DNA of 64,000 nucleotides from Raja brachyura (taxonomy: Eukaryota), in contig OY740812.1 of assembly GCA_963514005.1 (NCBI GenBank), positions 2,046,001-2,110,000 of the forward strand, given 5' to 3'. Every line of letters begins with the position of its first letter. The stretch's first letter is position 1. The position numbers and the translations under genes are program-made. The notes beneath the pieces are model-generated. The model had not been told where the DNA came from, did not search any database, and saw only the letters and a list, made by a program, of their open reading frames with translations. Below, in pieces: positions 1 through 64,000 of the stretch.

Positions 1-99
1 TCTGGAGAAAAGGAAAAGGTGACGTTTCGCGTCAGGACCCTCCTTCGGTCTCAGAGATGCTGTCCAACCCACAGAGTTACTCCAGCTTTTTGTGTCCAT

Positions 100-335
100 C
101 TTGGTCTCACTGTTGTAGTGGAAGCCACAGCAAGAGCACCAAATGCAAGAGACAAGGTTCGAGAAGTGCACACGACTCTCTGTCTCACCTGGAAGGGCTG
201 GTGGTTGGTGCATCGGTGGAAGTGGAGGTACATGTGTTGCACCTCCCGCTGTTGCCGAGACATGCCTGGAGAGGGGAGGGAATGGGTGGGGAAGGATGGA
301 CGAGACCGTGGAGAGAGCGTTCCGTGCGGGACGAT
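100..335 (-). mobile_element. Degenerate Penelope-like retroelement, GIY-YIG endonuclease fragment
   Basis: Minus-strand translation across frameshifts gives RTERSLHGLV...GRCNTCTS...PFQVRQRVVCT..SNLVSCIWCSCCGFHYNSETK. This resembles the PLE motif RRDRSLRDSLV..RCNTC..FQVRQRFTCTSSNLVYCIxCxxCGLLYIGETK. Confidence 0.7.
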
Positions 336-725
336 GTATGAGATACCTGTATAAAAGAGACTTGTTTTGTCTGACAAATCGGATCAATTTTCCAAAATAT
401 GGTCTCCTTTCTTTGAATTTCTTCAACAACAGAATGGTTGAACACAAATTCAAAACGGATGCTAGGGTCGGGTGAGCGGGCGCAGGGAAGGGTAGTGGGA
501 TATACCTCTCCTTTTCTTTCCACTTCTTCGTTAGTTCAGGGGTTTTTCTTCTTTTCTTTTTCCTTTCTTCTTCCTTTCCCTTCTTTCCTTATTTTTTTCT
601 TTTTTCCGATTTACTTACTAGTTTATAAAATGTTAAAACTGAAGCTGTACGAAAATTGTTACGTCGATTACGTTCTCCTTGTACAATTGCTTCTAATAAA
701 ATAAATATTTAAAAAAATAAATAAA
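336..725 (+). mobile_element. L1/Tx1-like LINE 3' end with A-rich tail
   Basis: Reads DKSDQFSKIWSPFFEF (fish L1 ORF2 C-terminus-like), followed by a pyrimidine-rich UTR and an AATAAA...(A)n tail at ~695-725. Confidence 0.5.
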
Positions 726-769
726 GGCTAGGAAATATTTTGCTGTTACTTTCTGTACTAATAATCTGA

Positions 770-950
770 AACCACAGCAGGAACATTTACACAAAGTCAT
801 GGAGTTATTGAGAGAGTGGTCCCAGCGGAAAGCTGACAGGGAAAGTGACTGGTGGCGGGTCACAGGGAGAGTTGGCGGAAATGGTGAGGAATGATGTGCT
901 GGGTCTGAAGGCTGGCAGGGAGAAAGGTGACCACACCTGTCGTAAGCCAT
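770..950 (-). mobile_element. Second Penelope-like relic (RT-EN linker region)
   Basis: ORF 693..980(-) contains SPFPP...LSAFRWDHSLNNSM, resembling the PLE FPSPPLSAFRRDHSLRDSLV motif. Confidence 0.5.
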
Positions 951-1044
951 ACAATTTATAAAATGGTCAAAGATAGACACAAAATGCTGGAGTAACTCAG
1001 TAGGCAGCCAGCATTTCTGGAGAGAAGGGATGGGTCTTCTTTAA

Positions 1045-1720
1045 TGAAGGATATGCCTGCATTAGAGTCAGTGTTAACCAAGTCAATTGATTCTTTGGGT
1101 GAGAAGATTCAGCAGGTTTGGAATGTCCTAACTGGAGTTTAGAAGAATGAGAGGCGACTTCATTGAAATATGAAAGGTTGAGTGAAATTGATGGAGTTCA
1201 TGTCATTAGGATTTTAAAAAGGTGAGGAGGAACTACTTTAGTCAGAGGGTTGTTAATCTGTGGAACTCCTTGCCACAGAAGGCTGTGGAGGCGAAGACAG
1301 TAGATATTTTTAAGGCAGAGATAGATGAGGTCTTGATTAGAACGGGTGTCAAGGGTTATGGGGAGATGCAGAATAATGGGATTAGATGGCAGAGATCAGC
1401 CATGATGGAATGGTGGAGTAGACTCGATGGGCCGAATGACCTAATTCTACTCCTATGCCTTGTAATGTCTCCCTGCTGGACATAGCTTAGAACTAAGGGA
1501 TAGTCTTAGGATGAAAGGCTTTTGGAGGAGTTCTTTCCACAAGAAGGTTGGGAATCTTTAGAATTCCTTGCCCCAAAGACTTGTAAATAACACAACAATT
1601 AATATTTTCAGGGCTGAGTTGTGAGAATCAAGTAGGAAAATAAAATTCAGGCCCAATACCAAATCAGCCATGACCTTGGCGGTACAAGTTGAAGGGCCAG
1701 CATCTTTTTCTGCTGCCTAT
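1045..1720 (+). mobile_element. CR1/HER1-type LINE 3' fragments (two adjacent or nested pieces)
   Basis: MRRNYFSQRVVNLWNSLPQKAVEAKT is the typical CR1 ORF2 C-terminus. The 3' UTR hairpin GGGCCGAATGACCT follows, with a second decayed copy at ~1480-1720. Confidence 0.8.
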
Positions 1721-1721
1721 T

Positions 1722-1830
1722 CTTGCTAATATTAATTCCTCAGTCAACAGATTATCTGTTGATTGTAACATTGCTATTTGCAATATTAATCCCTCTGTCA
1801 GCAAATTATCCGATGATTATCACAATGCTA
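1722..1830. repeat. Degenerate 2x ~54-bp tandem duplication
   Basis: ttgctaatattaattcctcagtcaacagattatctgttgattgtaacattgcta versus ttgcaatattaatccctctgtcagcaaattatccgatgattatcacaatgcta. Confidence 0.6.
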
Positions 1831-2000
1831 CTTTGTTGTACCCAAATTGCCCTCGGTTTCAGCCCGAAACGTCGCCTATCTCCTTCACTCCTTAGGTGCT
1901 GCTGCACCCGCTGAGTTTCTCCAGCCTTTTGTGTACCCTGCCCTCATTACAACATTGGCAACAGTTCACAAATACCCTTAACCAGAGAGGAAGCATTATT

Positions 2001-2335
2001 GTTTAATTTAGTTTTGTTTAGTTTAGTTTAGTTTAGTTTAGAGGTACAGCATGGACACAGGCCCTTCGGCCCATTGAGTCCCCGCTGGCCAACGATCCCC
2101 ATACACTAGCACTATCCTACACACTGCGGATATTTTAATTTTTTTACCAAAGTCATTATACCTACAAACTTGAACATCTTTAGTATGTGGGAGAAACCCG
2201 AAGCACCCGGAGAAAACCCACGCGGTCACAGGGAGAACGTACAAACTCCATGCAGACAGCACCCGCAGTCAGGATCGAACCCATGCCTTTGGCGCTGTCA
2301 GGCAGCAACTGTACCGCTGCGCCACTGTGCCGCCC
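2001..2335 (-). mobile_element. HE1-type V-SINE (tRNA-derived), full length
   Basis: The minus strand begins GGGCGGCACAGTGGCGCAGCGG, has a B box GGTTCGATCC, the V-domain GCGTGGGTTTTCTCCGGGTGCTTCGG, a GGGCCGAAGGGCCTG hairpin and a (CTAAA)n tail. Confidence 0.9.
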
Positions 2336-2779
2336 ATTAGTGTGCTGTGAATGGTGCGATGGAAATGGTAGCCTTGTTCAGGAGAGGGCTGAACAAATGC
2401 CAGCTGAAAACAAAGTTACAATGGGAAAAAGACACTGACATCCAGATGCGAGTCTTCAGTCTATACAAGCAGGGAGATTAGAGTTGAGATGCAATGTCCT
2501 GATTCTAATGTTTCCCATTTATCTCGCTCAAGGAAAAATGCTAGCATATGTTGTCAGACTTGCAATCTGATCTCTGTCCAGTGCATAAGGCAGTTCAAAG
2601 AAAATGTTAACCACAAACAGTGCTGGTTGATTAGTGTAAATTCCATTCATTAGAATCTGAATTTCAAACAAATGATTATGTAAGAGGGAGAAATAGATAA
2701 TTGTCCGCGATACAGACAGGCCAGACATCAACGCATGTACTGGGATTTAGCAAAGCCCCAGCGAATATCTGTTTTAAGT

Positions 2780-2990
2780 AATAACTTGCATTTGTATAGC
2801 ATTTTATCAGTCTCAAAGTGCTTCACAAGCAATTAATGCCTTTTGAAATGCAGTCACTCTCTTGTTACATATGCAAACACTGTAACCAATTTGCACGTAA
2901 CAGTGTTCCAGATCGAGATAACTGCTCGGCTAACATGTTGCAGGTGGTGACAGTTGAGCAAAGAGGTTTAGTCGGAAAATTGGGACAAGG
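2780..2990 (-). mobile_element. Deu-SINE (SacSINE1/AmnSINE1-like) relic
   Basis: aacttgcatttgtatagc...caaagtgcttcacaagcaattaatgccttttgaaatgcagtcact...ccaatttgcac resembles the reverse complement of the Deu domain and tail. Confidence 0.6.
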
Positions 2991-3349
2991 TTCCGATCCA
3001 GTAACAAGAACAAGTACGTTTTGACCTGAATCAAATACTGGAAAGATCGTTTTTAATTCTCCAAAATACCATTCCCAAGTGTGTTGGAAGGAACTGCTGA
3101 TGCTGGTATACACTGAAGATAGACACAAAATGCTGGAGTAACTCAACGGGACAGACAGCATCTCTGGAGAGAAGGAGTGGGTGACATTTTTGGGTCGAGA
3201 CCCGTGTTGAGTTATTGACTGCACCCAAAGTCCTCCGCACAAGCTGAAGTTGAAGCAGGCTCTTCACTAAAGACAGAAGGAACTGCAGATGTCAGAATCT
3301 TAAACAAAACACAAAGTGCTGGAGGAATAAAAAATAATAGAGCCGTGTC

Positions 3350-4320
3350 TTTGGAAAGATGAAGAGAAATTTCTTTAGTCAGAGGGTGGTGAATCTGTGG
3401 AATTCATTGCCACAGACGGCTGTGGAGGCCAAGTCATTGGATACTAGACTAAGTGGGACCCATTGGGTCCCAGCTTCAAACAGGAGGGCTGGTCCCCCAG
3501 TGCAATATTCCACCTCTCCACCAATCCCAATATTGCTGGCCAGTGGAGGGGCGGGGGGTGGGGGGGTGGGGGGGGGGGGGGGGGGGGAGCGCTAGCATGG
3601 TGTTGTAGGCTGAAGGGAATGGTTTCCAGAGGGCTAGTATGGACATTGTGGGCCGAATGGATTATTGGGCTGGNNNNNNNNNNNNNNNNNNNNNNNNNNN
3701 NNNNNNNNNNNNNNNNNNNNNNNNNNNNNNNNNNNNNNNNNNNNNNNNNNNNNNNNNNNNNNNNNNNNNNNNNNNNNNNNNNNNNNNNNNNNNNNNNNNN
3801 NNNNNNNNNNNNNNNNNNNNNNNNNNNNNNNNACCATATATATGGCAGTAAACTTTCTTGAATACTCACACGGCTAAGCGCAGCCTCTCCACTTTGGGGC
3901 TTCCGCAATCAGCGTGACCTCTACACTCACCGGAAATTACGCAATCAGCGCGACCTGTCCACTAAGTGGAAGTCACGAAATGAGCGGGACTTTTGAACCA
4001 AACACAGTCGGACCTAATAAAGCATTGATTCCTTCCAAACACAGTCGAACCTAATAAAGCATTGCAGTTTCAAGCACAGGCAGGGCAGCAGGCCAAACAA
4101 CTCATGGCATTGCCATTAAGGGCTAACAAATCATTTATTGCAAGTACATTGCAGACTCACAGTTCAATGTGTCAACATCCGGAGGTTGACAGATTCTTGA
4201 TTAGTGTGTCAAGGGTTACGGAGAATGCAAGAGAATGGGGTTGAGAAGGAATGATAGATCAGCAGGATTGAATGGTGGAGTAAACTGGATGGGCCGAATG
4301 GCCTAATTCTGCGCCTATGA
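3350..4320 (+). mobile_element. CR1 LINE 3' fragment split by an insertion (pieces ~3350-3443 and ~4180-4320)
   Basis: MKRNFFSQRVVNLWNSLPQTAVEAKSLD breaks at 3443. The CR1 sequence (ggaggttgacagattcttgattag...gggccgaatggcctaattctg) resumes at ~4180. Confidence 0.75.
3444..4180 (-). mobile_element. Non-autonomous Helitron-like element; 3' terminus at 3444
   Basis: The minus strand ends TGGGACCC-AAT-GGGTCCCA (hairpin, 3454-3472), then CTTAGT-CTAG|T. Internal 36-bp-period tandem repeats lie at 3904-4064. The 5' end is undefined and there is a gap inside. Confidence 0.6.
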
Positions 4321-4959
4321 CCCAGATGCCGAACTGTAATTATATTGCCCTTTTGTCATTTTTCCTATTAATACATATTTACATTTGCTGGCAATAAAAT
4401 ACACGCATTTGCAATATATTTGTTTGCAATTTAACAGCTTAATTTGAACCCTAAAATAAATTAACTCACAATCTCATTTTCTATAACATATACATTCTGC
4501 GATTAAAGTTGAAATCTTCTCCGCAAACACAGAAGAGCTGCTACCACAGCATAATTACCCCGTCAGAGTATTAGATCACTGTGCTAGTGATAAGAATCAC
4601 ATGATTACAAGTATATTCATAATGAGCATCACATAAAGATGATTTAATTATAGTTTCCTTAAATCTCTGTAAGTGTTATGTCCAGAGCTGTCACAGTTAT
4701 TACTGGTTTAAGAGTCATATCAGTGATTTATGTGAGCCATTCTTGTCTTTGAAACTGCACGTCGCAGTTTAGTAGCGGTATTTGTTTTTGCAACATCAGC
4801 CAATGGCGGCCCAGATTTGCAGTCAGTTCTGCTCGGGTGCAGTCAGACAAAGAAAAAAACACCCCACACATAAGTTTCAATAGTTCCACACTGCTCCAAT
4901 CAGTCCAACGGCAACGCTGACAAATTTACGCTGCTCATTGTACAAAAGAAGGATGAGAG

Positions 4960-5595
4960 GGCTATCATGTCTTTCATAGTCTCGGGGCTTCCCAGGTACC
5001 TTGCGGCCATTGAAACACTTTGGAGTTGTAATCCCTGGTATGTTGTAGAGAGGGCGGTAATTAATTGTTGCACAGCAAGGTCCAACAAGGGGCAAACACA
5101 GAGTGACAAGGTTGCTGCTTTCAATGACGTTTGCTTGATGTTAAATATTGGCCAAACAGTTTCAGTTTAGTTTATTGTCACGTGTACCAAGGTACAGCGA
5201 CAAGCTTTTGTTGCGTGCTAACCAGTCAGCGGAAAGACAATACACGATTACAATCGAAGATAGACACAAAATACTGGAATAATCAGCATTCTTCACACTG
5301 AAGAAGGGTCCCAACCCGAAACATCACCTATTCCTTCTCTCCAAAGATGCTGCCTGTCCCGCTGAGTTACTCCAGCATTTTGTGTCTATCTTCGGTTTAA
5401 ACCAGCATCTGCAGTTCCTTCCTACACATGATTATAATCGAGCCATTTATGGTGTATACAGTGTACATGATAAGGGACTAACATTTAGTGCAAGGTAACA
5501 TCGGTAAATGCCAATCAAAGACGTGGAGGATCTTCCCTATTTCCCTTTGTAAAAGTGTCTTGCCACCTGGCAAGGAGCTCTCAGCTCTGGTTTGG
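4960..5595 (-). mobile_element. Deu-SINE relic interrupted by nested insertions at ~5160-5520
   Basis: ggccattgaaacactttggagttgtaatc...ttgcacagcaaggtccaacaag...aaatattggccaaaca, resuming at ~5520 as ggaggatcttccctatttccc...gccacctgg. Both pieces resemble the Deu domain. Confidence 0.55.
5258..5425 (+). mobile_element. Short dispersed repeat (Penelope pLTR-like, hammerhead-bearing) with 16-bp TSD
   Basis: ctgaagaagggtcccaacccgaaacatc...gatgctgcctgtcccgctgagttactccagcattttgtgtc, flanked by acacgattacaatcga (5242-5257) and acatgattataatcga (5426-5441). Confidence 0.75.
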
Positions 5596-5749
5596 AAAAT
5601 TTGGAGTTAACCCACTCCACACCCTTTAACCCCCCCCCCCCCCCTCCCCACCATCCACCCCCTCACCACCACCCATCCCAAACCTGAGATTTCAGAACCG
5701 AAAGGAATATATGACAGCACAGCACAGAAACAGGCCCTCCAACTGACAA

Positions 5750-6180
5750 TCGACAATAGACAATCGGTGCAGGAGGAGGCCATTCGGCCCTTTGAGCCAG
5801 CACCGCCATTCAATGTGATCATGGCTGCTCATCCACAATCAGTACCCCGTTCCTGCCTTCTCCCCATATCTCCTAACCACTATCCCTAAGAACTCTATCT
5901 AACTCTCTCTTGAAAGCATCCAGAAAACCAGTCTCCACTGCCCTCTGAGGCAGAGAATTCCATACACTCACAACTCTCTGTGTAACCAGGTTTGTCTAAT
6001 CTCTGTGCGAAAAAGGTGTCAAGTTATACTGGCTGCCTGTCATCCATTCTCTGTATATCCTAAAAGACACTTAAATGCCCCTTTCGCTTCTGCGTCTGCC
6101 CCCACCACTTGTAAAAACCTTGCACTGTGCACATCTATTGCCCCCTCTCACCTTAAACCTATGCCCTCGAGTCTTTGACA
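5750..6180 (-). mobile_element. CR1 LINE 3' fragments
   Basis: gcaggaggaggccattcggccc...ggcagagaattccatacactcacaactctctg is the reverse complement of the CR1 3' UTR and the RVVxxWNSLP region. Confidence 0.75.
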
Positions 6181-6276
6181 TCTGAGTCCATGATATTTGG
6201 TGATGCATCAGTACAGCGCCAAAGGACAACTGCATTCTCAAATTATATCGAAGTTTTGTCTAAATGTTTCCACAAC

Positions 6277-6372
6277 CAGTCTGAAGAAGTGTCTCGACCC
6301 GAAACGTCACCCATTCCTTTTCTCCAGAGATGCTGCCTGACCGGCTGAGTAGGCTCGAGCTTTTTGTGACGA
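6277..6372 (+). mobile_element. Short dispersed repeat copy with hammerhead-like core
   Basis: cagt-CTGAAGA-agtgtctcgaccc-GAAAC-GTC-acccattcc...gatgctgcctgaccggctgag. Confidence 0.8.
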
Positions 6373-7221
6373 TCCCCACTGTCCCGGCTAACACCTTTAG
6401 TGCATTACTACTCATAACTCGCATTGCTAGACATTTGGGGTGATTGATGTACATTAATTCTCTGGCCTCATTCTCTACAGTTCAACTGGCTGTAAACATG
6501 GTACGGCCCTGAAAGATCTTATATAAAGGCAGCTTCCTTGTTTTATTACTGGAGAGGCTATGTGTTTGGCATGAAATGTAGAGCATGAAATCCTTTTCAG
6601 CACAAAATAATTTTGTTGATATGTTAATGCCTTCGGAGGTAACTCCTCCATCTGTTATTTTAATGAAGGCATTAAATCATATAAAATGAGTGGGTAATTC
6701 CCTCTATTATCAAAGCGGAGAAGAGGGCTTCTCTCTGGTCATGTCACCCACCTATATAAATGATTCATTGAAGATTCAGTGCAGGCAATGCAAAATCCAG
6801 GGCAGGGTTTTCCCATCTTTAACACCGAAGCCACATGTAGTCTTTGAGCACTGGCAATTCATATTCTGAATCCTATTTGTATTATCCTAATTAAGTGGCT
6901 TGTCTTTTTAATTTTGTGGATTTAGAAATTTGGAGAGGGCCATTCACAGAGGCAATTTCATTGAGGGTTAATGACGAGGTTATATATGGGGCTAGATATT
7001 TCTCCAAGAGGAGAGACCAAAATACGAGGGACATAAATGGATAAAAACAACACAGTGATAAAATGAATAAGGAATTTAGAAGAAACTTTATTACCCAGGA
7101 CGTGATTTAAATGTGGGCACTGGAGCCCAGGACAGTGGTTATGGTTGGTCAAATATCTGCATCCAAAGGGAAGCTGAATAATTACTTGCAGGAGCAAGGC
7201 GAGAGTTAAACAAAATGGAAG

Positions 7222-7785
7222 CACAAGAAACTGCAGATGCTGGAATCTTGAGTAAAGCACAAAGTGTGGGAGTAACTCGACGGGTCAGGCCACATTAGTG
7301 GAGGGAATGGACGAATGAAGTTTCAGGACGGGACTCTTCTTCAGACTGATAGGGGTATGCGGGGGGGGGGGGGGGGCGGGGGGGGAAGGAGTGGAAAAGG
7401 GAGGTGGGAACCAAGGCAGTAACGGATATGATGATTGTCTGAAGAAGGGTCTTGGCCCGAAACGTAACCTGTACCTTCGGGGATGGGGCGTGATTATCAG
7501 ATGTGTGGAGTTAGTGACAAAGGGTAGAGATGAGAAGGAGACCATAGATTGTCAGATTGCCCAATTTTTCACCTCTAGACTACATCATTACTCCACCCAT
7601 CTGCCAATCACCTGCCTCACCCATATCTACCTATCACTTGCCAGACTTTGTCCTACCCCCAGCTCTTGTCCAGCTTTCTCTGCCCCCTACAGCTCTAAGT
7701 GTGAAGAAGAATCCCGACTCAAAACAACACTTGTCCATTTCCTCCATGGATGCTGCCTGACTAGCAGAGTTACTCCAGCACTTCA
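7222..7785. mobile_element. Cluster of the same short repeat / pLTR-like copies in both orientations
   Basis: Minus copy at 7222-7350, plus core at 7439-7466 (CTGAAGAAGGGTCTTGGCCCGAAACGTA), and a plus pLTR-like copy at 7560-7785. Confidence 0.7.
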
Positions 7786-7794
7786 GGGTTTTAT

Positions 7795-8097
7795 GGTGGC
7801 ATAGTGGCACAGTGGTCAAGTTGCTGCCTTACAGCACCAGAGACCCATGTTCCATCCTGACTACGGGTGCTGTCCGTTCAGAGTTGGTACTTCTTCCTGT
7901 GACTGTGTGGGTTTTCTCCAGGTGATCTGGTTTCCTCCCACACTCCAAAGTCGTGCAGGTTTGTAGGTTAATTGGCTTCTGAATATTATCCTTTGTGTGT
8001 AGGATAGTGTTAGTGTATGCGTTGATTGATGGTCGGTGTGGACTCGGTAGACCAAAGGGCCTGGTTCCATACTGTATCTCGAATGTCTAAAGTCGAA
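7795..8097 (+). mobile_element. HE1-type V-SINE
   Basis: ggtggcatagtggcacagtggtcaagttgctgccttacagcaccagagaccc...gtgtgggttttctccagg...gaccaaagggcctggttcc...ctaaagtc; homologous to the copy at 2001-2335. Confidence 0.85.
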
Positions 8098-8459
8098 AGT
8101 AACTGTGTTTTGAGTTGGACAAAATTGGGTTGGAAGAAGTTGCTTGGAGCAGGAGGCAAATGATTCAAATCTCTGCTGCAATAACTATGCGGTACATGTA
8201 GCTGCAAGGCATCTTTCATTATTGGCAGCCTCAGAGATGTATAGGTTAATGCAGATGTAGGTTTTTATCCGATTGAAGCAATTTGGGAATTTGTGTTTTA
8301 ATAAGGAAAGAAAAAGACAATTTAGTAAATGTGGTCATGAAGAATCCTTGTGAAGAATCCCACATTGTCCTCCAGAGGAATGAAAGGTGCTGCCTGGCAT
8401 TATTCCAACTCTTCAGCAATGAAGAAGGGATCCCAAACTGAAGCATAGCCTAATTATGT

Positions 8460-8897
8460 GCACAAAGGAACTGTAGATGCTGGTTTACACCAAAGGTAGA
8501 GGCAAAAATTCTGGAGTAACTCAATGGGTCAGGCAGCATCTCTGGAGAAAATAAATAGGCGATGTTTCGGGACGAGATCCCAAACATCACTTATTCCTTT
8601 TCTCCAGAGATGCTGCCTGACCCTCAGAGTTACCCAAGCATTGTGTGTCTACCATCACCTAATCATTCCCTCCCACAGATGCTGCCTGCTCCATTGTGTT
8701 AAAAAAAAGAAAATAGAAAATAGGTGCAGGAGTAGGCCATTCGGTCCTTCGAGCCAGCACTGCCATTCAATATGATCACTGCTCATCATCCAAAATCAGT
8801 TCCCCGTTCCTGCTTTTTTCCCGGATCATCCCTTGATTCCGTGTTCCTCCAGCACTTTGTGTTCCAGTCACAATCCCAGCATCTGCAGTTCCTTGTG
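8460..8897. mobile_element. Inverted-pair short repeat plus a CR1 3' end (8715-8840, minus strand)
   Basis: ggagtaactcaatgggtcaggcagcatctctggaga ... tctccagagatgctgcctgaccctcagagttac forms an inverted pair. gcaggagtaggccattcggtcc is a CR1 tail. Confidence 0.7.
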
Positions 8898-9299
8898 ACG
8901 CCACGTCACAGAGGCTGGTTCTAACTGTCCACTCACACTGCACCAGAACCACTGCAGAAATGGCTCAGGCAAATGGCTTGTGATATCCCTCTCAGAGCAT
9001 CGCAGGAGACGGCAGCCTTGCCACTGATTCCCCACTTGCCAAGATGAATACTAAAAAAATATTAAAAGCCATCTGAAAAAAATATACTGGAAACACTTAG
9101 CAGGTTGGGTGGCGGGGTGGGGCTGGAGGGGTAAGAAAACAGAGTTCCTGTTTCCAGGCTAACAACAACACCCCCTCTGTCTCCATCACCCTCCCGAACT
9201 CGTTTTCACCTGGACTAACTAACAAAGGCCTGATTCCTTCATCAGTGTTTTACTTTTTTTACAAATCGTTCATTCATTTGTCCATATCCCCGGATTCTC

Positions 9300-9410
9300 T
9301 CAGTCTGAAGTAGGGTCTCGATCCAAACGTCATCTATCCCTTTTCTCCGGAGATGCTGCCTGGCCCGCTGAGTTACTCCAGATTTTATTTCAGATTTCCA
9401 GCATCTGCAT
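9300..9410 (+). mobile_element. Short dispersed repeat copy with mutated hammerhead core
   Basis: cagtctgaagtagggtctcgatccaaacgtc...gatgctgcctggcccgctgagttactccag. Confidence 0.75.
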
Positions 9411-10299
9411 TCGTTTATTTCAAGGTTTGGCAATACCTGTGTGCCCACCAATGCAAACTCTTGGGAGGTTTTTGTTTTAAGTGTCTCACATGCCTCAAAT
9501 AGACGACCCCCCCCCCCCCTGAACATTGTGGATTTTTATCAACACTGTGGCTACACTCTTCCAATGCCTTCAACCAAATGTATTCAGTGGCATTTTAAAC
9601 CTCACCATATGCTCCGGTAATTAACCTCGTTGGTGATATCATTGCTGCAGTATTACCAGGAAATCATTCGCAGAACGTTACTAGGCAGCCTATATATTAA
9701 AACGGATTACATGATATTGTAATAAATATTTGTCCCACTACTTAAGAAAGGTCGTGACATGAATTTCTCAGAAACGCAAAAGGTAATCAAGTATTAGATT
9801 ACATCAAGCAAATATACTTGTTGGCTCCTTATCAAGAATCATTGATTGTCGAGTGAATGTTTTTTTATGTTGGTTCTAGATTTCTGGCTGACTGATAAAA
9901 CCCAATCTAGTGCGTTGACTTTATCGCTGTTGGTATTCAGATCTCTCACTTTAACAAGTGCCTGATGTGGGTTTAATGGCGTGCGCGCACGCCCAAAGTG
10001 CACAGCCTACAAATATGTTGCAAATCACATCTGGTTTTCTTCAAACAGGTTTTACTGAGTCCTAGCATTCATACAGAGATAACCTTTCAACCCAACCCGT
10101 CCGAGAAGGGTTTGAATTGTATTTTGACTCTGATAAAAGTTAGATAATAGATTTCCAAACGGAGGCAGCGAATACACAGAACACACTCATATTCTTCAAT
10201 CTCGGGGTTTAGAGAGTTCTATTCATGTTGTGTTATTCAATGAAATGTAGTTTGGAACATTATATAGACATTGTCCTGGCTCTGTATTCTGGGACAATG

Positions 10300-10302
<3 letters not shown>

Positions 10303-10346
<44 letters not shown>

Positions 10347-10350
10347 ATAT
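10303..10350. repeat. (TA)n microsatellite
   Basis: Directly visible in the sequence. Confidence 0.95.
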
Positions 10351-11699
10351 TAAAGTGATTGATATTATCTTCATGATCCATTGAAAGTTTTCGATGTGCT
10401 CTCTGAGGCAACCCAAGGTGCAAGTCTGGAGTGAGATCGCCAAGTTTGCCCGCAGTGAGCGAAACCTCATCAGCTCCTGACACTGGCTTTTACCGGCATT
10501 AGCAATGATTCATATCCTGGATTGCAGCTGTCTTGGTTTATATTCATTGCGGCTCGTGTTTCGCACCTGTAAGGTCACCATCAAATGTTCACGACTTCTT
10601 GTGATGATATTATGTAGTTGCGTAGGTTCCACCGCCTGCCAAATGCTTAACAACTGGCACCCGGCTGGAACTCCGAGAAAAACCTTTGGTCGAATTTTAA
10701 GCAATAACATACACTATTTGGCTGCACCCAGACTTAGAGTGTGCCCGTGTCTTTCTTTTATCTGAAAAACACCCCCCAAAAAATCCACGTTTTGTTCCAA
10801 TTGGTCTCAGAATTGAATCTGTTTCCTTGTCTCAAGTTGATCCTCAGATTAACAAGTAAAACTGACTGGACAAGGAACTGAATGTGGGACAACCGTAAAA
10901 CCTTCGAACATGTAAACAACAAACAGCTGCAGAGCAAAGCAACACAGACTGTTCTTTGGGTCACCATTTGTGCAGGGAATTTACTTAAATGGGATATCTT
11001 TTGATAAATTGGACCGTTATCATTATGCATTTTTAACAGTGGACAATTGATATATGAAAACATATGACTGTGCATTTGGATGGAATAAAGAATATCAATA
11101 AAGTTGGAAATGCGGTAGATGAAATACATATGTAAGTTTTTACCTACTTTGATTTTTATGTTGACGGTAATGTTTAAAAATGGCTGATAAACAAGTACCT
11201 ACTTGAAAATGAAGGAAGTTAAAATTGCAGTGATGTCACAAGGGATTGAAATGTCACTGGCTGTCTCTTGGTAAAGGAATACTAGACTCGTTTCTCTCTC
11301 AAATAAGCGAACGAAAAGTAAGATGAAAGCGTGGCTCCACTGTACACTGTTTCAGAGTATATTGTAAGGTAACTCTCCCCGTAAGGCTGGAATGAGGAAT
11401 TTCTAACAATTGAAAGATAACTACAGTGACCGGGTCAATAATAACAGATAACCTCTCCGGCCCGCTAATCCATAGCAATAAGAACGGTTGAGTTCCATTA
11501 TTGCGGGGATCTCCCCTGTATCAAGGTACGAATGAATGGTAGATGACATGGNNNNNNNNNNNNNNNNNNNNNNNNNNNNNNNNNNNNNNNNNNNNNNNNN
11601 NNNNNNNNNNNNNNNNNNNNNNNNNNNNNNNNNNNNNNNNNNNNNNNNNNNNNNNNNNNNNNNNNNNNNNNNNNNNNNNNNNNNNNNNNNNNNNNNNNN

Positions 11700-12028
11700 A
11701 TGTGTGTTATAGATTATGTATGATATTATATATATGTGTGTGTGTTTGTGCGTATGTATTTATATATAATGTATTGATATATAAATATGTATATATTTAT
11801 AGGCGTGTATGCATATATCTATATATATAATATAATATATATTAATATATACATATATATATCAATTATATACACATATATACACATACATACATATGCA
11901 TATATATGTGTGTGTATGCGCGCATTATATATATATATATACTATAATATATATATAATGCGCGCACACACACACATATATATGCATATGTATGTATGTG
12001 TATATATGTGTATATAATATATATAACA
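11700..12028. repeat. AT/TG-rich low-complexity repeat including a long inverted repeat (11865-12018)
   Basis: Directly visible; adjacent to an N gap. Confidence 0.85.
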
Positions 12029-14718
12029 CATTGTTGTGGGGTGCGGAGCGGGAGGGGGGGGGGTCATAAGGGGAATGGGGAATAACGAGAGGTGCCCGCA
12101 TTATCGCCAATAGCCAACGTGAAGGACGTTGATAGGAAGCAACATCTGAGTCAAGGTCAATACCCCTCCCATCAGAACCGCTGACTCAAACTAACATTGG
12201 AAACCCGAGTCACTCCTTCAAACTCTTGTTGGGATGATCAGCCACTCCTCTTTGACATATTTCAATATTCTTGAAAACTTCAGCTAATAACAGCAGACCA
12301 CAACCTGGCTGCTCAACACCCGGCTTGAGATCTAACTATTTCTTTAGTTTATGTTTCATTCGCAAGAAGAAGGAGCGGAGGAACGAGGAAACCGGAGTGC
12401 GGGGCAAATAATTTATTAGAAATTAATAACTGTAGCCCAAAGTGAAACATCAAACAGGGTCTGGATTCCATGCCCTTGCCTGGAAACTGAACCCTTGCTG
12501 TTCCAGGTGCCCTAAAGTTAGAACTGAAGTTAAAACAAGTTGATATATTTACACGGGCATATTTGTATTTGGACTCAACATTTACCGAACCCGGTCCTCT
12601 CAGTTCCATGATTACATTTATACTTAAACGCCGTGCGCTTGGCAAGTGAGTCACAAGACGGGACCGACACGCCCAGGCACCCACATATCAGAACTCCAAT
12701 TGTTACGTCGGTTCATTTGCTGCCAATTTCAGTCATTGTAATCATGGGATGAAAACGCACACATTTCTCAAACAACGCGCAGAAATACACGCTGCAAATG
12801 TGACGCTGGGAGTATCTGCTGCATCCTCCGTCCTGCAAGTCCGATAAGAGCCACGAATAAATTAAAACATTTAACCCCCCCCCCCAACCCCTCCCCCACA
12901 AAAAAATACACCCAACTAAATATTTGGGGGGTTGTTGTTGGTAAATTTCCATCAACGGCGATGCCAGCGAAGAATGTTCCTTTTCATCCCAAAATATACC
13001 AGCAATTTGATTTTTAATTTCCTGCTACACCAAGACTCTCAGATGAAGGAAACCGCAGCGAGCTTTTGTGTATTCATAAGTAAAATATATTCACCTTTGG
13101 CTTTCGAGTAAAGCCACCTAGAACTCCAGCATTTCAGTTATTCTGTTTCTCCGGGGAACGGGCCCGCTTGCAGCATATCCAAGTCTGATTGGGTTTACAT
13201 GTGCATATGCGTTTTTAATTTATACAAAGAAATACATTTATAATTGCTCGTTAGCTAACATTCTTTCTGCGGCGCCCTTCCCTCGTTATATCCCCGGGTC
13301 GGGGATAGCTGTGCTGTCTTTCAAATGAGCCCACTTACTTCTTAAAAGTGAAACTAATTACTTTCTGCGGGGTTTATTGGTGCTATACAGTTTAGACATT
13401 TATCGACAGAATTTTAATCTATTGAAAGGAATATATTCGTGTAAAATAAAATCCCTAATTCGGTTATTTCCTTCATACATGCATGGTTATTGAATCCATG
13501 CAGTGTCATTAAAACAGGGATAAAATATCTATTTTTAATAAACGTATCCGTTCTCTCCAAAACTAATAATTCTGCACAATAACTTAAATTATGAATGTGG
13601 TAATTTTCGAGTGTGTGTGTTTAATATGTTCTGCTTCTTCTGATTTTATTTTCCTCGCGAACATATACTTCACAGTGCAGTAATGAAATTTTGGACACTG
13701 TACGTCTGCGGGATATTAAAGTTGAATTATAATTGCGAGTAATGGCGAAACACCCGATTTGTGAATGTCGCTTGTGCGGTTAGCGGGGTAACCTTGTGAA
13801 ATACGGAATGTGGTCTCTGTTGGAGATGGTGACATTGAGATTTTCTCTCGCCCCCCCCCCCCCCCCCCCCCCCCCCACACACATAGGCACAGTGTGAGGA
13901 TAGCGTTACTAAAGCCCCCCTAGACCTGTCCACTCCGACCTCGGTCCATCCGTTTCTAGTCCCCAAGGCCTCATCCAAGCGGGAGGATTAACTGGAAAGT
14001 AGCATCACGAACCATCGCCTGATGCTATAATGACTAGGATTGCCTGGCATAGGAATCTACTCCCCATCAGAGTTGTAATCAGAGAACTCTCCAATTCTGA
14101 AGCTTGTCAATTATTGGAAACATATTTAGCAAAAAGCACATCCATACTCGAAATTATAACCAAGCTCAAATCACCTTCACTATTATTTAGACAACCTTTC
14201 ACCGACCATGCGGGGTTACATAGATTTATTACCACAAATAAAATATAAAAATAACATAAAAACCATCATTCAATTCTCGTTATATGTTCACAACATTCTA
14301 TATGCTGTACATGCATGAATACATAGATATAAGGATGATTTGAACGGGAACTATCCATATACGTAAATGGTTATTTAACAAACGGTAGTTTTTATTTTCA
14401 AATATATACTTTATTGAGACTAAAAATGTGTATGCAACGCAAAAGTTGTGCAAAAACTCTTCACGCGTTCTCTTTCTTTTTGTTTTACCAAACAATAGTT
14501 TAATAAAGGTTCTAGGACGCTAGGTTTGGTAGAATTGACAAGTTAAAATATTCCACTTGGTGTGTTGAAAGCCCAGTCCCACTCGCCCCTCTGGTAGGTT
14601 ATACAGGGAGAGAACCTTCAGGACACGGGTGCCCTGTATGGAGGTATATATGCCAATGATGGCGATGGCAGGAACGCCACTCCTTGATGTAAGGGATTAA
14701 CTCGCATCTCTGACATCG

Positions 14719-15006
14719 AATAAAGGCACAGAGTGCTGGAGTAACTCAGCGGGTCAGGCAGCATCTGTGGAGAACATGGATAGGTGACGTTTCACAGAGT
14801 GCTGGAGTAACACAGCGGGTCAGGCAGCATCTGTGGAGAACATGGATAGGTGACGTTTCGTGTCTGATTCTTCTTGAAGAAGGGTCCCGATCCGAAACGT
14901 CACCTATCCATGTCCTGCACAGATAATGCCGAACCCGCCGAGTTACTCCAGCACTTTATGTCTTTTTTTTTGTGTCACCCAGCATCTGCAGTTCCTTATT
15001 TCTGCA
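14719..15006. mobile_element. Palindromic short repeat insertion with internal 66-bp tandem duplication and 13-bp TSD
   Basis: Units 14727-14792 and 14793-14858 differ by one mismatch, and the inverted arm runs 14894-14955. The TSD is atctctgacatcg (14706-14718) / atccctgacatcg (15007-15019). Confidence 0.85.
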
Positions 15007-15339
15007 ATCCCTGACATCGGATGCGCTCAATTCCGGGCATTTAGTTTAGGTGCCCGAAATGCAAAACAAACAAAATAGACGGAAAATAAAACGAGAGTTT
15101 GTGAACCTTAACTTTTTTATTGGAAGGTTTTGCCTGGAACTACAATACGGATCTTTTGTGGGGATGGAGTCATGGTCCATCCGCATGGAGGAATTGGGCA
15201 AAATGGCCAGTTTCCATGCTGTACAAGTCTAAGGTTTAAATTGATATGAGTATATTCACGTCTGGGAGAAGACCAGGATAAAATATAAAACAGTATGCAT
15301 TGACTAGTTGGGAAGAATGTCCTGCTACAAATAAACTAG

Positions 15340-15612
15340 TCTCTTGATGTGTGTACTGCCTTGGTGTAATCTCTTATCCCTACTTGTACTTAAGTATGAC
15401 TGTGCTTGTGTGTAGTAAGATTTTTACTGAATTTTATGCAATATCAAAAACAAGTATTTCACTGTATCTCGGCACATGTAACAATAAAGATGGGTTTGGA
15501 CCCGAAACGTCACCCATTCCTTCTCTCCAGAGTTGCTGCCTGTTCCGCTGAGTTACTCCAGCTTGTTGTGTCTATCTTCGGTTGAAACCAGCATCTGCAG
15601 TTCCTTCCTACA
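15340..15612 (+). mobile_element. LINE 3' tail (same family as 5160-5250) followed by a short dispersed repeat copy
   Basis: ttcactgtatctcggcacatgtaacaataaa, then gggtttggacccgaaacgtcacccattcc...gagttactccagc. Confidence 0.65.
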
Positions 15613-17323
15613 ACGTAGCATTGATGATATTTACATCCCAAATGGACCTCTACCGCCATATATTCCTTTCCCTCTTTTGTACTAATTTCTATTCAGCAAA
15701 TTTATCCTGGCAACCTCAGCTAAGACTTTGCCCGAGCCAATTACACGTTCTAACCTTTCTTTCGACTAGTAGATTTGTCCTTATTTCCCGATTGGATTTA
15801 TTAGCGACTGCCTTATGTTTATCCTTAATGGATATGCGAGAGGAACAAAACAAAAAAATGGTCACAACATTAATTTTAACAGCCGTATAAATATTTATGC
15901 AATTGGTCCCCACCAGAGCATGTGTTCACTTTATGCATAGTAAAAATAGCTGTGAACTTTATGGTCAGTTTTTTTTAATGTGTGCACTGAATTTGCAGAC
16001 GGTTGGGAAATATGCTTCATGAAATATCCAAAGAAAATAATGAACTTCCTATAAATGCGTCGCTTTAAGCTTTACAAACGCAAGGGACTGTTTATGACAA
16101 TGGAGACCCGAGGTTTCTTTGCTTTAGATGATGTCGCATTTAATGAACGGAAACTTTTTACTTTGTTTTAAAAGACTTATTTTCCCCTCCGTGCCTATCC
16201 CGTTGATGGAGAAGAAAGGCGTGAAGTTCACTTCGGTGTCAGATATTTCCGGGACCTTTTTTGGGGGGGTGGGGGGGGGGGGGGGGGGAGAAACTTCCCC
16301 AAACACATTTTTTTGTCTTCAATGAAGTCGAATGAAATTAATTACGACGCCAGGATTTGAGACGAGACGAATCCTTTAGCGAATGCTCTAAATGAGTTTG
16401 CGCTGGCGCTTTTCGATTTTTAAAATAATATAGAAATCATTTGCGATATTTATGCTTAAATTTCAGATGTTGTATTTTCGGCAGTAATTTCCCCTGCCCT
16501 TCTGTTTTTCATAATGTAATGAATAAGAATTTATGGCTGTAATAATGCATTGCTGGAGTAGTTCATCGCTGCTGTGTTATTACCGTAACGTCTTGTTTCT
16601 TTGATAGATGAGAACTAAGCTTTTGTGACCCCGGTACCAAAAAAAAATGCCAAATGAGAACATTCATTAATGCAATATAGATTCGTCTGAATGAGACTTT
16701 GCTACGAATATTTTATTGCTCCTGTGTTGAGTTAAATCAAATATTGATGGATTTTGATATAATATAGTGGATAATGTTTAAATAATTAAACTGATTGCAC
16801 ATCGCATAAACCAACTTTCTGGTAATTTGGAAAATAAAGCCTTTGGAAACTTCAAAAATTGCCTTCACCTTTTATTTAAGAAGTATATATTTGCCATTGT
16901 ACTGACACAATCCATCCGCTTTATTTCAGTGGGTATAAATGTTCATTTATTTTAAAGAAAAAAAGGTCCACTTTTCATTTTGACTGTAATATTCCCCTCT
17001 CCAAATTGGGAGGTTGCGACAGGCGTGGCTATCGCCTCCATAAACTGCTATTAACTATTCATGTATTCAGTGTAGATGCGACCTTTGACCTTTCCAAATC
17101 TAAATGAGACGCTATTTGCTCTGTATCTTGACATTTGCAAACTTTGTTAAATCAATTTTGAGGCCAGAATGGAATAGGGGGAGATTTTTGTTTTAGGGCT
17201 GCGATGCTCTCGGACGGCAGGGAGTGAAGAGAGAAGGGTCCTTCTGGTGTAAGGTTGACCCTAAGCGAGGAGTTACGAACGCTTAATCAAGAGTGACCCA
17301 GACTGCTGAATTAATTTTCGGCG

Positions 17324-17340
17324 TGAACTCTCCGTGAACC
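17324..17340 (-). promoter_or_regulatory. Hoxb1 3' DR5 retinoic acid response element
   Basis: GGTTCA cggag AGTTCA lies ~4.9 kb 3' of the HoxB1 stop. It matches the known Hoxb1 3' DR5 (GGTTCA tagag AGTTCA) in half-sites and position. Confidence 0.85.
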
Positions 17341-19658
17341 AAGGACTGGAGAAGGAGAACTGGCTTCTTGTGGCTGGCCCTAGGCAAACCTTTCAGCCTG
17401 AGTAAATATTGAACGAGTCCATCTGATGGCCGGAGTGAAATAGCCCTGTCAAGCAATTGTAAACTTAAAGCGGGGTAAAACCACAAGGAGCAGAACATTG
17501 TACTGCAACTTCCTCATTGTTTTTCACTGAGGTCAAACTCTCCTTCACCTGCTTGCGAAGTAAAAAGGAACGGAGGTGATCAGTAATTAAATTCAAAAAT
17601 AGGGGGAAAAAGCTGCCATGCGCTACCCTCTCTCCCAATCACTCAATAATTTTAATTCGCGTGTTTTATTTGGTGTGAAAACTTGTTAAAGAATATTGGT
17701 TACTGGCGTCACTCTGAAAGTTGAATCTGTGTTCTAAATGGAAGCAGACAATTTTAATAAAATGAAACACACATGAGATGTAGCAAAGACACATGGACTC
17801 CTGATGTGTGGGGGGTTATGTTGCCAAAATAACTCCGGTATTCTGCCCAGAATTTCCCTTCTCTCTCAATTTCCTCCGTTCAAAGACCCACTGAGTTACT
17901 CCAGCATTTTATGTCCTTTTATTTCTGTAAACCAACATCTGCATATCCCGGCGAACGCAGACTTATTCTCGTTATTTGTTTTGAATAATGGCGCGTTCCT
18001 TCCAACTGCATAATAATGTCCGCTCGGATTAGTTGCAATGTTGCAACCCTGAAAGGAAGGCGGAAAACAGAGAAATCCGTCTTTAGGCAGGTATGAAGTT
18101 GTTGGCCTCTGGGATAAATCCCCTTTGAATTCCCCCGCATGGCGATTATTTATTTGCCCCATTTCCCATTCCCCTCTGTGGAAGTTGCAGCAACCGAATT
18201 TGCGACCAATATCTGATGCAACATTTCAAGAACTCACATTTACAACAATAAGTCGGCAAAGTGTGAAGGTAAAGACGAGAAGGCCTTAATACCGTGGCAA
18301 AAGAGATGAAACACTGAAAGGTGACTAAACTTTTGCCCTGTTTGTGTTTTGTTCTTAAATTGGTTGTAGGAGCCTCTTTTATTTCCTGTTTTGTATTTGG
18401 CTCAAGATTCCAGCATCTTGTTGTCTCGGCATTTTTTGTTTTTTTTTAATTTGCGGGAGAAGGTACAAGCATTTGATTTTAAAACGCGTGAAGTCGCGGC
18501 CAATCCAGCTCCGAATTTGTAGAGGGTGAAATGCGAATGACAAAGGTTTGCTGGGAGTTCAAAGGGAGCCGGCATAAATTTTATGAACGCGGTTTCTCTT
18601 ACATCAAAAGGCATCACATCGCGCGGGTGAAAACCCCCACAAAACAAGTGCAATTAGCACAAACTCGTCAGCAGCAGATGGCTACATTCGATGTTCGCTA
18701 AGGACATGAGTTAGTCCCTTTGAAAACACTTTTACAAACAAAATTCCCGCAGCCATCAAGAACAAGGGACCCTGGAGCCTTATAGCCTTTTTATAAAAGT
18801 TCTGATTTCTCTGAAACTTTTCTGGTGGGCACTACAGTCATCTATTCATTTATATATTTACTTAATTGGGGAGGGAGGGGGGAGTGGTATTGGGCAGCAA
18901 GAATTGGTTCTAACTTTTACCAATCGCGGTCTCAAAATGTTCATTTTTTCCCATTTAAACGAAACCTGAAGGTACATTGAACACAAAAAAAAACGTGGCG
19001 TCACAACTGACGCAGTGGCAGTGGGAAAGTTGAGTACAAAGTTAACAAAATGTTGATGTAACAGACACGATATGTAAAAGAAAAGTGCTAAACGGAATGA
19101 CACGGTGATGTGGTCGGAGGGTGAAATCCTAGCAGCCTTGATATACAGTAAGGGTGGACAAAGGGACATGCGGTGGAGAGGCCGGGTTGTTTGCAACGAT
19201 TCCGGTAACAACAGCCCGATTTTAGTGGAAGCTGTACGTGCCTTTGTTGTGGACTGCGGCACAAGGCAAAGCAGATAGTGTTCCCTGGTCCCTTCATTGT
19301 TCCCCGGCATGGACATTCTATTGAAATGCATTCTTCATTGCATATGGTTGAGAACAGGATGCTGGTTGGGTCGAAGTTTGTACTATTCCTAAGCACACAT
19401 AGAAAGTCAACAGACGTTGGAATGAAAATGACTGGCATAGACAGATGATTTTGCATTAAACATTAAAAAAACCCCTGAAAACAAAAGTTACTTATTATCT
19501 CGCTACTCTCATGAATTGTCTCCCTGGTTTTAATCGTTTCTCCCTCGGCTTTTGAAGCGCCATTATATGTTTTCCTGCCACCACTGGAATATTTACTACA
19601 CTCGGGAAGAGAGGAAAATCATGCCACAGTTTGCAAAATGAATGGATTACCTACCACC

Positions 19659-19736
19659 CTCTCTCTCTCTCTCTCTCTCTCTGCCTCTCAAACACACACA
19701 CACTCATACACACACATAAACAAACACACATACACA
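19659..19736. repeat. (CT)n/(CA)n compound microsatellite
   Basis: Directly visible in the sequence. Confidence 0.85.
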
Positions 19737-20628
19737 CGTAGATATACATATAATATATTGATATTTATGATATATATATATATATCAATTTGTCTACTAG
19801 TTATATTCTACGCCGATCTCCGCATTAACAAAATTATCTAATTGAAATTTGGAAGACGACGTCATTATTGGTTGGAATTTTTCGAAAGATTGCTAATTTG
19901 CTTTGAAGCTGAGATATGAAATAATCCATTTGTATCTACGTTAAAAACACGATGCACTCTGTCAGAATCACCAGTTATGTGTTCGTGAGGATATTTGTAC
20001 GTAAGTATATGTTGATGTCATGTTGCTATTGAACACCTGATTAATACCTCCATACATGTGTACGCATGTATCTAATTCGCTGTCCGCGAGTATATGGATT
20101 TTGTGCAAATCAATCAGTGCATGAATGTGTGGCTGAGGAAAGGAAGACGTTTCCGTGTGAGATTCCATCCCTGTTTGGATGAGTATTATAATGATCATAA
20201 ACACAGTCCATTTAATGTAGTCACTATTTTTTTAGAATGCCTTGGTTGGCGCTTTTAATTCCGGCGCGGAGTTCTTTATCTCTTTCAGTCTCATCATAAT
20301 TTATTTAATGGGACAGTGGTTATGGTGGAAACATGGTTTGCTTTATCGATGCAATGTCCCTCATTCAAATCCACGTGAGAATTTAAAACTCGTATATCAA
20401 GTTGGAGAAATATCTTCTGTGAGATTACGTTTAAAACACCAGCCTTGATTCACGGTGTTAGTTGCGAACCCGTTTACTCCAAGCTGTGCCTCTCTCAGTC
20501 CACCCCGACCCCCCTCACACAAAACTTTTGCTATTGGTATGTGTGAGAGTCCCCCACCTGAGGTGGACAATGGTGTCATCTGCAAGAGGGTTTCTATTGA
20601 CTTGTTTGTTAATCCCAGAGGCGGTTGG

Positions 20629-20642
20629 AGGTAAAAAGGTCA
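20629..20642 (+). promoter_or_regulatory. Hoxb1 3' DR2 retinoic acid response element
   Basis: AGGTAA aa AGGTCA lies 1.6 kb 3' of the stop and is identical to the recalled vertebrate Hoxb1 3' DR2 RARE. Confidence 0.85.
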
Positions 20643-22223
20643 CTCGTGCATCCGGAGTTTGCTGTTGCATTCCTCGCTTCGCCTCGACGTTTGTTTTAAA
20701 GACATGGTAAAAAAAAAGGTACTTGGTTTATGTCGCTCACCAACGAGATTTTACTTTTGAAGAACCTCCCTTAACGTTCCAGCGTTTCTGTCTGTGACCA
20801 AATTAAACTTTTTCTGTTGTTGAAATTATCCACGTGTACAGACAGGGCGCTTTTATTTAACCCATTTGTCCTTGCGGGTGTATTTTAAAATTCTGCTTTC
20901 TAATGAGTTTTCCCAATATTAGGTCAATTTCACGTGCTGAAAGCAATCATTCCGTGAATTGGTTTATTTATGGGCTGCCAACAGACAGATTACCGGCAAT
21001 AGGCTGGACAAAGTGCAGGAACTATATAAAATAAAACATGCCTTGTTCAGTGCGTTGTAACTGACATTTGCAGCTTGATGGTAGTGTACAGACCCATCTC
21101 ATAAGGCTTGCATTACCTTGAGAAAGAAACGCAAGTGCAATAAAATACAAGTCGGAAGCATAGCATTATTATAATCAAATCGATTTTTATTAGAACGAGG
21201 TAGCTAAACACGGGGTTGAAAATTGGACATGTTGAGCTCGTTTGTGGGACTGCTGGCGAGTTGTGAGGCTGGGCGATAAACCTCAGCAAATGACCGAGCC
21301 ACAGCATCATCAGCGGAGGAGAACTCTTGCCGAGCCATGTATTTTCTGCTGGTGCCCTCGGGCAGTCATTTCCCACGAAAATTGTATTGTTCACTCCAGT
21401 GGTAACGACGAGAGGAAATCTTTGTGGATGCGCGTTGTCACCACGTTAAAAGACATTTCCGCTCCCGCGTTTGTGGCACCTTTGCCCACGTTGATACCTG
21501 CACCAAGTGATTGAAAGGTCAAACGAAGTCAGTTTCTGGACGATATTCGGCCGGGTTGCTAGGAAGGGCCCCGTTCCAGTTCCCAATTGAAGACAGATCA
21601 AACTTTTGCCAAAACATAGAATGACCATAACCTACTATGAAGTGAACGATGAAGATTAACAGTCGTCCGCTAACACTTAACCCCCTTCAGTCTTCAGTCA
21701 TTTCCTTAACCTAACATGTACTTTTTAAAAATTCATTAACCCTGTTACAGTATTAGTAGTGCAATCGCAAAATAGGTTTCACAGATCTTTTAAACGGTAC
21801 TTCTTGCCGCAGAATAAAGGTGTATTTTCCCGCTTTCCGATATATACAAAAAAAAATCATTTTGAAATCATGGCTCTTAAATACAAAAGAGACTGAAAAT
21901 CGCGCTTATACAGTAAGGCGCAATGAAGTCTCGTTCCCTGCAAAGTTAATAATAATAACTTAAGGCGGGTAGTCAGAACCACATAGTAAAATATATATTC
22001 ACAACCAGTTAGACAATATGTGGTCATACAACCGTCGGTATAGATATGTGAATCTGCCCCGAGTAAACAGGTGGAAAGTGCAATGCTAACTTTTTTTTGG
22101 TACTTTCCCTGAGTTGATTAAAACCTTGGCACAAAGACGGAAGGCAATTATCATTAGTGAACGGCAATGAAGGAAGTTGAGTCATGTTCCCCTTTGGTAT
22201 TGCTATTTCTGGGGTTGCCAGAG

Positions 22224-22555
22224 TTAGGAGGTGTGGATATTCTCCGATGTGGATGATCTGGGCGACGTGGACGGAGACGTGTCCGACCCATCCCCGGATT
22301 CCTTAGCAACGGAAATGGAAAAGTTGGGAGCGAATCCTTCTTTCTCTCGCTTCTTTTGCTTCATCCTGCGATTCTGAAACCAAATTTTGACCTGAGTCTC
22401 ATTCAACTCAAGCGTGGCAGCTATCTCTACTCTCCTGGCGCGGGTTAGATACTTGTTAAAGTGGAATTCCTTTTCCAGCTCAGTTAGTTGTTTCGTGGTG
22501 AAATTGGTTCGTATTGTGTTCGTCTGTCCAGCTAGTCCATAATCAGTGATTTTGG
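22224..22555 (-). CDS. HOXB1: HoxB1 exon 2 (homeodomain)
   Basis: Acceptor TTTCCAG|CC. Encodes [60 protein letters not shown] (PG1; [10 protein letters not shown] is B1-type). The spliced protein is 307 aa. Confidence 0.96.
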
Positions 22556-23323
22556 CTGGAAATGTGCAAAGGAAGACAATTACAGCGAGACAACTTGAGC
22601 ATTTCCAACCCCTTCCATACAACCAGCGCCATTAACCAACACACACACCAGCTATGTGTCCCAGGAAACATGAGATAGATCAGTGCGAGGCTTTTAGTCT
22701 AAATTCAACTCATCTTATTGAAGAAGACTTCGAACAATATATAACCCTTAATCGTCATAAACGAGAAAAAATAAATTTACGTCCCTCCTCTCCCGCCCCA
22801 CCCCCCACCCCCTCCCCCCTCCCCGGGCTATGCTGGGGGTTCCCTAAGTAAATATTGCCCCAGCTGTTCCAGTGAAGTGCCATTAAACCAACTCAAAGTG
22901 AAACTCCCCGCTTAAATAATAAATTGGTAATTTATATCCGAGATCATGTTTCACCGAATGGAAATCCACGAACAGGCCATCATCACACATTCCCCTTCAA
23001 GCTACAGTCCCGCCTTCCGTGAGATTTCCCTGCCATTTTCAGCTCAGTTTCATAAATTTGGAAACATCCTACCGTTTATCTCTTATTTAGACCAATTGAC
23101 TCCGGGAAAGGGGAGGAGCAAGAGGGCCATTGCAAAACGACCCCAATAAACATTGGGTGTTAACTTACAAGTCAAGATTCCTTTTCAAAAATATTTACAT
23201 TAAGCTTTTTTAATGTTTACAGTTTTAAATTGTGAAATTTCGAATCGTCTTTCAATTGGATTCCTGCCAGTCCCCTGAGTCACTCACGGGGAAATAAATG
23301 TTCTGACCGCTTCACACACTGAC

Positions 23324-23915
23324 CTGTTTTAGGAGGGTTTCTTTTCACTTTCATCCAGTCAAAGGTTTGGCCAGAGGAGGATGAATCTGAGGTGCATGAG
23401 GCTTCTTTTTCCCCCTCTTGTGATGGCGACAGATTAGCATAAGTTTCATACGCCAAGCCCTGTTGCTCATGGCCGTAAGAATGTTGATACTGACCCGTCC
23501 CCGAGGCCCCACAGTAACCGTCTGAAACTGGGTTGACACTGGCTCCTGCGTTGCCAGCGTACCCCGAGCTTTGAAAGTACGCCCCGTCCGACTCTTGGGT
23601 GAAAAAATAATGGTGATTGTAACCGGTGTTACAGGTTTGGGTGGCGAAGTTGTTGAGGCCTGGACTGGAGTATGGAGTCGTCAGGCTGCAATGATGCGAA
23701 TAACCCACTGGCTGGTGCTGATGTTGAAGTGTATTGTGCGCGCTTCCTCCAGCTAAGAACCGTCCATCACTATTGTAATTGTCAACGTTACCTGCACAAG
23801 GAGAGAAAGCTGTTATCCCTTGTTCTGAATGGTGGTAACCCTTGGATGAGTAGGCGCTTGTCCCGCGATTACAAATTGCGTACTCTAAGAAAGAGTTCAT
23901 CGTCGTATTGTCCAT
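23324..23915 (-). CDS. HOXB1: HoxB1 exon 1
   Basis: Starts MDNTTMNSFLEYAICNRG and contains the hexapeptide TFDWMKVKRNPPKT. The donor ACAG|GTCAGT is phase 1. Confidence 0.96.
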
Positions 23916-24040
23916 CTGCTAATGATGGACGGCCAACCTGTTCGGGATTCTCCCTGCCCCTGAAACCCCAAGCACTATGTCACCCGACAAACTTCCTCCA
24001 TGGCTCGCTAGTAATCAAACGATATCACTCAAGAGGACAT

Positions 24041-24065
24041 TCACGTGAACTCGGTTCACCAATGG
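24041..24065. promoter_or_regulatory. HoxB1 proximal E-box + CCAAT module
   Basis: TCACGTGA (24041-24048) and CCAAT (24059-24063), ~130 bp upstream of the ATG. Confidence 0.55.
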
Positions 24066-24102
24066 CAGGAGACCTCCCGATGTTAGTGAACTGCATGGGG
24101 TG

Positions 24103-24187
24103 ATCCATCACCGCGGTGACATTTACATCACAAAAGCCTTCAATCAAAGTTATCCGCATCAATCTGATGGCAACACTTAAATGTCAA
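24103..24187 (-). promoter_or_regulatory. Hoxb1 rhombomere-4 autoregulatory element (b1-ARE)
   Basis: The minus strand carries R1 AGATTGATG (24157-24165), R2 TGATTGAAG (24138-24146), a Sox/Oct-like CTTTTGTGATGTAAAT, R3 TGATGGAT (24103-24110) and TGACA Prep/Meis sites. The order is the same as in the mouse ARE. Confidence 0.9.
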
Positions 24188-25268
24188 ATCGGCCTTCAAA
24201 AAAAAAGAGGGGAGGGGGAGAAAGTTGGAATTATTCAAGTTGTCTTTAAAGTGTTAAAAAGATTTGGTCAAACCAAACACAACAGCTGGCTACAAAACCT
24301 AGGCATACTATCTCACAGAAGCACAGCAGAGCACAAGTAGGTGTTGCGCTATATATACTGTATTGTTTAATCTGAATAATGTTACATTACAAGGGAGCTG
24401 GCCTAATGGTGGGTATGTGTTTTTTTTTTAATGCACAGGTTGAAAGATGTGGAACGCTCGGGTTAAAGTAGTTTACACACTGCTGGAATAGGTGGAAATT
24501 GTTACAGGAATGCAAGGAGGTTGTATGGGGGAAGGGTTATAACCTAAATAATCCATTCTAAATGGATTGAAGTGATCTTTTGGTGAAGGCTGCTGTGTGT
24601 AAAGGCTACGAGACGTATGTATGATTTTTGGAACAGTAATGTTCCCCATGGGATCTTTGATTAAAGGGCTTATAACAAATATTGCTTAATCACCGTTTTT
24701 ATGTCCCAATTTTGTAATTCGTTGGGATCTACTAAAAAGTCATAAAATCATGAGTTAAATTTGGAGATTGCGTGTCATAAATCATAACTATATTGTCATT
24801 TATGTTCATGCAGTGAAAATATGTAGCCAATTCATTGAAAGATAAAGCATAAAAAATAAGATGCCAATCCAATTGAATATTTGTTTCCATAATTTGAAAA
24901 TTCAACCTGATTACATCATTAAAACAAAGATAATGTCCATTTAAGAGGCATATTTCTGTTGTGAAGAAACGATTGCCTCGAGAATGCATTCTATCTGATC
25001 AATTTATCAATAAGGCGATACATCAACATTGTGAGTGAAATATATGGCGTGCCTTTGAATTGAAAAGCTTTTTTGAGTTTAAAAAAAAACGTTGCAGTAT
25101 CCATCTTACGAAGCCTTAGACTTGTTATAAAGTTTATGGGTACCTGTAACAGATGCAGTGTTGACAGCACTGTGGGTGAAATCAATCATGTAGTTTCTCA
25201 GTGGGTGCAATATATTTATTTCCAGTTCTCAGGCTGAAGTTTCCTGCCCACTGAAGGTAAATACTAGT

Positions 25269-25301
<33 letters not shown>

Positions 25302-27619
25302 CTTTAGAGGGGATTGTTCTGTGCATCATTAATATTTCCTCGTTCCAAGTTTTGAAATGTATTTTACTTAAGTCAGCAAACCCGTTAACTAATAGAGGAA
25401 GGATACAGTACCTTGACAAAGTGAATGGTGATTATTCATACTTTGTGGGAATTGAAGACATCTTACACAATGTCCTTCACAGTCGAGTTTCGTTCGCTGT
25501 CAGGTTGTGCACTATTACCTCAGCATTTAAGCACATTTAATATGTTTGACATAATAAGATGGTTTTCCCTTTACATTCTTCGTTATCACATATATACACA
25601 CAGTTTAGTGGTGATTAGCTAGAAGCCCGGGGCCTACAATTATACTAATTTACTCAGTTAACAGAAAAAGATTAATTGTACAGTATGTGATGTGTCACTG
25701 TTGCACCTAGACATTGAAGATGTTCGTCGCTCGCCATCTGTTAGGTTCATGGAGAGCTTATATTTTCCACATAATGATACCTTATCACTGTCACCGAATT
25801 CAAGAAACATTATTTTTGCCTTCACTCATTCAGTTGGTGGATCCATATGTCAAAGGCAGATCTGGCAGAGAGCAATTTAAATGTTTGACGTCAGCCCCAT
25901 TTCGCTACTGCTTATTGCACACTGGGGGGGGGGGGGGGGGGGGGAGAGATAGATGGGTAAGTGCCCCGAGAAAAGGGAACCAAAGGAAATGGGTAGAGGG
26001 GGAAAGAGGAGTTGACAGGGGGTTGACAAGTACAAGGAGAGACACGGGTGAAAAACTCTAGGCTAGGCGAGAGATAAGGGATGTGAGTGTACACAAAGGA
26101 AGGTGCACACACCACGAGAAACAGAGAGACAAAAGACGGGGGGGGGGGGGGGGAGAAGAAAACCATTAGCGATGCAGGTGACTTGGGAAGAGACACTGGG
26201 GTGTTATCGGGAACACACAACTACAACAGAGATAGATTGCAAGTGAAGAGACCAGCAGTCATTGTAAGAGAAAACTATCGAACCCTAATAATTAATGGTA
26301 AGGCAAAAACAAAAGTCTTCGGCTTGCGATTGAACGCACAAGTAGTTTACAAAAGTTCCACGAGTATATAGTATCCCAACAATAGCCACACTCTGGAGTC
26401 TGACCGCTCCACTAATTTAACATGTGCTGATACAGGCTTATAAGAGAGCGCCATGAATGTCCTTCATCTATCAGCTGCTTGCCGCGCGGTGTCAAATCTT
26501 TACAGTTTTGGCTAAATAAAATGTCTTCGGTTGCGAAAACTTTTGTGCGAGTGAAACTATTCAGTCATCTAGGAAGCGACCTTGCGGCTGGCTCTCTCAG
26601 TCATTCAGCAGCACCGACCTGCATCCTGCAATGTCCCTACCCTGTAGCATTGAACTACAATGAAAGTCATTTAATTAATCTTTTGAAAATAACTGTACTG
26701 ACACGAATTACTTAATAAACCAGCAATTTCCATATTAAGTTCCACGTAAGTGAACAGAGCGAGTTTGACAGAAATGAATAGAATTTTCAAATTGTACTGG
26801 ATTATTTCATTGATTAGTCTGGTTGGGGGTGGGCATAACGCCATTGACACCATCTTTCGCAATATTAGTGTCAGGCATTTCGTTAAACTGAACCGAAGCA
26901 GGTTCACTTTACACTATTCTGTATGCTTGGCAATATGAAACCAAGCACCCACGATGCATTGAAACGAATTCAACCTTGTTGTAATTGGTTACAACGGCGA
27001 GTATATATCCCGGAGTACATTCTGTCTCCCTTTAACTACGAAAGAAATGGCGTTCAGTGGATTCCGGGTTAATTCAGGAAGGCTACAGTGCCGATCTTGA
27101 ATGTTCACGGAATATTATAAATATTATAACTCGTTGCACGCGCAAGTTTCCGTATTTCCCCATCCCAAGCAAGTTATACATTTGTGTCGCATTTAGAATC
27201 ACCATTGTTGATCTTTGTGAGTGCTTGTGACTGACAGCATCTTTGAAGTCGATCTCTTTTTTTAACGTCAAAGCCCTTGAACAATGTGATTGCACAAATC
27301 TGTAATTCTTTTTATCTGACTGTCCATCAGTACTAGTGTTAGATTATTCAGTTCACCGAGACACGCCATAGCTGTTTCTCTGTTCATTTCTTGTGTAGAA
27401 TATGTACACATAACAAAGCGTAAGTATTTTTCCTATTCTTGAAAATACCGTTTTTCAGAATAGTTTGGCCTGCGTGTGTTGCATTTGCGAAGCCCCCACC
27501 CCCAATACATAACACCCTCCCTTAAGTGATGATCTATTTTTGTTGCGTGAACAAAAAACACGTTCTACGCATTCTACAAAGTTAAGAGTAGTTTCTTCCT
27601 TTCTGCCACAGCATCGAGT

Positions 27620-27780
27620 TGTACTGATTCCCCAAAGTCGACTTCAGGGGGCACTCATGTCTGAGGTACCAAATGTGGTCCCATCTGTTCCATTCAACGA
27701 ACGATAAGGTGCCACTGATCTAATCGCAGTGCAGAGTTGAGCATTGTATCGTCGCCCCCTTAAACAAATCTCCCTCTGTT
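27620..27780 (+). mobile_element. Highly decayed Deu-SINE relic between HoxB1 and HoxB2
   Basis: ttcagggggcactcatgtctgaggtacc-aaatgtggtcccatctgttccattcaacgaacgataaggtgccac resembles the Deu domain start (CTGAGGGAGTGCTGCACTGTCGGAGGTGCC...AAACCGAGGCCCCGTCTG). Confidence 0.4.
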
Positions 27781-28096
27781 CCTTCTTGTCTTCTCAAGGC
27801 CTGCAATCAAAATCGGATATAAAATCCTAATGGATTGCCCTGTTTGGAAAAAAAAACACAAGACAACACAGTACAACCATTCGATAAATGAGAACTATTT
27901 TCAAATGGTGAAGATGCGAGATATTGAGTCAAAATCCAGGACAAGGCAGGACAATAGTGAAAATAGAACATCGAGTGATCAGGGGAGGCATCAAACTTGG
28001 GCTCTCAAAGCTAGTGGGCCGTGAGTAAGGAAAGATCTGGAAAGATCTCGAAAGGTTTGAGATTCGGATGAAAAATGGGTTAAAGAGTATAGAATA

Positions 28097-28188
28097 GGCA
28101 CAAAATGCTGGAGTAACTCAGCGGGACAAGCAGCATCTCTAGAGATAAGGAATGGGTGACGTGAAGGGTCGGGACCCTTCTTCAGTCT
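28097..28188 (-). mobile_element. Short dispersed repeat copy inside the cluster
   Basis: ggcacaaaatgctggagtaactcagcgggacaagcagcatctctagaga...gggtcgggacccttcttcagtc. A further fragment lies at ~29396-29432. Confidence 0.85.
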
Positions 28189-31100
28189 GTTTGGTAATGG
28201 TGAGGCAGGAACAGCCAAGCCCCGTTCAACTTGGTGTCTTGTCGAAAATCTGCTGTAATATATTATTTTCATGCAAAACTGTCATGCACTTCAGTTGCCA
28301 TAGAGACGTGCCTGCTAGCGGTAGGTGTCCACGTTATTGGGTCTGATGGGACAACATATGTGCACCAGTGTAGTAGTGGAGGCTGGTATTTCCTTCTCTC
28401 TCTCTCTAATGGGAAGTGAAGCGATGTGAAGGGGAAAAAAATGGGACATCTCATAAACGAGAAACCATGTGGTGTGTTGCAGGCTGAAGTGCCGCAGTCA
28501 CCATCAGTGGACCATTCAATATGAATAAGCAATAGGACTCCTTCGATCTCCGACATGATTTGTAGAGTTATGTGTAAACACTAGGCAGGCTTCTTAAAAC
28601 ACTGTTCACTTCATCCCAAGGCTTTCAAAAGTCTAATTTAGAATCTGGTAATACACAAATGCGGCACCTGGAAGTTGTCACCATGACTTATACACTCGCT
28701 TTATTATTGGCATTTCGTGTTTAATTGTTATTTTTTTATTGCATTGGTTGTGTTTTAAAAATAATTAGTTTTATTTGAACTGTATATTTATTGACTGCCT
28801 GGTTTCCAAGCCATTCACAGGACATGGCGAAATATGTCTGAACGATTGATTTTAAATTTATAAAATTGATCAGAAATTGACAAGGAGGAGGATGGGGGGG
28901 GGGGGGGGGGGGGGAAGGGATACGCTTTATGTATTTAAGGAAGGGTGGATGGAGTGGTTAGTTCCCATTTATTAAGCCTGTTCTGTGGGCGTAGAATTGA
29001 TTTGTAATTGTCACTGGCGTGTTCCCTGGACGTGAAGCAAGTTTTACTGGTCATTATGCTATGTAAAGAGGCGCTCGTTAGAGATTTGTATTGATAACAC
29101 GTCAAGGTTTGCACACGTAAGTTGAAGGAGTCTCTACTCAATTAAACTGTCATGCATTTATATTGGAATAAAGGAGAACACATAACTAACTCTGCGGCGA
29201 GATTAAATCCTGGAATTTGATGGAGTTCGCCGCTCGGATTCGAGAATAAAAACCTCTAAACAAGACAGTCGATTTCCTCAGTTATTTTTAGAATCATTGC
29301 ATGGATGTAAAAGACAGCCTGGCCTGATTTCCGGGCCCCTGTCTACAGTTGTCCTTGTTGTATCTAAATCTTTATATTAGACAGGTAGATAGCAAAGATT
29401 GACACAAAATGCTGGAGGAACTCTAGCGGGAGAGTGGGAAATCTTTACATTTTTCGCCATGTTGTGTGTGTATCTGTGTTGCATGTTCCACCCGGTTTAT
29501 TCTGCCTCAAATGTATTCGCTTTCCCTTTTAAATCATAGGCAGTTTATAACCATTTTTCTTATTCTGTTCTGTTTCTCTGTATCTCCTCGTTTCGTGAGC
29601 TCGTGTCTCTTCCATTGGAACTTTTGTTTTTGTTCAGTTGGCGGGGAAGCAGCGTTGAACGACCAACAATCTCTCCATGGTCTGATTTGTGTTTCAGAAA
29701 CTCAAACAGGACAACAGCACATCAACTGTGGGCTGCAGAAGGAGCATTGGGTACAAGGTAGAACATATTCAAATCAGAACAGTGTCTGAATTATTAAAGC
29801 CGTAGCAGTGATCGATAAGCAAAGTGTATTAAGAAAATGCCGAGCAAAGGGGGGCAGCAATGAAAAGTTAAAGTGATTTAAATAAGGACTTGATTGTTTA
29901 AAATATTCCATGTATCTTAAAAAAATAACTGTTATACTTTCCGAGCTTTTTCTAAATATCTGGAATAATATCAAAATACTTTCGTGGGGGGTGAAAATAT
30001 TTGAGAAAAAACGGTAAATGATGAGTGTCTTGTATCCTATGCAAACACGGCGCCATTTTGCAGCAGGATAATATGGGCTAACAGATTCTGCTATCAGCAG
30101 TCTTGTCCACTGAGCATTTCCGAATTCGCCACCAAAATTCTACCTTGCTTGGGAAACACCCGTGACTAGGCATATGCGTAATATGATTTATTTTTCGTGT
30201 CACTGCGATTGATTTCTCGAAATGACCTCCTTCATTCATAAAGCGGCGTGATGTATGAGTTTAAGTAAAAAAAAAAAATTACATCTTGTAAATAAGGCTC
30301 CCCTGGCGGGGAGCGAGGGCAGGTGGGAGCCCCAGAAAGTGGAGCACGATTGTGAATTTCAAAAAAAATGGAGCCGATGATCGATGTTGGTACGCGAGGC
30401 CCTGGTCCTCAGACTCCAGTCTCGCTTCTCTGTTTGCTAAATTCTTTCATCGTTTTCTGAAGTGTAAACTCCTATCTCCTCGTTGGCTTGTTCCCTTTAT
30501 ACCCTTACTATTTTTCCCACGAGCTAGAGAGAGAGAGAGAGTGTGTGTGTGTGAGAGAGAGAAATAGAAAGGGGGGGGGGGGGGGGAGAGAAAGANNNNN
30601 NNNNNNNNNNNNNNNNNNNNNNNNNNNNNNNNNNNNNNNNNNNNNNNNNNNNNNNNNNNNNNNNNNNNNNNNNNNNNNNNNNNNNNNNNNNNNNNNNNNN
30701 NNNNNNNNNNNNNNNNNNNNNNNNNNNNNNNNNNNNNNNNNNNNNNNNNNNNNNNNNNNNNNNNNNNNNNNNNNNNNNNNNNNNNNNNNNNNNNNNNNNN
30801 NNNNNNNNNNNNNNNNNNNNNNNNNNCATTCCCTACAACCCTGGCCCAATCATAGCGACAAATTAAACCAAGAGCAGGGATTAGTTTCCAACTTGCCCCT
30901 GCAGAATCCGATATCTATTCTCTCCGCAGAGTCTCCTTTACATTCTTTCATTCGGCATGAAGAGGTCAGTTTTCGTGGATGTTAAATGAATCTGCTAGCC
31001 CCCTCCCCCCCTCCCCCCCTCCCCCCCCCCCCCCCCCCAACGCCCCACACTTGGGAATCATCTGTTTCGTATTTAGAAAAAACTTTTTGAACTTTCTCCG

Positions 31101-32225
31101 TTTTAAAGTTCTGCTTTACCCAACTTACCCAAAATGTGGTTTGCATGTTTAACTAGTAATCCACAGTATAGTAGAACAGTTTCCAGTCGTTGGCCATTCT
31201 GTCCACCGAATACTGATGCTCATTGCTCCTTGTATTGGGAAATCTATTTTAACCCAGTTGGTTCCATTGTAGAACATTTTTCCTTGAATATTTGATTTAT
31301 CGAATCACCTAGCAACAGTTTAGAAAATTATATTTCATGTCTTTGGACACAAGGAGTTGGATACATTAATTTTACACCTGCGGTGTGACTTGATAAAAGA
31401 ATCCTGGCGGATCTGGGTTCAGGAATGGGGGAGGGGCCATCTTCAGGATTACAACGAACCCAACAACTTATCAACAAAAAAACAGGGCTAAGAGGGCCAG
31501 AGCAGATTACAAGTTTTGGTTAATAGCCCCGCGAGTTCCCTAATGTGATGTTTTAGTAGCTCAAACCAGTTACTTAATCATATAATTTCCACGTTGAATT
31601 AGTTATAGTCCATCATGACCAATTCTAGTGGAGATTTATTTTCCTTTGTAAGCTAAAAAATATCGAGTCGCGTTATTTTTTATTAAGTTACGGCAAATAT
31701 TTTCAGTAACACCTATTGCTGATGCAAATCACAATGCTAACCAGACGCACACAATCTTGAAACACAGACAGGAAAGTTTCATTAAATAATTAAGTTGTTT
31801 TATTTAAACTATGAAAATAATGTACAATAAATAATTTAAAATTCACTATTTCAATATTTTCAATAAATAGGCTACCTCTAAAACTTAACGTAACTCGTCA
31901 CAGTTATCCTTTAGGAAGCTATGAGATAAAGCAGCTATAAATACAAATCCAACATGTTTTCCTGAGTAGTGAAGAGCAGAATCTACAATTTTGACATAAT
32001 TTACGAAACTGCAACTGAATACAACTGTATTTAATTAAATACCTGTGCAATAAAGACTGTAATTCTTGCAGGCTCCAAGTCAAAGCTGAAGAATCAATTA
32101 TTTACTGTGAGATCAATCCTACATCACACAGACTTTTATTATTCCACATTATTGTTATTTAAACACTGAACATATGTTTTAAACATGGCTGAATTTTTTA
32201 CACTGGCTCTTAGACTCGCCAATGG

Positions 32226-32941
32226 TTATTGATAAGTGAGGTGCTGTAAGTCTATCGTGCACAGAGCGCTGGTGAAAAAATCGAAACTGTCCTCGGGGAT
32301 ATCCACAGGACTGTCGATAGACCCTTGCAAGCTGGGCGATAAGCCATCCGAGAATGGCAGGTAGGAATCCGAGGAGAACATGTTCAAGTCTGGGAGGGAG
32401 ACCAATTCTAGGGCGTCCACACTGACGGTATCAAGACTGACCACACAATTCTGGCCTGCTGTAAACCCACTATCGGCTGCTCCCGTTAGATTGAACGGAC
32501 TCCGAGCTTTGCCGTCGCTGCCGTACGCTGTCAGTTCTTGCAAGTTTTGGAGTTCTTTGCTCAGCGTGTTTTGACTTTGCTTTCGTGCCAGGTCGGCGCA
32601 GTTTTTATTTTCTAAGTTGGTTCCCGACCCTTCGACGGGTTGGTTATAAGGCGATGCCTCCTCGGCTTCGCTCTCTGGCAGCGAGCTGTTGGGAAAACTG
32701 ACCCCGGCGTCCTGATTTTCTTTATACTGTGCTTGCCTCTTGTGTTTCATGCGGCGGTTCTGGAACCAGACTTTGACCTGCCTCTCGGTTAGGTCGAGCA
32801 AGGCAGCGATCTCCACTCGCCGTGGCCTGCACAGATACTTGTTAAAGTGAAACTCTTTCTCCAGCTCCAGAAGTTGCATGTTTGTGTAGGCAGTCCTTAA
32901 TCTCCGCGCACTACTACTGATGTCTTGCTCGCCCGGACCGT
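32226..32941 (-). CDS. HOXB2: HoxB2 exon 2 (homeodomain)
   Basis: Acceptor TTGTTAG|AC. Encodes [59 protein letters not shown] and the C-terminal [15 protein letters not shown]. The spliced protein is 359 aa. Confidence 0.95.
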
Positions 32942-33541
32942 CTAACAAGAGAAGTGGAAAAGAAAGAAACAGAGAGAAAAGAGGATGAGGAGGAGTGAAA
33001 TACTTTAAACATTCACCGTCAGAACAATTGAGTAGCGCCTCTTCCTTTAAAAAAAATCCATTGAAATTAGTCATGTCCAAGATTTATCTCTTACAATCGC
33101 TCAATGAGATTCTTTACCCTTCGAAATAAATATCCTCACATTGACAATTTTACACTGCGAATCACAACCCCCCTTACTCACGAGTTCATGCAGCTTCGCT
33201 TGACTTTGAACAACATGGCTGCCGAGAATGCAAATGCTCTCTCAGCATCTAGTAACATAGCCCTGTATCTTCACAAGATAATGCGACAAACCGCACAATA
33301 AAAAACATTCAATTAAGTGTTGGGATCAGCCGGCATTTGGAGGCCAAGCTTACGAGGCATCGGATAATTTTCAATGCATTTTATAAGTCAATAATATTGC
33401 GATTACACCGCTCAAAAAATGCTTCAGGTACGTTGTACCTTTTCCAAATCGGTATGCTAAAATATGACAATTACAAATCGGAATTGTTGATTTAAAACAC
33501 GCGTTTGAAAGATGCAGAGGGAGCGCGGGCAGCGGGCAGAC

Positions 33542-33905
33542 CTGTCGGAGACTCCGCCGCTGGAGAGGTCCCGTGAATTGTTGCTGACAATGACACAGAC
33601 GCCTCGTTGTTTTTCCGCGACGACTTTTTCTCTTTCATCCACGGGAACTCAGCCGCGGCAGCAGATGGGAATGGGCCATTTGGAGGCCGCTTTTCGCGAC
33701 TTGGCCGCGGCTGGTTGCTGTTGGGATTCAAGCTTGGGATGGTCTGCTCAAAAGGAGGAGGAATTAGTGTCGAGTTTGAAAGCGCCGAGTTCTTGATTGA
33801 TGAACTTTGAAATGTATCAGCGACAGCGGGGTAGGACGTCAGGCATTCGGCGAGCGAAGGCTGACTGTTGATGAAGCCAATCTCTCGCCCCAATTCGAAA
33901 TTCAT
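33542..33905 (-). CDS. HOXB2: HoxB2 exon 1
   Basis: [24 protein letters not shown]...[10 protein letters not shown]. The donor ACAG|GTCTGC is phase 1 and weak, but frame-consistent. Confidence 0.92.
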
Positions 33906-35011
33906 GGCCTTCTTTTAATACCGAATAAAGAAAGTTATGAGTATTGTAGGTCGACCAAAATAATATTTTTGGTTTTAATTCTGTATCACTGATATTACAA
34001 GGCGTATGGGGACCGACTCTATTAAGCTGAGGTCTAGATTGAAATTGGACCAAATTCGTTGTCACATGATTGGCGTTACCCAATGGCAATTTGGTGTCTA
34101 ATGAAAAGAAACCATTATCTTTGCAATTGATTTTAAAAAGTGAAGGAAAAAAATCCTCTTCATTTTTTCCCCCCAAGTCAAAGATTTAAATTTACGATTA
34201 CATTTTGTTCGTCTTAATTGTGCATTTTCGTTTTATTATAAAGATTGGTCGTTGGGGGATTTTTTTTTTAACCCCACTCCCAATTACATCTCAGTATTTT
34301 GCAATTCAAGTGAAGAAGATTTGCACTTAAAAATCTGGCGACTTGAGTAATTAACAAGGTGCCTCATTAATCTTCAAAGTTTTGACAACAGGGCTAGTGA
34401 CAATATTCGAACTTTCACGGGATCAGCCAGGCAGTTGCTACGGGCCTGTAGGAACATTCCAATCCCTTTAAATATCTGTACCATTGGACACAAGACACAA
34501 AGTGCCCCTTTTCCAATTGTCGGACGGATTTATCAGCCATACGCTAGCTTTTTTTTTCAAAGTGCAGAAGAGGTTTCTGAAACCAGGTAGGTATCGGTTT
34601 TTAATCTGAGCAAAGTTGCCAATAGATATAAACTGTTGAGTAACTATTTTTTAACCAATTTCATCTTATCATTTAGTCCAAATTTGTGCAGCCTTTCTCT
34701 TTTTCATTAATTTAGCCATTTTCCCATTCATCTATCCATCACCCATCTACCAAAGTTTACTGAGAGGTTTTCCTTTTTGAGGGGTTGTGTTGACATAGTT
34801 TTTTTTTTAAATAAAGGCTAAAGGCAAGTTTGAAACTAGAAGACTTTATTGAAACACATTTTCATTGCTTTGGTTTATCGAGCACTTCTGAATATGCGAG
34901 ATAGAGACATTAAAAAACCTATTTCAGTGTGACCGGCATTAGTCTTACAATAGTTGCCCTTCTTTTTTTAAAAGAAAAAAAAAGATAAACTGGTGGAACT
35001 GAAGGCAGCCA

Positions 35012-35047
35012 CGATCAATCTTTCCCCACAGAACATCTTGACAGCTC
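35012..35047 (-). promoter_or_regulatory. Hoxb2 r4 enhancer: Pbx/Hox site plus Prep/Meis site
   Basis: AGATTGATCG (35012-35021) and GAGCTGTCA (35039-35047) are both identical to the recalled mouse Hoxb2 r4 sites. They lie ~1.1 kb upstream of the ATG. Confidence 0.8.
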
Positions 35048-35359
35048 AGGCTCGGGAGCACACTGAAGAATTTGCCTTCCCATATCAAATGCCAGGAAGT
35101 AGCGCTGGCCTTCCTTTCTAACCATCTCTTTTTTTTAAAAGAGAAAAGAGGTGATAAAAAAAATCATTTATTTTTAAACTCAAAGTCGCCAGCACTAACT
35201 ATATAGATACCAAACCGGTGACTTTTTTGGATAAATGAGTAACAAAAATCCCCATCGAAAACATATAGATACATTAGAGCATTATTTTTTTTATTATTTC
35301 CTAGAAGGGAGAATGCAATATAAGCCACCGCCTTGTGCCGGGTTCAGTGCCTCCTGGTG

Positions 35360-35440
35360 AAAACTGTGTGGGACGTGAAATGAATTCGTGAAATTGGGGC
35401 TGGAAAACCTTTGTTTGTCAGTCCATGCGTGTGGGATGCA
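35360..35440 (+). promoter_or_regulatory. Candidate Hoxb2 r3/r5 Krox20 (Egr2) enhancer with Box1-like motif
   Basis: GTGTGGGAC (35366-35374), CTTTGT (35409-35414) and GCGTGTGGGAT (35427-35437), next to the r4 element as in other vertebrates. Confidence 0.55.
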
Positions 35441-48680: not shown

Positions 48681-50920
48681 ATATTTGCAGCATTTTTGTA
48701 GCCCAAGGACGTTCAAGAGCTTCCATGTAAATGTACACACGTACACACTACAGAACTAAGTGTATATATGTATGTTAAGGGATATATATGTACCGACACA
48801 ACCTGAGGCGGGATCCGTTTCTATGTTGTCTTTCAGTGAAAGCAGTGCAGTTTATGTATATTTTTTGAACATCGAAATGTCAGCTGTATAATTTTGTACA
48901 TATGTGGTAACAACTTTAATTAATTCTGAACAAATCTATCTGCAAGATGCCAAACAATTTCTTCTCAGGGCCGACTTCGAACAATCTTACAGGCGGACAC
49001 TCTTGTGTTTGTATCAAACAGTTGTAAAGGAGGCAAAGTCATGTATTACTTTTCATGGAAAAAAAAAAGTTACCTTATTGCGGTCGTAAAGACAAACAAA
49101 AACTTAATATTTAATTTATGCCAGAACAATGGAAAATGTTAAACCCAGCGGTAATCTAAATCTCAAACATCGAGACAGTGAGCAAACCATGTATTTTCCT
49201 ACCCATGATAAATTATCGCAAAAGAACAAACGCGACTGCTGTATTTGGGTGATTTATAATTGTGTAGCATGTGGCCCAAGTAGTGAGAACTAAACGGCCA
49301 ACTAAAGTGACCTCTGTACTTTTCCAGATAGCAAATTGTGTAATTTATCCAAGTGAATTGGATGATGACCATAAATTGTCTCCAAAATCACATCTTAAAA
49401 TCTGTGCCAATCTAAATTTATTTACGACGGAGAAATACCAATTGGCTCGAGTACAAAACATTTATTTTACAGATAGGGGCAATGTTGTTTACGACATGCA
49501 AACCGTAGCATAGAAACTGATTTCCGGATGATTGCAATAAAACATGAAAAGCCTGCGGAGACCTACTTGGCGCGCCCATCGCATATGAAAAGAGTTCATG
49601 ACTTTAAAATAAAAACTTCCTCCACACGGGTCTAACAGCAATAATGTTGATGTGCTGCTTTAAAATGCAATTTTATGTAATTTATTTTTTTGGCGAACAT
49701 CCATGACTCACGCAGTTGTGATTCTCTTTTTTTTTAAACTGTGACTGCAGTTCAAAAAGTAAGCATGTAAGCTTTTTCAAAAGAACCTTTTCATAAAAGA
49801 TAAACCCAGCGCTTTGTTGAGCCCGCTGTAATAAAAATGTCGACGTTTCGGAAGTTTGGAAGATGAATATATTTACTGTCCCCTATCTGCCCTGCATTTC
49901 AAAGGAATCTCGCTATAGATTGCTATCCTAACAGTGGTGCAAACAGCAGCGGGATGGGGAGGCCTTTCCCTCCTCTATTTTTGGCCTGTCATAGGGGAAG
50001 TAAATCGCAGGCCCCAACCTTACTGTAGTGAGGGTCTCACCGCTGCCAATGATAGTGGCTCAAGCAAGCAAACATGCAAATATTGTCCACACGCCAAGCA
50101 TTACAAAAATTAGCATTAATGTCGCTCATATCATTAGAAACAGTGACCATTAAATTATTTCAATTAATTCAGAATTACCAATGCTTAGACCACGTATTTT
50201 GATCATTTATTTTTTAAGATTAAATTGTGACGTTTTGTGTGCATTCATGCACACTTNNNNNNNNNNNNNNNNNNNNNNNNNNNNNNNNNNNNNNNNNNNN
50301 NNNNNNNNNNNNNNNNNNNNNNNNNNNNNNNNNNNNNNNNNNNNNNNNNNNNNNNNNNNNNNNNNNNNNNNNNNNNNNNNNNNNNNNNNNNNNNNNNNNN
50401 NNNNNNNNCCCCCACCCCACCACCAACAACTACCCCCCCCCCCCCCCCATCATAGGTATATTTGTTGGTGTTAGTTCAAGGCTACACAAGTTACTCCTGC
50501 ACCCTTTCATAGTTTACCGATTGCGCTAAAATCACATACATACCCTCACACACACAAAACCCTTTTGTGCTTCTCCGTCTAGAATCTGAAATTATACATT
50601 ACAGGATGCGTCAGTTTGGGGTTTTCAAAAGATAAATCGAAGTGAGAGGTCGAAAATACTAACTTCAGCATAAACATATTCGTTTTCCTTTGTCTGTCTT
50701 TGCACTGATAAAAATCTACTTAGAGTAGCGCTTTCCAGCCGCACTCTATTTTTCCCCCATTCGAAATGCTTAGCAGCTTTTTAAAAAGTGTCGAGCACCG
50801 GCCTGTTGAACATTTTGTTTTCTCGCTCAGTTTTCGTATTAATCTCATACACTGACAGTCTTTGTTAAACACTAAGGCGTGCCATGCGTCTGAGTACATT
50901 TTAATATTTGTTAGACGCTT

Positions 50921-50937
50921 TGACCTGAGCTTCACCC
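50921..50937 (-). promoter_or_regulatory. Hox4 5' DR5 RARE (B4U-type)
   Basis: GGGTGA agctc AGGTCA has the same half-sites as mammalian B4U (GGGTGA accgc AGGTCA) and lies upstream of miR-10. Confidence 0.85.
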
Positions 50938-51639
50938 CGCTCCTGGACGCTCCCTCTCTACAAGTTCTATAGTATGGATAGGTCTCTCAGTCATATTGAA
51001 TTCTGCTCAGGTCATTACGTTTGAGAAAAATAGCAAGGCAGGAGTTTGCCCAAACCAGCACTAAGGCGCTGCAAAGTTTCTCAAGCATAACATGTTCTGC
51101 GATTTCATTAGCATCAAATATTTATTATAAAAGTCACATCCCTTCCCTTCCCTTGGCTGCTAAATGCGCTGTTTCCAATTTGAATAACAAAAGTAATTAA
51201 TACATCTGTTTTCTTGTGCACATTCAGTTTGCATGAATATAAAATGTACTCGTTTTACATTTACATATTCCCTCTAATATTGCTTTGAATTAGTCCTAGG
51301 GTAATATCTATAGATAAAGCACCGATCGAATTAAAAAGTCCCAGCACATATTTCTCATTGTAAAAGACGAATGCACATGTGTAGAAAAGGGAATTGATTC
51401 GCTTTCTTGAAAACAATTCTTTTAACCCGTCAGAAGAGGGTTTTTTTAATTAAAACTAACGAGTTTGCCACACAACCCCTTCCAGGTAAACGTCGACAAA
51501 TATTTCGATGAACTTAAATTCAAGCATATTCATATTGCATTTCATTTATTCTCCTGATGCGTGTTCTATCTTTCCATAAGTTAGCAAATAGGGGTTAATC
51601 AGTCCAAAATAAGAATTAGTTGAGACGTTTTTCAATTAT

Positions 51640-52125
51640 GCTATTATTTTGACACAAAGCACGGAGATTTTTTTAATTTTTTGCGGTTAAAATGGCGAAT
51701 GTTTCAGTTAAGATGTAGAAACTTGGTCATTTAGCCAGCACGCAGTCAATGTTCGCGCAGCAAGCTCCCGCAGAATTCAACATGATTTGAAAATCTGCCG
51801 ATATTTTCTGCGGGGAAGGGGGAGGGGGGAGGGGGGGAGGGGGAGGGGGGGGGGGGTGTTATCTGAAGTGAGGTGAATACTGGTTAATTAAGAAAAGCAG
51901 AAATCTTTTTTATTTAATGCCGTGATGCTAACCAGGGTGTATATATGTTGCCAAGGGAACGAGGTACACTTCACCTGATTTTCTCTAAAGTAAGTTGGTG
52001 ACATGTTTCAATCCAGGTCTTGGTCTATTGTCTCACCGAACTTGTGCAATTTGGACCGCGCAGCACACCCTGAGTACTGCCCACGATACTGCATTCGGAT
52101 GGGTCTTAAACCCAAAACCTTCGGG
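51640..52125 (-). mobile_element. Ancient Deu-SINE relic, near full length, between miR-10a and HoxB5
   Basis: Colinear resemblance to the reverse-complement Deu consensus: gcagtcaatgttcgcgcagcaagctcccgcaga, then tatgttgccaagggaacgaggtacacttcacctg, then ggtcttggtctattgtctcaccgaa...gcagcacaccctgagtactgc, then gggtcttaaacccaaaaccttc (B-box region). Confidence 0.55.
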
Positions 52126-55100
52126 ATTATATCCTCAATTTGATAAATCATAACGTACATTTATGATTTATCAATTTCAGGATAGAAAACAAAAGAAAAT
52201 GTAATTTAAGGCGAATATGACACATAACCCCGATAACACGTCGTGTCACTGGATTTAACCAATGCAAAACATTTCATTAGAAGTAATATTATTGCTTTGT
52301 CAACAGTGGACAAATTATTATATTTCCACATTGACTATACTTCAGAAAATGCTGTTTGTGTGTAAAACCAGATTAGGCTTTCTGAGGTCAGGAGCAACAT
52401 TTATAATCACATATTCAAATTTCTACACTGCGGAAATATTACATAACACTTCCACGTAAACATTGCCACAGTAAAATTGATTCGTTTAATTGGATCCATG
52501 AAAATTGAAAAAGGTGACCGTTGCCTTTCTGAAAATTAAGCAAAATGCTTGCAGCATGTTTAATGGTTCACGCTGGTATGACAAAAAAATATCTGGACGC
52601 TGAGTAAGATAGGATGGCTGGTGATCAAAAGTTGTCCTCTTTATGTTTCCTCCTCAACTTCCCCAAAAAATGAGAATTGTTTATTAATGGTTTTATCACA
52701 TTGCTGAACAAATTGTCTGCACAAACGTTCGACAAAAAAAATTGGAATTATTTTGTGCAGATTTCTTACAGAGCAACTGTGTTGCAAATAGATTTAAAAC
52801 GTGTTCGATGCGCTGAGCGCAAATAAACAAAACTGCCTCAATTTAAATACTTTACTTTGTTTAAATGGCCGGACAATAGCTTGTAGATTCTGTGTGGCAC
52901 TTTACAAGAGTGGTACATTAGTGTGATATAGGATACAGGCATCGTTTAATGATAATTATAATGGTAATTAAAGTAGGTCAACATCGAGTTCATTCTAAAT
53001 TTGATAGAAGACCTGTGGGGAAGAAGCTGGAAAAAAACGTAATCATTTCCCTTTTCGTAAAATTTGATCGAAGTTCCTCCATTCTTCACAGATGGACGCT
53101 AATGGATCAATTTCACTCAGGAGATATAAAGCTAGTAATAGATGGAGAGAGAGAGAGAGTCTCTCGAGCAAGTACATCGAAAAATGCAGGAAATAATATT
53201 TTCCTTGCGTTTTCTTGCAATATAATTTCAAGGTGCGCTGTAGCTTTGAGGGAACTCGTTCGGGTTATTTGATATCAAAACCAGGGAGTTTATCAATTAA
53301 TTACAAAACCTCGTCTAATTATATTTGACTTCCTCTTTCTACGTCCACACGTGTACATTTCACGACTGTATATGCTCGAAAATACCATCAAAGTACACGT
53401 TCTTGTTTTTGTAAAATTGTTTCCACATCTGTTTGGTAATGCACACGTAACTCAGCCGGATCCCCTGACCTGATATAAAAACATGTACTATTCCCACATT
53501 TTTTTGTCTGTTCATCAATTTCATCGAAAGTTTTTTTTGCCCATTCCTCATAGAACTTGACTCTCAAATAATTTTAGAAGGAACGTTGATTGCCTCTGAC
53601 TAAAACTATTTGCCACGACCTTTGTTTTAAAAAGAGCTCTGGTAATATACACGCCAATTCCTCCCACCGTGGATCTGATGATTTCTAGTTATTATGCAGT
53701 GTGTTCCATAAAAGAAAACAATTAATCCTCCCTGTTTTAGCACAGATCGCGGTCAGACTAGTTCGCAGCTAACCCTCCCCCCATTCACCACCCCCCCCCC
53801 CCCCCACACACCACCCACCACCCTTCCGCACACCACACACACCTCCACCCGTCACCACTTCTGCTCACATTTCCAAACCTTCGCTGACCATTCCCCCCCT
53901 CTCTCTCTCTCCGTTCATCTTATTCTCTACAGCTAATAGATTGTGTCGAATGCTGAGTTTTGCTTAGTTATATATCTTACCTCGGCGTCAATTTTCCCTC
54001 TGCTCCTATAGTCAAGACCATTCCTTTTACCATTGACATCGAACTGAGTCTATCTAGGCAGACAACACCAAGTCACGCACGACGTAAACTTTTGACCCTC
54101 CACTTTTTGACCCCTTAGCTATAATGCTGTACTAACAAGCCCCCATGAACAGTCTCAACATCACAATCCTCAGACAGTAATGCCGTACAGTTTTGTTTCC
54201 TATTCGAGGCAGGATTTTGAGCTTAGCGCTGCTAAATTTTCAATACATATATTTTTAGAAATCGAAAGATTTTATTGAGACACTGGAATTTCCTGAAAGT
54301 TGGGTTTGAACTCTTCAAGTATGTATTTATTTTTCTTACTGGCACTGTTTGAATGAATTGATGTCATTATTCGGCTGGTAAAAATATACAAACTGTAAGG
54401 ATGAGCTTTGTAGAGATTAATTACCACTGCACTTAGAAACTTAGATAGTACATAAGTAGAGCATTTTGGAGAGATATCAAACAGACTCCTCCGTCTCTAT
54501 TCCGCCAGATTAAGTGCAATCGAAAAGCTGGTAAGAAAGGAGACGCATTATGACTATGAACTTGGTCTGAAGCGGGCTCTGGTGGCGGATCCGACACGTT
54601 GCATGTGTCAAATAGCGGCCCAGATTCTGCTCATATTTATTGCAAATTCTGCTTTTAAGTCCGATTTTTATCGTGGTAAAATATCAGGCTATCAAGAGGA
54701 AAATGTTTATCGAAGTCTTCGTCAGCTAGCATGTAGCATGCCTCCCGTGTGAAGTTTAAACTGGCAGCATTCGAATCTTGCTGAATAAAAGCAGATTTTT
54801 TTTTTAATATGCAGGAGCAGGTCATCAGAAAATGATCCCTCAAGAGGCGAAATGTTAACTGGGGTTTTATATTATCTTTGTCACCGGATTGTGTAATAAG
54901 GTGTGAATTATAAATATAATGAAAAAATGGAACCAATTCAATTAATCTACCGCATTGCACTATGAATGGCAGAAGAAGAAATGTGTGCAGGACAAATTAT
55001 AAGTGCTAAGACTTTTTGTTACAAAATGTCTCGCCCATTACATTGCAAATATTGGATACCAACCTACCATTATATTTTGATGTTATCAGTGACGGTTAAC

Positions 55101-58100
55101 AAATCTGTACGTCTTAAACACCATATAAACTCAAACCGCGTCGATTTAAAGGAAGGACGAGAGGCCTGATAACCAAAGAAAATGGATTGAGAATGGTTTG
55201 AATGGTTCGTTGTGTCTTTTTTAGGGCAGGCGAGTTATTATCGAGCTTGATACCAATTATACAGTAGTTTATAGTTTTTGGTTTCATTGTACAATTTATT
55301 AAGTGGATGAGATGCCTCGGAAGTAATAGTGCTCTATAATTTAGGATTTCACCTTATGCCCGTGTTGCATTTAATTGGTCCGTGATGTGTGTGCTGGTCT
55401 ATCTTAGGTCGCATGTTTTGGAACAGGGTGCCGGTTTGTGGCCCAAAGTGATCTCTGTTAGTGGCGGTTAAAACCATGGGGAAGAGTTAATGATAACGCA
55501 TGAGATCTGAATGCTTTTATCTGTGTGTCTGCGAGTAGATGTTTAATTCGGCGATATAATCATTTGACACCTTTATGACTCCATCGCGCGTTTGTGCGAG
55601 TGCCTTTTGTTCCTTTTCTACCTAAATGACAACCTTAGCCCAGTGCTCATATCCATCCAGTGCCTATAACGGCACCAGATGCATACCACTTAAAAACCCA
55701 AACAAAGAAAATGCATCACCTTTAGACTTCGCAGTTAACCTGATAGGGATGCTTATCGATCCTGCACGTTTCTATGAAACAGATAATTTGCTTGTGATTG
55801 TACCAGGGACAAATACATCTATGTATTGAGGATGGGGGTGGGGGTAGTGGGGGGGAGAGAAATGATAGCACTTTCACTGAAACCAAATTATTAATGCTAT
55901 CCTTGACCACAGATTTACATTATAAACGTTTGTGCGCGCGTCCATTCACACGTAGAGCGGATTCTAATAACCTAAAATAGCTTGGGGAAAGGATGAACAT
56001 TAATTTTTGTTGCTAAAATATCGGTGATATATATCGATCCTGGAGCCTCCTTTGGCACCTGAAACATTACTTTAACAACAGTGGAGACACGTTGCAGGAT
56101 GGGGTGTCAATTCGTACACTTCGCCATGGCTTTCCAGTGCAGTCCTGGCGTATTTTACTCACGATCCACGTTCCACCCAAGAGTCGGTGGACTCTTGTCT
56201 GATTGTAATTATTTCTGCTCTATCAGTTTATTTCGTACACTACTCATGAACTATTACACTAATGTATTTCCTGAGCGTCGTGTCTTTAAATCAGATTGAA
56301 AAGAGCTAAGTGAAGAACGAAGTGCTTTGGACACTATCAAGCCTGCACAGAATAGTTGATTGGTGACGGTTTCTGCGATTGACAGACTATTTTGGCTCTG
56401 TGTAAAACATTATAAAGTATAAATGTTTACCCTAAACTCGAGGCTTGTGAATCGTTTTCGCCTTAAACCAAATGCAGAACATGGTCATAAAACGAATTGA
56501 ACTAATTGTTACCCTTTCCCGTTTTTATTGCAGAACACTGATGGGTAATCACTGCATAACATAGAGAGAGGGATCAAGACCCAACTACAATGTGTATTTC
56601 CTCCGGCAGCGACGCTTTTTCCTGTTTACCCGTTGGATTTCACTATCTATCAGCGCGGAAAAGCAATAAAAAAGACTTCGGGAATGTTTCGAAATTCTGA
56701 AAGAAAGAAAACTTTTGACTCCCAATGTAGATTTTAAACGCTCCCACCCCCTCAAACTGCGCACCGGAAACGGAGAGAATTAAAAACTTGACAGCCGGAT
56801 TCGAGGACTATGCACACCAATAATTATCAGGGTGAGAAACTTGGCATTTTCTGATGAGAAATGTCAAAGTATAATTTTTCTCTCGTGTATCTACATTTCT
56901 CCTTAGACGGGGTTGTGACTGCACAAATAATCTTTACAATGAACCTCACTATGTGCAGGCATTCGTCAGATTAGCGTGACAGGAAATGTACAGTAAGGGT
57001 GGATTCGTCCAACGTTACTCTTGATAAAAAAAAACGTACAGTGACATTATCCAAGTGCTGCAACATAACATAAGAGCTGTATATTAATAAAAAAATGCTA
57101 ACTATGCTATAGAAAGTTAGTCGTTGTACATGTTTGGGGGCAATTATTGACCGTGGGATCAAAGGACATCCGTTTGTGCTAAAAGAACCTCTTTAGTCGA
57201 ACAAGTTGATATAACGCCTATTCCCCTGCCTCTCACTTCAACTTAAAACCCCAAAGGAAAAAAAATCGTATAAAAGTCTATGCAACTTTCAATTAGTCGT
57301 ACTTAAGAGTCACATTTCAAAATGATGACATTTATAGAGGCCAAAACTCTATAATTCAAAAAGTGACAGCAGTAAGAGTTAAAGACTATAATGTTAAACA
57401 GTGATTTGGTTTCGTACTGGAATTCCCCCACCCCGCCCCCCCCCCCCACCCCCCACCCAAATATGGCGCACAGTGTTTTCAAAATATGTCCCTAATCCAT
57501 CCTGTATTTATTTTGCAAGAAGAGGCGAATGCGAAATGTACCTCGATTGCCTTTCGAGACCTAACTCTACAGATTAGATCAACATTTCTGCTGTTTTCCT
57601 TGCTCACCTTGACTGTATTATGAGTTCACACAATAGTTCATTTTCGCCATGACCAAAACGTTAGGCCAGCCCAAATTCAGGAAACGGGGGGGGAGGGGGG
57701 GGGGGGGGGGGGGGGTAGGAGGGCTGTGGTGGGTGTGAAAGAGTGTGCAGTATAATCACCAAAATAACATTAAGGCTCATTTTCAGGTTTCACTGTAACA
57801 GACACTTTTGAATGACGCCTATTTTATATCATCCCTTAGAAAAGCTTATGGAATGCTTACATATGCTTGACATATGCTTCCTGCTAAAAGCTGAGATCAT
57901 TTTAACATTTCTTAGCTAGTGAGGTAGTTAACATTTGAAATGCCAACAAGACCAGGAAGTACTGTTGGAATGATAAAAAGATGTCGGTGGCTACGCAGGC
58001 CCTTCCACAAAAGGCCGATTTCCTTTTAAAATCTAACATGTGCAAGCAGACTGCATAAGAATAAATGAATCCACGCGGAAACAGTGTTGAACTGCTGCAG

Positions 58101-58601
58101 TCACAACACACAAAAAATACTGAAAATAAAAGATAAGTTGTTCATTGTAATTTTTAAATCGAATTAAGGTCATAACGAAAAGATTACAATGGGAGAGACT
58201 ATATTTGGTATTGGGGTCTTTAAGTTGTATATACACTAAACTGCAATAACAATTATATTTGCTAGCATATTTGAGGACCTCCAATAACCCACACCCTTCC
58301 ACCAACGCCTATTTCTCAACTCCATCAAATCACATTTAAAGGACACTGCATTGTATATTTTTTACTCCCAACGACAGATTAGCAAAATCAAAATCTTAAA
58401 CAAACAGAGCGAAACGTTGTTAAATGTGAAATAACAAACGAATTTTCAATCGTGCGATCAGTTTATAGACCAGATGACGTGAGGCTATCAGAAAGTACAG
58501 CACGAGAGATACTGAACAACAGCGAATCTGGTTATTTTACATTACACCCCCCCCCCCCCCCCCCCACCAACCCTCACACGTACACACTCGACCCCCTCCC
58601 C

Positions 58602-58602
<1 letters not shown>

Positions 58603-58639
<37 letters not shown>

Positions 58640-58642
58640 CGC
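58603..58642. repeat. (CA)n microsatellite
   Basis: Directly visible in the sequence. Confidence 0.9.
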
Positions 58643-59119
58643 GTACATTAATTTCAAATCAACGTCTCAACGTTGCAATTTTATGAGCTTTAAATCTATC
58701 TGAGTAAAGTAATCGGTCGATAGGAACAAGGCCCATTCGTCTCGTCCGCCATATCTTCGCAATTCCTTTACATCTCGCTGGCAAAGGGGAAAATAAATGG
58801 ATCTTTGAAAGTTTATTTATCCACAACCAACGCCATTAATTAATCGCATTTTAATGTTACTTTTCATTTTGAGAGCTCCACTGGGTCATGCTTACAAACG
58901 CAACACACGGTTCGCTTATAGTTCGACATAACTTACTTTGAGCTGTACAGTTCCATGGAATCCTGACTGCAGCCAGTCCAGTAAATATTTTAAACCATGC
59001 AGGCCTAGTAAGTGAGACCAGCTCGACTCCTCTGGAAGTCTAGTCACATTATACGCGTACAGGCTGCAAACCCAGCCAGATAAAGTTCAGCGTCACTAAC
59101 ATTATACAGAATGTGAAAT

Positions 59120-59200
59120 ATATTGTACCTTGTCAACTCCCCAGAACCATAAAACTAACTTTAACGACCCCACGTGACTTTTGAGAGCCAGTAGGGGTAT
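59120..59200 (-). promoter_or_regulatory. Candidate distal promoter / first exon 3' of HoxB5
   Basis: CATAAAACTAACTTTAACGACC-CACGTG(59171-59176)-n11-CCAGT, with a minus-strand donor AAG|GTACAA at 59129/59128. Confidence 0.5.
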
Positions 59201-60823
59201 CTGCCTGCGGTATGGGCGATTTTTACGATCTAACTTTGAGATAAATACCCAATTCATTTGACATCCCAATGTCATACCGACTTCTTGCATATGCAGTCTG
59301 TTATATTCACAAGGGAAGCATGCACATTGCAAGATAGACCTAATATTTGCCGTGTGACTTATCTGCTACCGATAAGCACCTGGACGTTCTTTTGGTAAGT
59401 TGAGTTTAACCTAAGGTTTACCTGTTGCACCCAAATTAACAAAAGCGCGTAGTATGTTGCATTGACAAACTTCAATGCATCTGATAACTGTATAACTCTC
59501 TGGGGGGAGGGGGGGGGGGGGGTGACATAGAACTCAGGGTTGGGGAGGGGGGGGTGGTCTTTTAATATAGATAACTACGAATACTAAAGCATTTCTGATG
59601 CAGTATTTAAACAGAGGATACAAAGTGCGGTAACACCAGAGAAATACATTCCAAAATGCAATAAGCCACCTAAATACCGTAGTTAAGGCATAACAGAGCG
59701 AAGAGGGGTCGCGTCTGCAAACTAATAGCCCCTAGAAACGGCTCCGGCCTTAAAATGGAAGATTAATGCGGTCAGCCAGCATTAGGTTCTAATAATGTTA
59801 TAGAATTAACTTATCAAATATAAAACGAGAAGCAATCGATAGATGCAGATTAACGAAACGCAATCACGTGCTCTATTCATGTATCCTTGCGTTGCCTACT
59901 ACAGGTAGTTAAGTTCTGGCAAAACACGTGGCAATACTGAAATGTAACGCACCTTACTGGCATACACTACGCTTGATCAAACAATACCTATTCCCCAACT
60001 TCCGTGAGACGTTTTATATCGAGTAATAAGGCCCCATTCTTGCATTCAGTGAAGACACCACACTGCATAAATCAGGGATGGTTATAAGAAACTTTTCACT
60101 TTATTTCGAATTAAGCTACAAACAAATACAAAAAGCTTGTTGGCAACATACTGTCGGAGCTTGACATAGATGTCCTTGATTTCCACAGAAAATATGCCAT
60201 TCATCACTCTGCCCATTACAGACTAGCTATAGGCAACATTATAAACATATTTTTGTATTATTTACAACCATTATAACTCACTAAATAATCGTGTACAATC
60301 GTCGCTGATTTTAGAATCTATCCACATGTATTGACAATAATTAGGTTTCTACATGGACTTTTCACAGACGGACGTTGTTTAATTTCACGGACAGCATTAA
60401 GGACAGAGACTTACAAGAAGGTGTATATATATGTCTGAAAGGTGATAGTGCAAGAGCAAAGATTTTTTTTTTTAGCATTTTATCAACGTGGGGGAGGGAA
60501 GGAAGATCGAATTGTACAACGTGTCAATTATAAATAAGTTATACCATTTACAATCCACAAAAAAACATGCTACTTTTCCAACAGAGCACCAACGGTTCAC
60601 TGACACAGACAAATGTAAGACAGCAACAAGCACTTTAACAGCGAAAGGACAACACAACAGAATAAATGAAACCAAATTGTTAGCAGGACCACAGAAAAGT
60701 TATAAGTAATTTTTAATATTTAACAAACACGTGGGAGTGGTGGGGGGGAGGGGAGGGGGGTAGGAAGGTGCCTGGCTGTACAGTACTGGTGCACGGTGTC
60801 TTTCACGTTTTACACGCTATTTG

Positions 60824-61074
60824 TTAGGGTTGGAAAGCGCTTGCTCCAGCCGACATGCTCATACTTTTCAGCTTGTTGTCCTTTTTCCATTTCATTCGCC
60901 GATTCTGGAACCAAATCTTTATCTGCCGTTCAGAGAGGCACAGAGCGTGAGCAATCTCTATCCTCCGCCGTCGGGTTAGATATCTGTTGAAGTGGAACTC
61001 CTTTTCCAACTCCAAGGTCTGAAAACGAGTATAAGCAGTCCTGGCTCTTTTCCCGTCGGGTCCACCCATACCAT
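60824..61074 (-). CDS. HOXB5: HoxB5 exon 2 (homeodomain)
   Basis: Acceptor TTAACAG|AT. Encodes [79 protein letters not shown]. The spliced protein is 262 aa. Confidence 0.96.
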
Positions 61075-61934
61075 CTGTTAATAAATACAGGCAGGTTTTT
61101 TTTTTATCCATGCTGAATTATCTATCCACGAAAAGATTAATTAAAAAAAAAGCAGAATGCTAGACCTTGAAAGTTGCAGTATTCCCTTCCCCTGGGCCTC
61201 CCCGGACATGGTATGTCAAAATTAAAGTATAATTGTCTCCAGTCCGAATTGCTATTAATTATAATTTTCCTTTTCATTGTCTGACTATGTAACCTGTGTG
61301 TCCTGACNNNNNNNNNNNNNNNNNNNNNNNNNNNNNNNNNNNNNNNNNNNNNNNNNNNNNNNNNNNNNNNNNNNNNNNNNNNNNNNNNNNNNNNNNNNNN
61401 NNNNNNNNNNNNNNNNNNNNNNNNNNNNNNNNNNNNNNNNNNNNNNNNNNTCTCTGTCTCTCCCTCCCACGCACACACACACACACGTGCAAACACAAGC
61501 GCTCTAACACGCACACATCCTTAAAGAGTCCGAAATAGCAAATAAATACATGAAAATGGATCCCAATAGCGCTGATTACCCAGAGAAGCAGCATAGTGCT
61601 CTTTGTTAATATGTTGATCGTGCCATAGTAGTCATAGCTTTCTGTACATCAATTTCTAAATATCATATAATATTTACAGTTTAAACGCATTCAATACTAT
61701 TTTAATATTTACTGATTTTTGTAATGGTCGATTTCCGCGTTATATTTCATGCACGTTATAAAATTGTAATTTACAAATTAAAATTCAATTTGCGGAAATG
61801 TTTAGCTAAGTTTCTGCAGAGCAATAAAAAACAATTGTTCAGATTTTGTGTCATCCGGGCTGCATAATAGGTCGCTATGAATTATCCGACAGCAGAGCAA
61901 TATATAAAGTACTAAACAGAAAATGAAAGTGTAC

Positions 61935-62472
61935 CATGGGCAATGTGTAGCTTTCTCATCCAAGGGAATATTTGTGGCTGCTGCTCTGGTGTTGTTGCCT
62001 GTGTTGCGTCTTGCTGTGCCCTGGGATGGCTGTTGGTGCTGTTGGCTTGAGTGCCCTCTTCGGCATCCGAGGATGCTCCGGCCTCGTCCATTTCTGTAAA
62101 ATTACTTGCTGAACTAGAGGAGGTAGTCGGGTCGGATGGGGAACCCTTGGCTCCGTGATTGTCCTTGCCGGAACAAGAGAGGGGTTCTGGAGATGAGAGG
62201 GTGCAGCTCGTTGCTTGCCTGAACCTGGTTTCTGTAGCTGGAGAATAGCTTCTGGAGTTTTCTGCATTAACCACTCCAAAGTGGTTAGATGAAGCTGAAC
62301 GGGTGATGCTAAGGTCCATACCATTGTAGTTGTAGCCGTAAGTGCCTGAATGCATGGTGCCTGAATCCCTGTATGGTCCGTTCTCGGAGCTGTTCGACCC
62401 ATAATTAAGTAACTGATAATCCGGGCCATTTTGATAGCGACCGGAGAATGAGTTTACAAAGTAAGAGCTCAT
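61935..62472 (-). CDS. HOXB5: HoxB5 exon 1
   Basis: MSSYFVNSFSGRYQNGPDYQLLNYG (B5-type)...QIFPWMRKLHIAH. The donor CATG|GTACAC is phase 1. Confidence 0.96.
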
Positions 62473-62499
62473 TTGGGTTTTTTTGGGTTGATTTGTGGT

Positions 62500-62700
62500 T
62501 GTTAGTCGTTATAACCCAGTCCTGCACGATTTATGATATATTAATGAATTATAGAAATGACTGTACTTCGTTCGCTTCTATGTATGCGGCCAAATATGGG
62601 GGGTGCGAGTCGCAATCACGTGCTTTTGTTGACCAGTCGTAAATTCTCACTGATGACCTCAAGGGGTAATTCATGCTCTATGGTTACAAATAATGACGAT
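62500..62700. promoter_or_regulatory. Conserved Hox5 promoter / 5' UTR block
   Basis: GATTTATGATATATTAATGAATTATAG, AATCACGTGCTTTTGTTGACCAGTCGTAAA and TGACCTCAAGGGGTAA resemble PG5 promoters. Confidence 0.6.
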
Positions 62701-64000
62701 CCGCGAATCGTTACGCCATGCGAATGCAGTGCTCCAAATGGTGGCCAGGTTTGCAGAGTGCGCCACCTACCTGCCGGGCTCCGTCAAAACACACCATTTA
62801 AGACCATTGCTTATCTATTAACATTGCCATTACATTAATAAGAAAACGACAAAGATACCTTTTAAATATCCCCACCTAAAAACAAAAACAAAAAAAACCC
62901 CACACGATCCAATGTCGTACTGCAGTTTGTCAACTGTTCTGCTCAATCTGTGACCGTGGATTCCTTCAAAAACGCAACAACAAAAAAATCAAAAATGCTA
63001 AGCGTAAACCGGCGATTCAATTATCTTTCAATTGAATTGGAAATCACGTTTTATAGCTGTATTTCGAGTGGAACGATTTATTTCGTTTTTGACCAGATAC
63101 GTTTAAAAACAATTAACTTGCCATCCTTAACTAGTCACTTAAATGTACGCGCTCATTGACTTACGCTCCTTGCTATGGGTGTGAGCCGTATTATTTGCTA
63201 CATGTTACAGTTTCAGTATGTTTGCGGGATTAAACTTCGTTTCGAACCTAAATAGTGTGTGCGCATAAACTATCCGAATATTTCTTTAGTCAATAAATTA
63301 TTGAAATTATACAGATCCTCTCAATGCGAAACACGGGCTAAATCTTAGAAAGTTGCGGTTTATGCCATATGTGTAGACCCTTATGTTCCACGGGCTGTGT
63401 GCAAAACACATTAATTTCCAGTACTCTATTTTGAGGTAATTATGTTAAAAAAAACGCACGACATAACTATTGTTTAAGTCCCCTAACATTGGGAGTCAAT
63501 ATGCTTTCTTGAAATTACCGTGCAATTATCTGACTTAAACGCAGGATAAATAATATGAATTGTTATTCTGGAGACTCGAATCCTTGATTTTGTTTTGGTA
63601 AACCGTATTAGCTAGTTATCGTGCTAGGATCTTTATCGGATCTCCCCAATCCAACTTACCTCCTAGAGAGTTCACTTCCTGGGAGTAACTACAAGGACTT
63701 TTGGCTCATTCAGTGGCAATTTGGTATTTGTTTTTGTATAGAAGGCTTTAAGCATTCACTAGACTGGGGTCTGTTTTAGTTTTGCGGGCATGCATAGTTA
63801 TGACGAGGGTACGCGTGTGCTCAAAACCAGTGTAAAATACGCTTGGAAAACACGATACCCAAACTGAAACATGTAGTTAGCTGGACTGCTACCGAAAAAC
63901 CTACACATGATTAAGCAACAAGGAATAAAACAATTGAAAGGAGAGAGGTGATTGTTAACAGCCACAATGCCCTTCGCTTTCTGCTTCCATCAGAAACTAT

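Follow-up and report, generated by a model that had tools for sequence, protein, structure and literature searches.

Minimal hammerhead ribozymes are known from the pseudo-LTRs (pLTRs) of metazoan Penelope-like elements (PLEs), where dispersed single motifs, with others on the opposite strand nearby, combine a CUGAAGA box and an extra A with a G10.1-C11.1 closing pair and a GAAA-C-G-U-C segment containing a loopless palindrome (Cervera & de la Pena 2014, PMC4209133). Most of these motifs have a stem II of 5-8 bp and usually a stem I of 3-5 bp, and Fig. S3 of that work lists 56 motifs, with no cartilaginous fish among their sources. PLE insertions are described as having an inverted 5'-truncated copy next to the 5' end and an optional 30-40 bp tail, often present at one end only. 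The Penelope element of Drosophila virilis has a 2-bp helix I, a 6-bp stem II, a small stem III insertion, a 34-bp terminal repeat and an inverted arrangement, and its intron ends at position 491, shortly ahead of position 496, which is hammerhead position 3. In Anolis, the Poseidon element PAc (Frangieh et al. 2024, PMC11167929) has been tested and is autonomous, with an ORF starting from stem II, two ends about 90-120 nt past the hammerhead and a 30-40 nt tail; RT start sites in the Anolis element lie 111-118 nt from the stem II start, and its insertion in vitro was unaffected by hammerhead mutants. Metazoan non-LTR retrozymes (PMC7229834; bioRxiv 10.64898/2026.07.22.740005) are non-coding and hammerhead-bearing, have a proposed PLE pLTR origin, and lie in tandem arrays, consecutive units each having a hammerhead, and produce circular RNAs. 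Under the 2020 definition, the hammerhead of a retrozyme is of canonical type I and has contacts between loop 1 and loop 2, and the bioRxiv report also admits minimal motifs.

A repeat of ~100-135 nt adjoining the HoxB cluster of the skate Raja brachyura resembles all of these systems in part. Within the window analysed here, a stretch of 64,000 nt (contig OY740812.1, positions 2,046,001 to 2,110,000), the repeat shows a minimal type I hammerhead pattern composed of CUGAAGA, an extra A, a stem II with G-C closure, GAAA, an ACGU palindrome, UH and a 2-bp stem I. Judged by its fit to the consensus in PMC4209133 Fig. S3, the motif is the minimal type I hammerhead of PLEs, in agreement with an earlier note on this DNA, and its copies are likewise dispersed, with motifs on the opposite strand nearby. 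It differs from most published motifs in having 4 bp in stem II and 2 bp in stem I; the short stem I had been named as a weakness, and its length is confirmed, but D. virilis, Culex and Oikopleura have the same one (PMC4209133 Fig. S3). Unlike D. virilis Penelope, the skate repeat has neither a stem III insertion nor a 6-bp stem II; unlike PAc, it has no attached ORF; and its copies are solo or inverted, whereas retrozymes are arranged in tandem. We found no prior description of the repeat in the literature, and Repbase and Dfam may contain it.

A scan of the window gave five pattern matches with at most one mismatch (5298-5325, 6281-6308, 7317-7344 on the minus strand, 7439-7466 and 14874-14901), against a mean of 0.03 in 100 shuffled controls, and the hammerhead core reported earlier in the dominant repeat is therefore real; the five matches nevertheless count as one event, because the pattern was derived from the repeat itself and the copies are related. 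A second descriptor of independent style matched once in its strict form (7439) and twice when one stem II mismatch was allowed (6281 and 7439), with a single match in total on 30 shuffled windows, or about 5e-5 per 100 nt. An Rfam search returned no hammerhead match at E<=10, and viral and metagenome contigs scanned for the exact pattern yielded 0 loci. Stem II had been drawn as GGGUC-nn-GACCC, but a 2-nt loop is sterically poor, and 4 bp (GGGU/RCCC) with a 4-nt loop is the better reading. The decayed copies listed in the earlier note at 21-48(-), 9305, 15490 and 28158-28185(-) were all located, the one at 15490 being a copy of the repeat in which the CUGA box is absent, and a further one given as 7318-7344(-) is present at 7317-7344. 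Two of its examples hold as pattern matches but not as complete hammerheads: at 5298-5325 the stem III palindrome is lost (G16.2A) and stem I cannot form, and the U in place of C3 at 14874-14901 lies in the middle of a palindromic junction, with no stem I. Coordinates are collected in Table 1.

Table 1. Repeat pieces and candidate ORF relics, in positions of the window.
Feature	Position	Strand	Details
Head-to-head pair	1..102	.	1-49(-) with decayed hammerhead 21-48, cut off by the window edge; 41-102(+) without tail
Frameshifted ORF relic	100..345	-	C-x6-C-x2-C, then degenerate GIY-YIG-like stretch, C-x2-C between halves
Second frameshifted ORF relic	770..955	-	not GIY-YIG itself
Copy with homology from predicted cut site onward	969..1035	-	no tail
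Divergent copy	1855..1934	+	UUCA loop, GCCC strand, G at 1.1; no CUGA box
Two 5'-truncated copies	3080..3327	-	3080-3212 and 3276-3327; tail present
Short inverted arm	5248..5287	-	extends only 7 nt into tail
Direct arm	5296..5427	+	hammerhead 5298-5325; full 34-nt tail about 5394-5427
Solo copy	6278..6374	+	no tail; reference for contig comparison
Hammerhead of the 6278..6374 copy	6281..6308	+	C3 at 6281; stem II 6289-6300, mismatch at 6290; G12 at 6301; ACGU 6304-6307; C17 at 6308; predicted cut between 6308 and 6309
Inverted arm	7225..7436	-	decayed hammerhead 7317-7344, tail, upstream pyrimidine-rich stretch ending CAG
Sole strict-descriptor copy	7437..7478	+	GUA triplet, 2-bp stem I; direct arm of inverted pair; truncated about 12 nt past cut site
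Decayed copy	7580..7783	+	C3G, G12A; pyrimidine-rich stretch upstream, likely element UTR
Palindromic pair	8452..8660	.	8452-8580(-) with tail, 8576-8660(+) without tail; junction inside stem II; no CUGA box
Copy	9140..9412	+	A9U, G12 deleted; tail present; upstream pyrimidine stretch ends CTCTCAG, like the loose-end consensus of the contig runs
Complex insertion	14717..14997	.	minus-strand tandem of 66 nt x2, units without CUGA box, meeting direct copy 14874-14997 (tail present) head-to-head at CUGA box
Copy beginning at stem II	15487..15612	+	tail present
Solo copy between HoxB1 and the remaining HoxB cluster	28093..28188	-	TTCA instead of GAAA; no tail
Similar 5'-truncated pieces	8839-8894, 17886-17943, 29395-29434	+, +, -

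The repeat also carries insertion signatures that stand independently of the hammerhead motif. Five head-to-head inverted pairs comprise 10 of the 22 repeat pieces in the window, and the 3' ends of 19 of 24 aligned pieces fall into two classes about 34 nt apart, at reference positions 90-105 (9 pieces) and 123-132 (10 pieces). Where both 3' ends of a pair are present, the full tail occurs on one arm only (3/3 pairs), ending about 120 nt past the stem II start, while other window copies begin at varied downstream points. The derivation from PLEs proposed in the earlier note thus stands, on the structural grounds of head-to-head inverted copies and an optional ~34-nt tail. An inversion driven by microhomology is not supported, with 0 shared letters in most joint rows. 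Inversion joints cluster at 6276-6284 and 6310-6321, but this is forced by the limits of the reference and was discounted.

Both candidate ORF relics adjoin repeat pieces, possibly as parts of the same insertion. The relic at 100..345 is, from its residues, probably a Neptune-type PLE endonuclease; a Cys-rich linker, absent from Poseidon, precedes GIY-YIG as CX2-5CxxC in Neptune and Nematis, and here reads C-x6-C-x2-C and is frameshifted. GIY-YIG relics had been announced at 100-335 and 770-950, and GIY-YIG-type residues are indeed seen at 100-345(-), by motifs picked after the translation was seen, but are absent at 770-955(-), which presumably resembles the PLE segment that separates RT from endonuclease; neither relic is confirmed by a library. 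Comparisons with Pfam (4 frames), NCBIfam (5 frames) and ESM Atlas and a word-based homologue search were blank, PDB gave only one unrelated match (E 0.12), a HMMER library match to one repetitive protein was judged spurious, and a word search of the Craig 2021 supplement gave no match. DNA overlap between the two relics is absent in the expected register, the best match being pyrimidine-rich and off-register, and no RT/EN ORF tied to any repeat copy was found in the window.

On balance, an endonuclease-bearing Penelope-like retroelement, probably of Neptune type, is the likely source of the repeat, which would represent its 3' pseudo-LTR end; the scattered copies would be short and truncated at the 5' end, often inverted and for the most part inactive. 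This reading is weakened because no copy is tied to an RT/EN ORF and the relics lack library confirmation. By analogy with Anolis and Drosophila, the RT/GIY-YIG protein of the element would bind its own RNA at a site some 90-120 nt past stem II, nick the target DNA and prime reverse transcription at either of two sites, the choice of which would give the optional tail; early termination or strand switching would then produce short or palindromic inserts, often stopping near the hammerhead. The ribozyme may cut after GUC only in tandem transcripts of source elements, as an ACGU:ACGU dimer that would probably need help from protein, whereas solo genomic copies would have no partner, an alternative fold and no need to cleave.

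How far the hammerhead is maintained can be judged from its columns, in an alignment whose start columns were set by eye. Among window copies reaching each position, the CUGA box retains C3 in 7/8, U4 in 8/9, G5, A6, G8 and the extra A in 9/9 each, and A9 in 7/9; the stem II closing pair has G10.1 in 12/12 and C11.1 in 12/13; and the 3' core has G12 in 10/14, A13 and A14 in 13/14 each and A15.1 in 14/14, followed in the palindrome and triplet by C (13/14), G (10/14), U16.1 (13/14) and H17 (14/14). Departures from the majority are fewer at non-CpG core positions than downstream (7/109 vs 86/617, p=0.03), in a comparison of window copies that counts against the main reading but is biased and gives p=0.15 with CpG positions included. 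In the contig runs described below, no variant reaches 4% at non-CpG core positions, apparently with the CUGA box excluded, and the same is true of 6321-6335; G12 is changed by G>A in 7.9-9.3%, vs 5.8-6.9% at a loop CpG, and the stem III CpG decays like other CpGs. Stem II is paired in 87.5% of alignment cells across the five given pairs, but the covariation expected from compensatory changes is not significant (94/500 shuffles reach the score). The hammerhead fold is not favoured in prediction: for the 97-nt majority sequence the pairing probability is 0.08 for stem II and 0.00 for stem I (0.00-0.02 across the predictions for stem I), a hammerhead-like dimer is placed at -12.7 kcal/mol vs a minimum of -21.1 kcal/mol, and folding is unremarkable (z -1.1 to +1.3). 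A selected 'off-state' hairpin was rejected, as 138/300 shuffled tails suppress stem II equally. With G12 and stem III at the CpG decay rate, no significant covariation and Anolis mutants that still insert, the dependence on RNA self-cleavage suggested in the earlier note remains hypothetical.

With the 6278..6374 copy as reference, matching contigs in four runs number 104,914, 114,195, 129,737 and 12,584, one run (X18) being probably DNA. The repeat family seems very abundant, three of the runs each exceeding 100,000 contigs, a tally not equal to copy number, vs 4,000-9,000 motifs reported from coelacanth and Xenopus. These contigs bear on a rather unlikely reading, the idea of the earlier note without its retrozyme cycle, in which a dedicated short non-autonomous PLE derivative, with a master starting at the hammerhead 5' edge (possibly a splice acceptor), is trans-mobilised by PLE protein. 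Contig depth climbs abruptly at 6276-6281, and loose ends before 6278/6279 (1108 and 1186 in run X1, vs 1794 at 6277) have longer flanks and no consensus (agreement 0.30-0.34), so that the many contigs starting 2-3 nt before the core are also compatible with such a master; moreover, eight CUGA-box window copies (28 pairs) have no clear common upstream homology except in inverted arms, the lone match being 11 nt between 7701 and 28185, and non-autonomous PLEs have been described in Chlamydomonas. However, the reference flank is unique, which partly forces clipping there, contig counts favour unique flanks, a common upstream pyrimidine stretch is found at loose ends before 6277 in all four runs and in copies 7344, 7701 and 9305, and the varied downstream starts of other copies are as expected from random truncation.

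A true non-LTR retrozyme, whose tandem units are transcribed, cleaved as dimers and circularised, with dispersed copies as offspring, is very improbable. Among the 15 joint rows shown, 9 are opposite-strand joints, which occur in all four runs, and 6 are backward joints of 45-74 nt; a second CUGA box inside one X18 joint indicates that some tandem dimers exist, and retrozymes in one chondrichthyan, plus monomer derivatives, are reported in bioRxiv 10.64898/2026.07.22.740005. Against this, no tandem hammerhead units occur in 1-32 kb of the window, where the sole array (66 nt x2) has no CUGA box, and the 'retrozyme-like' label of the earlier note is given up, retrozymes being defined as tandem arrays; given the rare tandem joints in other runs, arrays may exist elsewhere in the genome. 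Tandem-joint depth is at most 408 vs millions overall, in contigs that under-represent arrays, the motif is minimal (2-bp helix I, no loop 3) and not canonical type I, and 8/9 dimers tested in the bioRxiv report failed to cleave. That the hammerhead-like string is a coincidence within an unrelated SINE-like repeat is hardly credible: the blank Rfam search, the non-significant covariation and the ordinary folding would suit it, but the low descriptor rate in shuffles, the extra-core features that fit the consensus (the nucleotide after A9, G10.1-C11.1 and the C-G palindrome) and the motif-independent insertion signatures argue otherwise.

Beyond the reading as PLE pLTR ends, one lead concerns splicing, which has been demonstrated in Drosophila Penelope, whereas the skate repeat shows acceptor-like sequence only. 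Each of the four runs has a loose-end consensus in which a polypyrimidine tract and CAG stand one nucleotide before the CUGA box, and CAG precedes the box in 4/9 window copies. A hyper-abundant skate PLE derivative with a splicing-gated hammerhead is a doubtful proposition; if it were true, intron removal would swap the 2-bp helix I strand for exon sequence and could activate the ribozyme, and the switch could include host transcripts splicing into intronic copies.

The pairing of PLEs with hammerheads is already known from many animals, the repeat is probably not a new kind of element, and most copies are probably inactive leftovers. The finding extends the minimal hammerheads of PLEs to a skate repeat, a gain that is modest because the class is known, and allows an abundant SINE-sized repeat to be annotated as PLE ends. 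G12 decays at the CpG rate, and the top loose-end rows include no pile-up of 5' ends at the cut site; both results are consistent with the reported dispensability of cleavage for insertion in vitro. The abundance of the repeat gives statistical power on the in vivo role of PLE hammerheads, with insertion ends, inversion joints and core decay mappable over very many copies.

The hammerhead core that the earlier note had seen in the dispersed skate repeat was confirmed, and the copies it named were found at their positions. A blastn search seeded with five window copies gave 23 pieces, one of which (a 15-nt T-run match) was discarded; the 22 repeat pieces kept total about 2.0 kb, with 19 in 1-15.7 kb and none beyond 29.5 kb, so that the stretch 29.5-64 kb, within the Hox cluster, is free of the repeat. 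A pattern search of the window gave 5 matches against 0.03 expected which, the copies being related, count as one event. A descriptor built after the published minimal hammerhead accepted one strict copy (at 7439) and two copies with one stem II mismatch allowed, with 1 match altogether in 30 shuffled windows, and an Rfam search of the window gave no hammerhead match. Alignment of 15 copies gives the majority sequence AGU CUGAAGA A GGGU CYCG ACCC GAAA CG UC ACC; for stem II, the 2-nt loop proposed earlier fits less well than 4 bp with a 4-nt loop. At 28158-28185(-), TTCA instead of the GAAA box lengthens stem II into a 7-bp hairpin, a change that looks like a quasi-palindrome template-switch mutation. 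The copy at 1855-1934(+) and contig variants at 6296 and 6309 hint at a subfamily marked by the stem GGGUU, the strand GCCC and a G at position 1.1.

Cervera and de la Pena (PMC4209133) give in their Fig. S3 the consensus NNN CUGANGAH G...C GAAA N palindrome N U H NNN; the figure includes cases with a 2-bp helix I, and none of its 56 rows is from cartilaginous fish. Three features that this paper notes as emerging outside its descriptor, an extra nucleotide after A9, G10.1-C11.1 and a palindromic 15.2-16.2, are all present in the skate repeat. Monomers of this minimal class, known from Penelope-like elements (PLEs), are reported not to cleave and dimers to cleave little (PMC4209133), 1 of 9 dimers was active in another report (bioRxiv 2026.07.22.740005), and in the Anolis element cleavage is described as protein-assisted and dispensable for insertion in vitro (PMC11167929); weak ribozyme activity is thus expected for the repeat's class. 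Further sources used were PMC8557442, PMC7229834, PMC7761336, PMC6155905 and PMC2377424. The skate family was undescribed in the literature searched, Repbase and Dfam not covered; the supplements of bioRxiv 2026.07.22.740005 may list chondrichthyan families, possibly this one.

Contigs from 4 of 20 sequencing runs, labelled as four organisms, were placed on 6240-6400 at 80% likeness (104,914, 114,195, 129,737 and 12,584 matching contigs per run, which are not copy numbers), and their depth begins at 6276-6281. Opposite-strand joints make up 9 of the 15 joint rows listed (of 59), and 6 of these 15 go back 45-74 nt, at a depth of at most 408 versus millions. Variant rates cover 6294-6337 only; 6290 is absent although the window copy differs from others there, so that the CUGA box apparently lies outside the variant assessment. 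Rates were 7.9-9.3% for G>A at G12, 6.0-7.3% for C>T at C11.1, 5.8-6.9% at the loop CpG and 6.8-19.7% at the stem III CpG; the catalytic G12 therefore decays at the CpG rate. Neither non-CpG core positions nor 6321-6335 have a variant of at least 4% in these contigs. At 1.1 (6309), A>G reaches 4.3-8.2% and a U-G pair is retained.

Among window copies, which are non-independent and whose by-eye start columns favour the core, non-CpG departures from the majority number 7/109 cells in the core versus 86/617 downstream (p=0.03), or 11/123 versus 91/643 with CpGs (p=0.15); the distal block alone has 40/396. Compensatory changes in stem II, suggested earlier as a test, gave no significant covariation (94/500 shuffles; the alignment has flank letters at stem I). 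Predicted folding of the 97-nt majority gives probabilities of 0.08 for stem II and 0.00 for stem I, and places a hammerhead-like dimer 8 kcal/mol above the minimum. A selected switch suppressing the hammerhead fold was rejected, since 138 of 300 shuffled tails suppress stem II at least as strongly. For the copy at 9290-9412(+), folding predicts a long helix between its 3' part and the 5' box of its hammerhead (z only -1.1).

Evidence independent of the hammerhead motif comes from head-to-head pairs and two 3' ends. Ten of the 22 pieces make up five such pairs, and when 24 pieces (the 22, one split in two, and a short one picked by eye) were aligned to the copy at 5296, nine ended at positions 90-105, ten at 123-132 and five elsewhere; the full tail is on one arm only in all 3 pairs with both 3' ends present. 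This is exactly the PLE arrangement described by Craig et al., in which the 5' end carries an inverted copy that is itself 5'-truncated, and a tail of 30-40 bp is often present at a single end. The distance from the start of stem II to the end of the tail is about 120 nt here, versus reverse transcription start sites in the Anolis element reported at 111-118 nt from an ORF start at stem II, with the tail between the two sites (PMC11167929). At 969-1035(-), a single case, homology starts at the predicted cut site, and a deletion between two ACCC words is also possible. A 35-nt palindrome overlaps a 54-nt x2 tandem at 1718-1835, immediately ahead of a repeat copy.

Upstream of the core, the copies at 7344 (minus strand), 7701 and 9305 are 73-83% pyrimidine against a 50% background, and CAG precedes U-CUGA (A-CUGA in the minus-strand copy at 28185) in 4 of 9 window copies. 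A pyrimidine-rich consensus, as far as CAG in all four runs, is common to the contig loose ends before 6277; those before 6278/6279 have none, and among the best 6 loose-end rows per run (a further 484 rows lie beyond these) no 5' end falls at the predicted cut site. In one run (X1) the consensus has AGGU ahead of the core, making a 4-bp helix I possible. The pyrimidine-rich stretches and the CAG are a lead to a candidate splice acceptor, comparable to D. virilis Penelope, where the intron reportedly ends at 491 with hammerhead position 3 at 496 and helix I is altered by splicing.

The window comprises the 3' flank and part of the skate HoxB cluster. Upstream of HoxB1, 30081-30289(+) matches Rfam HOTAIRM1_2 (38 bits against a gathering threshold of 37, E 0.11); since the model presumably derives from the HoxA region, the match may mark a conserved element of paralogous origin. 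Assembly gaps at about 3674-3832, 11552-11699 and 30596-30826 (1174 N altogether) may conceal some repeat structures. Other repeats (2041-2335, 7790-8070; 1215-1460, 3370-3440, 4190-4320; 5760-5960, 8715-8840) appear to resemble the elasmobranch HE1 SINE and CR1-type LINE ends.

Annotated features of the window
Feature	Position	Strand	Remarks
HoxB1 gene	22224-23915	-	exon 23280-23915(-) 93% identical to Amblyraja radiata HoxB1, at most 83% to other rays and sharks
mir-10	48596-48671	-	
GIY-YIG-like ORF relic (candidate)	100-345	-	three frames: C-x6-C-x2-C, followed by two degenerate halves, GIY-like and YIG-like, with C-x2-C in between

Both GIY-YIG relics claimed earlier for an autonomous Penelope fared differently: the first is GIY-YIG-like and resembles the Neptune/Nematis linker and PLE endonuclease, whereas 770-955(-) is without GIY-YIG residues and presumably resembles the PLE region ahead of the endonuclease. 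Since protein library searches with either were blank or spurious throughout, and the motifs were picked after the translation was seen, both are rated as likely, candidate PLE ORF relics.

The motif, the inverted pairs, the two 3' ends, the abundance and the CpG-rate decay are observed, and PLE-type hammerhead and insertion anatomy uphold that side of the earlier interpretation. Its retrozyme-like label did not hold, as no tandem units with a full hammerhead were found in 1-32 kb of the window, and a true retrozyme is improbable; a hammerhead-like string arisen by chance is slightly more improbable still. The main rival is a dedicated short master, in whose favour many copies begin just ahead of the core, and which we consider a real but distinctly lesser prospect than the reading as ends of a PLE.

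The repeat probably represents PLE-copied 3' ends. A PLE protein would copy the ends by target-primed reverse transcription from either of two internal sites, premature termination or strand switching would yield short or palindromic inserts, and the hammerhead, if functional, would work as a dimer in the tandem source transcripts, probably aided by protein.
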